Notes under the pieces: model-generated | What the model saw: only the letters and a program-made list of their open reading frames with translations | Databases searched by the model: none | What the model was told of the DNA's origin: nothing | From: an uncultured delta proteobacterium | Lineage (GTDB): Bacteria > Desulfobacterota > Binatia > UBA9968 | Direction: 5' to 3' | Length of the DNA stretch: 64,000 bases | NCBI GenBank assembly: GCA_963745035.1 | Contig: CAVUVW010000013.1 | Location: 224,001-288,000, forward strand | Part shown: piece by piece, positions 1 to 64,000 of the stretch | How positions within the stretch are numbered: the stretch's first letter is position 1 | Layout: each line of letters opens with the position of its first letter | Program-made: the position numbers and the translations under genes

Positions 1-163
1 TATTCACCATGCGGTTAACGCCGAATTTCTCCGCCAGTCCTTTCGTGACGCCGAACGGCCCGCCGAGCGACACGTCTTCGCCGAAAACGTACACTGACGA
101 GTCGCGACGCATTTCTTCGGCAAGGCCGCCTCGGATCGCGTCTAAGAAAGTTTGCTCGGCCAT
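1..163 (-). CDS. 2-oxoacid/acetoin dehydrogenase E1 beta subunit (5' part; runs off window)
   Basis: Manual translation from ATG 163: MAEQTFLDAIRGGLAEEMRRDSSVYVFGEDVSLGGPFGVTKGLAEKFG, a typical E1-beta N-terminus; not in ORF track. Confidence 0.88.
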   Translation of the reverse strand, partial: MAEQTFLDAIRGGLAEEMRRDSSVYVFGEDVSLGGPFGVTKGLAEKFGVNRMVN

Positions 164-197
164 GATAATTACGGCACGGCGCACCATGCCCTACAAT

Positions 198-1166
198 CTA
201 CGCAGTCACCTGGGTGTCCACTTCCCTTGCCTCGGGCCACGGGGAGGACAGAGCGAAGGCGGCGGCTTTTTCAACCAGGCCGCGGGCTTCGTGCTCGATC
301 GCCCTGAGATCCTTGTCCTTGAGCAGGTTCATTTTCAGCAACACGCGCGCGGCGCGGGCAATGGGATCTTTCTTTTTCCAATCAGCAAGCTCGGACAGCT
401 CGCGATATTTCGCCGGGTCGCCTTCATAATGACCGCGCATACGATGGGTCAAGCACTCGATGAAAGCCGGTCCTTTGCCGGCGCGGCAGGCGGTCACGGC
501 TTTGGCCATGGCATCGCGCACGGCGAAGAGATCGTTGCCGTCCACGGTGGTAGCGGAGATCGCGTAAGTTTTTGCGTGCTGCGCAAGGCGCGCGATTTTG
601 GTGTGCGCGGAAAGCGGTGTGAACTCCGCGTAGCCGTTGTTCTCGCAGATGAAGATTACCGGGAGTTGCCAAAGACTCGCGATATTCAGCGATTCATGAA
701 ACGGTCCGGCTTGTCCCGCGCCGTCTCCGAAAAAAACCACGGCGACTTGTTTTTTCTTTCTTTCCTTGGCGGCAAATGCGGCGCCGAGCGCGAGCGGGAT
801 CGTGCCGCCGACCACGCCGGTGGCGGTGATGAAGCCGCATTCTTTGGCGACGATATGCATGGAGCCGCCCTTGCCCCCGCAGTAACCGGTCGCGCGCCCG
901 GCGATCTCGGCCATCAGCCGATTGATATCCGCGCCTTTGGCGATGGCGTGGCCGTGCGAGCGATGGCCGCCATAAACGTAATCGTCACGACGCAGCGAAC
1001 TGCACGCGCCGACGGCGACCGCTTCCTGGCCGATGCCGAGATGAAGCAGGCCCACGATCTGCCGCTCCGCATAAAGCACCGAGGCTTTTTCTTCGAAGGC
1101 GCGGATGAGCCACATCCGGCGCAGCAGGTCGACCAGTTCTTTGGGATACTGTTTCTTTTTGGGCAT
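198..1166 (-). CDS. TPP-dependent dehydrogenase E1 alpha subunit (AcoA/PdhA-like)
   Basis: HLGIGQEA, HRSHGH, GKGGSMH, TPP motif GDGA...CENN, RMRGHYEGD. Confidence 0.93.
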   Translation of the reverse strand: MPKKKQYPKELVDLLRRMWLIRAFEEKASVLYAERQIVGLLHLGIGQEAVAVGACSSLRRDDYVYGGHRSHGHAIAKGADINRLMAEIAGRATGYCGGKGGSMHIVAKECGFITATGVVGGTIPLALGAAFAAKERKKKQVAVVFFGDGAGQAGPFHESLNIASLWQLPVIFICENNGYAEFTPLSAHTKIARLAQHAKTYAISATTVDGNDLFAVRDAMAKAVTACRAGKGPAFIECLTHRMRGHYEGDPAKYRELSELADWKKKDPIARAARVLLKMNLLKDKDLRAIEHEARGLVEKAAAFALSSPWPEAREVDTQVTA

Positions 1167-1249
1167 TGGCGGCGAAAACCGTGAAGCTGGCGAGGCAGTC
1201 GTGCGGCCTGTTAACTCGAAATTAGAAACCCGAAACCAGAAAACTATTT

Positions 1250-2221
1250 TTACGCCATCGCCGCCCGTATGGCGTCCATGATGCGCGATTCGGACGGGCC
1301 GATGTGCGCTTCGAGCGGCGGGCTGTAGGGCACCGGCACGTCCAAAGTCGAGACGCGGCGAATGCGCGTCTTCAGTTTGTCGAAGCCGCTCTCGGCGATG
1401 CGCGCAGCAATTTCCGCCGCAACGCCGCAGCTCTGGTGGGTTTCGTCGGCGATGACGACGCGATGGGTCTTGTCGATCGAGGTGAGGATGGTGGACAGAT
1501 CGAAAGGCACAAGGGTGCGCGGGTCGACCACTTCGACTTCGATACCCTCTTTGGCGAGCTTGGCGGCGGCCTGAAGCGCGACCTGAACCGTGTACGAGGT
1601 TGCGATCAAAGTCACATCGCCGCCTTGACGCTTCACGTCCGCCACGCCGAAGGGTATCGGCTTGTCGTCATCGGGCATTTCCCCGCGCGTGTCCAGGAGC
1701 CGGGTATGGTCGACGAAGATCGTCGGGTTGTCGCTGGCGACAGCGGTTTTCAGCAAGCCTTTCACGTCGCGCGGCGAAGACGGAATGGCTATCTCCAATC
1801 CGGGAACGTTCCAGAGCATCGACTGCGGGCTGCCGGAGTGCTGCGCGGCGCCACCGCCGCGCAGACCGTGAAACAAGTGAAAAACCACCGGCACCTTGGT
1901 CTGTCCGCCGGACATCGAATAGGCATTCGCCGCCTCGTTGGCGACTTGCGGCCACGCTTCATAGATAAAGCTGCCGGTGCTGAGATCGACGATCGGCCGC
2001 AGTCCCGCCATGGCCGCGCCCGTGGCGAGTCCGCAAAAGCCGAGCTCGGAGATCGGCGGCGAGATCATGCGCTCGCCGTATTTATTCTTGAGATTCTGGT
2101 AAACATGGCGGTGCGGGCTGAGGCTTAAAAAGGTGCCGTTGATCAGATGGACTCTCTGATCGGCCGCCATGATTTCTTCCAGCGCTTCGAATTTGGCTTC
2201 GTAGTAGGCGAGTTCGCGCAT
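1250..2221 (-). CDS. TPP-dependent dehydrogenase E1 beta subunit (divergent)
   Basis: PISE, GAAMAGLRP, AAQHS, EVVDPRTLVPFD, C-terminal VPVPYSPPLE. Confidence 0.9.
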   Translation of the reverse strand: MRELAYYEAKFEALEEIMAADQRVHLINGTFLSLSPHRHVYQNLKNKYGERMISPPISELGFCGLATGAAMAGLRPIVDLSTGSFIYEAWPQVANEAANAYSMSGGQTKVPVVFHLFHGLRGGGAAQHSGSPQSMLWNVPGLEIAIPSSPRDVKGLLKTAVASDNPTIFVDHTRLLDTRGEMPDDDKPIPFGVADVKRQGGDVTLIATSYTVQVALQAAAKLAKEGIEVEVVDPRTLVPFDLSTILTSIDKTHRVVIADETHQSCGVAAEIAARIAESGFDKLKTRIRRVSTLDVPVPYSPPLEAHIGPSESRIMDAIRAAMA

Positions 2222-2230
2222 AATCGGCTC

Positions 2231-3250
2231 TCAAGCGAAAAAATCTCTCTCGGCCGTTTCCGGCTTTGGATAGGGGCTATTCACCGCGAACTCGACAGCC
2301 GCGGCGATATCGGATTTGACCTGGCGCTCGATGGCGGCGATCTCATCTTTGCCCGCCTTGCCGCCTTCGACCAGCTCGCGGATATAAATCAACAAGGGAT
2401 CGCACGAACGGTACCACTCGCGCGCTTTCTCCGGCACGCTGCTTACGTCCCAGGCGAGCGAAGTGTCGGTCGCACGCGGCACCGTAGGCCAATTGGTCTC
2501 GCTGCCGGGGTAGCGTACGGTCTGCGCTTCGACAAACTGCGGGCCTTCGCCGCCGCGGATTTTGTTCACGGCTTGGGAAATTGTCGTGTGGACGAGACCG
2601 GCATCCAAGCCGTCGATCTGCTGCGCCGGAATCTTGTACGCCTTCGGTAAATCGGTGAGTGGATAGGCCGCCATCGACGAGGATTGCGCCGCGGCGACGG
2701 CGCGGCCGGCGCCATACTTGCCGTTGTTCTCGCAGAGAAACAGGACCGGCAACTTGAGCAGCGAGGCTAGGTTAAAGGCTTCCGGCGCGGCGCCTTCTTC
2801 CAATGAGCCGTCACCGAACAGGCAGACGGTTACGCGGCCGTTTTTCTGCGCCTTGGCGGCGTAGGCGGTGCCGGTCGAAAGCGGAATGATGCCGGCGACG
2901 ACACCCGAGCTGTGCAGAAAGCCCAACGACGGCGCGACCGAATGAAACGAACCGCCTTTTCCTTTGTTGAGTCCGTCGGCGCGGCCGAGGATTTCGGCGA
3001 AGAGCTTTTTCGGCTCGACCCCGCGGGCGAGCAGATGGCCGTGGTTTCTGTGCGTGGTGAAGAGATAGTCGTCGGCGCGGAGGCAGGAAATCGCCGGCAC
3101 GCCCGTTCCTTCCTGACCGACGTACAAATGATAGTGGCCGCCGAACACGCCCTTGTCGTGCAGCGGCACGAGATTCTCTTCAAAGTGGCGGATGACGAAC
3201 ATCCGCCGGCACAGGTCCAGCAAATTTTCGCGTGGCAGATTGGGCAGCAT
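2231..3250 (-). CDS. TPP-dependent dehydrogenase E1 alpha subunit (divergent)
   Basis: HLYVGQEG, HRNHGH, GKGGSFH, GDGS...CENN. Confidence 0.9.
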   Translation of the reverse strand: MLPNLPRENLLDLCRRMFVIRHFEENLVPLHDKGVFGGHYHLYVGQEGTGVPAISCLRADDYLFTTHRNHGHLLARGVEPKKLFAEILGRADGLNKGKGGSFHSVAPSLGFLHSSGVVAGIIPLSTGTAYAAKAQKNGRVTVCLFGDGSLEEGAAPEAFNLASLLKLPVLFLCENNGKYGAGRAVAAAQSSSMAAYPLTDLPKAYKIPAQQIDGLDAGLVHTTISQAVNKIRGGEGPQFVEAQTVRYPGSETNWPTVPRATDTSLAWDVSSVPEKAREWYRSCDPLLIYIRELVEGGKAGKDEIAAIERQVKSDIAAAVEFAVNSPYPKPETAERDFFA

Positions 3251-3256
3251 GATGCT

Positions 3257-3331
3257 GACTTATTTCAATCGCCCGGCATTTGTCAACGCCGCGTAACCGC
3301 ATTGACAAGGCGCAGGGGCGGGGACTAAATG
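3257..3331. promoter_or_regulatory. Back-to-back sigma70 -35 hexamers (TTGTCAA-N15-TTGACAA) between divergent operons
   Basis: TGTCAA 3281-3286 (TTGACA on minus strand) and TTGACA 3302-3307; both -10 boxes are weak. Confidence 0.45.
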
Positions 3332-3366
3332 CCAAGAAGAATGTTCTCGCGCTCGGAGGCTCGCCT

Positions 3367-4363
3367 ATGAATGCAAAACGCTTGCTGCTGGCGCTGATCG
3401 TGTGCGCGCTCGGGATTCCATCGATCCTATTTGCGCAGGCGCGTTCGCTCAAAAGAATCCAGGTCGGCGTGCCCGCGATCAGCATGGGCAACATCATTAT
3501 TTTCTTCACCAAGGAAGCGAAAATTTACGAGAAGCATGGTCTGGACGCCGAGCCCGTGGTGATGAGCGGCTCCGGCATCGCGTCCAGAGCGCTGATCGCC
3601 GGCAGCGTGGCGATTTCGCCGATCGCGACCCCGGCCGTGATGAACGCCGTGCTGGCCGGCTCCGACATGGTGATTCTCGGCCACACCATGCCGGGAGTGA
3701 TTCAGTATCTGATGGTCCGGCCCGACATCAAGCGAGCGGAGGATCTGAAAGGCAAAACGATCGGCGTGACGACCTTCGGCTCGCTCGGCGATTTCCTGGT
3801 GCGCCACCTGGCGCGGCAAAGAGGGACTCAATCCCGATAAGGATTTCGCGCTCCGGCAGATCGGCGCCGATCCGGAGCGGCTGATTTCGTTGAAGCAGGG
3901 AAGCATCCACGCGGCGACGCTTTCCCATCCGACCTTCATCCTGGCGCAGCGCTCAGGCTTCCACATTCTCTGGGATTTTTTCAAAGACGTCGATTATCCG
4001 TGGAGCGAGATCGCCACCACGCGCACGCAAATCAAGCAGGACCGCGACTTGGTGATGCGCTACATGCGCGCGCATATCGAAGGCATCGCCCGGTTCAAGC
4101 AGGAGCCGGAGCTGGCGAAGAAAGTGATCAAGAAGATGCTGCGCCTCGACGACGAGCCGTTGGCGCAGGAGTCCTGGGAGCTATTCGCCAAGCACCGGCT
4201 CGCCGCACCCTATCCGAACATCAAAGGCATGAAAACCAGCTACGAATACGTCGCCGCCACTCGTCCCGAGGTCTGGAAGCACAAGCCGGAAGAGTTCATC
4301 GACGCAAGCTTCGTCGAGGAGCTGGACAAGAGCGGGTTTATCAAGAAGCTTTACGAGAAATAG
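3367..4363 (+). CDS. ABC transporter substrate-binding protein, NMT1/THI5/SsuA-like (frameshift ~3823)
   Basis: Signal peptide, EKHGLDAE, DLKGKTIGVTTFGS; ORFs 3280-3840 and 3890-4363 join as GLNPDKD after removing one base. Confidence 0.88.
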
Positions 4364-4370
4364 AGCATCG

Positions 4371-5300
4371 ATGAAGGTGCGCATCGGCATCGCCGTCGGC
4401 CAGTGGCCGCTTCCGAGCGCGGACCCCGAAGCGATCCTCAGTCTGATCGATTATCTCGAGACGCTCGACATCGACTCGTTGTGGGTGAGTGATCGCCTGG
4501 TGTCGAGCGCGCTGATTCTCGAACCCGTTGCGTTTCTTTCTTTCATCGCCGGCCGCTTGCGCAAGATGAAGCTCGGTACCAGTACGCTGGTCCTGCCGAC
4601 GCGCAATCCGATCGTCCTCGCCAAAGAATTAGCCACCCTCGATTTCCTATCCAAAGGCCGCTTGTTTCCCGCCGTCGGGCTCGGCGGCGAGGAGTCGAAA
4701 GACTTGCAAGCGCTCGGCGTGAGCCGGAAAGAACGCGCCGCGCGCACTGACGAGATGATCACCTTGATGCGCCGGCTGTGGACGGAAGAGAGCGTGACAT
4801 TTCACGGCAAGTTCTTCGCCGTCGAGGATGTAACGGTCATGCCGCGTCCCTGGCAGAAAAGCGGTCCGCCGATCTGGATCGGCGGGCGCAGCGAGGCGGC
4901 GCTGCGGCGCACCGGACGCTTGGGCGACGGCTGGCTCGTGTCTTCGGTTTCGCCGGCGGAAGTGGAATCCGGCATCAAATCGATTCGCGCCCATGCCGCC
5001 GCGGCCGGCCGGCAAGTGCCGGAAGACCATTACGGCGTGCTGATACCGTTCTACTTTGCGGAAAATTCCGCGAAAGCTTTCGAAGTCGCCGGACGCTCTA
5101 TTCGCCCGCGCGCCGATATTCCCATCGGCGAATTCGCGGCGTTCGGCACGGCCGATGAAGTGAGAATGAAAGTTGAAACTTACATCGCCGCCGGCGCCAC
5201 CAAGTTCGTGATGAGACCGTGCGGGCCGTTTGACGGCTGGCGGGAACAAGTCGAGATATTGGCGCGAGAAGTGATTCAGCCGCTGCAGACAGCGGACTAG
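4371..5300 (+). CDS. LLM-class flavin/F420-dependent oxidoreductase
   Basis: DSLWVSD, LGTSTLVLP, LAKELATLD.LS.GR, PPIWIGG. Confidence 0.9.
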   Translation: MKVRIGIAVGQWPLPSADPEAILSLIDYLETLDIDSLWVSDRLVSSALILEPVAFLSFIAGRLRKMKLGTSTLVLPTRNPIVLAKELATLDFLSKGRLFPAVGLGGEESKDLQALGVSRKERAARTDEMITLMRRLWTEESVTFHGKFFAVEDVTVMPRPWQKSGPPIWIGGRSEAALRRTGRLGDGWLVSSVSPAEVESGIKSIRAHAAAAGRQVPEDHYGVLIPFYFAENSAKAFEVAGRSIRPRADIPIGEFAAFGTADEVRMKVETYIAAGATKFVMRPCGPFDGWREQVEILAREVIQPLQTAD

Positions 5301-5473
5301 ACGCTGAAATGCGACGAGATCCCGAGGATTCGCTTCTTCCGAGTCACGTCACCGACCAAGGGACGACGATTTAGGATCGCCAGCGCCAAGCCTATAACAG
5401 AATCGTAAGCGCTAAGATGAATCACTTGGGGCGACCTCTATCGGACCGTCCTCCCGCACTCGAGGACTTTGAT

Positions 5474-6458
5474 TTATGCCATGAGTACCGCTGCGCCGCG
5501 AATTTTTCCTGCGCGTAGTCGATTGAGCGCCGTATTCGCCTCTTCCAAGCGAAAGGTTTCCACTTCGGTGCGCACCGGGACTTTCGGCGCCAGGGCCATG
5601 AATTCTTCGCCGTCGCGGCGGGTGAGATTGGCGACCGAGCACACCGAGCGCTCTTCCCACAAGGTCGTATAGGGAAAGGCCGGAATGTCGCTCATATGGA
5701 TACCGGCGCAGACGACGACTCCACCTTTCCTAACGGCTTTGAGCGCCTGCGGCACGAGCTCGCCGACCGGCGCGAAAATGATTGCGGCGTCGAGCTTCCC
5801 CGGCGGTAATTCGTTCGATCCACCGGCCCAGACCGCGCCGAGATCGCGCGCGAAGCGTTGCCCTTCGAAGTCGCCCGGCTTGGTAAAAGCGAAGATCTCG
5901 CGCTGTTGATAGCATGCCACTTGCGCGACGATGTGGGCGGCGGCGCCGAAGCCATACAATCCCAAGCGTTTGCCGCTGCCGGCTTTAACGAGGCTGCGAT
6001 AGCCGATCAAGCCGGCGCACAGCAACGGCGCGGCCTGCGGCATCGCTGTACGAATCGGGAATCGGAAAACAATAACGCTCCTCGGCGACCGTGTACTCGG
6101 CATAGCCGCCGTCCAAGGTGTAGCCGGTAAACTTGGCCAGGTCGCAAAGGTTTTCTTGATCGTTTCGACAGTAGGAACATGCGCCGCAAGTCGAGCCTAC
6201 CCACGGAACGCCGATCCGATCGCCACGATGAAAGCGGCTGACGCCCTTGCCCAGCTCGACCACCGTGCCGACGATCTCGTGGCCGGGGATCAACGGCTGT
6301 TTAGGATGCGCGAGCTCGCCATCGACGATGTGAAGGTCGGTGCGGCACACGGCGCAGGCGCCGACGCGCAGCAGAAGCTGATTGTGTCCCGGTGTGGGGA
6401 TGGGCAGGTCAACTTGGCGCAGCGGCTCGCCGGCCTTCTCGAAGAGCGCGGCGCGCAT
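5474..6458 (-). CDS. Zinc-dependent alcohol dehydrogenase family protein (frameshift ~6040)
   Basis: CRTDLH, PGHE, CGACSYC...ENLC, APLLCAG, GLYGFGAA across ORFs 5985-6458 and 5474-6103. Confidence 0.92.
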
Positions 6459-6503
6459 GATTTTCCTTCCGGGTGAAAAGATCTAGGGGGGGATCGATCA
6501 GGT

Positions 6504-6812
6504 TCAGTCCAGATCGATGTCCTTGAGCGGTTTGGTGATCGGCTCTTCTTTGGCTTTCTTGAACAGCTCCTGAAACTTGGCTTCGAGAACTTTCGATTTA
6601 TTTTTCTCCGCCTCCGCGATCTTTTGATACTTTTCGTCGCGCCGGGAGGCTTCCTCCTTGACGAAGCTTACCGCGTCCTTGAGTTGCACGGCGAGTTGGG
6701 GCTTCGCCGGAAGTTTATGGTCGAGGACCGCGCCGAGTGCAGGATCAACAGTCAATATCGCATCGCAGCACGGGCAGGTGATTTGGATAGTCGTGGATTC
6801 ATTTGTTGGCAT
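6504..6812 (-). CDS. Small hypothetical protein, N-terminal CPCC knuckle plus charged helix
   Basis: ITCPCCDAILTVD, Lys/Glu-rich helix, C-terminal DIDLD; codon usage typical of the window. Confidence 0.7.
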   Translation of the reverse strand: MPTNESTTIQITCPCCDAILTVDPALGAVLDHKLPAKPQLAVQLKDAVSFVKEEASRRDEKYQKIAEAEKNKSKVLEAKFQELFKKAKEEPITKPLKDIDLD

Positions 6813-6872
6813 GATTACCGTCTCCGACTGTTCCCGATTTCGGGTTATTAACTCGCAACCTGAACCTGATTT

Positions 6873-7241
6873 TTATCCCCTCAGCTCGATCTGTTCTTCG
6901 TCGGGGCCGGCGAAGACCACGCGCCGCCAGCCGGATTCGCGCAGCTCGCGGGCCGCGGTCTCGTGGGGCGCGCGAATCAATTTAACCCCGTCGCGCTGGA
7001 GTTGCGCCACCGTGTCATCGAACTCGCTCGTTTCCAGGCAGAAGTGAAAACCGGTCATGGCGCCGTCAAAGTGATGGGTCAACTCCAGCACGGTATCGCC
7101 CAGTCTGAGATAGGCGATCTGGGCGCCGCTGCCCGCCGCGTGTTGAAAATAATGCTTGAAGCCGAAGTGCCGTTCATAGAAGCGGATCGAGCGGTCCAGA
7201 TCGGCAACATGGATGGCGACGTGATCGATGCGCTTGAACAT
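6873..7241 (-). CDS. VOC/glyoxalase family protein
   Basis: IDHVAIHVADLDRSIRFY, HFCLE, GPDEEQIEL. Confidence 0.9.
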   Translation of the reverse strand: MFKRIDHVAIHVADLDRSIRFYERHFGFKHYFQHAAGSGAQIAYLRLGDTVLELTHHFDGAMTGFHFCLETSEFDDTVAQLQRDGVKLIRAPHETAARELRESGWRRVVFAGPDEEQIELRG

Positions 7242-7350
7242 AAATTGATCCCCGCTTGAAGGATAGGCCTTTCACCGGCCTCTTTGCAAGCTGCGCAATC
7301 GTATGCAAAATCCTGCCGGGGGGCTAAAATAGCGCCCAGGATTTAACGTC

Positions 7351-8037
7351 ATGCCGGTATTTCGTCTTGTCGATGATCTGGTTTTTCCGCCGCCCGATTA
7401 TGCCGACCCGAGCGGCTTGATCGCAGTCGGCGGCGATCTTTCGAGCGAGCGGCTGATCGAGGCTTACCGGGTCGGGATTTTCCCGTGGTACTCCGAAGAC
7501 CAACCGATCCTCTGGTGGTCGCCCGATCCCCGCTTCGTCCTCGACGTCGATCAATTCAGAGCCTCACGCAGCTTGCGCAAGACGCTGCGGCGGCAGATTT
7601 TTCACATCAGCTTCGACCGCGTTTTCGAAGACGTGATCGCAGCCTGCGCCACCGTGCCGCGGGAGGACCAGCGCGGCACCTGGATCACGCCGGAAATGCA
7701 GGAGGCGTACATCAAGCTGCACGGTTTGGGCTATGCCCACTCGGTGGAAGCCTGGTTCGAAGGAAAACTCGTCGGCGGCCTGTACGGCGTCTCGTTGGGG
7801 AAAGCCTTCTTTGGCGAATCGATGTTTCACCACAAGACCGACGCGTCCAAGGTGGCGCTCGCGGTACTGGTGGAGAAGTTGAAAAGCTGGGGATTTCATT
7901 TCATCGATTCGCAGATGACGACCGAGCACATGCAGCGTCTCGGCGCCAAGGAAATCCCGCGCCGCATTTTCGTCAAGAAACTGCAATCGGCGCTGCGCCA
8001 TGCGACCAAGCGCGGCAAGTGGCACGTCGAAGATTGA
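7351..8037 (+). CDS. aat: Leucyl/phenylalanyl-tRNA--protein transferase
   Basis: GLIAVGGDL, GIFPW, WWSPDPR, GESMF, DASKVA. Confidence 0.97.
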   Translation: MPVFRLVDDLVFPPPDYADPSGLIAVGGDLSSERLIEAYRVGIFPWYSEDQPILWWSPDPRFVLDVDQFRASRSLRKTLRRQIFHISFDRVFEDVIAACATVPREDQRGTWITPEMQEAYIKLHGLGYAHSVEAWFEGKLVGGLYGVSLGKAFFGESMFHHKTDASKVALAVLVEKLKSWGFHFIDSQMTTEHMQRLGAKEIPRRIFVKKLQSALRHATKRGKWHVED

Positions 8038-8117
8038 AAACATAGGCGTGCGTCAAACAAGACCAAACTCATCGCTAAGAATCTAGCCCGCAAAGCCGCA
8101 GATCGAAAGGAACCGGA

Positions 8118-8152
8118 TCATTTCGACCAGGAAGAAATCTTTTTAGATCCCT
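8118..8152. repeat. Degenerate REP-like element
   Basis: TCATTTCGA..N..AGAAATCT..AGATC core shared with 51951-52012. Confidence 0.45.
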
Positions 8153-8249
8153 AATTCGCGGGAGAGCCGCGAGCAAATCGTCGGCAATTTGCGTAAAGCG
8201 CAGAGGAACGGTTTTGATGAATGATCCGGCAGTGCGCGGCCGAAAAGTT

Positions 8250-8795
8250 TCAGGCGGCCATTTCGGGCGGTGATTGCTCCACGGCTCGAACCAAATCCTC
8301 CAGCGATTTCGCAGAGGGAAATTCGACGATCAACAATATCAGGCTGATCGTCGAGAGCGAATATTGATCCAGGACGTAGCGGCCGAGAAAAGCCAAGATA
8401 AAGCCGTACACTGCAATGGCTTCGATGATGGCAAAGACAACGACCTTGCGTGTGACGTAGGTCGAAACCACGTAAGCGACACATTCCTCTTGAGGTCCTT
8501 GAAATTCTTCCAGGGCCCGGAAGAGTTTGGTTGACTTCGCGTTTTGCAATATCGCTTGCGCCGACAGGCTGCGCGTTTTCCAATAGGCATAGTAGCCGAG
8601 ATCGACCAACGTAAGCAGCCAGAAAATGATTCGTGCCGGCTCGGCAATGGCCGGGTTGGTGCCGAGATTGGGATTGCCCAAGAGACTGCGCGCGATGACG
8701 ATATAGATCGGGATCGAAATGACGAAGAAACACCAGAGGATCACCGCCGCGCCGCGTTGATCCATCAAGATCTTTCGAAACTCCGGTCGAATCAT
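8250..8795 (-). CDS. Hypothetical membrane protein (about 4 TM helices)
   Basis: RBS GAGGAGGGGAG before ATG 8795; four hydrophobic segments. Confidence 0.7.
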   Translation of the reverse strand: MIRPEFRKILMDQRGAAVILWCFFVISIPIYIVIARSLLGNPNLGTNPAIAEPARIIFWLLTLVDLGYYAYWKTRSLSAQAILQNAKSTKLFRALEEFQGPQEECVAYVVSTYVTRKVVVFAIIEAIAVYGFILAFLGRYVLDQYSLSTISLILLIVEFPSAKSLEDLVRAVEQSPPEMAA

Positions 8796-8927
8796 CTCCC
8801 CTCCTCGTGGGCGATTACTATCACAGGCGAGACCGCGATGTCTTGCCAGCGCGAAATTCAACCCTGCCTTGTCGCGCCATCAGCGCGGTGATATAGCCGA
8901 CACAAGAAAGCCAGTGAGGAGAAAATT

Positions 8928-10520
8928 ATGGCGGAATTCGACATTGTCATTCACGGCGGAAGGCTGATCGACGGCACCGGCAACCCGTGGTTCTACGGCG
9001 ATGTGGCGATCAAAGACGGCAAGATCGCGAGCATCGGCAAGATCCGTCCGGAAGCGGGAAAGCGCGCCATCTCGGCGAAGAATCTTGTCGTCACGCCGGG
9101 CTATATCGACATGCACACCCACAGCGACCAGCCGGTGATCGCCGACGGCAACGCCGAGAGCAAAGTGCGCCAAGGAGTGACCCTCGATATCATCGGCGAA
9201 AGCCAGACGGTGGCGCCGCTCGAAGGACCGATTTTGGAAGAGTACCGGGCCGAGCATCGCAAGCGCAACGGTATCGAAACCGATTGGACGACGTTTACCG
9301 GCTACTTCAATACAGTGATGCGCGGCGGTACGTCGATCAACGTCGCGTCGGGTGTTTCACCGCAGCAGGTGAAGCGCGTGGTGTGCGGCTTCGAAGAACG
9401 CCCGGCGAACGCCGCCGAGCAGGAGAAAATGAATCGGCTAGTCGCACAAGCGATGGAGGAAGGCGCTCTCGGTCTTACGGCAGCTTGGCACGCCAAGGGA
9501 CCGGAGAATCCCGATGAAGTGGTCGAGATGGCGAAAGTCGTCAAACGCTACGGCGGCTACTACGGCGTGCACGTCGGCAGCGAGGGCTTCGACATCATGG
9601 AAGAGCTCGCCAAGATGCTGCGGGTGGCGCGTGAAGCGCAGATCCCCGTCCACGTCTATCATTTGAAGATGCGCGCCAAAGCAAACTGGGGGCGGATTCG
9701 CCAGGTGATCGAGCAGCTCGAAGAGGCGCGCCGTGAAGGCTTGGATATCACCGCCAACCAGTATCCGTACACCGCCATGCAGCATCCCTGGCGCCGCCTG
9801 TTCCCGCGCTGGGTGCAGGACGCCCCGGTGAATGAGACGATCGCGCAATTCATGAGCCCGGAGTTCCGCGAGCGCGTGATTCACGACAAGGAGTTCAATC
9901 AGTACGTCGACGAGCACGGCGGCTTCGAAGGCATCGTCGCAGCGCGCGTCGACGCCGAGCCGCTCAAGAAATTCGAAGGCATGACCATCGCCGAGATCGC
10001 CAAAATCCGCGAGCAGGACCCGGTGAGCACGGTCTTCGATCTGATCTACGAGGAAGGCAGCTTCATTCACGGCGTGCACCACACGATGAACGAAGACGAC
10101 GTGAAAGCGGTCATGCGCGTGCCGTGGATATCGATCGGCTCGGACGGCAGCGCGCTCAATCTCAAATATCCCGGCAAGCCGCACCCGCGCAGCTTCGGCA
10201 CCAATCCGCGCGTGCTCGGCAAATACACGCGCGAGGAAAAAGTCCTGCGCCTGGAAGACGCGGTGCGCAAGATGACTTCCATGCCGGCGCAGGTGCTCGG
10301 CCTCAAGGATCGCGGCTTGCTGCGCGAAGGCTACTGGGGCGACGTCGTCGTGCTCGATCCTGATCAAGTCGCCGACATGGCGACCTACGAGAATCCGAAG
10401 CAGTATCCGAAGGGCATCGATTACGTGCTGGTCAACGGCGCCATCGTGGTCGATAACGGCCATCACACTGGGGCAAGGTCGGGGAAGATTGTGTATGGAC
10501 CGGGAAAACGCGCCGCCTAG
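8928..10520 (+). CDS. N-acyl-D-amino-acid deacylase family amidohydrolase
   Basis: DGTGNP, PGYIDMHTHSD, GSDG, PHPRSFG, VLVNG. Confidence 0.92.
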   Translation: MAEFDIVIHGGRLIDGTGNPWFYGDVAIKDGKIASIGKIRPEAGKRAISAKNLVVTPGYIDMHTHSDQPVIADGNAESKVRQGVTLDIIGESQTVAPLEGPILEEYRAEHRKRNGIETDWTTFTGYFNTVMRGGTSINVASGVSPQQVKRVVCGFEERPANAAEQEKMNRLVAQAMEEGALGLTAAWHAKGPENPDEVVEMAKVVKRYGGYYGVHVGSEGFDIMEELAKMLRVAREAQIPVHVYHLKMRAKANWGRIRQVIEQLEEARREGLDITANQYPYTAMQHPWRRLFPRWVQDAPVNETIAQFMSPEFRERVIHDKEFNQYVDEHGGFEGIVAARVDAEPLKKFEGMTIAEIAKIREQDPVSTVFDLIYEEGSFIHGVHHTMNEDDVKAVMRVPWISIGSDGSALNLKYPGKPHPRSFGTNPRVLGKYTREEKVLRLEDAVRKMTSMPAQVLGLKDRGLLREGYWGDVVVLDPDQVADMATYENPKQYPKGIDYVLVNGAIVVDNGHHTGARSGKIVYGPGKRAA

Positions 10521-10678
10521 CGCGCGCCCGAGTCTAATTGCAAGTTGCAGATCGCAAAAAGCCAAGGGCCGCGACGAACCTGAGCTGTCCGTAGCCACTT
10601 GCATCCAAAGTCGTATTGATCTGGGGGGCTTGTTTCGGATAGCGTTCCGCCAAATTTACCCGGTAAGGAGGCAACCGT

Positions 10679-11596
10679 ATGGAAAGAAAAAAGGCGAGTG
10701 ATTTCGATCCGCAGCTACTCGGGCTTTTTCACAGATATATCCACGGCGGAATTAGCCGCCGCGAGTTCCTCGATGGCGCGGCCAAATTTGCGGTTGGCGG
10801 CATGACCGCGACGGCCCTCTGGGACATGCTCCGGCCCAACTATGCCCTCGCCCAGCAAGTGCCAAAGGACGACAAGCGCATCAGAGCCGAGTACGCGATG
10901 TATCCCTCGCCCAAGGGAAACTCGACCGACGGACAGATGCGAGGATTGTTGGCGCGTCCAACGAGCGGCGATAAGTTTCCGGTGGTGGTCGTGATTCACG
11001 AAAACCGCGGCCTCAATCCTTACATCGAAGATGTCGTACGGCGCTTGGCGGTTGTCGGCTTCATGGCTTTCGGACCGGACGCGATCTGGCCGCTCGGCGG
11101 ATATCCGAGCGTCGATAAGTACGGCGCCGAGGCCGATGAGAAAGCGCTCGCCATGCAGAAGCAACTCGACGACGGGAAATTGGTCGAAGACTTCGTCGCC
11201 GCAGGCGAGTTTATGCTCAAGCATCCACAGTCCACCGGCAAGCTCGGTGCCGTGGGCTTCTGCGGCGGCGGTGCTAGGGTCAACATACTGGCGGCTCGGA
11301 TTCCACAGCTTGCTGCCGGGGCTCCCTTCTATGGACGCGCGCCAGCGATTGAGGACGTACCGAAGATCAAGGCTTCTCTGATGCTTCACTTTGCCGAGCA
11401 AGATCCCAATGTCAATGCTACTTGGCCAGCCTACGAAGCAGCCCTCAAGGCGAACGGCATCAAACACGAGGCGCATGTCTATCCGAAAACCAACCACGGT
11501 TTTCACAATGACACGACGCCGCGTTACGACGAAGCTGCCGCCAAACTCGCCTGGCAGCGCACCGTCGATCATTTCAACAAGACGCTGAAGTCCTAA
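10679..11596 (+). CDS. Dienelactone hydrolase family protein (YghX-like, Tat-like RREFL)
   Basis: HENRGLNP, GFCGGG nucleophile, HGFHND. Confidence 0.92.
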   Translation: MERKKASDFDPQLLGLFHRYIHGGISRREFLDGAAKFAVGGMTATALWDMLRPNYALAQQVPKDDKRIRAEYAMYPSPKGNSTDGQMRGLLARPTSGDKFPVVVVIHENRGLNPYIEDVVRRLAVVGFMAFGPDAIWPLGGYPSVDKYGAEADEKALAMQKQLDDGKLVEDFVAAGEFMLKHPQSTGKLGAVGFCGGGARVNILAARIPQLAAGAPFYGRAPAIEDVPKIKASLMLHFAEQDPNVNATWPAYEAALKANGIKHEAHVYPKTNHGFHNDTTPRYDEAAAKLAWQRTVDHFNKTLKS

Positions 11597-11617
11597 GATC
11601 TGCTACGCAATCGAATC

Positions 11618-11657
11618 AAAGGACTCGATGGCCTTGTTGCCATCGGGTCCTTTTTTT
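11618..11657 (+). terminator. Rho-independent terminator
   Basis: GGACTCGATGGC-cttgtt-GCCATCGGGTCC followed by T7. Confidence 0.88.
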
Positions 11658-11779
11658 ACATCGTAAGAATTCCGCTTGCGCCGGAACATTTCTTTGTAGG
11701 TTCGTGGCGTGTTACTCATTCCGAGCGGCGGGGCTCGGGGCCGGCGGAATTCACCAAGTCCCAGCGAACACTGCCAGGC

Positions 11780-11824
11780 TGTCAATCCGGTTATATTGAC
11801 ACTGATATTCCGATTCGGTAGCGT
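11780..11824 (+). promoter_or_regulatory. Sigma70 promoter TTGACA-N17-TAGCGT with overlapping inverted repeat TGTCAAT-N8-ATTGACA
   Basis: -35 at 11796-11801, -10 at 11819-11824, inverted repeat 11780-11801. Confidence 0.6.
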
Positions 11825-11876
11825 CACGTCACAATAAATCCTGGCCGCCGCCTGCGGCGGCGGATTTGGGGGAGCC

Positions 11877-12731
11877 TTGGAAGATCTCAAGCCGGTCAAG
11901 AGCGGAAAAGTCAAAGTCGACGACGTGAATTTGTACTACGAGGTTTACGGCGCGGGCGATCCGCTCGTGCTGGTCGCCGGCACGGGCATCAGCCTCGCTC
12001 CCTGGCGCGTCTCGCAGGTGCCGGAGTTCGCCAAGCATTATCAGGTCGTGATCTACGATCATCGCGGCCTTGGGCGGAGCGATAAGCCGGATATGCACTA
12101 CACGACCCGGCTGTTCGCCAAGGACTGCGTCGGTTTGATGGCTGCGCTCGGCATCCAAAAGGCCCACATGATGGGCCATTCGATGGGGGCGCGCGTGTGC
12201 CAGTGGATCGCCCTCGATTATCCCGAAAAGGTGCGCAGCCTGGTGCTGTCGGGCCCCGGCTCGGGGAAGTATAGCGACAAGCTCGAAGACTATCCGCGCG
12301 GCGTGCCCCTGGACGCGGCGTTGGAAATGATCGAGAAGGGCTACGAAAAATATCAGAGCGACCACTGGGGGCCGGGCTTCATGTTCAGCGACCAGTTCAT
12401 GAAAGAGCACCCCGATATCGTCAAAAAATATCAGGAGCTGATCGTCGACGAAGTGCCGCCGTTAAAATGCTATCTGCGCCACGTGGTCGCGCGGCAATGC
12501 CATGAGACCACCCATCTGATCCACAATATCAAAGCGCCGACGCTGGTGATCGTCGGCAGCCAGGACATCCATGAGGGCGGCACGGGCAGCCACGTGGAAT
12601 CCGCCAGGGTGCTCGCGGAAAAAATCCCCGGAGCGGAGCTGTTCCTGGTCGAGGGCGGCAGGCACGGCTATCTGCGCGAGATGCCGGAAAAGGGCCATCC
12701 GCCGATCTTGGAATTCTTGCGGCGCCACTAG
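11877..12731 (+). CDS. Alpha/beta fold hydrolase
   Basis: YDHRGLGRS, GHSMG nucleophile elbow, GSQD, GRH; TTG start after GGGGAG. Confidence 0.9.
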   Translation: MEDLKPVKSGKVKVDDVNLYYEVYGAGDPLVLVAGTGISLAPWRVSQVPEFAKHYQVVIYDHRGLGRSDKPDMHYTTRLFAKDCVGLMAALGIQKAHMMGHSMGARVCQWIALDYPEKVRSLVLSGPGSGKYSDKLEDYPRGVPLDAALEMIEKGYEKYQSDHWGPGFMFSDQFMKEHPDIVKKYQELIVDEVPPLKCYLRHVVARQCHETTHLIHNIKAPTLVIVGSQDIHEGGTGSHVESARVLAEKIPGAELFLVEGGRHGYLREMPEKGHPPILEFLRRH

Positions 12732-12748
12732 TCAAGGGGAAAAAAAGC

Positions 12749-14280
12749 GTGTTCCGCAAACATGATTTTTCTATCACGCGGAGAAGCTTTCTGCGGTGGC
12801 ATTGTTAGCCGCCGGCGCCTGCGCGGCTGGCAGTCGATTCGCCTGGGCGGCCGCGGCGCCGGAGCGTTTAGTTGTCGCCATGAGCGTCGGCGTCGACAGC
12901 ATCAATCCCTACGGCCACAGCGACTCGCCGCTCTACGGCCTCTGGGGCCACGTGATGGAGACCTTGGTCGATACCGATTACGAGCGCAGGAATTTCTCCT
13001 CGGAGCTCGCGGAGTCGTGGAGTCCCAAGGGCAATCAGTGGACGTTCAAATTGCGCAAGAACGTCTCCTTTCATGACGGCACGCCGTTCACCGGAAAAGA
13101 CGTCGCCTATTCCTACGAGCGGATCATGAAGGACAAGGGCAGCGTTTTACAGGCGCCCAATCTAAGCGACATCAAGGACATCAAGGTGCCCGACGATCAG
13201 ACGCTCGTGATCGTCACGGACCGGCCGAAGGTCGCGCTCCTCGGACTGCTTTACAACCGGGTTGTCTTGAGCCACAAGGCGGCCGAGCGCCTCGGTGAAA
13301 AGATGGACGAGCAAGCCATCGGCACCGGGCCCTATCGCTTCGTGAGCTGGCAGCGCGGCGTTAATTTCACCATGCGCCGCAACGACAAATATTGGGGCAA
13401 AGCTCCAAGCATTCGCGAAATTGTTTGGCGCCCGATCAAGGAAGACGCGGCGCGTGTCGCGGCGATCGAATCGGGACAAGCCGACGTGATCAATCAGGTG
13501 CCGATTCACGACGTCGATCGCCTCAAGCGCAACTCGCGCGTTCGAGTCGAGATGGTGCGCGGATTGAGAAACCTTTATATCGGGCTCAACCCGGCGCATA
13601 AGCCCTTCGACAACAAACTGGTCCGCCAAGCCTTTAACTACGCCGTCGATCAGGAAGCGATCATCAAGCACGTGCATGAGGACCAGGTCTATGGGCTCAA
13701 AGGGCTGCTCGGGCCGCAGTGCTTGGGCTACGACGCGGATCTGGCGAATTATCCCTACGATCCGGAGAAAGCCAAGCAATTGTTGGCGGAGGCCGGCTAT
13801 GCCGAAGGCGTGAGCGTCGATTTCTACACGCACTCGGGGCGCTATCAAAAAGATAGAGAAACCGCCCAGGCGATCACGAACCAGATGGCCAAGGCCGGCA
13901 TCAAGTGCAACATCAAGACACCGGAATACGCCATCTATGAAACCGATTTCAACGCCGGCAAGTACGGCATGTACATGTTCGGGCGCGGCTCGATCACCGA
14001 TCCGGAAGCGTTTTACATCCGTTATTTTCGCTCGGGCCGCGGGAAGCGATTGGCCTATCGCAATCCCGATTTCGACCGGCTCTTCGATCAGCAGAGCGAG
14101 ACCTTCGACAGCGCCAAGCGCGAAGAGCTGCTGCGCCAAATGGGCCGCATCCTGCACGAGGATTGTCCGGTCATTCCACTCTACAACACCGCCGACATTT
14201 ACGCCGTGCGCAAGGATCTTGTCTGGAAGCCGCGGCCGGACGAAAAGATTCCCCTGGTGAACGCCCGGTTCCAAAGCTAA
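12749..14280 (+). CDS. ABC peptide/nickel substrate-binding protein, family 5, Tat signal (frameshift ~12795)
   Basis: GTG 12749 gives MFRKHDFSITRRSFLR, then joins ORF 12796-14280 (LAESW, FKLRKNVSFHDG, GTGPY). Confidence 0.88.
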
Positions 14281-14294
14281 GCGACGGGAAAAAC

Positions 14295-15582
14295 GTGGAC
14301 AAAAAAGAAATCATCGAAAAGCAGCAGAAATATCTCTTCTCGTGCGTGGCGACCTACTACGACGAGCCGCTGGTCGTCGATCACGCCAAGGATCAATACG
14401 TCTACGACGCCGACGGCAACGAGTATCTGGACTTCTTCGGCGGCATTCTCACGGTCAGCGTCGGCCACTGCAACGACAAAGTCACTCGAGCGATCGACGA
14501 GCAAACCCACAAAGTGCAGCACATGTCGACGCTCTACGCCAACGAGCCGCAGGTGCGGCTGGCGGAGAAGCTTGCGCAAATCACGCCGGGACGGCTGGAG
14601 AAATCCTTCTTCACCAACAGCGGCACCGAGGCCAACGAAACCGCGGTGTTGCTGGCGCAGATCTACACCAAGTGCCAGGACATTATCACCTTGCGCCACA
14701 GCTACAGCGGGCGCTCGTATCTCGCGCTGAGTCTGTCGGCGCAGTCGAGCTGGCGTCTGATGCCCAACGTGGTGCCGGGCGTGCACCATATCGCCAACGC
14801 GTACTGCTACCGCTGTCCGTTCGGTCTCACCTATCCGAGCTGCGACTTGAAATGCGCCAAGGACGCCGAAGAGGCGATTCAAACGATGACTTCGCAGGGG
14901 CGGGTGGCGGCGTTTCTCGCCGAGCCGATTCAAGGCGTCGGCGGCTTCATCGTGCCGCCCAAAGAATATTTTCAGGAGATCGTCGGCATCATTCGCAAAT
15001 ACGGCGGCTTGTTCATCGCCGACGAGGTGCAGACCGGCTGGGGACGCACCGGCGGCAAGATGTTCGGCATCGAGCACTGGGGCGTCGATCCCGACATCAT
15101 GACCTTCGCCAAGGGCATGGCCAACGGCGTGCCCATCGGCGCAACCATCGCCGTTCCGGAGGTCGCCGACAGCATGAAGGGCAACACAATCTCCACCTTC
15201 GGCGGCAATCCGGTTACCTGCACCGCGGCGCGCGCGACTATCGAAGTGGTCGAAGAGGAAAATTTGGTCGACAACGCCCGCATCATGGGCAACCGGCTTG
15301 CGCGACGGCCTCAACGCGCTGCAGCAGAAGTATCCGGTCATCGGCGACGTGCGCGGCATGGGGCTCATGCAGGGCATGGAGCTGGTCGGCGAAAAGAAAA
15401 AGCCCGACGTCGAGAGCACCAAGCGCGTGATGGAACTGACCAGGCGCGATGGCCTGCTGCTCGGCAAGGGCGGCACCTACGGCAACGTCCTGCGTGTCGC
15501 GCCGCCGCTCAACGTCAACAAAGATCAGATCGATCACGCGCTGAAAGTTTTGGACCGATCGTTCGGCCAATTGGGGCAGTGA
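14295..15582 (+). CDS. Class III PLP aminotransferase (AGXT2/beta-alanine type; frameshift ~15298)
   Basis: YLDFFGGI, FTNSGTEAN, AEPIQG, DEVQTGWGRTG, FAKG; continues in 15298-15582 (DVRGMGLM, LRVAPPL). Confidence 0.92.
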
Positions 15583-15650
15583 AATTTCTTCCAGGCGCGG
15601 TTGCAAAGCCCAATGACAGTGTTTTCTCTACTTGGTAATTTCCAGTTCGC

Positions 15651-16652
15651 ATGAACAGGCTCGTGCGCAGGATCGTTGGGGCGGTCCCGGTACTCCTGGG
15701 GATCTCCTTTTTAATTTTTCTCCTGATGCACATCGCGCCGGGAGATCCGGTGTCGCTGCTCTTGGGCGATGACGCGACTCCGGCCGATATCGAGCGCACG
15801 CGGCGCGAGTGGGGATTGGACCGGCCGCTCATGGTGCAGTACTGGGATTTTCTCACCCGTGCGCTCACCGGGGACTTCGGCCGGTCGCTCAAATTCAACG
15901 AGCCGGTCATAAAGCTGATCGCCGAGCGCTTGCCCGCGACCCTCGAGCTCGCCTTTGCCAGTTTGTGCGTTGCGATTCTGATTTCGGTGCCGCTGGGCGT
16001 CTATTCCGCGATCAAGCACAATTCGCTGCTCGATCACGCCGGCATGAGCGTGGCGCTGATCGGCGTGTCGCTGCCGAATTTCTGGCTCGGCATCATGTTG
16101 ATTTACTTTCTCGGCGGGCAGCTCAATTTGCTTGCCGGTCGCCGGGCGCATCGAGTACGGCGTCGAAATCAAGCCGATCACCGGGCTTTATCTGATCGAC
16201 AGCCTGGTGACCGGGAAATTTGACCGCTTTCTGGAGCGCGCATGCAGCATCTGCTGATGCCGGCGGTCACTCTTGGGTCAGCGCTGGCGGCGATCGTGAC
16301 CCGCATCTCGCGGTCGAGCGTGCTGGAAGTGATGCGCCAGGATTATGTGATCACGGCGCGCGCCAAGGGCTTGAGCGAAAAGAACGTGATCTGGCGCCAC
16401 ATTCTGCGCAATGCCCTGATCACCATCGTCACCATACTCGGCCTGCAACTCGGCGCGCTACTCAGCGGCTCGGTGATCACCGAAACGGTTTTCTCCTATC
16501 CCGGCATCGGCGATCTGTTGATCCAGTCGATTTCGGCGCGCGATTACAAGCTCACCCAAGTGCTGATCTTGATGTTCGCGATCACGTATTTCGTCGTGAA
16601 CCTGGCGGTCGACGTGCTCTATAGCTGGATCGACCCGAGGATCAAATTCTGA
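15651..16652 (+). CDS. Dipeptide/oligopeptide ABC permease, DppB-like (three +1 frameshifts ~16133, 16216, 16241)
   Basis: PGDP, GDFGRS, RLPATLEL, TARAKGL, ETVFSYPGIG. Confidence 0.9.
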
Positions 16653-17491
16653 TGCTCTCGATGCGCTACCTCAAAATCTGGGTCGGCGGCGCGATTCTGC
16701 TGGCGCTTTTTATCTGCGGAGTGGCCGCGCCGCTGCTGGCGCCGCGCGATCCCCAGGCGCAGACTTTGGAGGACCGGCTGCGGCCGCCGCGCTGGGCGGA
16801 AAACGGTTCGCCGGCATACTTTCTCGGCACCGACAATCTCGGTCGCGACATGCTCAGCAGGATCATCTACGGCTCGCGCATCTCGCTCATGGTCGGCGCC
16901 GCCACGGTTATCTTCGCAGGGCTGGTCGGCTGCACCCTCGGCGCCGTGGCCGGCTATTTTGGCCGCACGCCCGATGAGATCGTCAGCAAGGTCTCGGAGA
17001 TCTTTCTCGCGTTTCCGTTTTTGTTGATCGCGATCGCGATCATGGCATTTCTCGGGCAAGGGGTCGGCAATTTGATCATGGCCCTGATGCTCAGCCGCTG
17101 GGTGCAATACTGCCGGGTGGTGCGCGGCGAAGTGTTGTCGATCAAGGAACGCGATTTCGTGACCGCCGCCAAGGCGTTGGGCGGTCAGGATTGGTATGTG
17201 CTTTTCCGCCATGTGGTGCCCAACACCTTCGCCAGCGTCACGGTCATCGCGACTTTCGGCATGGCGATCGTGATCATCACGGAAGCGAGCTTGAGCTTTC
17301 TCGGATTGGGCGTGCCGGTGCACATTCCCACTTGGGGCTCGATGTTGAGCGAAGGCAGGAGCTATATCAACCGCGCGCCCTGGCTCACGATCTTTCCCGG
17401 CCTGGCGATTTTCGTCACGGTGTTCGGCATCAACTTGCTGGGGGACGGCTTGAGAGACATCTTCGATCCAAAACTGCGGCGTCAGAGATGA
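16652..17491 (+). CDS. Dipeptide/oligopeptide ABC permease, DppC-like
   Basis: LGTDNLGRD, EASLSFLGLG, WGSML, GDGLRD. Confidence 0.93.
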   Translation: MLSMRYLKIWVGGAILLALFICGVAAPLLAPRDPQAQTLEDRLRPPRWAENGSPAYFLGTDNLGRDMLSRIIYGSRISLMVGAATVIFAGLVGCTLGAVAGYFGRTPDEIVSKVSEIFLAFPFLLIAIAIMAFLGQGVGNLIMALMLSRWVQYCRVVRGEVLSIKERDFVTAAKALGGQDWYVLFRHVVPNTFASVTVIATFGMAIVIITEASLSFLGLGVPVHIPTWGSMLSEGRSYINRAPWLTIFPGLAIFVTVFGINLLGDGLRDIFDPKLRRQR

Positions 17492-17528
17492 AGACGGAGA
17501 AACAGCAAACTTTTAACGGGAGAACTTT

Positions 17529-19068
17529 ATGGCAAAAACCAAGATCGACGTAACCCGGCGCAATTTTCTGAAGAAGAGCCTGATGCTCGGGACGGGCGCT
17601 TTCGTCGCGCCCTATTTTAGCCGCGAGAGCTTCGCCGCTTCGCGCGACCGGGTGACGATTTTTCACAGCAGCGTCGCCGACTCGATTCATCCCTACAATC
17701 ACAGCTCCAGCCCGATCTACGGCAACTGGCAGCACGTGATGGAGCCGCTGATCGAGCTCGATTACGACAAAAAGGACTATGTCGGCGTGCTCGCCGAGTC
17801 GTGGCAATTTCAAGGCAACCGGTGGACGTTCAAACTGAGAAAGGGCGTCAAGTTTCATAACGGCGCGCCGCTGACGTCGCAAGGACGTGGCGTTCTCGAT
17901 TGAAAAAATGCGCGATGAAAAGGGCGGCAGCCTGCAAGCGCCCAACTTCAAGGACGTAACGGAAGTCCAGACGCCGGACGACCAGACGGTGATTATCGTG
18001 ACCAAGCAGCCGCTGGCGATCTTTCTCGACCGGCTGGAGAACCGGTTCATTCTCAGCAAAGTCGCCGGCGACAAGTTCGGCGATAAGCTCTACGAAAATG
18101 CGATCGGCACCGGCCCCTACAAATTCGTCAGTTATCAGCGCGGCGGCAACATGGTCTTTACCCGCAACGACGATTATTGGGGCGGCAAGGCGGCGATCAA
18201 AGAAGTGGTCTTCAAAAAAGTGACCGAGGACGCGGCGCGCCTGGCGGCGTTGGAGTCCGGCCAAGCCGATTTCGTCAACAACATCCCGGTGCATGAAGTG
18301 GCGCGGCTGCAAAAGCACCCGCGGGTGCGGATCGATCAGGTCGAAGGCCTGCGCATGTTCTTTCTAGCGTTCAACATGGCGCATAAGCCCTGGGACAATA
18401 AGCTCGTGCGCCAGGCGGCCAACTATTCCATCGACGCGCCGTCCATCGTGAAAAATATTTTCGACGGCATCGGCTATCCGTGCAACGGCCCGGTGGGCGC
18501 CAACGTCATCGGCGCCGATCCCAAGTTGAAGCGCTACCCGTACGATCCGAAGAAGGCCAGGGAGCTGCTGGCGCAGGCCGGCTTTCCCGACGGCTGCGAC
18601 ATCCAACTGTATTACTCCGCCGGGCGCTATCCAAAGGACAGAGAAGTGTGCCAGGTGGTCGCGGCGCAAATGGTCAAGGGCGGTTTCCGCGTCGAGTTGA
18701 TTTCTCAGGAATGGGCGCTGTTCTGGGACAAGCAGGGGGTCAACGGCGGCCGGCTGCCTTTTTATTACATCGGCCGCGGCACGCTCACCGACGCCGATAC
18801 GCTCTATGATCAGTATTTTCGCACCGGCACGACGAAACGGACCAATTACAGCAATCCGGACCTCGACAAGCTGGTCGAGGAACAGCAGAAGACCGCGGAC
18901 CAAAAAAAGCGCGTCGCCATTCTGCACCGGGCGGGCAAGATGATCATGGACGAAGCCCTCTTCGTGCCGCTTTATAATCTCGCCGATATCTACGGCGTGG
19001 CGCGAAACGTCGTCTGGAAAAAGCGCCCGGACGAAAAAATTCTCGGTTGGGACATGAAGATCAAATAG
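17529..19068 (+). CDS. Family-5 ABC substrate-binding protein, Tat signal (frameshift ~17880)
   Basis: TRRNFLK; LAESW, FHNG, GTGPYKF across two ORFs. Confidence 0.9.
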
Positions 19069-19153
19069 AGGCGCGCCGAGACGCTGAAATAGATTCCGGA
19101 TAGCTTTTGCTCAGTTTCCCGGAAGTTGCCGATTCTCGACGAGGAGGGCGTCG

Positions 19154-20686
19154 ATGGGTGTGGATGAGCGTGGGATCAAACGCAGAACGTTTTTGCAGCG
19201 CGGCGCGCTCGCCGGTCTCGGCGCGCTTACGAGCGCCGCGTGGCCGCGCCTTGCCTGGGCCGCATCCAAGGACCGGCTGATGATTCTCAGCAGCATCGGC
19301 CTGGACGCTCTTCATCCCTACGCTCACAGCTCCGGACCTCAGTACGGCATCTGGCAGCACATGATCGAGCCGCTGGTCGAGGTCAACTACGCGCGCAAGG
19401 ATTATTACGGCGTGCTCGCCGAGTCGTGGAAGTTCCAAGGAAACGCATGGACGTTTCGCCTCAGAAAAGGGATTCGGTTTCACAACGGCGCGCCGTTCAC
19501 CGCCCATGACGTGATTCACTCGGTGAATCGCATGCGCAATGACAAGCGCAGTTTGCAGAAGTCCAACTTCGACGATCTGACCGAGGTCCAAGCGCTTGAC
19601 GATTATACCGTGGTTTTCACCACCGCGGCGCCCAATGCGGTGCTGCTGGATCGTCTACAAAACCGCTTTATCGTCAGCAAGAGCGCCGCGGAAAAATACG
19701 GCGACGACGCCGATCAATACGCCGTCGGCACCGGGCCCTACAAATTCGTGAGCTGGCAGCGCGACGGCAATCTGGTGATGACGCGCAACGACGATTACTG
19801 GGGGCCGAAGGCGGCGATCAAAGAGATTGTTCTCAAGAAAGTCGGCGAAGACGCGGCGCGGATGTCCGGCCTGCTGGCCGGCCAGGGCGACGTGATCAAC
19901 AATGTTCCGGTGGAGGAGATCGCGCGGCTGGAAAAACACCCGCGGGTGCGCGCGGAAAAGGTCGAGGGGCTGCGCATGTATTTCCTGGCGATGAACGTGA
20001 CCCACAAACCGTTCGACAACAAGCTGGTGCGCCAGGCGTTCAACTATGCGGTCGATCCGACCGCGGTGATCCGACATATCTACGAAGGCAACGGCTACGT
20101 GATGAACGGACCGCTCGGCAGCAACGTGATCGGCTACGATGCCAAGATCAAGCGCTATCCGCTCGATCCGAAAAAGGCCAGGGAGCTTTTGGCCCAGGCC
20201 GGCTTCGCCAACGGCCTGGAGGTCAAGCTGCACTTCTCGCCGGACCGCTACCCCAAAGCGCGCGAGGTCTGCCAGGTGGTCGCCGATCAACTGGCCAAGG
20301 CGGGCATCAAAGTCGAGCTGGTGTCGCAGGAATTTGCCATCTTCTGGGGTTCGGATGGCGTCAACGGCGGCAAAATTCCCTTCTATTATGTCGGCCGGCC
20401 GGCGATCGACGCCGACACGGTTTATGATCAATACTACCGCTCCGGCAGAACCAAGCGGGTAAGCTTTCAAAACGCCGAAGTCGACCGGCTGATCGACGAG
20501 CAGCGCAGGACCGGCGATCAAAAGAAGCGCGTCGCGCTGTTGCAGCAGGTGGGCCGCATCCTGATGGAAGAGGCGGCCCTGGTGCCGCTGTACACCTTGG
20601 CGGAAATCTACGGTGTGGCGCGCAACGTGGTCTGGAAAGCCCACCCGGAGGAAAAGGTGCTCGCGTCGGAGATGAAAATCCGCTAG
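19154..20686 (+). CDS. Family-5 ABC substrate-binding protein, Tat signal
   Basis: KRRTFLQ; clear paralog of neighbouring SBPs. Confidence 0.92.
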   Translation: MGVDERGIKRRTFLQRGALAGLGALTSAAWPRLAWAASKDRLMILSSIGLDALHPYAHSSGPQYGIWQHMIEPLVEVNYARKDYYGVLAESWKFQGNAWTFRLRKGIRFHNGAPFTAHDVIHSVNRMRNDKRSLQKSNFDDLTEVQALDDYTVVFTTAAPNAVLLDRLQNRFIVSKSAAEKYGDDADQYAVGTGPYKFVSWQRDGNLVMTRNDDYWGPKAAIKEIVLKKVGEDAARMSGLLAGQGDVINNVPVEEIARLEKHPRVRAEKVEGLRMYFLAMNVTHKPFDNKLVRQAFNYAVDPTAVIRHIYEGNGYVMNGPLGSNVIGYDAKIKRYPLDPKKARELLAQAGFANGLEVKLHFSPDRYPKAREVCQVVADQLAKAGIKVELVSQEFAIFWGSDGVNGGKIPFYYVGRPAIDADTVYDQYYRSGRTKRVSFQNAEVDRLIDEQRRTGDQKKRVALLQQVGRILMEEAALVPLYTLAEIYGVARNVVWKAHPEEKVLASEMKIR

Positions 20687-20895
20687 CAAGGATTGTTCGT
20701 GGAAAAATTGCGCTCGAGGTGCAATCCTTCCGGAGCAAAGGCAATGCGCGCGTGCCTGGGAGAGCCAAGTGGACTGTTCCAGGGGCGCCCCTCGAGCGAC
20801 AATGTCATGGGTCTTATCTCGCCGCACGGATACTCCATGCTAGAAGGACGCGGAACGCGATTTGAAAGTTCACGGCTGACGATCTGGAGGATGAA

Positions 20896-22432
20896 ATGAG
20901 TTCACGGAAACGCGGCATCAAGCGCAGGGATTTTCTCAAACGGAGGCGCGCTCGCGGGCTTGGGCGCGCTGCTCGGCAATTCGCTCGTGCGCGCGAGCTA
21001 CGCGGCGTCGCGCGAACGGCTGACGATTCTCAGCAGCATCAGCCTCGATACGCTCCATCCCTACGCGCACAGCTCGAGCCCGCACTACGGCATCTGGCAT
21101 AACATGATCGAACCGCTGGTGGAGGTGAATTACGCGAAGCGGGAATATTTCGGCGTGCTCGCCGAGTCGTGGCAGTTTCAGGGCAAGCGCTGGGTGTTCA
21201 AGCTGCGCAAGAATGTTCGTTTTCACGACGGCAGCCCGTTCACGGCGCAGGACGTGATCTACTCCATCAACCGGATGAAGAACGACAAGCCGAGTCTGCA
21301 AAAAGAAAATTTTCGCGACTTGACGGAAATGCAGGCGCTCGATGAACACACCGTCGCGTTCACCACCGAGGTGCCCAACGCCGTGTTTCTCGACCGATTG
21401 CACAACCGCTTCATGCTCAGCAAGAGCGCCATGGAAGCCCAGGGCGGCGATGCCGGCGAGCAAAAACCGGTGGGCACCGGCGCCTATCGCTTCGTGAGCT
21501 GGCAGCGCGACGGCAATCTGGTGCTCACCCGCCACGACCATTACTGGCGCGACAAAACGGCGGTCAAGGAGATCGTCATCCGGCGCGTCAAAGAAGACGC
21601 CGGGCGTGTCGCCGGCCTGCTCGCCGGGCAGGGCGATGTCACCAACAACGTGCCGGTGGAGGAGATCTCGCGCTTCGACAAGCACCCGCGCGTGCGCGCC
21701 GAAAAGGTCGAAGGCGTGCGCATGTATTTTTTGGCGATGAACGTGACCCACAAGCCGTTCGACAACAAGATGGTCCGGCAAGCGCTGAGCTACGCCGTCG
21801 ATCCGGCGGTGATCATCAAGCACATTTACGAGGGCAACGGCTACATCATGAACGGGCCCTTGGGATCGAACGTGATCGGCTTCGATCCCAAAATGAAACG
21901 CTATCCTTACGATCCCAAAAAGGCCAAGGAGCTGCTCGATAAGGCGGGCTTCGCCGGCGGACTCGACATCAAGCTCTATTTCTCTCCCGACCGCTATCCC
22001 AAAGCGAAGGAAGTATGCCAGGTGATCGCCGACCAACTGGCGAAAGCCGGCGTGAGGACCGAGCTGGTGTCTCAGGAGTTCGTAATTTTTTGGGGCAAGG
22101 AAGGAGTCAACGGCGGCAAGCTGGGTTTTTACTACGTCGGCAGGCCCGCCGCCGACGCGGACACCGTTTACGATCAATACTTCCGCTCGGGCGTCAGCCC
22201 GCGCATACAGTACAAAAATCCTGAATTCGACAAGCTCATCGATGAGGAGCAAAAAACCGGCGATCCAAAGAAACGCGTGGCGATCCTGCAACAGGCGGGA
22301 CGCATTCTCATGGAAGATGCGCCGTTCATTCCGCTTTACACGCTGGCGGAAATCTACGGCGTAGCGCGCAACGTCGTCTGGACGCCGCGGCCTGATGAAA
22401 AAATCATCGCCGCGGAAATGAAGATTCGTTGA
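20896..22432 (+). CDS. Family-5 ABC substrate-binding protein, Tat signal (frameshift ~20945)
   Basis: RBS GGAGG, MSSRKRGIKRRDFLK, then ORF 20960-22432. Confidence 0.9.
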
Positions 22433-22587
22433 GTCCCACCAAGGTGTGACTTCCGCCGCGCGGAATTTGCGTCCAATTGCCGCAGCGCAATCCTTCGGTT
22501 GTAAAGACAGCGCTCTCCCGACGCTGAGCGGATCGCGATCGCCAGTCGCACACGGTGAGTAGATCAATCCAAGGCAGATCCTTCACT

Positions 22588-22610
22588 CGTAGACTATGGA
22601 ATACTCTACG
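22588..22610. promoter_or_regulatory. Imperfect palindrome CGTAGACTAT-GGA-ATACTCTACG (possible enhancer/operator)
   Basis: 10-bp arms with one mismatch, in a long intergenic region upstream of a sigma54 motif. Confidence 0.4.
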
Positions 22611-22726
22611 GAGCTCTTCGACTTGGCTCAGGGCGACCGGTCAAGTGCTTCGTTCTCAAGAAAGTGACTCGTTCGTGCGGCATCGGGGGTTCAAACAGCC
22701 GCGGCGGGCGCTGACGAGTTTGTTTT

Positions 22727-22752
22727 CGAACGCGCACAAAAGTGCGCGTTCG
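22727..22752. promoter_or_regulatory. Perfect inverted repeat CGAACGCGCAC-AAAA-GTGCGCGTTCG
   Basis: 11-bp perfect arms, no downstream U-tract on either strand. Confidence 0.5.
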
Positions 22753-22798
22753 GGGTGGTAAACTTCGGAAAAGCGGCACGGTAATCCACTAAACTTAC

Positions 22799-22814
22799 TG
22801 GCATAGTCGTTGCT
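22799..22814 (+). promoter_or_regulatory. Sigma54 (-24/-12) promoter
   Basis: TGGCATAGTCGTTGCT fits TGGCA-N6-TTGCW with exact GG-N10-GC spacing. Confidence 0.7.
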
Positions 22815-22827
22815 GATTCCGCGGCGC

Positions 22828-23371
22828 ATGACGACTCCTACCGTGACCGCGGCCGAAACCGGCGCGAAGAAGATGCGCTACTCGGCGATTCTGCGCTGCA
22901 TCGGTCAGAGTCTCGAAGGGATGCAGCTCAAGGCGCTCGAAGTCAAAACCCATGGAGACGATCTGGTCGTCCAGGCATGGAACCGGGGCGCGTCGATGGC
23001 GATGGATCTGGAAAAAGTTTACTCCCCGGAGGACGTGCGCGCGCTCGAGGCCGAAGGCCGAGCACAACGAAAAGCCTTTCGCCGGCCCGCCGGACCTGCT
23101 GAGTTTATCGCAGATTCTGCGACTCGCGGGCAACTACGTGGACCGGATGGGCGGCCGGCTGCTGCGGGTTTCCTGGCAGGATCAATCCGAGAAGATCCAG
23201 TCGATCACCGTCCAGTGGGAGCCGTCCCAACCGGGGCGCAAGCCAGGCGAAGGGCCGCTCACGACGATCGAAGAGCTCTGCATCCACGTTTACAAGCAGC
23301 GTAAGAAGATCAATTTGCTCTCCGAGCGGCAGGGCAATCGGCCATTCGTGAGCGTTGCGCGGGGCGGCTGA
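22828..23371 (+). CDS. Hypothetical protein with internal duplication (frameshift ~23080; start 22828 or 22873)
   Basis: YSAILRCIGQSLE... in ORF 22810-23304 and LSQILRLAGNYVD... in ORF 22952-23371. Confidence 0.7.
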
Positions 23372-23384
23372 GCGCCCTTTCCTG

Positions 23385-25029
23385 TTACGCCTGGTACTTG
23401 ACCTCGCCGCCGACCAGTGTCATCTCGACATTCAATTCTCTGATTTTTTCCGGCGCCACCGCGAACGGATCCTCGGCGAGCACAGCGATATCGGCGAGCT
23501 TGCCGATTTCGAGAGTGCCCTTGTCGTTTTCTTCGAATCCCACCCATGAAGCCGTGGTGGTATGCATGGCGAAGGCTTCGCTGACGCTGATTCTTTCCTC
23601 CGGAATCCATACATCGCCCCAGCGCATTCTGCGCGACGCGGCGGTCGCGATGTCGCGCAGTGGATCGACCGGCCAGTAGCCGGGCGAGTCCGAGCCGCCG
23701 GCGATGATGACGCCGTTTTTAAGAAGCGTGTGAAAGGGAAATGCCTTGGTGAGGCGCTTCTCGCCGACGCAGTCCAGAATCGCGTCGCCGATGTAGTAGG
23801 CAAAGGCGATGTTGGGAATGGCAACGATGTTCGACCGGACCATGCGCTGCATCAATTTCGGCGTGGCGAGCCAGTTGCCCATATGCTCGATGCGGTGGCG
23901 GTGGTCTTTGCGCGGCGAGTGTTCGATGGCGTTTTCATAGGCGTCGAGCGCCATGTCGAAGGCTTTGTCGCCGATCGCATGAACACAGCAGCGCAGGCCG
24001 GCGTCGTGGCAAACTTGTACGGTGTGATTCAACTCGTCCTGCTGAATTCTTATAATCCCGTGGTTGTGCTCGTCGTTCTCGTACGGTTCGTGGAAACAGG
24101 CATTGCGGCCGGTGATGCCGCCGTCGATGCTCATCTTGACTCCGCCGATGCGCAGCCAATCGTTGCCGAAGCCGGTGATAAGACCGAGCTCGGTAAGGCT
24201 CTTGGACTCGATCATGGATTCGATCACCCGGGGCAAGATGCTGACGCGGGCGTGCATGCGGCCTTCCTTGTAGATCTCCTGATAGGCGCGCACCGGTTCG
24301 GCGTAGCGGACGATATCGTGCACCGTGGTCACGCCTCTTTGTAAACATTGATTCAACGCGAAGACGATCCCGTCTTTCAACTGCAGATAGTTAAATTCCG
24401 GGGCGACTTTTTTTACGATCAACTGGGCGCGCTCGTGCAGCTCGCCGGTCGGTTCGCCGGTCTGTGCATCATGCCGGATGTGCCCGCCCGCGGGATCGGG
24501 TGTATCGCGGGTGATCTTCGCCGCAGCCAGGGCAAGAGTGTTGGCGATGGTCACATGCGCTCCGAATGAAATAGACATCGGATGATCCGTCACGGCGCGA
24601 TCGAGATCGTGCTTGTCGGGAAAGCGCTTATCGTTGATGCGGAAGTCCTGCATCGGACTGCCGTGGGCGACGATCCATGAACCTTTCGGGCGCTGTCGCG
24701 GCGGCGTTGCCGAGGCGCTGCAGAATGTCAGCAACGGAGTTCACGTCGACATAGAAATCGCGGCAGTCAACGAGTTCCATCTCCGCCGTGCCTTTCTCGG
24801 AAAGATGCACATGAGTATCCGTCAGGCCGGGAATCGCAGTGCGTCCTTTGAGGTCGATCGTCTCGGTATCGGGACCGGCGAGACGGCGAATATCGTCGGA
24901 CTTGCCCGTGGCGACGATCCTCGATCCCGCGCACGCCAAAGCTTCGCAGGTCGAAGTTTCGTTTGTAAAAGTACGGATCTTGCCGTTGTACAGAATCAAA
25001 CTCGGATAGGGTAATGGACGGGTTGCCAT
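23385..25029 (-). CDS. Amidohydrolase family 3 (YtcJ-like; frameshift ~24700)
   Basis: PGLTDTHVH, TGELHE, K..IDG, HAIGD, RIEH, GSDSP, GKLADIAVL. Confidence 0.92.
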
Positions 25030-25164
25030 GGTATGTCTTGCTCCTTTGATTGTTGCTCAGCGGGTAAACTATCTTTTTCCCATGAAACGCTGACGCATTA
25101 AACGTCCCACTGGAAACAAATTCGCCGCCACTGCTGCGAGTGAATATTTCTTATCGAGACGATA

Positions 25165-26109
25165 TTACAAGCGCAACTCTTGTTTGTGCGCCACTAGCCA
25201 TGCGGAAAGGCGCGCAATGCCTTCGTCGAGGTAGATTTTCGGCGACCAGCCGAGATCCTTCTTCGCCAAAGAAATATCGAGCGGGCTGCGCATGCGATGC
25301 GGCGCAACCTCGGCGGCATTGGGGTGCTGGCCAATCTCAAATGGCAGATCCGGCAGTGCTTTCTTGATGGCCCGTGTGAGATCGTCGTTAGTGTAGGCGC
25401 GGTCGAGTCCGATATTGTAGGCACGGCTGAGCGGCTTGCTGGCGAAAAGGGCGCAGCTCACGGCGTCGGCGACGTCATCGACATAAATCAAATCGTCGAG
25501 CGGGCGGGTGAGAAAAGGCCGGCAGCTTTGGCCCAGCACGCCTTTTTTGAGCTCCAGGGGAATGCTCCGGTAAAGGCCCGGGCCGTAGACCGAAGAGTAT
25601 CTCAGCGCGACGAAGTCCACGCCGTGCTTTTCTTTATAAAAATCGCCCATCCACTCGGAGACCGTTTTTGACGCCCGATAGAAATAGGTCGGATAAATCG
25701 TCACCGCATCGTCTTCCTTGACCAAGCCGCCTTCAGGCTTTTTCAACTGGCCGTAGATCGAAGCGGAGCTTGAATACACGACACGTGTAATTCCCAAATC
25801 CTTGACCGCTTCCAGGATGTTCGTCATGGCGTGATAGCAGTAATTCAGAACCTCCGGCGTTTCCGTTCTCGGCGGGTGCGCTGCGTGAAAGACATGCGTC
25901 GGCTTTTCCCGGGCACAGAGCGCGCGGAAAGCGGCAGGGTCGGTGACATTCATGATATGGCTGCTGGTCTTGATGCCGAGGAGGGAAAGGTCCGGCGAAC
26001 GCGGCACGACATCCATCGGCACGACGTTGTGACCGAGGGATTCCATCAGCCGGGTAACGTGCGAGCCGATAAACCCGTTGGCGCCGGTAATTAAGATCGT
26101 GTGAGCCAT
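25165..26109 (-). CDS. NAD-dependent epimerase/dehydratase (extended SDR)
   Basis: ITGANGFIG, YSSSASIYG, YRASK, RYSSVYGPG; start MAHT at 26109. Confidence 0.92.
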   Translation of the reverse strand: MAHTILITGANGFIGSHVTRLMESLGHNVVPMDVVPRSPDLSLLGIKTSSHIMNVTDPAAFRALCAREKPTHVFHAAHPPRTETPEVLNYCYHAMTNILEAVKDLGITRVVYSSSASIYGQLKKPEGGLVKEDDAVTIYPTYFYRASKTVSEWMGDFYKEKHGVDFVALRYSSVYGPGLYRSIPLELKKGVLGQSCRPFLTRPLDDLIYVDDVADAVSCALFASKPLSRAYNIGLDRAYTNDDLTRAIKKALPDLPFEIGQHPNAAEVAPHRMRSPLDISLAKKDLGWSPKIYLDEGIARLSAWLVAHKQELRL

Positions 26110-26114
26110 CGATG

Positions 26115-27188
26115 TCAGCGCTGGCGGATGAAAAGCTTGCGCATGAGGCCTTCCCACTCGGTGAACTTCTTTTCCAACTCCTCGGGGGGATACCTGCTCT
26201 CCGTGTAGATCTTTTTGAACTTCTGCTCCAGCGAGCCGATGTCGGTACGCGCCGAGCTTAGGCCGCCTTTCATGGCGACCTGCTGGCCCAATTTCGAGTG
26301 CAGGTAGTCGAGGAAGAGCAATGCTGCGTACGGGTGAGGCGCGTTGGTAATCATACCGGAGGAGCCCACGCCGGCGATAACCGGATCGATGGCCCGCCAT
26401 TCGACCGGCGCATTTTTCTCTTTGTGGGTAAAAATATTCGAGTTGAAGATCGTCGGCGAGATCGGCACTTCACCCGAGGCCACCAGACCCGAAAGCGCCG
26501 CGCCCGACATATTCTGCACGTTAATTTCCTGAGCGCTCAGTTTTTCCAAGAACTCGCGGCCCATCGCGTCCAATATCGCCCCGATCCACTGCGTGCCGGT
26601 AGTGGTTCCGGCGATCGACATCTTTCCTTTCCATTTGGGATCGAGATAGTCTTTGAGCGTCTTTGGCGCCTCGGCGGGTGAAATTAATTTTGTGTTGTAA
26701 CCCAGGCTGATATAGATCTCACGGTTGGTCCAGGCGAGCACGCCGTTCTTCCCCTTCACTTTCGCCTCATCGTCATAAGCGCCGAGTTCGGGTGAAAAGT
26801 GGTCTTGCAGTAAGGCGCTTCGCACTAACAGCGTCACGTATTCGGGGCTGGTTTCCACGACATCGGCGAGGTACTTGCCGGCAGCGTGTTCTTCGGTCAG
26901 GCGTTTCAGCAACGCTTTGGAGTCGCTCCGCCAGACGTTTGCTTTGATGAACGGGTATTTTTTCTCAAACTCCTGAGAAACAGGCCCTGCGACCCAGGTG
27001 TTCGAGGTATAAAAAGTAAGTTGCCCTTCTTTCTTCGCACCTTCGAGCAAGATTTTTTCGCGATCATTGCCCTTGTAAAGCGCCAGGTCGGCCCTCGACA
27101 AGGTTTTGCTTTGCGCCGCAAGCAGAGTTGAGCCCGACATAAAAATAGCGAGCAAGAGCATTGTGCTGGTAAACAATTTTGACCGCAT
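26115..27188 (-). CDS. ABC substrate-binding protein, Fe3+/thiamine-type
   Basis: Signal peptide, GAKKEGQLTFY, YNTKL, LDPKWKG, APHP.AA.LF.D. Confidence 0.88.
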   Translation of the reverse strand: MRSKLFTSTMLLLAIFMSGSTLLAAQSKTLSRADLALYKGNDREKILLEGAKKEGQLTFYTSNTWVAGPVSQEFEKKYPFIKANVWRSDSKALLKRLTEEHAAGKYLADVVETSPEYVTLLVRSALLQDHFSPELGAYDDEAKVKGKNGVLAWTNREIYISLGYNTKLISPAEAPKTLKDYLDPKWKGKMSIAGTTTGTQWIGAILDAMGREFLEKLSAQEINVQNMSGAALSGLVASGEVPISPTIFNSNIFTHKEKNAPVEWRAIDPVIAGVGSSGMITNAPHPYAALLFLDYLHSKLGQQVAMKGGLSSARTDIGSLEQKFKKIYTESRYPPEELEKKFTEWEGLMRKLFIRQR

Positions 27189-27215
27189 CGAAATCTCCTT
27201 CTAGAAAGAGAGCAG

Positions 27216-28396
27216 TTAATCGAAGTAGTTCGATTTGTAGGCCCAGAGCCAAAGGTAAGCGATCTTCTCGTTGTGCAGCTCCGAGTAGCCGACGTGGCCG
27301 TAGCGCGGGATCAAAACGACGTGGGCACCGCGGGCTCGCGGCTGCGTACTTGGCGCCCATGAACATCTCCCGTTTGTTTTCGAGCTTGTCGCCTCGGACC
27401 CAATGGCCTTTGTCGTTCTCCCCGACCGTTAAGAGCACGCGGATCGTTTTCAGCCAGTTCGGATCGGGTTCCTGCAAATGATCGAAATATTCTTCGCGCG
27501 GCAGGCCGGTACGCTTGACGTACTCGTCGAGAATGCCGACGGCGGCATTGTGTTGATTGTCGCAGAGGCTGGTTTTCATCTGGGAGCGCAGCGGGCTTAC
27601 GAGCCGGATGTAATCGTCGGCGCCGCCCCAGGGCGTCAAGTCTTCCGGATCGATATAGCCCGATTCCTTGAAGGAATCCGGCGAGCGGCGCGAGACATGG
27701 TCAATCGGTTTCTCAACATACTTTTCCGCGCCGGTCTTGTCGCGCCATTCCTTGCGCCAGCCGTCGGGGCCGCCGCTGCCGAAGCCGACAATCCCGACGA
27801 CTTTGGTCTTCTGGGAAAATCGCGTCAGATGCGCGGCCATCGGGCCGCCCGTCGAGTGGCCGAAGGCGATAATTTCTCGGCCGGCGAGATTCTCGTCAGT
27901 CAGAAGACCCGCACCTTGCAAGTATGACATTGAAAGTACATTTTAAGTTGCGATCGCGGATCTCGTCATCAGACAAGTCACGATCCATGAGATAGATTGG
28001 GTTGCGCTCGGAGACGGGTTGTTTCCAAACGCCGCCTGGGGGGTAGTGGCCCGGATAGGTGAGCGCCAAAACTTTAAAACCTTGAGCCGCCAGCGCGCGC
28101 GCGAGGCCCGGTCTTCCGTCCGGCGTCAGGTCCATGATCTTTTCGCTGCCGGCACCGCCATGGAAGAAAACGAAAGCGCGGCGCGAATCGGTCTCGGTTT
28201 GCGGTGAAAAGAGCGTGCCGTGCATGTCCCAATCGTAGCCGTTGCGGCGAAAGCGCGCGGTCGCATCGGTGAGAGTGAACTCACGGTTGGCATAAGGCGG
28301 CTGGACTGCAAGCCATTCATCCCAAGTGAGTTTGAGCAAAAGGTCTTTCGAATTGAGGCCTGCAAGGAACTTTTCGGTGATTCCGTTGGTACTCAT
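27216..28396 (-). CDS. Uncharacterised alpha/beta hydrolase-fold protein (frameshifts ~27925, ~27330)
   Basis: HGGAGS, GHSTGG, GEND, YGH when frames are joined. Confidence 0.72.
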
Positions 28397-28407
28397 GTGA
28401 CGACTCT

Positions 28408-29241
28408 CTATTTCTTGTTGACGTACGTATCGAGATAGTACTTGGCGATCTCGCCTTTGGTGGCGAACCAGGCATCTTTGAAGCCCTTGGCGTAGCGGAT
28501 GCATTCTTCGAAGACGCCGATGATGTTCGGCCGGCCGCCGATATGCGCATGCACGAGACAATCGATGAGCTTGGGCGCGCCCGCTTCGCCTTCCCGGTAT
28601 AGACAATCGAAAGCTGCCTTGAAGCTGTCGAAATAAACCCGCGCGGGATTCTTGTGGGTGAACAAAAGACTCAAGTCGTTGGCGTAATCCAACCGCGGCA
28701 TGATGACGAGCGGCTTGCCGTGGACCATCCGATGCTGCGGGATATCTGGCCCAGGCAGGTCGCCGGTCCAATAAATTCCCTCGTCGACGAAGTTGCCGAA
28801 GGTGAATTCGTTCACCCGATGTCCCGGGCTGACCCATCCGACCGGGCGCCTGCCCGTTACCGAAGCGATGGCGTCGAGGGTTCGCCGGATCAACGCCTTT
28901 TCCTGCTGCTGGTCCAAAGAGCTCAGCGCAGTGTCGTTAACCCAGCCGTGGCCGACGACTTCATGACCGGCATCGTGCAATTCTTTCAACGCATCGGGAA
29001 AGTCTTCGGCGATACGGCCGTTGGTGTCGATGGTGCCCTTGACGTTGTTGCTGTTGAGGACATCCAAGATGCGCCAGATGCCCGCTTTGCCGCCGTACTC
29101 GCCGTAGGCGAGCGAAGCGAAGTCGGGCTTGTCGCCTTCGTGGCGGCGATACTGAGACGACTTGTCGAAAGCCTCGAACGCGACGAAGAAGCTGACCGCG
29201 ATCTTGGCGTTATTGGGCCACTTGAGGGGCGGTAGACGCAT
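28408..29241 (-). CDS. Polysaccharide deacetylase / PuuE allantoinase-like protein
   Basis: WPNNAKIAV, YGGKAGIWRI, HEVVGHG, PVGWVSP, HAHIGGRP. Confidence 0.88.
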   Translation of the reverse strand: MRLPPLKWPNNAKIAVSFFVAFEAFDKSSQYRRHEGDKPDFASLAYGEYGGKAGIWRILDVLNSNNVKGTIDTNGRIAEDFPDALKELHDAGHEVVGHGWVNDTALSSLDQQQEKALIRRTLDAIASVTGRRPVGWVSPGHRVNEFTFGNFVDEGIYWTGDLPGPDIPQHRMVHGKPLVIMPRLDYANDLSLLFTHKNPARVYFDSFKAAFDCLYREGEAGAPKLIDCLVHAHIGGRPNIIGVFEECIRYAKGFKDAWFATKGEIAKYYLDTYVNKK

Positions 29242-29296
29242 TGGTGTATCCTTTCACTGCGCCGAAGAGTGTTGCGAAGTGCGGCGATCGATGCGG

Positions 29297-29326
29297 ATAG
29301 TATCAAGGGGCGAGGAACAGCGTCAA
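29297..29326 (-). promoter_or_regulatory. Sigma70 promoter TTGACG-N18-TACTAT for the deacetylase operon
   Basis: Plus strand CGTCAA 29321-29326 and ATAGTA 29297-29302. Confidence 0.55.
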
Positions 29327-29413
29327 CCGACTTGAGACCACCACGTTGTGTCCGAGAATTTCAGGATTGCTGAGGAGGAAAGAAAGAGTGGAAGCAGTCC
29401 CGAGCATGCCGGC

Positions 29414-30673
29414 TTACTGGGCCGGACACTTGCCGGCGCTGAGGTGTGCTTCAAAGTCCGCCGGGAATAATTTGATCGCGCTCTCGATCGGCGGACCAGG
29501 CATGGCGATTAAGTTGCAGAAGCCTTTGCCCTTGTTGAAGGCGAGAATTTTTCCGAACTGCTCGAGAATCGGCACGCCGCCCTGCCCGCCCTGGACTTTC
29601 TTGATCAGCATCGCCAGGGTGTTGGTTTCCATGCGGCAGGCGGGACATTGGCCGCAAGATTCGGCGGCGAAGAAATCGGCGATCTTGACGAGCTCCTCGA
29701 CGATGCAGCTCCCTTGAGGAACCAATTTCACCACACCGCAGCCGAGTGCCGAGCCGGCCTCGCGCATGGAATTATGATCGAGCGGGGTGTCGATCTTTTC
29801 CGGCGGTAAAAAAGCCGACGACGGCGCCGCCGGCATGATCGCTTTGATGTTCTTTCCGCCTTTGATGCCGCCGCCGCATTCCTCAATCAAGTAGCGCAGC
29901 GGCGTGCCGAAGGGGAGCTCGTAAACACCCGGGCGGTTGACGTCATCGTCGAGCGAAAAAATCATCGTTCCGGCGCTTTCCGCCGTGCCAAACTTGCGGT
30001 ACCAGTCGGCGCCTTTGAGCATGATCGGCGCAACGTTGGCGAGCGTTTCGACGTTATTTACGGCCGTTGGTTTACCGAATAGACCAACGGTAACGGGGAA
30101 CGGCGGCTTCTGTCGCGGCCAAGGCTTCTTGCCTTCGATAACCTCGAGCACAGCGGTGTCCTCGCCGGCGACGTAGTTATGCGGTGCGGGCACGACTTCG
30201 ATATCGACGGAAAAAGCGCTGCCGAGAACGTTGCCGCCCCAATAACCGGCGGTTTTCGCCTCAGCGAGCGCTTCGTTGATGATTTTGATCGCGACGTCGT
30301 AACGCGCGTTGATGTAAAGATAGGCCTTGTCGGCGCCGACCGCGTAGGCGGCGAGAATGGTTCCTTCGAGCACCAGATGGGGCAGATTTTCGAGCAGCAC
30401 CCGGTCTTTTTTGCTGCCCGGCTCGTCCTCGCCGCCATTCAATACCAGATAGCGCGGCTCGCCCGGCGCTTCGCGCGTGAATTGCCACTTTTTGCCGGTG
30501 GGAAACCCCGCGCCGCCGCGGCCGCGCAGGCCGGCGTCGGTGACGACTTTGATGACTTCTTCGCTGGAGGCTTTGATCGCCTTTTCCAGGGCCTGGTAGC
30601 CGCCGCGAGCGCGATACTGCTCCAGCCCCTCGCGTCCTTCCGGCACGCCGCGAGGGAAAAGAATACCCTCCAT
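29414..30673 (-). CDS. NuoF/HoxF-like NAD(P)H-binding FMN, [4Fe-4S] flavoprotein (stand-alone)
   Basis: GLRGRGGAGFPTG.KW, EPG...DR, Y..GE.TA, NNVETL, SLBB domain, ESCGQCPAC...C. Confidence 0.93.
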   Translation of the reverse strand: MEGILFPRGVPEGREGLEQYRARGGYQALEKAIKASSEEVIKVVTDAGLRGRGGAGFPTGKKWQFTREAPGEPRYLVLNGGEDEPGSKKDRVLLENLPHLVLEGTILAAYAVGADKAYLYINARYDVAIKIINEALAEAKTAGYWGGNVLGSAFSVDIEVVPAPHNYVAGEDTAVLEVIEGKKPWPRQKPPFPVTVGLFGKPTAVNNVETLANVAPIMLKGADWYRKFGTAESAGTMIFSLDDDVNRPGVYELPFGTPLRYLIEECGGGIKGGKNIKAIMPAAPSSAFLPPEKIDTPLDHNSMREAGSALGCGVVKLVPQGSCIVEELVKIADFFAAESCGQCPACRMETNTLAMLIKKVQGGQGGVPILEQFGKILAFNKGKGFCNLIAMPGPPIESAIKLFPADFEAHLSAGKCPAQ

Positions 30674-30676
30674 GAA

Positions 30677-31000
30677 CTAGACCACCCCCGTGTCGAGCAG
30701 TTGATAGATGAGTTCCTTGAGCGATGAGTCGATGGTGTCGAGCCGCTGCACGTGAGGGCCGCCGGCGAGATGTTCGGTAATCTCGTCGAGATCCTCGACT
30801 TTGACCTTGGCGTACCAGTTTTTTTCCGGATAGAGAACGATATTGGGTCCTTCCTGACACGCGCCGAAACACATGTAAGGTTTCACTTCCACGTCGGTCA
30901 AACCCTTGGCCGCGACGCGCTTTTGCAGCTCGCCCATGAGCTGCTCCGCACCGCGCGACTTACAATCGATGTTCTGGCAAACGAGACAGACTCGACTCAC
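30677..31000 (-). CDS. Thioredoxin-like [2Fe-2S] ferredoxin (NuoE C-domain type)
   Basis: CQNIDC ... CFGAC.EGP.IVLYP...WY. Confidence 0.9.
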   Translation of the reverse strand: MSRVCLVCQNIDCKSRGAEQLMGELQKRVAAKGLTDVEVKPYMCFGACQEGPNIVLYPEKNWYAKVKVEDLDEITEHLAGGPHVQRLDTIDSSLKELIYQLLDTGVV

Positions 31001-31054
31001 CGGTGACTCCTTGGGTCTAATTACCTGCGCACAAACCGAGATGCAACAGACTGC

Positions 31055-32161
31055 TCAGTTGAGCTGCATCTGTGACACCCAGTCTTTGCTTTTGATGATC
31101 TCCTCCAGGAGCTTTTCGTCGGCCTCGGTGGGAAGCACCTCGGCGACATGCTTCGCGTAGGCCTCCGCGGAGAGCAACTGGCCGTTGATCCCGTAGGGTT
31201 TCCCCACGTACTCGCCGATCGAGCGATTGAACTTCAGGTCGGGGGCATAGAGCTTCGGCTGATCCGCCGGGATCAACTGATTCAGTTGATCGATCAGCTT
31301 GGCGCTTTCGGCCATGTAATGGCTGCGCGCCAGATCGTTGAGTTTTTCTTTCTCCGCCGGGACTGCCGCTTCGTGCTCATCGATGCGCCCCTTCAGGCCC
31401 CAAGTATAGGCCCAGTGCGCCGACGATGAATGATCGGTGCCGAACAAGTCGTAGGCAGTCGACAGCCATTTGTTAAAATACTTCTGCACGATCGGGACTG
31501 GAATTTTTCCCGCTCGCAAAATGCGCGTCAAACCCGTGTGCCCCGTGAACATGTGAAAGAACTCTTCCTTCAGCATGGCGGTCACGCTTTCGGCCAAAGG
31601 CGCGAAAGCCGAGTGCGAGAGCATGGTCAGCTGATACTTGCCGTCGCGATCGACGAACTCGGTGTAAGTAAAAAAGTCGAGCCAATTCTTGACCGGCGCG
31701 TTGAACGAGCCGAGCAGCCGATCGCCGCGAAAAGCGCGGCGCTCAAGGAGCTTGCGCGCCTCCAATTTGCCGGAATCACCGAAGTATTTCACCAGCAGGT
31801 AGCACATCTGCCAGCCGTGGCGCATTTCCTCACTGTTGACTCGCACCAGCGCCTGGCGGTCGTACTCGGTCGGCGCAGTGTCGAGCAAATTCTTCTGCTG
31901 TTCGACGGAGGCAAACTCGGTATCGCCCTGGTAGACGATCAAGTTCATCAAGGCGTCGCGGATCGATTGATTGGGAATCTGGGTCACCCGATTCCACTTG
32001 GCTTGGCCCCGGTAGTCGCCGAACTCGATATCCTGCGCATGCAGCTCGCCCAGCTTGGTCTCGAAATTGTAGCCGGCGAGTAGTTCCGGGTCGTAGCCGA
32101 TGTCTTTTTGCCACTGTTTGAAATATTCGATCCAGTCTTCAAAAGTCGCGATTTTGGTCAT
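31055..32161 (-). CDS. BoxB/PaaA-family di-iron aryl-CoA epoxidase subunit (368 aa)
   Basis: QGDTEFASVEQQ, EEMRH, DRDGKYQL, EEFFHMFTG; RBS AGGAGAGG before ATG 32161. Confidence 0.88.
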   Translation of the reverse strand: MTKIATFEDWIEYFKQWQKDIGYDPELLAGYNFETKLGELHAQDIEFGDYRGQAKWNRVTQIPNQSIRDALMNLIVYQGDTEFASVEQQKNLLDTAPTEYDRQALVRVNSEEMRHGWQMCYLLVKYFGDSGKLEARKLLERRAFRGDRLLGSFNAPVKNWLDFFTYTEFVDRDGKYQLTMLSHSAFAPLAESVTAMLKEEFFHMFTGHTGLTRILRAGKIPVPIVQKYFNKWLSTAYDLFGTDHSSSAHWAYTWGLKGRIDEHEAAVPAEKEKLNDLARSHYMAESAKLIDQLNQLIPADQPKLYAPDLKFNRSIGEYVGKPYGINGQLLSAEAYAKHVAEVLPTEADEKLLEEIIKSKDWVSQMQLN

Positions 32162-32181
32162 GGCGATCCTCTCCTGCATCA

Positions 32182-32199
32182 TTCGAACGATCGTTCGAA
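32182..32199. promoter_or_regulatory. Perfect 18-bp palindromic operator TTCGAACGATCGTTCGAA (TetR/PaaR-type)
   Basis: Begins 4 nt downstream of the -10 box and covers the predicted transcription start. Confidence 0.8.
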
Positions 32200-32203
32200 C
32201 TTT

Positions 32204-32232
32204 AATGTAACCTGTGCCGCGGGGGAAATCAA
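32204..32232 (-). promoter_or_regulatory. Sigma70 promoter TTGATT-N17-TACATT of the epoxidase operon
   Basis: Plus strand AATCAA 32227-32232 and AATGTA 32204-32209. Confidence 0.7.
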
Positions 32233-32262
32233 CCCCGGGTTCGAAAATTCAGAGGAAGATCA

Positions 32263-34659
32263 TCAATGATACATTTCCAGCAGTTCAATGATGCCGAGAT
32301 CGCGCATCTGATTGAAAAGATAGCGCTTGATTTCGCCCATGGTGTCCATTTCGAGCACGATCTCGGCGGTCGCCTTGGCGGTTTGATAGCTGATGGAGCG
32401 AATTGCCTTTTTGACCACCGGCACGTACAGGGAGCCCATGCTGAACTCTTCCAAGCCCATGCCCAAGAGCAGCAAGGCGCTCAGCGGGTCGCCGGCCATT
32501 TCTCCGCACATGGCGATCCGTTTTCCTTCCCGTTTGCCGGCTTCGATGGTCGAGCTCAGAGCGGAGAGGACGGCGGGATGCAAAGGTTCGTAGAGGCTCG
32601 CGACTTTGCGATTGCTGCGATCGACGGCCAAAATGTATTGGATCAGGTCGTTGGTGCCGATGCTCATAAAATCCACTTCGCGGAGAAAGCGCTCGGCAAG
32701 CGCGACGGCCGCGGGGACTTCAACCATGATGCCGAGCTCCATTTGCCGATCGTAGGGCGTGCCCTCGCGCTCGAGCTCGTTCTTGGCTTCGGCGAGGATT
32801 TCTTTCACTTTCAGGATTTCTTCCAGGCTCGAAATCATCGGGATCAGCATACGCACCCGGCCGAGGTCACCGGCGCGGAGAATGGCGCGCAGCTGGGTTT
32901 TGAAAATCTCCTCCACTTCGAGCGATATGCGGATCGAGCGCCAGCCCAGAAACGGGTTCGGCTCGCTCGCCACGCTGCGCATGTACGAGGGATACTTGTC
33001 GGCGCCGATATCCAACGTGCGAATGGTGACCGGTTTGCCGGCCATGCCTTCGACCACTCGGCTGTAAAGCGAAAATTGATCCTCTTCGCTGGGAAAATCG
33101 CGATGCGATAAAAACGGGATTTCGGTTCGGTAAAGCCCGACGCCCTGGGCGCCGTGCAACTGGGCGAACGCGACATCGCTCAACAAGCCGATATTGGCGT
33201 AGAGCGACACACGATGGCCGTCGGTCGTTTCAGCCGGCAGGTTTTTCAGCCCCCCCAGCTCGCGATTCAGCTCGGCGTAGTCGCGCCCCAGACGGTCGTA
33301 TTCGCGAATCACCTCCGGATTGGGATTGACGTGGATGCTGCCGGCGTTGCCGTCGATGATCAGCATGTCGCCCTGATGAACCGATTCCATGAGATCTTCA
33401 ATCGCGACCACGCTGGGAATCTCGAAAGACTTGGCCAGGATCGAAGCGTGCGAAGTCACGCCGCCGGTGGCGAGCGCAATGCCGCGGAACTTGTCGCCCT
33501 CGAGCATGCTCAAATCGGCGGGGGAAAGATCCTCGGCCACCAGGATGGCGTCGTCCGGAATAGCGTACTGCTGGCCCGGCATGCCGGTGAGGTTTTCGAG
33601 GAGCCGCTGGGCGGCGTCTTTTACGTCGGTGGTGCGCTCGCGCAGATAGTCGTCGTCGATATTGGCGATGGATTTCAGATACTGCTCGAAGACGACCTTG
33701 ACGGCATATTCGGCGACGCTCCCTTCTTCGACAATGCGCGCTTCGATCTGCTGGATGATGGCGGGATCTTCGAGAATCAATCGATACACGTCGAAGATCG
33801 CGCTTTCCTCCTTGGAGATCAGGTGGTGCATGCGATTTTTAACGACGTTGATCTGCTCGATGCCGCGCTCCACCGCGCCGCGAAAACGCTCGCGCTCGCG
33901 CTCCGGATTGCGCGCTTTTTTCTTTTGGATCGCGCTCAAATCCATGCGCGGCTCGAGCACGAAAGCTTTGCCCCGGCCAAAGCCCGGCGAAGCCGCCAGG
34001 CCGCCCAGGCGGCCGCGAAAGTGCTGCCGGGATTTCGCCGCCTTGTCGCGGCGCACGCCTTCGTAGGAGCGCAGCTTGCGCATCGCCTCGTTCATGCGCT
34101 TTTGAAAACTCTTGCGCTCCTGTTCCTTAGTTTTGAGCGAGTCGACGAGACGGGCCTGGACGATGATGCTCGTGGCCTGCGCCGAGATGGTCGTGAGCAG
34201 CCGTATCTCATCCCGCGCGAATTCGCGGCGGCGGGAAGTTTGGACGACCAAGACTCCGAGAGGCAGTTTGCGCTCGATCAGCGGCACTCCCAAAAAAGAA
34301 TGAAAGTGTTCCTCATGGGTTTCCGGAAAGTATTTGTAGCGCGGATGGGCCAGCGTATCGGCGACCATCACCGGCTTCATCCGCTCGATCACCAAGCCGG
34401 TCAAGCCCTCGCCGGTGCCCATCGACACTTTATCGACCGATTCCGGGTCCAGGCCCCGGGTGGCACGCAAGGTGAGGCGCTTTTTGTCGCGATCCAGAAT
34501 GTAGATCGAACAGACTTCGGTCTGCATGCGGTCGGCCACAGTGGCGACGATGCTGTCGAGGGTTTCCTGCAAGTCGTGAGAATGGCTGATGAGAGTGCTG
34601 ATATCCTCGAGGATATCGAGGTGAGGGCGGATCTTGCGAGTTTTTTTCGTCGCTGCCAT
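32263..34659 (-). CDS. ptsP: Phosphoenolpyruvate-protein phosphotransferase with N-terminal GAF domain (EI-Ntr)
   Basis: GAF (GEGLTGLV, FLGVPL), GVTSHASI phospho-His, GLYRTE, SIGTNDL, MCGEMAGD. Confidence 0.93.
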   Translation of the reverse strand: MAATKKTRKIRPHLDILEDISTLISHSHDLQETLDSIVATVADRMQTEVCSIYILDRDKKRLTLRATRGLDPESVDKVSMGTGEGLTGLVIERMKPVMVADTLAHPRYKYFPETHEEHFHSFLGVPLIERKLPLGVLVVQTSRRREFARDEIRLLTTISAQATSIIVQARLVDSLKTKEQERKSFQKRMNEAMRKLRSYEGVRRDKAAKSRQHFRGRLGGLAASPGFGRGKAFVLEPRMDLSAIQKKKARNPERERERFRGAVERGIEQINVVKNRMHHLISKEESAIFDVYRLILEDPAIIQQIEARIVEEGSVAEYAVKVVFEQYLKSIANIDDDYLRERTTDVKDAAQRLLENLTGMPGQQYAIPDDAILVAEDLSPADLSMLEGDKFRGIALATGGVTSHASILAKSFEIPSVVAIEDLMESVHQGDMLIIDGNAGSIHVNPNPEVIREYDRLGRDYAELNRELGGLKNLPAETTDGHRVSLYANIGLLSDVAFAQLHGAQGVGLYRTEIPFLSHRDFPSEEDQFSLYSRVVEGMAGKPVTIRTLDIGADKYPSYMRSVASEPNPFLGWRSIRISLEVEEIFKTQLRAILRAGDLGRVRMLIPMISSLEEILKVKEILAEAKNELEREGTPYDRQMELGIMVEVPAAVALAERFLREVDFMSIGTNDLIQYILAVDRSNRKVASLYEPLHPAVLSALSSTIEAGKREGKRIAMCGEMAGDPLSALLLLGMGLEEFSMGSLYVPVVKKAIRSISYQTAKATAEIVLEMDTMGEIKRYLFNQMRDLGIIELLEMYH

Positions 34660-34846
34660 GAGGTAGAAGAACCAAATATTCTTTAGAACACAATTTGTGA
34701 AATTCCGCCAGCGACGTTGAATGAACTGAGCGATATCCGGGCGATGGCGGAGCGTTGCCGCGGCGCGTCGAACGCCATTTATGGCGGGAACCGGCATGAC
34801 CGGGCGCCAAACCACGAAGCGCTTGGCCTGCAATCGCCCGCGGTTG

Positions 34847-34855
34847 TGTTATAGT
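34847..34855 (+). promoter_or_regulatory. Extended -10 (TGtTATAGT) 6 nt before ATG, leaderless promoter
   Basis: TG 34847-34848, TATAGT 34850-34855, ATG 34862, no SD sequence. Confidence 0.6.
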
Positions 34856-34861
34856 CTCGAC

Positions 34862-35272
34862 ATGGGTCGGATCGCCGGACTTAAGGGCATGCGCCACGTC
34901 GCGCTCAAAGTGCGCGATGTCGCGCGCGCAAAAAATTTCTATCAGGAAATTCTCGGCATGGACGTGGTTTGGGAGCCTGACGCGCAGAATGTCTACCTTT
35001 CCTCGGGCTGCGACAACGTCGCGCTCCACCAAGCGCCGGAAGCGTTGCTTCAAGCCGCCAAGGAGAGGCAGCTTGACCATCTGGGGTTTTTGGTCGAAAG
35101 CGTCGAACGGGTAAAGGAGCTCGAGTCCGAGTTTCGCTCTCGAAACGTGACGATCGTGCATCCGTTCAAAGTCCACCGCGATGGCAGCGCGTCGTTCTAT
35201 TGCGCCGACCCCGACGGCGTCGTCATTCAGATGCTCTACGAGCCGGCGCTGAGCCCGCAGGAGATCCGCTGA
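34862..35272 (+). CDS. VOC/glyoxalase family protein
   Basis: RHVALKVRD, FYQEILG, LDHLGF, ADPDG. Confidence 0.9.
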   Translation: MGRIAGLKGMRHVALKVRDVARAKNFYQEILGMDVVWEPDAQNVYLSSGCDNVALHQAPEALLQAAKERQLDHLGFLVESVERVKELESEFRSRNVTIVHPFKVHRDGSASFYCADPDGVVIQMLYEPALSPQEIR

Positions 35273-35508
35273 GGCTGCGCGATCGGAGGCGCACAGAATG
35301 AGATCGGCCCGGCCATGGAGAGATCGCGAGACTTGCCTTTTACCCGTGACGGCTCGATTCATGAGCCCGCAGGGCCGGGCTGGGGTATTCGCGTGCAAGT
35401 TTGACTTCGTTCACGCGTCCAAACCTTGACGGTCATCCCGAACTTCAAATAAAGTTCAAGTGGTGACAATTGAGCGCCGCAGGCAATCATCTTCGGAAGG
35501 AGCGCACT

Positions 35509-37197
35509 ATGTACGATCTCGTGTTGAAGGGTGGCAGAATTTATGACGGTTCGGGCATGCCGAGCTACAATGCCGATATCGCGATCCACGCCGGCCGGAT
35601 CGCCGAAATCGGCCGCCTCAACGGCAACGCGCGGCGCACGCTCAAGGTCGATGGCTTGGCGGTCGCGCCCGGCTTTATCGATCCGCACACCCACCTTGAC
35701 GCGCAATTGCTCTGGGACCCGCTCGGCACCTCGTCTTGTTTCCACGGCGTTACTTCGGTGGTCGTCGGCAACTGCGGCTTAAGCCTGGCTCCAGCCAAGC
35801 CGGAAGACCGCGACGCCGTCATCAAGAGCTTTGTGCGGGTGGAAGCAATCAGCCGCCGGGTGCTCGAAGAAGGCGTCGAATGGAAATGGACTTCCACCGG
35901 GGAATATCTCGGCGCGCTCGGCGTCCGGCTGGGAATCAACGCCGCCGCACTGGTCGGCCATATCGCGGTGCGCCACTACGTCATGGGCGAAGAAGCGGTG
36001 GAGCGCCAAGCGACCGCGGAAGAAGTCGCTCAAATGAAACAGCTCGTCCGCCGGGGCATGGAAGCTGGCGCGGTCGGGTTTTCCACCAATCAGAACCCGC
36101 GCCATATACGTGAGGACAGAAAGCCGGTGGCGAGCCGACTCGCTTCGGACGACGAGCTGGGGACCCTGCTCGATGTTTTGGGCGAAATGAATTCTGGCGT
36201 CGTGCAACTCAGCGGCGGCGGCGCCGACGCGCGCGGGCGCATCGCCTACGCCGCAGGCATGGCGCGCCGCACCGGGCGGCCGGTGCTCTGGCAGAGCATC
36301 AATCACAGTTGGAGCCGGCCCAATTTCTGGCAGGAAATGCTCGTCAACACGCAGCGCGTGTTCGCCGAAGAAGGGCTGCCGATCTATGCCATGACTCAGG
36401 CCAAGCCGTTTGAAAACCGCTATACCTTGCTCGACGCGCAGTGCTTCGATGAATTTCCCACCTGGAAGGCGGCGATGTTCAGCCCGGTGCCGGCGCGCAA
36501 GCAGATGTTCGCCGACCCGGAGCTCAGAAAAAAACTGCGCGCCGAAGCGATCGAGGACCAATCGCCGTCGGTGTTCCCACGCCGTTGGGACGTGATTTTC
36601 GTCGATCAGGTGAATCTCGACAAAAACAAATCGCTGGAAAGAAAATCGGTGCAGGAAGCCGCCCAGGCGCGGGGTAAAGACGGCTTGGACTTTTTTCTCG
36701 ATTTGTCCCTCGAAGAAGATCTCAAGGCGCGCTTCGTGCACATCAATACCCAAGGCGATCCCGAAGCCGTATGCGCGATCCTCAAGCATCCGTCGGTGAT
36801 GATCGGCCAGTCCGATGCCGGAGCGCACATGGGCTATGACGCCCGCTTCGGCTACAGCACGGCATTCCTCGGCCGTTGGGTACGCGATCACGGCATCATG
36901 AGCCTGGAAGACGCCGTGCACAAGCTGACCTTTCGGGTCGCATCGATCTTCGGATTGGGCGACCGCGGCCTGCTGCGGCCGGGCTTGGCCGCCGATGTGG
37001 CGGTGTTCGATCCCGCGACGGTGAATACGCTCGAACCCGAGTACGTGCAGGATCTTCCCGGCAACGAGACGCGCATGATCCAGAAAGCCGCCGGCGTGCC
37101 GCACACTATCGTCAACGGCGAAGTCGTGATCGAGAACGGCGCGCCGACCGGCGCGCTGCCCGGCAAGGTACTGAGGCCGAGCGCGTGGAGCGTGTAG
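35509..37197 (+). CDS. N-acyl-D-amino-acid deacylase family amidohydrolase
   Basis: PGFIDPHTHLDAQ, GVTSVVVGNCG, SDAGAH, DLPG. Confidence 0.92.
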   Translation: MYDLVLKGGRIYDGSGMPSYNADIAIHAGRIAEIGRLNGNARRTLKVDGLAVAPGFIDPHTHLDAQLLWDPLGTSSCFHGVTSVVVGNCGLSLAPAKPEDRDAVIKSFVRVEAISRRVLEEGVEWKWTSTGEYLGALGVRLGINAAALVGHIAVRHYVMGEEAVERQATAEEVAQMKQLVRRGMEAGAVGFSTNQNPRHIREDRKPVASRLASDDELGTLLDVLGEMNSGVVQLSGGGADARGRIAYAAGMARRTGRPVLWQSINHSWSRPNFWQEMLVNTQRVFAEEGLPIYAMTQAKPFENRYTLLDAQCFDEFPTWKAAMFSPVPARKQMFADPELRKKLRAEAIEDQSPSVFPRRWDVIFVDQVNLDKNKSLERKSVQEAAQARGKDGLDFFLDLSLEEDLKARFVHINTQGDPEAVCAILKHPSVMIGQSDAGAHMGYDARFGYSTAFLGRWVRDHGIMSLEDAVHKLTFRVASIFGLGDRGLLRPGLAADVAVFDPATVNTLEPEYVQDLPGNETRMIQKAAGVPHTIVNGEVVIENGAPTGALPGKVLRPSAWSV

Positions 37198-37246
37198 CGG
37201 ATTGGCGTGACGGAGTGGTAGCGCGGCGGCGCGCCCGCCAACGCTG

Positions 37247-38299
37247 ATGACGGCGAGCATGCACAAACTTTGTGGTGCGGTCTATTTTGCCGCGTTAGCT
37301 TCCCTTTTCGACGCAGCATCGGTCTCCGCCCAGGCGAATTTCTATCAGGGTAAAACAATCACCGTTGTCGTCGGTTCGGCGCCGGGCGGGCTCTACGACT
37401 TGTGGGGCAGGCTGTTGGCCCGGACCATGGGAAAATATATTCCGGGCAATCCCAACATGCTCGTGCAGAACATGCCGGGCGCGGGATCGATCGTCGCGGC
37501 GAATTATCTTTACGGCGTTGCCAAGCCCGACGGTCTGACCATCGGCATGTTTCAGACGCATCTCTATCTCATGCAGATGGTCGGCCAATCCGAGGTCAAG
37601 TTCGACGTGCGCCGGCTCAATTGGCTCGGGTCGCAGGAAAAGGGCCAGATGATGCTCTACATCCGCGCCGACTCCCCCCACAAATCGATCGACGATATCG
37701 TCAAAGCCAAGGAGCCGCCCAAATGCGGCGGCTCGGGAACGGCCGACCAGACGGCGCTGTTCACCAGGCTCCTGGAAGAAACGGTCGGAGCGAAATTCAC
37801 CCGCGTGCTCGGCTACAAAGGCGGCAGCGAAGTCGATCTGGCGATGGAGCGCGGCGAAGTCGTCTGCCGCGCGACCCGGATCACCGTGCACTTCAGCCGG
37901 GAGCCCTTCTTGAGCTGGGACAAGAAAGGCTTCGACCGCCATCTCGTGCAGGCCGGCAGCAAGCGCGACGCGCGCTTGCCGGAGGTCCCGACTCTCTTCG
38001 AGCTCATGGATAAATACAAAACATCCGAAGTCGGGCGGCGCCTGGCGCGGGTTGTCTTGGCCGGCGACGAGCTCGGCCGGCCGATGGTGGCGCCGCCGGG
38101 CGTGGGCGCCGACCGGGTGAAACTCTTGCGGGATGCGTACGCCAAATCGTTGAAGGACGCCGACCTGATCGCCGAGGTGCAGAAGTCGCGCTTGGACATG
38201 GAGCCGTCTAGCGGCGAGGAAATTCAAGCGCTCTACAAAGAACTCATGGATCAGCCGCGCGAAGTCATCGAGCGGGTAAAAAGACTCGAAGAGAATTGA
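37247..38299 (+). CDS. Tripartite tricarboxylate transporter substrate-binding protein (TctC/Bug)
   Basis: FYQGKTI, PGGLYD, IPGNP, NMPGAGS, KPDGLT, GYKGG. Confidence 0.9.
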   Translation: MTASMHKLCGAVYFAALASLFDAASVSAQANFYQGKTITVVVGSAPGGLYDLWGRLLARTMGKYIPGNPNMLVQNMPGAGSIVAANYLYGVAKPDGLTIGMFQTHLYLMQMVGQSEVKFDVRRLNWLGSQEKGQMMLYIRADSPHKSIDDIVKAKEPPKCGGSGTADQTALFTRLLEETVGAKFTRVLGYKGGSEVDLAMERGEVVCRATRITVHFSREPFLSWDKKGFDRHLVQAGSKRDARLPEVPTLFELMDKYKTSEVGRRLARVVLAGDELGRPMVAPPGVGADRVKLLRDAYAKSLKDADLIAEVQKSRLDMEPSSGEEIQALYKELMDQPREVIERVKRLEEN

Positions 38300-38398
38300 T
38301 CCTGATTCGCCGCGGCGCGCGGATTTTCCGCAGCCGAGCTGCCGCGATCCTTCCGAAGCGGGCGTGACGCCGCCCGCTCAAAATAAAAATCCCCAATA

Positions 38399-38427
38399 TT
38401 GCGAAGCCGCGGCGCGACCATTACGCT
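38399..38427 (+). promoter_or_regulatory. Sigma70 promoter TTGCGA-N17-TACGCT, 7 nt before GTG (leaderless)
   Basis: -35 at 38399-38404, -10 at 38422-38427, start 38435, no SD sequence. Confidence 0.6.
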
Positions 38428-38434
38428 CTAAGCT

Positions 38435-39142
38435 GTGGCGCGCGAGACGAATACGGCGGATCGGATCAACGGCCGAACGAAGATCATCGCTTTGGTATTG
38501 CTGGCGCTTGCGCTGCCCCTGCTCTGGCGCTTAACGCCGCTCCGCGATTGGGTGAATCTGGGGACGATTTTCGAATGGCAAAAATCCCTGCGCGACCATC
38601 CCGCGGCGCCGCTCTTCGTGATCGTGATCTACCTTGTCGGCAGCCTGGTTTTCTTTCCCATTACGATTCTCACGCTGGCGACGGTATTCGCCTTCGGCCC
38701 GCTTTGGGGAAATCTTTACGCCTTGAGCGGTTGGCTCCTGGCTTCGGCGCAAGGTTACTTTCTCGGCCGGCTGATCGGCCACGACTCGCTGCACCGGGTC
38801 ACCGGCAAGAGGTTTTCGGCCATCGTCGAGCGCGCCGAGCAGCATGGATTTTTGACTGTGCTTGGACTGCGGGTGGTGCCGGTGGGTCCCTTCAGTCTCG
38901 TGAACATGTTCGTCGGCGCGTCGGACATCCGCTTCCGCGACTTTTTTTGCGCAAGCCTGGTCGGGCGCATTCCGGGAATCGTGACGATGACGTTGTTCGG
39001 CGTGCAGCTTGAAAATGCGCTGCGCGAGCCGGCGTTGCTGAGCGTTGGCTTGCTGGTGATTATTCTGGTCGTGTTGCCCTGGTTGCTTGTCCGGCCCCTC
39101 CGGCGATTCCTACGATCGCGACGTTCTCGGCCGCTTGTTTAG
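38435..39142 (+). CDS. TVP38/VTT (DedA superfamily) membrane protein
   Basis: FGPLWG, LRVVPVGPF..VN..G, GRIPG. Confidence 0.88.
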   Translation: MARETNTADRINGRTKIIALVLLALALPLLWRLTPLRDWVNLGTIFEWQKSLRDHPAAPLFVIVIYLVGSLVFFPITILTLATVFAFGPLWGNLYALSGWLLASAQGYFLGRLIGHDSLHRVTGKRFSAIVERAEQHGFLTVLGLRVVPVGPFSLVNMFVGASDIRFRDFFCASLVGRIPGIVTMTLFGVQLENALREPALLSVGLLVIILVVLPWLLVRPLRRFLRSRRSRPLV

Positions 39143-39146
39143 CCGA

Positions 39147-40427
39147 TCATAGTTGCTCTTCCACCGGAAACGTGAACAGCTCGAAGAATTTTTCCTTGAG
39201 CCCTCGATCCTGCCATTCCTTGTAGGTAATTTTGCGCGACAGTTTGACGTCTTGCCAAAAAGCTCGTTCGAGCTCGCCAGCCAACCCGCGATCGTAAAGC
39301 GTCATGTTGAGCTCCTCGTTCAAAGCAAAGGAGCGGTTGTCGAAGTTGGTGCTGCCGACGGTCGCCCATACACCGTCCACGACCATGGTTTTTGAGTGCA
39401 GAAGAGCGGGCATGTATTCATAAATCGTGATGCCGCCGAGAAGCATCTCGCCGTAATATCGCCGGCTTGCCCGGTAAGTGATCTTGTGATCGATTTTGCC
39501 GGGCACGAGGATGGTCACGACCACGCCGCGCTCCACGGCCTGCAGGAGCGCTTTGATCATGCGCTCATCCGGAATGAAGTACGGATTGGTGATCAAAATG
39601 GATCTTTGCGCCGAGTTGATCGACAGCAGATAAAGCAGATAGTTTTGAAAACTCCCACCCACCGGCGAGCTCTTGACGACTTGCGCCGGCATCTTCCCGC
39701 GTGCTTCCAGGCGGGGAAAAAACCCGTCGCCGCCGATGAGATCCCCGCTCGCTTCCAGCCAGCTTTCGGCGAAAGCGCTTTGTAAATACTTTACCGCCGG
39801 CCCCTCGATGCGCAGGTTGGTGTCGCGCCAGTGCTTCTCGGTGCGCCCATCGCCCAGCCAGTCGTCGGAGATGCCGTAGCCGCCGGTGAAGCCGATGCGT
39901 CCATCGATCACAAGGATGCGTCGATGATTTCGATAATTGTATTGCAGCAGCTTCCACGGAAGAACTACCTGCGGGGCGCGGACGCGGCGGAAAAACTCCA
40001 GCTTGCAGCCGGCATCCGTAACCACCGAAGTCAGCTCCTCCGGCACCTCGCTGCTGCCGTGGCTGTCGAGCAGCAGCAAAACTTTCACTCCGGCACGGCA
40101 GCGCTCGGCAAAGCTTTCCAACAGCTTGTTGGCGAGGGAACCGCTTTTGAAGAGATATTGGGCGAACGTGATCGTCGACTTGGCATTTTTGATGTCGCGC
40201 AGCATCGCAGGAAAAAGCTCGTCGCCATTTTGCAGAATTTCGACCTTGTTGCCGCCAGCGATGGGCGCATCGGTAAGCGCTTCGATGGTCGGAAAGAACG
40301 ATGGCTCGCCGAGCTCAATCTTGGGCACTTCGTCGATGGCACGCACTTTGGCGCAGCTCAGCAGCAGGAGCAGGAAAAGCCAGGCCCAGGATTTTAACGG
40401 CATCGAAAAACTCGAAGGGGTTTTCAT
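39147..40427 (-). CDS. Cardiolipin synthase (phospholipase D family, ClsB-like)
   Basis: NHRRILVIDG and LHSKTMVVD motifs, WRDT, GSTNFD.RS. Confidence 0.9.
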   Translation of the reverse strand: MKTPSSFSMPLKSWAWLFLLLLLSCAKVRAIDEVPKIELGEPSFFPTIEALTDAPIAGGNKVEILQNGDELFPAMLRDIKNAKSTITFAQYLFKSGSLANKLLESFAERCRAGVKVLLLLDSHGSSEVPEELTSVVTDAGCKLEFFRRVRAPQVVLPWKLLQYNYRNHRRILVIDGRIGFTGGYGISDDWLGDGRTEKHWRDTNLRIEGPAVKYLQSAFAESWLEASGDLIGGDGFFPRLEARGKMPAQVVKSSPVGGSFQNYLLYLLSINSAQRSILITNPYFIPDERMIKALLQAVERGVVVTILVPGKIDHKITYRASRRYYGEMLLGGITIYEYMPALLHSKTMVVDGVWATVGSTNFDNRSFALNEELNMTLYDRGLAGELERAFWQDVKLSRKITYKEWQDRGLKEKFFELFTFPVEEQL

Positions 40428-40441
40428 CTGGTGCAGCAGAA

Positions 40442-41138
40442 TCAGGCTTTTGCCTGCTGGAAACGGCGCTTCAACCAGACGCCACCGATGATGCTGATGA
40501 CGATCAGCGCGAGCAACAGCAGGAAAGTACCGATGCCGGGGTTGCGGATGGCGCTCTCGAATTGGTGCGCGAAGAGATTGGTGATCAAAATTCCCGGGGC
40601 GAGTCCAAGGATCGATCCGATGAAGTAATCGCGCGACCGGCACTTTAAAGGCCCCGGAAACGATGTTGACCACCGTAAACGGCGCCACCGGGAGCAATCG
40701 GGCGGTGGCCACCGCGATGATGCCGGTCTGGCTTATCTTTTCTTCCAGCGAGGACCACTTGGGCCCGGCGATCTTCTGGACGAAATCCTTCCCCAGCAGA
40801 TAGCCGATGGCGTAGGTGACGATCGCCCCCGCCAAGCTGCCGATCAGCGCATACACCGATCCGAGCATGGGGCCGAATACGATCGCGGTAACCAGAATGA
40901 GCAAGGTAATCGGCACCATCAGAATGCTGCCAATAACGTAGGCGGCGAGCAGGTAAAAGTGACGAGCCGGGCTCTCGCGCCAAGCGTTCGCCCAGCGGGC
41001 GAGATAGCCGACATCGATGAGGTCGGCCAGCGGGGTCCATTTCCAAGCGGCAGCGCCGGCAAAAAGCAGCAGCAAGACAGCGCCAGCGATCCAAAGCCGC
41101 CGCTTCTGCGCGCTTCCCCGGCGCCGTTGATTAGCCAT
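40442..41138 (-). CDS. TVP38/VTT (DedA superfamily) membrane protein (frameshift ~40635)
   Basis: RLLPVAPFTVVN; true C-terminus RDYFIGSILGLAPG...QQAKA* lies in the shifted frame and ends at 40442. Confidence 0.85.
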
Positions 41139-41244
41139 GGATGTTGCCGCCTCGCATTCGAATTATTATGGCGCGAGAACCGACTCGTTTCAGTATGGCC
41201 GGAAAAAAAGGCGAGTGCGCGATGAGAAAATTTTCGAATGCCGA

Positions 41245-42223
41245 TCAGCGCTTGGCTTTCTCGGCGAAGGTCCAGTCGTAGACGACTTGGGGTTTGACTG
41301 TGATCTTTTCCTTTGCTCTGAAGGTTCCGACAGCGATCCATTCCTCCACCACCGCGTCGGGGGCCGTCAAGTCCGGATTGTATTGATCGCGGTAGATGCC
41401 GTAAAACTTTTCCGCGGCGGCGCGATCGAGTTTGAGCAGTTTTTCGAGCAGGCCGACAGCCGGCCTCCCGCTGGCTCTGGAGAAACAAGATGGCGGCGCG
41501 CTGGCCGCGCAACATGCGCGTGATCTCATCCGGCTCTCTATCAATTTTCCGCTGGGTGGTGCTCAATCCGACGATCGGAATGCGCACGAACTCCGCGGTT
41601 TCCCGCACTGACAATAGGGTACGGAATCCCTTCTGCTCGGCGCGATGCTCGAACGGACTGTTCACCACGGTGGCGTCGACGGAGCCCGCGACCAGCGCGG
41701 CAAAGCGGGCGTCGGGGCTGCCCGCGACCGCTTGTAAGGTGACGTCCTTGTTGGGATCGAGGCCATTACGGCTGAGTAACTGATAGATCGCAAAATCAGC
41801 CGAGCTGCCGAAGGTGTTGATGGCAATTCGTTTTCCCTTAAGCGCCTTAACGTTATCGATGTCGGGCCGGGAAATTATCGCGTAGCCGCTCGATTTTGTC
41901 GTCGTGCCGACGATTTTGACCGGCAGACCGCGGGTGGCGGCGCCGGCGATAAACGGCAGGATCGTGACGTAGTCGAGCTCGTTGGCCATGAGCGCGCTCA
42001 ACATCAAATTGGTCCCCTGAAACTGCACGTAGCGAGGGCGCAGGCCCTCTTTTTCGAAGAAGCCTCGTTCCACAGCGATGCGATCGGGAAGCGCGGTCCA
42101 GGCGGAGCCGCCGGTCCAGCCGATATTGAGCACTTTTGGCTCGGCGCCGAAGGACTCGGAAGATTTAGCCTGGAACAAACCCAGAACGACAAAAACGGCG
42201 GCGAGATGCGAGCGGAGTTTCAC
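41245..42223 (-). CDS. ABC substrate-binding protein, NMT1/SsuA-like (frameshift ~41465)
   Basis: GFFEKEGL, LKGKRIAI, GLDPNKDV; C-terminus in ORF 41245-41544. Confidence 0.86.
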
Positions 42224-42230
42224 GTGGCGA

Positions 42231-42968
42231 TTATCCGACAGCCGCTTTCTTGGCACCCGCGGCATTTAAATGTTTCGCGAAGAAATCCAACGTCCGTGCC
42301 CACGAGGCACGATCGGCTTCAGGGCGATAGCTGGCGGCGCCCTCCTTGTTAAAGCCGTGGGGCGAATCGGCGTAGAAGAAGAACTCGTGCTCTTTACCCA
42401 GTTTTGTCAGCTCGCCGTCGAGGCGGCGCATCTCATCCGGCGGCGGATTCTTGTCGAGCTCGCCGAAATGCCCCTGGATCGGGCAGGAAACGTTGGCGGC
42501 GAGGCTCGAAGGCGCTGGGCGATCGCCCCACTGTGCGTAGACGCCGCCACCGTAGTAGTCTACGGCGGCTTTGAACGACTTGGTCGCGGCGGCCATTAAA
42601 AAGGCGATGCGCCCGCCCATGCAGAAACCAACTATGCCAAGATTCCTCGTGTCGGCTTCGGCGCAGCCGCGCAGAAATGCGATGGTCGCATCGATGTCGT
42701 TCAGCACGTTGGTGTCGTTGCGTGAATCCTTGATGCTCGCGGTTCGCTCGGGAGTCATGGGTTCGCCTTCACGATGATACAGCTGTGGGGCGATGCCGAA
42801 GTATCCGGCGCGCGCCACTCTCCGGGTCATTTCCTGGGTGAAATCCCGGACGCCGTCCTGATTCTGAATGACGATGATGGCCGGAAACGGCCCGGAACCT
42901 TCAGGCCGGCTCAAATACAAGCCCATCGGACTGTTATCGACCGTGACAGTTTCCCAAGAACTCTTCAT
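42231..42968 (-). CDS. Dienelactone hydrolase family protein
   Basis: GFCMGG, GELD, HGF. Confidence 0.92.
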   Translation of the reverse strand: MKSSWETVTVDNSPMGLYLSRPEGSGPFPAIIVIQNQDGVRDFTQEMTRRVARAGYFGIAPQLYHREGEPMTPERTASIKDSRNDTNVLNDIDATIAFLRGCAEADTRNLGIVGFCMGGRIAFLMAAATKSFKAAVDYYGGGVYAQWGDRPAPSSLAANVSCPIQGHFGELDKNPPPDEMRRLDGELTKLGKEHEFFFYADSPHGFNKEGAASYRPEADRASWARTLDFFAKHLNAAGAKKAAVG

Positions 42969-43123
42969 CGAGACCTCCAGACCGCTTGGTTTTGATAGAC
43001 TTTCACTTATGTCGTTGCGATTTGCCTGTCAAATGGATGTCGCCGTCAGGCTTGCCTCGTCAGCGAATGATGTTAGAACTAATCGTTCGCGGATTGATGG
43101 GTGCAACACAGAGGATTTTTAGG

Positions 43124-44557
43124 ATGAGATTGTCAGCGGGTAAGTTCCGTGCATTTTTGGCGGTCTTGCTGGTCGCGGCATTTACAGCTTCCGCGTCGAC
43201 CTGGGGAGCGCAGGCAAGAAACAGGCCTCAGGCTGAGCCTGCCAAGGCGATGACCGCAGCTGTTGCAGAGACAAAGGCGCCGCAAGCGCCGACCAGCTAT
43301 GATATCGAGTTCAAGGAGTTCAAGCTCAAAAATGGTCTGCGCGTCCTGCTCGCCGAAGATCACCGCGCGCCGACTTTTTCAATCTGCGTGACCTACAACG
43401 TCGGCTCGCGCGATGAGCAGCCGGGCCGGACCGGATTCGCTCACCTGTTCGAGCACATGCTGTTTCAAGGCTCGGAAAACGTCGGCAAAGGCGAGCACTT
43501 CATTCTGATTCAGAACAACGGCGGCAGCGCGAACGGCACCACCAACAGCGAGCGCACCAATTATTTCGAAACCTTGCCGGCCAACCAGCTGGAGCTAGGC
43601 ATTTTTCTCGAGGCCGACCGCATGCGCGCGCCGAGCATCACTCAAGCGAATTTCGATAACCAGCGCCTTACGGTGCAAGAAGAGCGGCGGCAAAGCTACG
43701 ATAATCGACCCTACGGGAAAACCTACGAAGCGGTCATCGGCCTCGCCTACGATCGCTTTCCTTACCAGCATTCGACCATTGGGTCGATGGAAGACCTCAA
43801 CGCGGCGACGATCGATGACGCGAGGGAATTTTTTCGCAAGTACTACGCGCCCAACAATGCCGTGCTATCGCTGGTCGGCGACTTCAAGACCGAGGTGGCG
43901 CTGGGCCTGGTAAAAAAATACTTCGAAGCGATCCCCGGCCAGGCGCCGCCGGCGCCGCCCGACACTTCGGAGCCGGAACAGACCGCCGAGCGGCGCAAGA
44001 TCATCGAAGACAGCTTTGCGCAAACTCCGCGGCTGGACATGGTCTACAAGATTCCTCCCGGCAATACGCCGGACTGGTATGCGCTCGACATGCTCGGCCG
44101 CGTGCTTTCGAGCGGAGTATCGTCGCGGCTTTACCAGAAATTCGTAAAGGAGAAGGAGATCGCGCTGAGCGTCTATGCCGATCCGAGTGAACAGCGCGGG
44201 CCGTCGTTGTTCTGGTTCAGCTTGATGGCGCGGCCCCACGCCGATCTCGGTGAGCTGGAGAAATTGCTCGACTTTGAGATTGCTCGGCTGCAAAACGAGC
44301 CGGTGGCGGAGTGGGAGTTCAAGAAAGTTCAGATGCAGCTCCGGCGCGAGCGCGCTCAGCGGGTTTACAGCAGCCGGTCGCGCGCCACCTCGCTCGGGCA
44401 TTTCGCGGTCTATTATCAAGACCCGGAATTGATCAACTCGGTCTGGAGTAACTACGAGCGCGTCACGCGCGCCGACTTGCAGCGGGTGGCGCAGCAATAT
44501 TTGACACCCAACCGGCGAAGCGTCGTGACCACCATGCCGAAGACCACTGCGAAGTAA
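43124..44557 (+). CDS. M16 family zinc peptidase, catalytic subunit
   Basis: LKNGL, GSRDE, HLFEH (HXXEH), signal peptide. Confidence 0.93.
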   Translation: MRLSAGKFRAFLAVLLVAAFTASASTWGAQARNRPQAEPAKAMTAAVAETKAPQAPTSYDIEFKEFKLKNGLRVLLAEDHRAPTFSICVTYNVGSRDEQPGRTGFAHLFEHMLFQGSENVGKGEHFILIQNNGGSANGTTNSERTNYFETLPANQLELGIFLEADRMRAPSITQANFDNQRLTVQEERRQSYDNRPYGKTYEAVIGLAYDRFPYQHSTIGSMEDLNAATIDDAREFFRKYYAPNNAVLSLVGDFKTEVALGLVKKYFEAIPGQAPPAPPDTSEPEQTAERRKIIEDSFAQTPRLDMVYKIPPGNTPDWYALDMLGRVLSSGVSSRLYQKFVKEKEIALSVYADPSEQRGPSLFWFSLMARPHADLGELEKLLDFEIARLQNEPVAEWEFKKVQMQLRRERAQRVYSSRSRATSLGHFAVYYQDPELINSVWSNYERVTRADLQRVAQQYLTPNRRSVVTTMPKTTAK

Positions 44558-44564
44558 TAGCCCT

Positions 44565-46061
44565 ATGAGAATCTCAAAGAAGTCATGCCTAGTCCGCTTT
44601 TGGCTCGCTACCTGCGCGCTCGTCGTGCTCGCAGTTCCGGCGTTGCGCGCGCAGGAAACCAGTCATTCGCCCAACGTTGTAGAGCGCAAGAATCGGGCGC
44701 CGGTATCGCGCGAGGTGCTGCAGGTCAAGCTGCCTCGTCCAATCGAAGCCAAGCTCAAGAACGGTCTTACCGTCTTGATCCTTGAAGACCGGCGCGCGCC
44801 GTTCGTAACTTTGCAGCTCTATCTCAACGGCGCCGGCGCGCTGTTTGAGCCGCGTGAGATGGCCGGCCTCGCCAACGCCACCGCTGTCATGTTGAACGAG
44901 GGAACTAGGTCGCGTAGCAGCGTGCAGATCGCCGAAGAGACCGACCGGCTCGGTGCCGCGCTCAGCGCCGGCTCCTCCTTCGGCTCGCCGGAAGCGGTGG
45001 TGAGCGCGTCGGGTTTGAGTGATAATTTCGATGATTGGTTCGAACTCTTCGCCGACGTTTTGCTCCAGCCGAGCTTTCCCGCAGACGAATTGGAAAAATT
45101 CAAGCAGCGCCAGCGCGCGCAGTTGCGCGAGCAGCGCTCTTCGTCCGGCTTCCTATTGGGCGAGCGGTTTAACCGCGCTGTCTACGGCGATCATCCGGCG
45201 TCGCGGGTCTCCGCCACTCCAGAGTCGTTGGATAAACTCAGCCGCGTCTCCTTGGTCGACTGGCACCGCCAGCGCTATGCACCGCAGAACGCGGTCCTCG
45301 GAATTGCCGGCGACGTGCGTGCCAAAGAGCTGATCGCGAAGTTGGAAAAGCGCTTGGCGGGCTGGAAACAGACCTCGGCGAAACAGGCACTGCCGAGCAA
45401 TCCGCCGGCGATCAAGTCACGCCGCGTGCTGCTGGTCGACCGGCCCAACTCGGTGCAGACCTCGCTTGCGCTCGGCAACATCGCCATCGAGCGGCGCAGC
45501 CCGGATTACATGCCGATGGTTGTCATGAATTACGTGCTTGGCGGCGGCGCTTCTTCGCGGTTGTTTCTCAATCTGCGCGAGGAAAAAGGCTACACCTACG
45601 GCGTGTACAGCGACTTCAGCGCACTGCGCTATCCGGGACCGTGGCGTGCGGGCGGCAACATGCGAACCGAGGTCACGGAAGGCGCGCTCGTCGAGTTTTT
45701 CAACGAGATCCGGCGCATCCGCGATGAAAAGGTGACGGCGGACGAACTCGACGCGAGCAAGCGGGCGATCGTCGCGAGCTTCGCGCTGTCGCTCGAGCAG
45801 CCCTCGCGTATGCTCAGTTTTGCCATCACCTCGAAGCTGTACGGCTTGCCGCCCGACTATTGGGATGCCTATCCGGCGAAAATCATGGCGGTGAGCGCCG
45901 ACGATGTCCAACGAGTGGCGCGCGCCTATCTGAATCCCGACACGCTGCAACTGGTGGCGGTGGGTGATGCCGGCAGGATCAAGGCGGCTTTGGAGAAATA
46001 CGGCGCGGTGGAGGTCTTCGAGGCTGCCGGCACACCGCGCGCGGCCGCGCAGACGCCGTAG
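44565..46061 (+). CDS. M16 family peptidase, non-catalytic partner subunit
   Basis: LKNGL, no HXXEH, SRLFLNLREEKGYTY. Confidence 0.9.
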   Translation: MRISKKSCLVRFWLATCALVVLAVPALRAQETSHSPNVVERKNRAPVSREVLQVKLPRPIEAKLKNGLTVLILEDRRAPFVTLQLYLNGAGALFEPREMAGLANATAVMLNEGTRSRSSVQIAEETDRLGAALSAGSSFGSPEAVVSASGLSDNFDDWFELFADVLLQPSFPADELEKFKQRQRAQLREQRSSSGFLLGERFNRAVYGDHPASRVSATPESLDKLSRVSLVDWHRQRYAPQNAVLGIAGDVRAKELIAKLEKRLAGWKQTSAKQALPSNPPAIKSRRVLLVDRPNSVQTSLALGNIAIERRSPDYMPMVVMNYVLGGGASSRLFLNLREEKGYTYGVYSDFSALRYPGPWRAGGNMRTEVTEGALVEFFNEIRRIRDEKVTADELDASKRAIVASFALSLEQPSRMLSFAITSKLYGLPPDYWDAYPAKIMAVSADDVQRVARAYLNPDTLQLVAVGDAGRIKAALEKYGAVEVFEAAGTPRAAAQTP

Positions 46062-46139
46062 CTGCCCTGCTCCGCCTGATTGCGCGGCAGCCACCGCGTC
46101 CGCCGTAAACTCCCGCCCCAAACGATCCAAGCCGCGCTC

Positions 46140-46169
46140 TTGTTTCGCACGGCGTTCTGCCAATATAAT
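46140..46169 (+). promoter_or_regulatory. Sigma70 promoter TTGTTT-N18-TATAAT
   Basis: TATAAT 46164-46169 upstream of the CoA-transferase. Confidence 0.5.
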
Positions 46170-46205
46170 TCGCCAGCTTGAGAGCATCGCGTATGAGGCG
46201 TCAAA

Positions 46206-48611
46206 ATGCCGGATGAACTTTCTACCTTCGAAGCTGCGTTGACCGGCCTGCGCGTCCTGGATTTGACCGGAAAGATGGGCGGCTACTGCGGTTTGCTGCT
46301 CGCCAACCTGGGCGCGGAAGTGATTCTTGTCGAACCGCCCGGCGGCGATCCGCTGCGCGGTGAGCCGCCGTTCAAAGACGATCAGCCCGGCCCGGAGCGA
46401 AGCTTGTCCTTTGCGGCGTACCATACCAACAAGCGCGGCATCGTTCTCGATCTGAAGGACCAAGAGGATTGCCGGGCGCTGCGCGAGCTTGCGCGACACG
46501 CCGATGCGCTGCTCGAAGACCAAGCGCCCGGCTTCCTCGACCATCACGACCTCGGGTATCGCGCGCTGCGCTCGATCAACCCTGCGCTGGTGATGACGTC
46601 GATCAGCGGATTCGGCCAATCCGGTCCGTATCGCGATTTCCGGGCGCCGAACATCGTTGCCTTCGCGATGGGCGGCTTGATGAACCTCTGCGGCCATCCG
46701 GGCAGAGCGCCGCTGATGGGCCCGTGCGACGTCGCCTATCATTTGGGTTCGGTGCACGCCGCTTTCGGCACCCTGGTGGCGCTGTTCAACCGGCGCCAGA
46801 CGGGCTTGGGCGATCACGTCGAAGTCTCGCTCCAGGACGTCCTTGTCGCCGACCCGTTTCTGCGCGTGATCACGCGCCACAGCGTGACCGGCGAAATTCC
46901 CGAGCGCACCGGCCACAGCCAATCGACGACCGTCGCCGAGACCTATCAATGCCGCGACGGCTACGCGCGCATCTTCGTCAATCAGGCGGATCACTGGAAA
47001 CGGTTTATCGAATGGCTCGGCCGCCCGCCTGACCTGCTCGATCCAAAACTGGAAAACGTGCAGAACCGCTTTCCGCTGCGCCAGCAGATCGATCGGCTGG
47101 TCGAAGCGCGCACTCTCAACTACGACGTGAAACAGTTCTTCGAGGAGTTTCAGGGCCTGCGCCTGGCCGCCGCGCCGATCAATCCGCCGAGCGCGTTTCT
47201 GGCCGATGAGCAGACCCAGCATCGAAATTACCTGGCGACGGTCGATCATGTGCATCTCGGCAGCCATCAGTTTCCGGGCGACCCTTATCATTTTTCCGAA
47301 AGTCCGTGGCGCATCGAGCGCGGCGCGCCGCTTCTGGGCGAGCACCAGATAGAGATCGATGCCGCGTGGGCGCGTCCTTCGGGTTGGCTCGGCGCACGTG
47401 CGGCGACTGGGCCGGCGACGGGCAAGAGTCTTTTCGAAGGCATCCGCGTCGTCAGCTTCCCCACCGGAATCGTCGGCCCCGCGCTTGCCGGCCTGCTCGC
47501 CGAGCACGGCGCGGAAGTGATTTCCATCGAGCCCGGCGCGGCGGCCGGCCGCCAGCTCACGCAGAAGTTCCAACTCGCCGCGGAGCTGGAAGGCTATCGC
47601 GATCGCAGGCGCATCGCCATCAACATGAAGGCTCCCGATGGCGTGGCGCTGGCACGCCGGCTGATCGCCAAGTCCGATGTCGTGGTGGAAAATTTCAGCG
47701 CCCGGGTGATGGCAAGCTGGGGCCTCGACTATGCGCGGCTGAAAGAGATTTGTCCGCAGATCATCATGGCCAGCCTGCAGGCTTTCGGGCAGACCGGGCC
47801 CAGACGCGAGTACGTGAGCTTCGGCCCGATTCTCATGTCTTACTGCGGCATGGCGTACCTCTGGCGCGATCCGGACGTCGAGCGGCCCGGCGCCGGCTGC
47901 CAGACGGCATTTCCCGACTACGTCGCGCCGTCCTACGGCGCGCTGGCGATCTTGGCCGCGCTCCACTATCGCGCGCGCACCGGCAGGGGACAGTACATCG
48001 ATATCTCGCAAGCGGAAACCGCGGGGTCGATGATCGGGCCGGCGTATCTGGAATATCTCGTGAACGGGCGCGAGCCGCAGCCCCGAGGAAATTTCAGCCC
48101 GATGATCGCGCCCCACGGCTGTTACCGGTGCAAGGGCGACGACCGCTGGTGCGTGATCGCCATCCAATCGCAGGAGGAGTGGGTACGCTTTTGCGAACTC
48201 GCCGGCCACCGCGAGTGGTTGTCGGATCATAGATTCGGTGAGCCGGCCGGCAGGGTGCAGTACCGCCAGGAGCTCGATTATTGGATCGGCAAGTGGACGG
48301 CGCGCTACACGCCGCATCAGTTGATGCTGATGTTGCAGCGCGCGGGCATCGCCGCAGGGGCGGTGCAAACGGCCGAAGATCTGTACCGCGATCCGCACTT
48401 GCGCGAGCGCGGCTCGGCGCGCGAAGTCTTTCATCCGCAGCTTGGCTCGGTGACCCGCGCCGGACCGAGCGTTCGCACCGCCTACTCCGCGCCGGCGCGA
48501 ACCGGCTTTGCCCATGTCACGGGCGAGGACAACGAGTCGGTGCTCGGTGAGATTCTCGGCATGTCGCTTGACGAAATTCGCGATCTGTTCGACCGCCAAG
48601 TGCTGCGTTAA
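46206..48611 (+). CDS. Family III CoA-transferase (CaiB/BaiF), two fused domains
   Basis: LTGLRVLDL...GAEVI and FEGIRVV...GAEVI; two FGQ.GP motifs. Confidence 0.92.
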   Translation: MPDELSTFEAALTGLRVLDLTGKMGGYCGLLLANLGAEVILVEPPGGDPLRGEPPFKDDQPGPERSLSFAAYHTNKRGIVLDLKDQEDCRALRELARHADALLEDQAPGFLDHHDLGYRALRSINPALVMTSISGFGQSGPYRDFRAPNIVAFAMGGLMNLCGHPGRAPLMGPCDVAYHLGSVHAAFGTLVALFNRRQTGLGDHVEVSLQDVLVADPFLRVITRHSVTGEIPERTGHSQSTTVAETYQCRDGYARIFVNQADHWKRFIEWLGRPPDLLDPKLENVQNRFPLRQQIDRLVEARTLNYDVKQFFEEFQGLRLAAAPINPPSAFLADEQTQHRNYLATVDHVHLGSHQFPGDPYHFSESPWRIERGAPLLGEHQIEIDAAWARPSGWLGARAATGPATGKSLFEGIRVVSFPTGIVGPALAGLLAEHGAEVISIEPGAAAGRQLTQKFQLAAELEGYRDRRRIAINMKAPDGVALARRLIAKSDVVVENFSARVMASWGLDYARLKEICPQIIMASLQAFGQTGPRREYVSFGPILMSYCGMAYLWRDPDVERPGAGCQTAFPDYVAPSYGALAILAALHYRARTGRGQYIDISQAETAGSMIGPAYLEYLVNGREPQPRGNFSPMIAPHGCYRCKGDDRWCVIAIQSQEEWVRFCELAGHREWLSDHRFGEPAGRVQYRQELDYWIGKWTARYTPHQLMLMLQRAGIAAGAVQTAEDLYRDPHLRERGSAREVFHPQLGSVTRAGPSVRTAYSAPARTGFAHVTGEDNESVLGEILGMSLDEIRDLFDRQVLR

Positions 48612-48636
48612 GCGCATCCCGGTTGCGCTCCGAGAG

Positions 48637-49281
48637 ATGCCGCTGGAAAAATCCCGTCTCGGACCGGCCACCGATCGATCGATCCGCAGAGCCGAGCGCC
48701 GGCTCGCAGCAGCCGATCCGATCATGAAACGGTTGATCGGCGCTCACGGGCATTGCCCGCTGGCGGCGCGCGAATACGCGCCGTTTCACATGCTCGCCAA
48801 TTCGATCATCAGCCAGCAGCTTTCGACCAGGGCCGCCGCGGCGATCAAACAAAGGCTGGCGGCCGTGATCCCGCCGCCGTTTGCGCCGGAAAGATTTCTG
48901 CAACTTTCGCCCGAACAGCTCCATGCCGCCGGCCTGTCGCAAGCCAAGGCGCGCTACATCGCGGCGTTGGCGGCGCGCGTGTGCGAGGGACGGCTGGTGT
49001 TCGATGAAATCGTCGCGCAGGACGATGAGACGGTGATCCAAGCGCTCTCGGAATGCCCCGGCATCGGCCGTTGGACGGCCGAGATGTTTCTGATTTTCGC
49101 GCTTAAACGGCTCGACGTGCTCGCCGCCGGCGACGCTGGATTGCAGCGCGCGGCCAGCGTGCTCTACGGCAAACAGAGGCGCTCTAAGAATTTACTGCCG
49201 CGAGTCGCCCAGGCCTGGCGGCCTTATCGATCGGTGGCGTCGTGGTATTTGTGGAAATCGCTGGAGCCGCCTGATCGATGA
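48637..49281 (+). CDS. alkA: DNA-3-methyladenine glycosylase II family
   Basis: IISQQLS, GLSQAKARYI, PGIGRWTAEM, D.G, WRPYRS. Confidence 0.88.
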   Translation: MPLEKSRLGPATDRSIRRAERRLAAADPIMKRLIGAHGHCPLAAREYAPFHMLANSIISQQLSTRAAAAIKQRLAAVIPPPFAPERFLQLSPEQLHAAGLSQAKARYIAALAARVCEGRLVFDEIVAQDDETVIQALSECPGIGRWTAEMFLIFALKRLDVLAAGDAGLQRAASVLYGKQRRSKNLLPRVAQAWRPYRSVASWYLWKSLEPPDR

Positions 49282-49291
49282 ATGGTGCGTA

Positions 49292-49912
49292 CTATGACCT
49301 GCCGCGCCAGATGTCGATGACTTCCTGTGAGCTCGCCACCCGGCCGTAGTGTTTTTTCACCAGCGCCACCGCCTCATGGTGCGCCTGGGGCCCGTAGGTG
49401 GTGGCGCAGCAGTCTTCTACCAGCGTGATGTAGTAATCCAACATAAAGCCGACGGTGAGCGTGTGAAAAACGCACATGCCGGTGCCGACGCCGGTGACGA
49501 GCAAACTTTTTACGCCGCGGGCGCGCAGCAGCATGTCCAAGTCGGTGCCGATGAACGCGCTATAACGGTGCTTGGTCACCACCATCTCCTGCGCGTGCGG
49601 CTCCAGTCCGGCATGAAACTCGGCGCCCCAGCTTCCTTCGGCACAAGCGAGCAATTCGGGATTTTTGAACTCCGTCCACACCGGAGAGTTCGTCCATTGA
49701 TTTCCCGACGTACGCACGAAGCAGATCGGGAAACCCCGCTCGCGCGCGGCGCCGACCAAGCCGATCAGGCGCGGTATCATATTTTGCACGAAACCCATGT
49801 CGCGGCCGCGTTTGCAGGCGGCGCCATCGCGGTGGCAGAAATCGTTCTGCATGTCGACGACCACCAGCATGCCGTGACTGGGATCGGCGCGTTCGAAAAG
49901 AGACAGAGCCAT
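49292..49912 (-). CDS. Isochorismatase-family cysteine hydrolase (RutB-like)
   Basis: VDMQNDF, KHRYSAF, G..T..CV catalytic D/K/C. Confidence 0.9.
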   Translation of the reverse strand: MALSLFERADPSHGMLVVVDMQNDFCHRDGAACKRGRDMGFVQNMIPRLIGLVGAARERGFPICFVRTSGNQWTNSPVWTEFKNPELLACAEGSWGAEFHAGLEPHAQEMVVTKHRYSAFIGTDLDMLLRARGVKSLLVTGVGTGMCVFHTLTVGFMLDYYITLVEDCCATTYGPQAHHEAVALVKKHYGRVASSQEVIDIWRGRS

Positions 49913-49922
49913 CGATGAATCC

Positions 49923-50933
49923 TTATTGGTAAAGCTTCTTGATGAAGCCGCTCTCGTCCAGCTCTTTGACCAGACTGTTGTCGAAGAAGGTTTGCGGATT
50001 GGCTGAGCGCGCCCGCGGGTTGTCTTTGGCGTAAAAATCCAAAAGCGTAGTCACGCCTTTCAAGGAAACATAGGGCGCGTTTTCGAAGTAGCCGGAGGTG
50101 TAGAGAACGTGGGAGCGTTCGAGATACTTGGTCTGCCCCGGCGCCGTGCGCAGCTTCTTGGCGAGCACGTCGAGGCTTTCCTTCTTGTTTTTCTTGAAAT
50201 AGGCGATGCCCTCAACGTAGCCCCTCATGAAACGCAACGCCAGATCGCGGTTGGCGCGGAGGTAGGCGCGCGTCGTGTCGATCATGCTGTGCAAGTAGTA
50301 AATGTCCATATCGGCTAGATCGGCGAGGGTCCGGTAGCCTTGATCCTCGGCAAAGAAAAAAGTCGGCTCGGTAAGCACGGCGGCGTCGATGCCGCCTTTC
50401 TCGAGCGCCGCCATCATCGCCGGCGAGGAGCCGACCTGAATCATCTGCACGTCGCTCGGGTTCATGTTCCAGCCGCGCAGCATAATCAGCAGCACCAGAT
50501 GCGACGCGGCGCCGAAGCGGGTGACTCCGACCTTTTTACCGCGGAGATCCTCCGGCCGGCGCAGGTCGCTGCGCGCCATCACGCGCTGCACGCCCTTGTT
50601 GACGATGGAGCCGATCATGATCACATCTGCGCCACTCAGGGCGGCGTTGATTACCCCGCCGCCTCCACCGCCGAGAAACTGCACATCTCCGGCAATCAGT
50701 GAGCTGACGCCGCCAGCCGATGCGCCGCCCATCAAAACCACCTCTGAGTCGATGCCGTGCTTCTTGAACAGACCTTTGTCTTCGGCAATCCACAGGGCGG
50801 CATTGATCGGGGTAAACGAGCTCAAGCCGATGCGCACGCGATCGGCGCCGGCCGTGGGCTGGAGAAAGAAACAAAATACGCCGGCTACGATCAAATAGAC
50901 AAAGAGGAATTGCGATGCCTGCCGATTCATCAT
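49923..50933 (-). CDS. ABC substrate-binding protein, NMT1/SsuA-like
   Basis: GLFKKHGI, DLRGKKVGVTRFG, C-terminal ELDESGFIKKLY shared with 3367-4363. Confidence 0.9.
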   Translation of the reverse strand: MMNRQASQFLFVYLIVAGVFCFFLQPTAGADRVRIGLSSFTPINAALWIAEDKGLFKKHGIDSEVVLMGGASAGGVSSLIAGDVQFLGGGGGGVINAALSGADVIMIGSIVNKGVQRVMARSDLRRPEDLRGKKVGVTRFGAASHLVLLIMLRGWNMNPSDVQMIQVGSSPAMMAALEKGGIDAAVLTEPTFFFAEDQGYRTLADLADMDIYYLHSMIDTTRAYLRANRDLALRFMRGYVEGIAYFKKNKKESLDVLAKKLRTAPGQTKYLERSHVLYTSGYFENAPYVSLKGVTTLLDFYAKDNPRARSANPQTFFDNSLVKELDESGFIKKLYQ

Positions 50934-51080
50934 CTTTCTCCGAATTCACCAGGACGAACTACGCAGACGCCAGCAACGCTCGTTAGCTTGCTGTACGACG
51001 GCAATGACCGGTCTCTTTTCTCGTGATCGTTCGTTTCTGGACAAACGATGACCCGCGAAACACGTTGACAACTTGTCGGC

Positions 51081-51893
51081 TTACTTGCGATCTTCCGGTT
51101 TCACGTATTTCACTGACGCGCCGCCTTTTTGCGAGTGCAGATAACCTTCGACGTCGCTCAACGGGTTGGTGTAGTAGCGCAAGCGGTGCTGCACCAGATC
51201 GTCGGCGCGCAATGCCATGTCGAAGGGCAGATCTTTTTGCATGTAGGCGGCGATCTTGGCGTTTTCCAGAGTCGCGCCGTTGCGGCTGGCGAGTTCGGTG
51301 GCCAAGGTGTCCACGTAGGCATCGAGATCTTTGTCCGGCACCACGTCGGACACGAGCCCGACGCGTTCCGCCTCGACGCCGGTCAAGTTCCTCCCGGTGA
51401 GCGAGATGAAAAAAGCTTTTTTAAAGGGGATGCCGGCGTGAAACAGCGACGGCGTCGCGGTGGCGCCATAGCTGCCGCGGATCACTTCGGGCATGCCGTA
51501 TTTGGCGGACTCGGCGCTGATAACGAGGTCGTGGCCGTTGATCATCGCAAGCCCGCCGCCCAGGCACCAGCCGCGCACTTTGGCGACGGTTACCTGCGGC
51601 AGCTTGCGCATGACGTCGACGATCTCGGCGACCCCGCCGAATCCGCGCGTTCGGCGCCGATTGTCCTGTCCCCTCATGTCGTAGAGATCGCGGCCCGACG
51701 AATAAGAGTCGCCGGCGCCGGCGGTGACGATGCAGCGGATTTTGTCATTTTCCGCAAGCGAGCGCAGCACGCTTGAAAGCTCCGCCAGCAGGGCCACGCT
51801 CAAGGCGTTTTTTTTCTCCGGCCGATTAAGGGTCAGCCAGGCGATGCCGGCGGTTTCGTCGATGTTGGCGTTGATGAATTTAGTATCCGACAT
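51081..51893 (-). CDS. Enoyl-CoA hydratase/isomerase (hydroxycinnamoyl-CoA hydratase-lyase-like)
   Basis: LNRPEKKNAL, SSGRDL, GWCLGGG, GMPE. Confidence 0.88.
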   Translation of the reverse strand: MSDTKFINANIDETAGIAWLTLNRPEKKNALSVALLAELSSVLRSLAENDKIRCIVTAGAGDSYSSGRDLYDMRGQDNRRRTRGFGGVAEIVDVMRKLPQVTVAKVRGWCLGGGLAMINGHDLVISAESAKYGMPEVIRGSYGATATPSLFHAGIPFKKAFFISLTGRNLTGVEAERVGLVSDVVPDKDLDAYVDTLATELASRNGATLENAKIAAYMQKDLPFDMALRADDLVQHRLRYYTNPLSDVEGYLHSQKGGASVKYVKPEDRK

Positions 51894-51950
51894 GGGGTTA
51901 CTCCGCTGGTTTGAATTTGTTCAAGACGTTCAACTCGTTTAGTCGTTAGT

Positions 51951-52012
51951 CTGTCATTTCGAGGTGAAGCCGAGAAATCTTGCCGAAGATCTCTCACTTG
52001 TTCAGATGATGG
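51951..52012. repeat. REP-like palindromic element
   Basis: TGTCATTTCGAG...GAGAAATCT...AGATCTCTC...GATGAT nested inverted repeat. Confidence 0.6.
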
Positions 52013-52029
52013 TCGCCAATGAGTTTAGC

Positions 52030-53037
52030 TTAACTAAACCGATAAAAAGCTTTCGCGTTGTCGGCGAGGATTTTCTGCTTGGTCCTATCCGAGATATCTT
52101 TGCGGCGCACGACCTGGCTCACGCTGTGCGGCCATTCCATGTCCCAATGCGGGTAGTCGGACGCGTACATCATGCATTCGTCACCGAACTGTTCGATCAC
52201 GAGCGGCAGTGCGGATTCTTCGCCTTCGCAAGTGAAGTAACAGCGATGATCTTTAATGTACTCGCTGGGGAGCATTTTGAGCGGCTCCATTTCGGACTTG
52301 CGGATGAGATACTTCTCGTCGAAGCGCTCCATCCAGTAGGGCAAAAACCCGACGCCGGCTTCGAGAAAGCCGACTTTGAGCTTGGGAAAGCGGTCGAGCA
52401 CTCCATTGGAGATGATCGAAACCACCGAGAGCATCTGCTCGAACGGATGGGACGTCATGTGCACGCCGATATATTTGTGAAAGCGCGTGTTGCCGACGGC
52501 CACTTGGGCCGTGGCATGAAACCCGATCGGCACGCCGAGTTCCTGGGCTTCGGCGTAGATCGGATCGAACTGCGGCTGGCCGAGGTCCAAGCCCTGCTGC
52601 ACGTAGGTCGGCATCATGACGCCGACGGCGCCCTTTTTCGTGACTGCCCGGCGTACTTCCTTGGCTGCTTCGGCGATTACTTGCGGCGCGATCACCGCCG
52701 CGTATTTGACTCGGCCGCCGCTCTCCTTGCAAAAATCGCAAGCCCAATCGTTGTAAGCTTTGGCCAGCTCGACGGCGAGATCGAGTTCGCGCACCAAGCC
52801 GATCGACAATGCATTGCTCGGATACGCTACCGCGTCGCCGATCTTTTCAACGTCGAGATCTTTGCAGTACTCAGCGGGATTGGCCGGCTTCCGGCCGGTG
52901 GTGTCGTTTAAAAAAATATCCCAGCCGAAGGACGGAAAGTAGGGGCCGCTGCGAGCGCGAAATTTCTCGGGCAAATATTTTTTATACGCCCCGCCATCGA
53001 GATGATGGGCGTCGGCGTCGATAATCGTAAATTCCAC
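52030..53037 (-). CDS. Amidohydrolase family 2 (ACMSD/LigJ-like decarboxylase or hydratase)
   Basis: DADAH, AYNDW, FH, RFPKLK..LEAG, YASDYPH. Confidence 0.9.
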   Translation of the reverse strand: MEFTIIDADAHHLDGGAYKKYLPEKFRARSGPYFPSFGWDIFLNDTTGRKPANPAEYCKDLDVEKIGDAVAYPSNALSIGLVRELDLAVELAKAYNDWACDFCKESGGRVKYAAVIAPQVIAEAAKEVRRAVTKKGAVGVMMPTYVQQGLDLGQPQFDPIYAEAQELGVPIGFHATAQVAVGNTRFHKYIGVHMTSHPFEQMLSVVSIISNGVLDRFPKLKVGFLEAGVGFLPYWMERFDEKYLIRKSEMEPLKMLPSEYIKDHRCYFTCEGEESALPLVIEQFGDECMMYASDYPHWDMEWPHSVSQVVRRKDISDRTKQKILADNAKAFYRFS

Positions 53038-53117
53038 GATAGGCCTCCAACGAAAATTAAAACCAAGCCTCAGGCTTCGAGTTCATCCGAGACTCAGAAC
53101 CCAAAACGCGAGACGGA

Positions 53118-54812
53118 TCAGTCCTGCAAGCCGTGGCGTTGAGCGAGCTTGAGAAAGATCGAGCCGACGATGATCGTGCCGATGGCGATGACGAGACTGA
53201 AAGCCGCTAGTTCCCCAACATGGCCGTTGTCCCAGAGCTCCCAGATCGTCACTGCAACCACTTGAGAACCGGGAGAGTAGAGCAGCAGGGCGATGGAAAG
53301 CTCGCGAAACGTGATGAGGAAAATATAGATCCACCCGGCCAGGAGTGCCGGCATGATCAGCGGCACGACGACGTGGCGGACCATTTGAAACCAGCTCGCG
53401 CCGCTTGCCATGGCGCCCTCTTCGAGCTCTTTGTGGAGGCTCAAGAGCGCCGAGTGGCTGAAACGAATTCCATAGGGCACGTAGCGCGCGATGAACGCCA
53501 GCACCAAGATCCAGATCGTGCCGTAAACCGGAATCGGCAGCATCAGGTACATTTTCAGAATGGCGATGCCCATGACGATGCCGGGGAAGACGAGCGGCAA
53601 CATCGCCATCTGATCCAGGATCCAGCGCGCCTTGATCGACGCGCGCACGATCAGCCATGCGGCAAAGAACGTTATGACAACGGCGATGGTCGCCGAGGTC
53701 ACGCTGACCGTGAGGCTATTCATGATCGACCGGATGATACCGCTGTCGTTGAAGGCCGTGATGTAATTGTTAAAGGTAAGCATCTCCAGTGCTTTACGCG
53801 ACGGCACTTGGGCGAACGGAAGGAATGACGACCAGGCGATTGCCGCGATCGGAAAGAGCTGCAGCAACGGCAAAACCAGCATAAGCAAACCGCCGAGCCA
53901 GCGCCATTTGCCGAGTGCGACTCGGTGCGGCCGATAGTTTTTGCCGCTGATAGTCGTGAATTTATAGGTCTTGCTGGTGATGCGGTAGTACGGAATGAGA
54001 CCGAGAGCGACCATCACGATGAGGATGATCGAATAGGCGCTGGCTTCGCCGTATTTGGGAATAAGGCCGCCCTTGATCTGCAAATAGATCTTCGTGGTCA
54101 GCACTTCGACGCCGGCGGGAATGCCGATCAACGCCGGAATCTCGAACGCTTCGAGTGAGCGAATAAATGTCAGAATCAAAACCGCCAGCACGCTCGGCAG
54201 GGCGAGCGGAAAAGTCACTCGCCGAAAGACCTGCCAGCCACTGCTGCCCGCTGTCGTGGCAGCCTCTTCCAGCGATGGGTCCATGGAGCGAAAGGGCGTC
54301 GACATGAGCAGAAAGACAATCGGAATCCAAAGGAAGCTTTCGACGAGGACCATGCCGCCGAGCGTGAAGATATTAAAAAATGGCGCGCCGATGAGCGCGG
54401 TTCCGACGGCATTGAGAATTCCGGCTTTGGGACCGAGCAGCATGATCCAGCCGACGACCTTAATGATCCCGGGAATCGCGAACGACACATAGGCCGAAAC
54501 ATAGGCGAGCTTGCGGAACGGCGCATCGCTTCGCTCGGCAAGCCAGGCGAGCGTCGTGCCGTAGGCAATCGCAACGGCCGAACTGCCGATCGAGAAAACC
54601 ATCGAATTCCATAGCAGCGTTTTAACGTCGCCGAATGAATCGATGATGTTCGCGAAGTGCTGAATCGTAAAACTGCCAGCCTGCAGACCGCGATCGGTGA
54701 CCAAGCTTGTGTGCAGGATGAAGAAAAACGGCGGCAGAACGAGATAGGCGAGCGCGACGGTGGTGAAGAGAAACAACATCTGGGCTGGATTGCGCATCAT
54801 CATAGCGTACAT
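53118..54812 (-). CDS. Fe3+-type ABC permease (FbpB-like, two EAA domains)
   Basis: DPSLEEAA and LEEGAMASGA; multiple TM helices. Confidence 0.92.
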   Translation of the reverse strand: MYAMMMRNPAQMLFLFTTVALAYLVLPPFFFILHTSLVTDRGLQAGSFTIQHFANIIDSFGDVKTLLWNSMVFSIGSSAVAIAYGTTLAWLAERSDAPFRKLAYVSAYVSFAIPGIIKVVGWIMLLGPKAGILNAVGTALIGAPFFNIFTLGGMVLVESFLWIPIVFLLMSTPFRSMDPSLEEAATTAGSSGWQVFRRVTFPLALPSVLAVLILTFIRSLEAFEIPALIGIPAGVEVLTTKIYLQIKGGLIPKYGEASAYSIILIVMVALGLIPYYRITSKTYKFTTISGKNYRPHRVALGKWRWLGGLLMLVLPLLQLFPIAAIAWSSFLPFAQVPSRKALEMLTFNNYITAFNDSGIIRSIMNSLTVSVTSATIAVVITFFAAWLIVRASIKARWILDQMAMLPLVFPGIVMGIAILKMYLMLPIPVYGTIWILVLAFIARYVPYGIRFSHSALLSLHKELEEGAMASGASWFQMVRHVVVPLIMPALLAGWIYIFLITFRELSIALLLYSPGSQVVAVTIWELWDNGHVGELAAFSLVIAIGTIIVGSIFLKLAQRHGLQD

Positions 54813-55198
54813 AAGATTTCTCCCGCGCTCCTACCGGACTGTCGTCAAGCCGAACTAACGCCAGCTATATATCAAAATGCACGGGCAAGACAATTGGCAT
54901 TCCGCGGGGCATGACAGCCTGGACCGGGTTGAGGGAGGGCGTACGCTGGCACGCTCCGCAGCGTGGGAATGAGTCGTAGAACTCGATCCCGGTCACCGAA
55001 TGCGCCTTGTTTAAACTGACAAAGCGATCCGAAGCGGTGTATAAACATTGACTGAGCGAATTAGCGAAACGGAGTATCCTAAGAGCCTACTGTGTCGCCA
55101 ATGCTAATCATGGAAGATCCGGCGGGTTGTCTGGAAATGATGCTGATGGCATTCTCGCTGGCAAAGCCGTGTAACATTCTACAATCATCTCCCAACCG

Positions 55199-56434
55199 AT
55201 GAATTCCTCCGACAACGTTTATCGGCGCCACCGTGCTTTCAAACTGCTCTTTGTTCCGCTGCTGATTTTCTCCTTGGTCACCCAGCTCGCGGTTGTCTGG
55301 ACTCAGTTGGACGATATTCGGAACGGCTATTTCGATTTCGTGCTTTACTACAGCGGCGCCAGGATCCTGCACGATGGGAATGGATCACAACTCTACAATT
55401 TAGAAGTCCAACGAGAGTATCAAAAGAAATTTGCCGTCCATAGAGACAGTGCTTTGCCGTTTAATCATCTTCCGTATGAATTGCTGACTCTCGTATGGGT
55501 TGCCAAGTTTCCATTTCCCGTCGCCCACGTCCTCTGGACTGCCATGAACGTCCTCCTGCTTGCGATTCTGTTATTCCGGGTCTTTCCTTTCATCGACTCG
55601 CGACACCGTAGTTTGCTTGCCTTGATGGCGTTCGCGTATTTTCCGACCATGACGGCGCTCAAAATGGGACAGGATTCAATTATTACCACGCTTCTGCTGG
55701 CCGAAATTTTCGTGAGCCTCAAGCACAAACACTATGCTCTCGCCGGTGCAGGATTGGCCCTCGGTCTGTACAAACCGCAATTCTTTTTGCCCTTGGCCGG
55801 GATTTTAGTACTGCATCGCCGCTGGCGTGCAATATTCGGATTTTTATTCATGGGGCTGCTGCTCGGCACAATCTCGCTGGCAATGGTAGGTTGGAACGGT
55901 CTCATGGGGTTACTGTCGTTGTGGCTACCCATGATCAATCGCGGGCACGTTGTCTGGCCGGAGCTCATGATGAATTTGCGTGGATTGGTGTACGTGTCAT
56001 TGGATCTCGTTGGGTTGTCACAAGCAACGAATGTCTTGACGTTAGTGATTTCGCTATTCGTTTATGTGCTAACTTTGCGCTCATGGCCGCGAGACGCGGT
56101 GGAGGAAAGTGAGTCGTTTGACCTGCGCTTTGGCCTCGCAGTAGTGGCGACCGCGCTCATCAGCTTTCATCTGTATTCCTATGACGGCACTATGCTGACC
56201 CTTCCCTTGATGATCATGCTAAACCGAATCGTAAAAAATCCCGGACCATATTTGTTGCGGCATCGCGTGTTCTTGGCAATTCTCATCGCATCATTTTTGC
56301 CGCTAGTGCCGAATGTGCTCCTGAGCGCAGCCGTCCTCGCTTGGTGGGCGCTGCCACTCCCGGTGCTTTTTGGTGTGCTGGCGATTGAGATTTCGCGCGG
56401 TTCCGAATCTACATCACTGCCCATTCGGTCATAA
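55199..56434 (+). CDS. Glycosyltransferase family 87 / DUF2029 (GT-C membrane protein)
   Basis: DFVLYY, PF.H.P, GQD, KPQ, H.YSYD; polytopic; lower GC than flanks. Confidence 0.82.
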   Translation: MNSSDNVYRRHRAFKLLFVPLLIFSLVTQLAVVWTQLDDIRNGYFDFVLYYSGARILHDGNGSQLYNLEVQREYQKKFAVHRDSALPFNHLPYELLTLVWVAKFPFPVAHVLWTAMNVLLLAILLFRVFPFIDSRHRSLLALMAFAYFPTMTALKMGQDSIITTLLLAEIFVSLKHKHYALAGAGLALGLYKPQFFLPLAGILVLHRRWRAIFGFLFMGLLLGTISLAMVGWNGLMGLLSLWLPMINRGHVVWPELMMNLRGLVYVSLDLVGLSQATNVLTLVISLFVYVLTLRSWPRDAVEESESFDLRFGLAVVATALISFHLYSYDGTMLTLPLMIMLNRIVKNPGPYLLRHRVFLAILIASFLPLVPNVLLSAAVLAWWALPLPVLFGVLAIEISRGSESTSLPIRS

Positions 56435-56666
56435 GTTCGCTTATATCGGTTTCCCGGATAAAGAAGACAGCGACCGGGACACATCGGCTCTAGCGTAGAG
56501 CATGTGCGCGGCTTACCTGTTGTGCAAAGTCGTTGTCGAGGCATTGCCCGGGCGGCCATTGTTGCAAGCAATGCTGAACTTTGAAATATCATCTGGACGA
56601 GCTTGCCGGAATCATCCGGGACTGAGCTGTAGCGGACACGCAGAAACTAACTTGCGAGGATGAACA

Positions 56667-58415
56667 ATGGCGCAGGCAACAACGAATCATGGAACGCATT
56701 GGAACTTGGAAACCGATGTCTTGGTGATCGGGTCGGGGGCCGCGGGGCTTCCTGCCGCGATCAAGGCTGTGGAAGGCGGGGCTTCCGTCATCGTCGTGGA
56801 AACCAATTACGATGTCGGCGGGCACGCCATACTCAGCGGCGGCCATATGGCCCTCGGCGGTGGCACGAGCGCGCAGAGAAAATATGGAATAGAAGATGCA
56901 CCGGATACGGTCTTTTCGGATCTCACCGACTGGTCGATTGTCCAGCCGAATGGCTCGCCGGATTATCGCTACAACGACCGCGCGGTCATGCGCGCCTTTG
57001 CCGATCACTGCGCTCCAACTTTTGAATTTCTGCTCGCCAACGGCGTCGAGTTTACCGAGAAAGCGCCGGACAATCATGGCGCTTCGACCACGGGAAATTC
57101 GGCGCCGCGGGAGAATCATGCGTTCTGGACCAAGGGGGCGGGGCTGGAGAGTCCCAACGCCGCCGCCGGAACAGGCGTGATCCGGCCGCTGGAAGCGAGC
57201 GCGCGCGCCAAAGGCGTGCGGTTTTTGCTGAACTACAGAATGACCAGCCTCATTCGCGAAGCGCCGATGGAAAAAGCCGCCGGGCGCGTGGTCGGTATCA
57301 CCGCGCAATACACGCCAAGGATCATGCCCGGCGCAGCCACACCGCTTAAAAGTTTTCGTTCGGACGGAAACATCGAGAACAGTGAGCCGGCGCTTCATCT
57401 ACGGGCGAAAAAGGCCGTCATCATCGCCACCGGGGGAAGCACGAGCAACATTCACTTCCGGCGCATGTTCGATCCGCGCCTCACGCCGGTCATCCAAGTC
57501 GGCGGCGAGCCGTACAGTTATCAGGACGCCAGCGGCGAGCTGGCGGCGATGGCGATCGGCGCGTCCTTGTGGGGCCTGGTCAATCAGACGCTGGAAAACG
57601 GCGCAACCATGCGCACCCAACGGGCGCTCGCGACGAAGTACAATTACACCACGTGGAAGCCGGAAAGCCCGATTTTTCCCCTTGTGCGCGCCGCCGGCTT
57701 CAACGTGAAGGATTGGCAGAACCTGATCCTCGTCAACCAAGTCGGCAAACGTTTCTACGACGAGACCAAGGGCGATGTTCCACACGGCAATCTCGGCCAC
57801 CAAATTACACCGTACACGCCGAATGATTACCGCAACGCGGCGCAAGTAAAATACGACCCGAACAAGTACAACTTCACGCATGCGGCGCTGGCGATGAACG
57901 AATATTCCGAACCGCCTGATTATTGCGCCGGTCCGGTGTGGGCGATCTTCGACGCGGATGCGGTCGCCCGCGAAGGATGGAAGGTCGCGCCTCCATACGT
58001 CGATCCCGACGGTTACTTTTTTTCCGGCAACACCTTGGCGGAGCTCGCCGGCGCGATCAAGAACGAGTATCAGGCAAAACCGATGAAGGGTGAGATCTTA
58101 CAGGCGACCGTGGAGCGCTACAATTCAATGGTAGAGCGTGGCGAGGATATCGACTTCGGCAAGCCGGCGCCCAAATATAAGATTCAAACTCCACCATTCT
58201 ACGCCGCCTGGGGAACACCGGTGGTGCACGACACCCGCGCGGGCGTGCGCATCAACGCGAAGTGCCAGGTGATCGACATGAACGGAGAAGTCATTCCCGG
58301 GCTTTATTGCGCCGGGGAGTCGGCCGGTGGATTCAACCAGCACGGGATGGGCCGCTGCACCACGCAGGGCTTCATCGCCGGCATCCATGCGGCAGCGGAG
58401 CCGCGCCAGGAGTAA
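56667..58415 (+). CDS. FAD-binding dehydrogenase (FAD_binding_2; KstD/TcuA/flavocytochrome flavin-subunit-like)
   Basis: DVLVIGSGAAG, ILSGG, ATGG, VN..GKRF.DE, PGLYCAGE. Confidence 0.85.
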   Translation: MAQATTNHGTHWNLETDVLVIGSGAAGLPAAIKAVEGGASVIVVETNYDVGGHAILSGGHMALGGGTSAQRKYGIEDAPDTVFSDLTDWSIVQPNGSPDYRYNDRAVMRAFADHCAPTFEFLLANGVEFTEKAPDNHGASTTGNSAPRENHAFWTKGAGLESPNAAAGTGVIRPLEASARAKGVRFLLNYRMTSLIREAPMEKAAGRVVGITAQYTPRIMPGAATPLKSFRSDGNIENSEPALHLRAKKAVIIATGGSTSNIHFRRMFDPRLTPVIQVGGEPYSYQDASGELAAMAIGASLWGLVNQTLENGATMRTQRALATKYNYTTWKPESPIFPLVRAAGFNVKDWQNLILVNQVGKRFYDETKGDVPHGNLGHQITPYTPNDYRNAAQVKYDPNKYNFTHAALAMNEYSEPPDYCAGPVWAIFDADAVAREGWKVAPPYVDPDGYFFSGNTLAELAGAIKNEYQAKPMKGEILQATVERYNSMVERGEDIDFGKPAPKYKIQTPPFYAAWGTPVVHDTRAGVRINAKCQVIDMNGEVIPGLYCAGESAGGFNQHGMGRCTTQGFIAGIHAAAEPRQE

Positions 58416-58477
58416 TTCCAGCAGCGCGGCGCCTGACGAGAGAAAACATCTGGCTACACTTTCGCTCCAGAGAATTT

Positions 58478-59527
58478 CTAGCCTTTGCGGCTGATTTCTT
58501 TCAGGAGCTTCTCCCACCGTTCGAGTTCTTTTTCGTATTTGTCGGTGGCGATGCCGTGATCGGGGCGCCAGCGCTTGAAACCGAGGTTCTTCGCCGCGCT
58601 GCCATATTCAAACTTTTCCAGAACCGCTTGGCCTTCGGGTCCCAAAAGATAGTCGGCCAAGAGCAGAGCACCGTGCGGATGAGGCGGCTGAACGGCGATG
58701 GCGGCGCCGCCGACATTGGTCGGCACGATATCCATCGGCACCCATTCGACGGGAGCGCCCTTGCCGATGGCGTTCAACGTGTGGTTGCGAAAGATCGCGG
58801 GGGAGGCGAGAACTTCGCCGGACGCGATCAGATCGAGCAGCGCCGGCGGGATGATCGAATGCAACGCGATCTCCTGGGCCTTGAGTTTTTTAACCAGCTC
58901 GACGCCTCGGGTTCGAAGCATCGCGCCGATCACTTTGTAGCTCGGATCGCTGATGGAGACCCCCATCCTCCCTTTAAGCTCCGGATGGAGCAAGCCTTCA
59001 TAGTTCTTGGGCACGGCAGTCTTCGAAAGCAGCTTCTTGTTGTAGGCGAAGCCGATATACGACTCGCGGGCGATGCCCCAGAAGTACAAGCCGCGCTCGC
59101 TTTTCTCCTTGGCGTCTTCGGGATAGGAAGCGAAATGCGGAGAATGGTACGGGCGCAACAGAAAGGCGTCGCGCATGAACATGAGATTCCCTTCGGTGGT
59201 CTCGATCGTGTCGGCGATATGTTTTTTCGCCTTCGATTCCTCGTATAAGCGCGTCGTCATATCCGAGCCGGAGACGCGGTAGGCTTCGATCTTCACGCCG
59301 GGATATTTCGATTCGAAAGACTTGACCATGCCCTTGTATGAATCGCCCGCCAGCGAAGTATACCAAGTGATCTTGCCTTCGTTCTTGGCGCCGGCGTAAA
59401 GAACCTGCTCGCGGTCTTTGCCGTTGTACGTGACCAGCTCGGAAATGGTCATCGGTTTGCGCGCCTGGGAAAATGTTTCCGGCGGGAAAAGTAGACAGAT
59501 CAGCAAAATACAACCAAAAGTTCTCAT
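58478..59527 (-). CDS. ABC substrate-binding protein, Fe3+/thiamine-type
   Basis: Paralog of 26115-27188 (GAKNEGKITWY, PHPHGALL); start MRTFG. Confidence 0.88.
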   Translation of the reverse strand: MRTFGCILLICLLFPPETFSQARKPMTISELVTYNGKDREQVLYAGAKNEGKITWYTSLAGDSYKGMVKSFESKYPGVKIEAYRVSGSDMTTRLYEESKAKKHIADTIETTEGNLMFMRDAFLLRPYHSPHFASYPEDAKEKSERGLYFWGIARESYIGFAYNKKLLSKTAVPKNYEGLLHPELKGRMGVSISDPSYKVIGAMLRTRGVELVKKLKAQEIALHSIIPPALLDLIASGEVLASPAIFRNHTLNAIGKGAPVEWVPMDIVPTNVGGAAIAVQPPHPHGALLLADYLLGPEGQAVLEKFEYGSAAKNLGFKRWRPDHGIATDKYEKELERWEKLLKEISRKG

Positions 59528-59938
59528 GCTCGCGGCTCTCCTTGGCGTCGTTGCTCGAATTGAAACGTCTGCGGCGCAGATGACCTGCAGAACAGTCTTC
59601 AGGCGAGAAAAAGGCTCCCAAAAATTTCGGATATCATGCGCTTCGCGTAGCGTCAATCCAGGTGAGGTGAGCTTGAGAATTTCTAAAGCAGCGTCGTCGC
59701 ATGCTAGCCATGAACCGATCTGCTCAACGAATTGCGCCTCCAATGCACGCACTTCCGGAAAAACTTTCCGCGCGTTTCATTAAATATGCCTCCGTTGGCT
59801 CCAATGCCAAAGCCTTTTGAGGTGCTGCGGCTACCAACCCGAACAGGGTGCTTGACGGACAACGTTTCCAGTTGATATCGCTTTTTCCGGATACTGAGGA
59901 GCAGGTGGATACAAACTCTAAAAAAGATCGGAGGTTGT

Positions 59939-60537
59939 ATGAAGTTAGTTTTGCAATCGATGGTTGCAGTGGCGCTTTTGACGGGAGTTTCAAGCGTTGC
60001 TGAGGGACAAAACTTCAGCGCGCGACTCTCGGGGTACAACGAGGTTCATTTTGTTGCCGGTGATCCTAAAGCTGATCCTGTTATTCCGCCCGCACTGCGT
60101 GGTGCGATTTCTACGAAAGCCTCGGGATCATTCAGTGCACAGCTGAGGGCAGGTGACATCGTCGACTACGTTCTCAACTACAGAGACTTAGAGGGGAACG
60201 TTACCCAGGCGCACATCCATTTTGGACAGCCAAGCACGGTCGGAGGTATTGTAGTGTGGCTCTGCCAAACAGCTGCTTCCCCGGCTCCTGCGCTGGTTTC
60301 CTAAATTAACGCCGATATGTCCGGCCGAGGGGTTTGTGACGGGGACTATCACTCGGGATCAGGTGCTCGCTCAAACCGCCCAGGGAATCGATGCTGGTGA
60401 GTTCGACGAACTCGTTCGGCGCTCTGCGCAACGAAGCCGCGTACGTCAACGTTCATTCCTCGCTACACGGCCCCGGCGAGATTCGCGGGCAGATCAAATT
60501 CGATGACAAAAGAGGCGACGATGAGTTTCGATTTTAA
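59939..60537 (+). CDS. Secreted CHRD-domain protein (frameshifts ~60301, ~60420)
   Basis: LSGYNEV, QAHIH, then in shifted frames AYVNVHS...GEIRGQI*. Confidence 0.85.
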
Positions 60538-60628
60538 GTATGTGTCGCCGGGGGAGATAGCTGACTTCGGCAATCACCAGGGACACGGCTGGTAATGGAA
60601 TCTGGCCTACCCCGTTGATCGATAATTA

Positions 60629-60666
60629 AGAGAGCGGGGCACGTGATGAACCCCGCTCTCTATTTT
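60629..60666 (+). terminator. Hairpin terminator between convergent genes
   Basis: AGAGAGCGGGG-N11-CCCCGCTCTCT followed by ATTTT. Confidence 0.6.
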
Positions 60667-60686
60667 CATGAAAGACTTAGCCCGAT

Positions 60687-61781
60687 CTACTTATTTGCCT
60701 CCTCGATATACTTGCGGAGAAACGTGACCACCTCGGGCGAAGTCTGCGATGCGCGTTGAAACAGCCGCTCGCCGGCTTCGCCGACTTCGAAACGCGGCTG
60801 GAAACGCATGGTGGCGATGGCTTCCTGAAGAAAATCCTGGTCTCGCGACAGGGAGTCGAACGCTTTTCTCAAGATTCCGATTGTTTCCGGCGGCGCCTTC
60901 GGCGGCATCAAGAACATGCGCGTCATGTTGGTGCTCGACATATTCGCCGCTTTGAGCGCTTCGTATTTGATTCCTGAAGGTAGTTTGCCGAACGCTTCCT
61001 TATAGAAATGAGTGAACGGGAGCAGCTCCGGCACATCGCGGCTCACCAAGATTTCTCCGCTCGGCGCGACCAGATCGGTGTAATAGAGCGGCAGCACCAT
61101 GCCGGTCTTCACCATTTGCGGTTCCACTTGGGTCCGGTAGCTCGGCAAAGTTTCATCATGATAGTGCGCTTCGCCGCGCTGCACCGCCAGGCGCGCGTCG
61201 GAGCTGTTGTTGTAGCCGGTGACGTAGTCATACTTCAAACCCAAGAGATCAAAGGACAAGCGGAAGCGGACGTCCTTCGAACTGCTGATACCTAGACCGG
61301 CGGCGCGGAATTTTTGCGCCTTGACAAAGTCCGAGGGTTTCTTGATCCCCGGTGGCACTTCGGTGCGGATGTAAGACACCGTAACGCCGTGCACACCTGT
61401 AATAAATCCGAACTTACCGATATCGACGCGCAGCGCGGGATCTTTGACCTGATGCTGGAATAAGCTTCCGGTAAAATACGCCGCCGTAAAACCGTCCGGC
61501 TTGGCCACCTCGCCGATATAGTTGACCGCTATGAGCCCGCCGCCTCCGCCCATCGCCTGCACCGTAACCGCCGGCTGGCCCGGAATATGCCGGGACAGAT
61601 GCTTGGCGAAAATTCTTGACTCGATGTCGGTGGGGCCGCCGGCTGCGAAGTTGATGATGATATTGATCGTCTTGCCTTGATAGAAGGGAGGTTTTTCCGC
61701 TGTCCATCCTTGTGAGACGAGTACAGCAAAGAGAGAAAATACCGCGATCGAAGCTACTTGTCGGAAATAATTTCGCCTCAT
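60687..61781 (-). CDS. TctC/Bug-like substrate-binding protein
   Basis: FYQGKTI, GGPTD, HIPGQP, KPDG. Confidence 0.88.
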   Translation of the reverse strand: MRRNYFRQVASIAVFSLFAVLVSQGWTAEKPPFYQGKTINIIINFAAGGPTDIESRIFAKHLSRHIPGQPAVTVQAMGGGGGLIAVNYIGEVAKPDGFTAAYFTGSLFQHQVKDPALRVDIGKFGFITGVHGVTVSYIRTEVPPGIKKPSDFVKAQKFRAAGLGISSSKDVRFRLSFDLLGLKYDYVTGYNNSSDARLAVQRGEAHYHDETLPSYRTQVEPQMVKTGMVLPLYYTDLVAPSGEILVSRDVPELLPFTHFYKEAFGKLPSGIKYEALKAANMSSTNMTRMFLMPPKAPPETIGILRKAFDSLSRDQDFLQEAIATMRFQPRFEVGEAGERLFQRASQTSPEVVTFLRKYIEEANK

Positions 61782-61854
61782 TGTTTTCTCCTTCTTGGCT
61801 GCTCGACCTCAGACCACGAATTCACACTCGCCGCCTCAATCCGGTGCATGACGG

Positions 61855-61937
61855 TCGAGGATGGAGGATAGAAGATAGAGGATGGCAATAGCCTGAGGAC
61901 GCGATCCTCCACTCCATCCTCAATCCTCCATCTTCGA
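61855..61937. repeat. Inverted array of 7-mers (GAGGATR x4 / YATCCTC-like x4)
   Basis: GAGGATG GAGGATA GAAGATA GAGGATG ... GATCCTC CATCCTC AATCCTC CATCTTC. Confidence 0.75.
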
Positions 61938-61942
61938 TGCCT

Positions 61943-63066
61943 CTAGCCCCGCGGATAAAGCGCATCCATCATCAAGCGCTTATGGTGCCCCGGCGTGCCC
62001 AAATACTGATAGAGCGTGTGCGCGAGCACGCTGTGCGCCATCATCGGATGGCTGTAATCCGTTCCCGGTCCGGCCCAAACCATGTGCGCGTAATTGGTGC
62101 CGTGATAATAACCGTCGCTCGCGGTCGCCTTGGCTTCGTGCACGCCGGCGCGGGCATCCATACCGCTATCGATGCGCCAGATCGCTTCGTAAGTCGCCCA
62201 GCGCGCCATATCGAGGTTGATCGAAATATCCACGCAGTGATCCTGCACCCGCTGGAAGCGGCCGATGGGCTGTCCGAAGACGACCCGCGTGCGGGTGTAC
62301 TCGCAGGTGATGTCGAAGACTTCCTGGGTGGCGCCGACTTGATAGGCGGAAAGAATCGGCAGCGACTTGTCCAGTGCGGCTTCCAGAGTCGACCAGCTCG
62401 CGCCGCTCGACCCGAGGAAATCTAGCGGCGAGACCGCGAACATGATCGAAGCGCACTTCGGCGACGGAGACAAAAAATCCGACGTGCGGCGTGATCGTAA
62501 TGCCGGGACTCTTGGCGTTGACGAGGAGAAAGACCACCTTGCCTTCCTCCGTGCGCGCGGCGCAAAGAAAGTTCGTCGCCGCTTCAGCGTCGAAGACGAA
62601 GCGCTTGACGCCGTTCATGAGGTAGCCGCCGTTCGCTTTCGATAGGCGCGTCTCCACCGCTTCGGGCCCCCAGTAGGCGGCTTTGTCGGTGATGGCGGGC
62701 ACGACGATCGCCGAGCCGTCGCAAATCTTTGGCAGCAACATCTTTCTTTGTTCTTCGGTGCAGGCTTCGAAAATCATCTGCGCGCTCAGCACGCCGGAAG
62801 TGAAAAGCGGTCCGGGCACAGGTCCGTGCCCGAGCGCTTCGAACACCACGGCGCAATCCATCGTGGACACGCCCGCGCCGCCGTACTCTTCCGGCAAGCA
62901 TCATGCCAAGCCAGCCGATCTCCGCGGCCTTCTTGATCAGCTCCGGCCGAAAAGTCTGCTTGTTCTTGTACCACTGGGTCATCTGGTGCGCCGGCACTTC
63001 TGCTTTGACGAAGTCTTCCGCCACTTTTTTGAATTCTTCTTGGGTTTCGGTAAGTGCTAAGTCCAT
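61943..63066 (-). CDS. Acyl-CoA dehydrogenase family protein (frameshifts ~62897, ~62442)
   Basis: MDLALTETQ, PEEYGGAG, GVKRFV, R.VFGQPIGRFQ. Confidence 0.88.
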
Positions 63067-63086
63067 GTTCAACTCCTTGTGTAAGG

Positions 63087-63184
63087 AGGCAATAGGCATT
63101 AGGCAATAGTTCGGAAACTGTCAGAGTGCGCAAAAGTTTCTTTCCATTTCTTAACTATTGCCTGTTGCCTCGTGCCTATTGCCT
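63087..63184. repeat. Inverted array of 7-mers (AGGCAWT x3 / NNTGCCT x4)
   Basis: AGGCAAT AGGCATT AGGCAAT AGTT ... AACT ATTGCCT GTTGCCT CGTGCCT ATTGCCT. Confidence 0.78.
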
Positions 63185-64000
63185 AATCGGTTTCCGGCGC
63201 CTTCTCCGTCGTCGGGCGACCAAGGCCAAGGCGACGGGCGAAGATCAAACGATCGGTGTCCAAAGTGCCGCCGCCGTGCAATTGGCCGGGGCCGGTGCGC
63301 ACGGCGTACTCGAAGTCGATCACTTCGTGAACCGATAAGTTCTGTTCGAGAGCATCCGCGCCCATGATCGCTTGCAGGCGTTCGCCGTTGCGCAGGCGCA
63401 GCATGCGCTGGTAGTAGCGCTGCTGCGGGCCGCCGTAGGGATGCGGTTTCTTGGCGAAGCGGCGCCAGTAGATGAGCTGGTTGAAGCGCCTGCAGCGTAT
63501 TCAACTCGATGGTCATCTCGGCGATCAGATCGCGCACGCGTGGATCTTCGATGATCGGTTTGCCGTCGATGTGCGTGCTGCGGCAGTACTCGACCACGCG
63601 CTCGATGAGCGGATCCACCGCGATGCGGCCGTCGCCGCCGTGCTCGAGCTCCATATGGGTGCTGGCGACTTTCCAGCCGTTGTTCTCGCCTCCGATCAAA
63701 TATTTCGCCGGCACGCGCACGTTGTCGAAGAACACCGCGTTCTTGATGCCCATCATCAAATTCATGTGCTGGATCGTAACGCCGGGAAGATTCGCCGGGA
63801 TATGCAGCCAGCCGAGATTTTCATGACGTTTGCCCTGCGGATTGGTGCAGACCAAGGTCCAGAGGTAATCCGGCGGCAGATGATGGCCGACCATGACCTT
63901 CTGGCCGTTGACGACATAGTGATCGCCGTCGCGAATCGCTTTGGTCTGGCAGTTGGCGATGTCGCTGCCGCCGTGGGGTTCGGTGAGCACCTGCCAGACG
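63183..64000 (-). CDS. Acyl-CoA dehydrogenase family protein (3' part; frameshift ~63490)
   Basis: TEPHGGSD, VVNGQK, VFFDNVRVP, GEN.GW, GGGT...IFARRLGL. Confidence 0.9.

Follow-up and report, generated by a model that had tools for sequence, protein, structure and literature searches.

Three adjacent genes in the window, that is, the whole stretch of 64,000 nucleotides analysed here, are best explained as a repressor-controlled operon for an O2-dependent aryl-CoA ring oxygenase, which would act on benzoyl-CoA or a close analogue and be reduced by a NuoF-like flavoprotein and a ferredoxin. We put the probability of this reading at about 0.6. To our knowledge, the bacterial di-iron oxygenases described so far draw their electrons from FNR-type reductases, from Rieske or plant-type ferredoxins, or from rubredoxin. 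If the reading is right, the combination of a NuoF-type FMN/[4Fe-4S] flavoprotein and a NuoE-type ferredoxin would constitute a new reductase class for di-iron oxygenases, and the NADH-input part of complex I and hydrogenases would have been reused for oxygen chemistry. The first-pass annotation of this DNA had taken the architecture to be undescribed, and our literature search likewise found no description of a BoxB-like protein combined with a ferredoxin and a NuoF-like protein. The features are as follows.

31055..32161, minus strand: short BoxB-like di-iron oxygenase, 368 aa (profile matches, length of relatives, PDB search, structure model)
30677..31000, minus strand: thioredoxin-like [2Fe-2S] ferredoxin, 107 aa, GTG start (profile searches, orthologue alignment)
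29414..30673, minus strand: NuoF-like FMN and [4Fe-4S] flavoprotein, 419 aa (profile and PDB searches, orthologue alignment)
32204..32232, minus strand: promoter-like pair TTGATT (32227-32232), 17-nt spacer, TACATT (32204-32209) (read from the sequence)
32182..32199, no strand assigned: perfect 18-bp palindrome TTCGAACGATCGTTCGAA, candidate repressor operator (read from the sequence)

The three translated ORFs are co-oriented in the order oxygenase, ferredoxin, NuoF-like gene, with gaps of 54 and 3 nt, as annotated at first. The oxygenase ORF is open from 32182 (31055-32182). Its most likely start is the ATG at 32161, giving 368 aa, because a ribosome-binding site (AGGAGAGG) lies at 32168-32175 and nearly all relatives have 368 aa. 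All the motifs noted earlier could be read in the translations: GDTE, EEMRH, DRDG and EEFFH in the oxygenase, Cx4C...Cx3C in the ferredoxin (C8x4C13 and C44x3C48), and GRGGAG and CxxCxxC...C in the flavoprotein (CGQCPAC and a later GFC). The immediate neighbours, namely a PtsP-like enzyme upstream (stop at 32263), a polysaccharide-deacetylase family protein and a solute-binding protein, suggest no aromatic pathway. The neighbourhood is conserved (PtsP-like, radical SAM, glyoxalase-family, polysaccharide deacetylase and solute-binding proteins, Leu/Phe-tRNA transferase), and was considered as a pathway clue; this was rejected, as it appears to be plain synteny.

The oxygenase falls within Pfam's PaaA_PaaC family (43.6 bits), and its best match in both the PDB and NCBIfam is BoxB of the BoxAB system of Azoarcus/Aromatoleum evansii (3PER, 3PF7, 3PM5, 3Q1G). 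It scores 239.1 bits with the BoxB model TIGR03225, below the curated equivalog cut-off of 499.1, and the search of its own genome with this model gave no match above the cut-off. The closest solved relative is BoxB 3per (E 5e-52). The structure model (pLDDT 94.6) was compared with 3pm5, 3q1g and 3pf7 by Foldseek, with query-normalised TM scores of 0.88-0.89. The target-normalised values are 0.69-0.70, BoxB (about 470 aa) being about 100 residues longer. The BoxB fold is predicted over the whole chain of the compact protein. The phenylacetyl-CoA 1,2-epoxidase PaaABC(D)E, which likewise uses a di-iron centre to oxygenate an aryl-CoA and shares the same Pfam family, is a much weaker match (PaaA TIGR02156, 41.2 bits, cut-off 280; TM 0.51-0.54).

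In BoxB, the di-iron ligands are E120, E150, H153, D211, E240 and H243, and the benzoyl pocket is lined by Q116, T119, S123, F193, F203, F206 and T210 (PMC5489048). In the 3per alignment all six of these ligands are identical in the oxygenase, and they are invariant in a 64-row family alignment. Five of the seven pocket residues named there are kept (Q116, T119, S123, F193 and F203), and F206 and T210 are replaced by Tyr and Val, respectively. Based on these data, we propose that the protein is a compact BoxB-type di-iron epoxidase, with catalysis predicted, and that benzoyl-CoA or a close analogue is the most likely compound on which it acts.

The system could also work as described on another substrate, or by a reaction other than ring epoxidation, for instance by hydroxylating or epoxidising a substituted aryl-CoA, a heteroaryl-CoA or another thioester, which we regard as rather unlikely. 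The two substituted pocket positions may be read in this way, the more so as the Tyr is at least 90% conserved in the 64-row alignment, and so may the score far under the BoxB cut-off, the roughly 100 missing residues and the lack of BoxC, for which the best match in the genome (92.6% complete) reaches 74 bits against a cut-off of 712. In addition, two diverged oxygenase paralogues occur together in many genomes, one sharing at least 70% and the other about 57-61% identity with the query, which points to differing specificities. However, the kept residues of the reported pocket include Gln116, which binds the thioester carbonyl, the genome has two benzoate-CoA ligase matches above the cut-off, and the sister operons described below encode 4-hydroxybenzoyl-CoA reductase. 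Thus, benzoyl-CoA or a close analogue is still preferred here.

The ferredoxin matches the thioredoxin-like 2Fe-2S model PF01257 with 31.6 bits (gathering score 24.8), but the alignment covers only profile positions 68-144 of 145, roughly the C-terminal half, and it reaches 16-32 bits with the NuoE equivalogs, whose cut-offs are 141-280. It represents NuoE's C-terminal domain alone and lacks the N-terminal helical domain, which in NuoE contributes to the interface with NuoF. Among 36 orthologues, no substitution occurs at C8, C13, C44 or C48, and the tail LKELIYQLLDTG varies hardly or not at all. The flavoprotein matches Complex1_51K, SLBB and NADH_4Fe-4S, has no extra N- or C-terminal domains, and scores 411.1 bits with nuoF_fam/TIGR01959, below the cut-off of 558.65. 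In the PDB it matches NfnB, HydB and NuoF almost equally well (338-358 bits). The motifs GRGGAGFP, GEDEPGS.KDR, YVAGED and NNVET, which we take to bind FMN and NADH, and C340, C343, C346 and C386, presumably the ligands of the N3 [4Fe-4S] cluster, are invariant in 35 orthologues.

The pair can be compared with the NuoE/NuoF module and its soluble cousins (HoxFU, Fdh beta/gamma, and HydBC/NfnABC of the Bfu family). The FMN, NADH and N3-cluster motifs are complete in the flavoprotein, and the ferredoxin has the NuoE-type cluster site. In contrast to those systems, the operon holds no NuoG-like, hydrogenase or Fdh partner and no extra ferredoxin domains, and the neighbour of the pair is an O2-activating di-iron protein. 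The NuoF-like gene also forms a group of its own, as the original reading implied: cassette copies are 63-87% identical among themselves, versus 39-43% to the other NuoF paralogues of the same genomes. The separate nuo operon that had been postulated was located outside the window (C13, about 302-309.5 kb), where all other NuoF-family matches of the contig lie. A third NuoF-type gene in the genome is a fused NuoEF beside a molybdopterin enzyme. A complex prediction with the three chains supplied as alignments and the oxygenase as the scored partner gave a score of 0.00, which carries no weight either way. An in-frame TGA in the NuoF-like genes of one genus was considered as a selenocysteine codon, and this was rejected in the aligned copy (G761), since the TGA is a normal stop about 10 residues earlier than in the query.

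Conserved linkage of the three genes, which the first-pass annotation had predicted, was found in two surveys. In 160 fetched loci, the order BoxB-like, ferredoxin, NuoF-like is complete in 73, and eight more have the first two genes before the contig ends; the ferredoxin/NuoF-like gap is 3-15 nt across cassettes. In a 301-genome sample of the organism's own class, the NuoF-like orthologue occurs in 46 genomes, and a BoxB-like match lies within about 1.6 kb on the same contig in 38 of them. The other eight, all of one genus, have the ferredoxin and NuoF-like genes without a BoxB-like neighbour. In the four that were inspected, both genes of the pair are intact, and oxygenase and palindrome have been lost, with a 56-aa remnant left at one locus. 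In such genomes a second BoxB-like paralogue lies about 160-180 kb away. The module is therefore not strictly tied to the cassette oxygenase gene, and the reductase pair is of some use in its absence, whether lastingly or only for a while.

This raises an alternative, which we consider improbable, that the pair is a free-standing NAD(P)H:ferredoxin module serving other acceptors too, so that its adjacency to the oxygenase would reflect co-regulation rather than an exclusive partnership. Candidate acceptors are the second BoxB-like paralogue, Hcr-like reductases and other ferredoxin-dependent enzymes. The solitary pairs fit this alternative, as do an Hcr-alpha-like gene (829 bits), many XDH-family enzymes and a second thioredoxin-like ferredoxin elsewhere in the genome. 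However, in the 38 linked genomes the pair stands directly behind the oxygenase with gaps of a few bases, and its NuoF-like orthologue is restricted, in the class sample, to the order with the cassette-type oxygenase. The one more distant NuoF-like copy found (locus L157) is likewise preceded by a BoxB-like gene, the consecutive genes there being a crotonase, the BoxB-like protein, the ferredoxin and the NuoF-like protein.

The 100-nt intergenic region after the PtsP-like stop (32263) contains the promoter-like pair and the perfect 18-bp palindrome. The genes had been described as standing behind their own promoter. The pair TTGATT-17-TACATT is conserved, and a TTGATT/TTGACT ... TATAAA/TAAAAT layout precedes the palindrome in most of 80 upstream regions, but a consensus promoter scan did not score the pair, which matches at 8 of 12 positions where the tool requires 9. 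The palindrome overlies the predicted transcription start and is a candidate repressor operator. It occurs once in the 7.4-Mb genome, the next best site having three mismatches. Of the 80 NuoF-linked loci whose upstream sequence extends to 120 nt or more, 78 carry it, the start codon following 12-48 nt downstream and the central dinucleotide being free. The palindrome contains CGAAC-N4-GTTCG, which resembles the Gram-positive LexA box. An SOS box was nevertheless rejected, since the genome holds the full palindrome only once and no regulon emerges from the 11 matches to the loose motif.

The same palindrome is found at the start of a TetR gene in 23 of 25 loci of a sister clade, of which about 65 oxygenase loci (53-63% identical) were collected. 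These metagenomic operons share with the cassette the short oxygenase family, its pocket and the 18-bp site, and encode the TetR protein, two crotonases, an aldehyde dehydrogenase, CoA-transferase subunits and an XDH-type enzyme. The large subunit of the latter reaches 1021 bits with 4-hydroxybenzoyl-CoA reductase alpha, above the curated cut-off of 994.55; the product of that reductase is benzoyl-CoA. Because these operons bear the same palindrome, the cassette can be tied to aryl-CoA metabolism. The two arrangements differ: in the sister operons the TetR protein and the downstream enzymes are encoded in cis and the ferredoxin/NuoF-like pair is missing, while the cassette includes its reductase pair and leaves all other functions to be supplied in trans. 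No characterisation of the sister operons was found in the literature searched. Together with the five kept residues of the benzoyl pocket, they lend support to the earlier aryl-CoA reading, in which the substrate itself is what we infer. The shared operator would be a direct experimental handle on the inducer, and hence on the substrate.

Which protein would bind the operator can only be guessed. The sole close homologue of the sister-clade TetR in the genome is encoded at C25:32002-32574; it is 44% identical overall, with a nearly identical helix-turn-helix stretch. It adjoins other crotonases, and no palindrome was found nearby. In any case, control of the cassette appears to run through a TetR-type operator, and not through BoxR (named in PMC10803450).

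As had been anticipated, the genome has no boxA or paaE: the best BoxA match has 33 bits (cut-off 459) and the best match to PaaE, the FNR-type reductase, 46.8 bits (cut-off 420.8). Hence neither BoxA nor BoxC of the BoxAB genomes has a counterpart here, and the presumed reductase is the NuoF-type FMN/[4Fe-4S] protein with a separate [2Fe-2S] ferredoxin. BoxA, by comparison, is a single FAD/[4Fe-4S] protein using NADPH. At another locus (C14, about 1.02 Mb) the genome encodes a crotonase that shares 71% identity with its L157 counterpart; the gene behind it specifies an aldehyde dehydrogenase, which is only 40% identical to the sister-clade one. A BoxB-like gene is present in 51 of the 52 class-sample genomes that have the C14-type crotonase. 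A link through the deacetylases beside the cassette and beside this crotonase was rejected, as they are only 29% identical. AOR-family genes are also present, and so class II benzoyl-CoA reductase may be another route. BamGHI of that reductase is a NuoEF-type case already linked to aromatic CoA metabolism.

It is very improbable that the di-iron protein is no substrate oxygenase at all, that is, an enzyme that uses NADH to reduce O2, H2O2 or NO in the manner of rubrerythrins or oxidases, or that its adjacency to the pair is functionally meaningless. Such reducers do exist among ferritin-like di-iron proteins, and the cassette's neighbours give no pathway context. However, the largely conserved substrate pocket, the operator shared with aryl-CoA operons and the co-occurrence with a specific crotonase all argue for an oxygenase, and a gene order conserved across 73 complete cassettes argues against chance.

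For the aryl-CoA oxygenase operon, the following mechanism is proposed. NAD(P)H would reduce the FMN of the NuoF-like protein, and electrons would leave it through the [4Fe-4S] cluster and/or directly to the NuoE-type [2Fe-2S] ferredoxin. The ferredoxin would reduce the di-iron centre of the 368-aa oxygenase, replacing the usual BoxA, and the reductase chain would derive from the part of complex I and hydrogenases that takes in NADH. Until an aromatic CoA ester appears, the palindrome would probably be occupied by a TetR-type repressor whose gene lies elsewhere, and the reactive product may be handled by the crotonase and aldehyde dehydrogenase of the C14 locus. The first-pass annotation had already suggested that the NADH-input module serves as a soluble reductase for the BoxB-like oxygenase. 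All the genomic checks that it listed agree with this, while the electron route and the substrate keep the conditional form given here.

More tentatively, a wider soil route for aromatic acids could be imagined, in which one TetR operator would govern the ring-opening operons and, in the Binatia-like order, a dedicated NADH-driven NuoF/ferredoxin reductase, which would supply several oxygenases in trans and perhaps 4-hydroxybenzoyl-CoA reductase as well. It would also be the first instance of an NADH-input module of the complex I type being taken over to power O2 activation at a di-iron centre. The short BoxB-like family is abundant in soil metagenomes (at least 6000 matches scored in a word-index search) and present in 48 of 49 sampled genomes of the organism's order. 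Consequently, annotation that seeks BoxA and BoxC may misread the role of uncultured bacteria in the turnover of plant-derived aromatic acids.

Contigs from four RNA libraries of three studies cover all three cassette genes at 90-99% likeness, and one of 1146 nt spans both gene junctions. As such contigs may contain DNA and do not prove a single transcript, and as uncovered regions are meaningless, they are a weak sign of expression. For the second BoxB-like paralogues (57-61%), the neighbours in two inspected genomes match no sister-operon protein. One of these two paralogues has a palindrome-like site.

The cassette consists of three co-oriented genes on the minus strand, directly downstream of a PtsP-like gene. 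The coordinates of the three ORFs come from ORF reading and translation.

Features of the cassette and its upstream region
29414-30673, minus strand, NuoF-like flavoprotein ORF
30677-31000, minus strand, [2Fe-2S] ferredoxin ORF
31055-32182, minus strand, BoxB-like oxygenase ORF
32182-32199, perfect 18-bp palindrome TTCGAACGATCGTTCGAA, between the PtsP-like stop codon and the oxygenase start codon
32263-34833, minus strand, PtsP-like gene (GAF and enzyme I domains), stop codon at 32263

The first-pass annotation had described such a trio with a set of diagnostic motifs, and each of them was read in the translations: GDTE, EEMRH, DRDG and EEFFH in the oxygenase, Cx4C...Cx3C in the ferredoxin, and GRGGAG together with CGQCPAC and one later Cys in the flavoprotein. 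The ATG at 32161 is the most likely start codon of the oxygenase, since a putative ribosome-binding site, AGGAGAGG, lies 7 nt 5' of this codon and the resulting 368 aa is the length of almost all its relatives. In family searches, the oxygenase belongs to the PaaA_PaaC family, with BoxB as the best curated model (239 bits against a cut-off of 499). The second protein is a thioredoxin-like [2Fe-2S] ferredoxin, for which the NuoE profile is matched in its C-terminal half only; the C-terminal tail of the ferredoxin is invariant or nearly so among orthologues. The third is a complete NuoF-type flavoprotein (nuoF_fam, 411 bits against a cut-off of 558.65).

An AlphaFold model of the oxygenase, based on a 64-row alignment (mean pLDDT 94.6), resembles the BoxB structures with query-normalised TM-scores of 0.88-0.89, compared with 0.51-0.54 for PaaA. 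PMC5489048 lists E120, E150, H153, D211, E240 and H243 as the iron ligands of BoxB, and Q116, T119, S123, F193, F203 or F206, and T210 as the residues orienting the benzoyl group. Based on a phmmer alignment to 3PER, in which the numbering agrees, all six of the listed ligands are identical in the oxygenase, as are Q116, T119, S123, F193 and F203 among the listed benzoyl residues, whereas F206 is replaced by Tyr and T210 by Val. The Tyr is at least 90% conserved across the family of trimmed BoxB-like proteins to which the oxygenase belongs, here called short BoxB. Relative to BoxB, the N-terminus of the oxygenase is shorter by about 35 residues, an insertion of about 20 residues behind the fourth ligand helix is missing, and so are parts of the C-terminal region.

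The best reading of the whole cassette is that it may encode a three-component aryl-CoA epoxidase. In such a system, the NuoF-like protein would take up electrons from NAD(P)H at its FMN and hand them, by way of its [4Fe-4S] cluster and/or directly, to the NuoE-type [2Fe-2S] ferredoxin, which would pass them to the di-iron site. The latter would then activate O2 and epoxidise presumably benzoyl-CoA or a near analogue. Observed here are the gene content, the cofactor motifs, the fold, the linkage, the palindrome and the lack of the canonical partners, whereas the path of the electrons, the substrate, a repressor and the downstream enzymes are inferred. In full-text searches of mostly openly accessible literature, we found no account of a NuoF-type reductase paired with a di-iron oxygenase, be it of the BoxB type or another. 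The cassette, at the stage of a prediction, would be of clear interest for research on aromatic degradation and di-iron enzymes.

The linkage of the oxygenase to the ferredoxin and NuoF-like genes had been proposed to be conserved, and this was borne out by two scans and a class-wide sample. A genome scan with one genome per species yielded 80 loci with 71-88% identity to the oxygenase, most of them titled Candidatus Binatia by NCBI, in which the ferredoxin and then the NuoF-like gene directly follow the oxygenase wherever the contig continues. Distant family members used as seeds in a metagenome scan added 80 further loci. All three genes are present in 73 of the 160 loci and the first two, followed by the contig end, in 8; the oxygenase stands alone in another 73, which belong almost entirely to a sister clade of relatives in operons without the ferredoxin/NuoF-like pair. 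Among 301 evenly drawn genomes of the window's own class, 58 have a BoxB-like match (E at most 1e-60) and 46, all of the own order, have a NuoF-like orthologue (E at most 1e-120), including 22 of 25 in family f1, 20 of 21 in f99 and 3 of 3 in f100. Comparison of the two tables shows that in 38 of these 46 genomes an oxygenase match lies on the contig of the NuoF-like gene, no more than about 1.6 kb away.

The other eight, with no oxygenase match nearby, all belong to one genus, g209. In the four of them inspected (G665, G633, G761 and G577; loci L192-L195), the ferredoxin and NuoF-like genes are intact, while the oxygenase and the palindrome are both absent from the cassette; a 56-aa C-terminal remnant of the oxygenase occurs at 6810-6977 of L192. 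The oxygenase and the palindrome have been deleted from the cassette in this genus. The linkage is strong, yet the reductase pair can outlive its oxygenase neighbour. As the eight genomes show, the pair can have a use apart from the cassette oxygenase, or can at least persist in its absence. The g209 genomes without the cassette oxygenase have a second BoxB-like paralogue (about 59% identity) 160-180 kb away. A second short BoxB paralogue (57-61% identity) also occurs in many genomes of the same order, in unrelated surroundings, for example in L188 (genome G769) and at 9748-10923 of L189 (genome G725), where a palindrome-like site, TACGAACGTCCGTTCTAA, precedes it.

The sister clade appears to give the biochemical context for the cassette. 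In about 65 metagenome loci (within L105-L184, e.g., L150, L162, L171 and L135), a 391-aa relative with 53-63% identity is found, and the ferredoxin and NuoF-like genes are absent. These loci usually begin with TetR, crotonase and aldehyde dehydrogenase genes, followed in order by short BoxB, a CoA-transferase subunit, a further crotonase, another CoA-transferase subunit, rhodanese, and the small, large and FAD subunits of an XDH-type enzyme, often with DHDPS-family and carboxylase-like genes upstream. The XDH-type large subunit exceeds the NCBI curated cut-off for the 4-hydroxybenzoyl-CoA reductase alpha subunit (1021 against 994.55 bits), and the beta and gamma subunits stay below the cut-off, with this reductase family ranking first or second among their matches. 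These operons contain no gene for a reductase of the di-iron protein.

One metagenome locus, L157, carries a crotonase, a short BoxB with 60% identity to the window's oxygenase, the ferredoxin (55%) and the NuoF-like gene (55%) in a row, and therefore joins the contexts of the cassette and the sister clade. In a FastTree tree of 70 rows, all NuoF-linked rows fall into one clade (support 91) beside the ECH-linked clade (support 81). In a smaller IQ-TREE run, the core NuoF-linked clade has 98% SH-aLRT, and L157 and L113 are placed at the base of the short family. The two trees partly disagree, so that a single origin of the NuoF linkage is no more than a possibility.

Between the PtsP-like stop and the oxygenase start codon lie a promoter-like pair (TTGATT-17-TACATT), the palindrome and the ribosome-binding site. 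The palindrome occurs once in the 7.4-Mb own genome, where the next best site has three mismatches. Of the 80 NuoF-linked loci whose upstream sequence extends to at least 120 nt, 78 carry it, with at most 3 mismatches over 16 fixed positions, 12-48 nt 5' of the start codon. Since the half-sites are nearly invariant, the central two bases are free to vary and the site precedes the start codon, it has the signature of a candidate operator for a dimeric repressor, lying over the predicted transcription start. In the sister clade, 23 of 25 loci also have the palindrome, with the centre AA, where the TetR gene begins. When the ORFs of the window were used as queries, the PtsP-like gene was found upstream of the cassette in 51 of the 80 genome loci; de novo clustering, with the window itself counted, gives 54. 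This adjacency probably reflects synteny, not shared function.

The own genome (92.6% complete, 5.8% contamination) was searched for the canonical partners and for other NuoF copies.

Features elsewhere in the own genome
C13 ~302000-309500 (L103), nuo operon with NuoC, D, E, F, G, H and K domains, about 18 kb past the window end
C17 ~105700-112300 (L104), fused NuoE-NuoF of 574 aa, adjoining a 717-aa molybdopterin oxidoreductase and an AOR-family gene
C14 1023130-1023906, crotonase with 71% identity to the L157 crotonase, followed by an aldehyde dehydrogenase

BoxA, BoxC and PaaE were not found in it, the best matches being 33 bits against a cut-off of 459, 74 against 712, and 47 against 421, respectively. 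The suggested absence of boxA and paaE holds, as do the expected separate nuo operon and the separation of the NuoF-like protein from the complex I copies. The cassette NuoF-like protein shares 67-87% identity with its counterparts in five other genomes, compared with 39-43% for the other NuoF paralogues there, and its PDB matches to NfnB, HydB-type and complex I NuoF chains are about equal (338-358 bits). Therefore, it appears to form a distinct orthologous group and to be no displaced complex I subunit. The C17 cluster could be formate-dehydrogenase-like or Bam-like (class II benzoyl-CoA reductase). Several ORFs of the nuo operon are split (NuoD in two pieces, NuoF in two pieces with one TGA), which suggests frameshift errors of a long-read assembly or pseudogenes. 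A 174-aa ORF within C16:42592-44844 (L187 6592-8844) encodes a second thioredoxin-like [2Fe-2S] ferredoxin with 53% identity to that of L157; genes for a 389-aa bicupin protein and an NMT1/THI5-like binding protein lie downstream of it.

Three studies with four RNA libraries in total provide contigs (90-99% alike) that cover all three cassette genes, and one 1146-nt contig over 30366-31504 crosses both gene junctions. Note that RNA libraries can contain DNA and a contig across two genes is no proof of a single transcript, so that this cover is a weak hint of expression.

Candidate downstream enzymes may lie on C14, where the crotonase shares 56-57% identity with the crotonase that comes first in the sister operons, and the aldehyde dehydrogenase only 40% with theirs. 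Among the 301 class genomes, 52 carry this type of crotonase (E at most 1e-85), 51 of which also have a BoxB-like match, and in genus g225 it is adjacent to the BoxB-like gene; since related genomes are non-independent, this amounts to a co-distribution over a handful of lineages, not to a statistical test. Two own-genome matches exceed the curated benzoate-CoA ligase cut-off (805.6 and 591.7 against 375 bits), one of them beside ABC-transporter genes. Subunits A and B of class I benzoyl-CoA reductase were searched for in the own genome and not found; since AOR-family genes are present, a class II benzoyl-CoA reductase may be a route. In addition, this genome yields 77 match pieces with the 4-hydroxybenzoyl-CoA reductase alpha model, corresponding to about 20 or more full-length XDH/CODH-family large subunits; molybdenum hydroxylases are expanded here to an unusually large extent. 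The highest-scoring match lies at C11:21598-23832 (829 bits), adjoined by the 2Fe-2S and FAD subunits.
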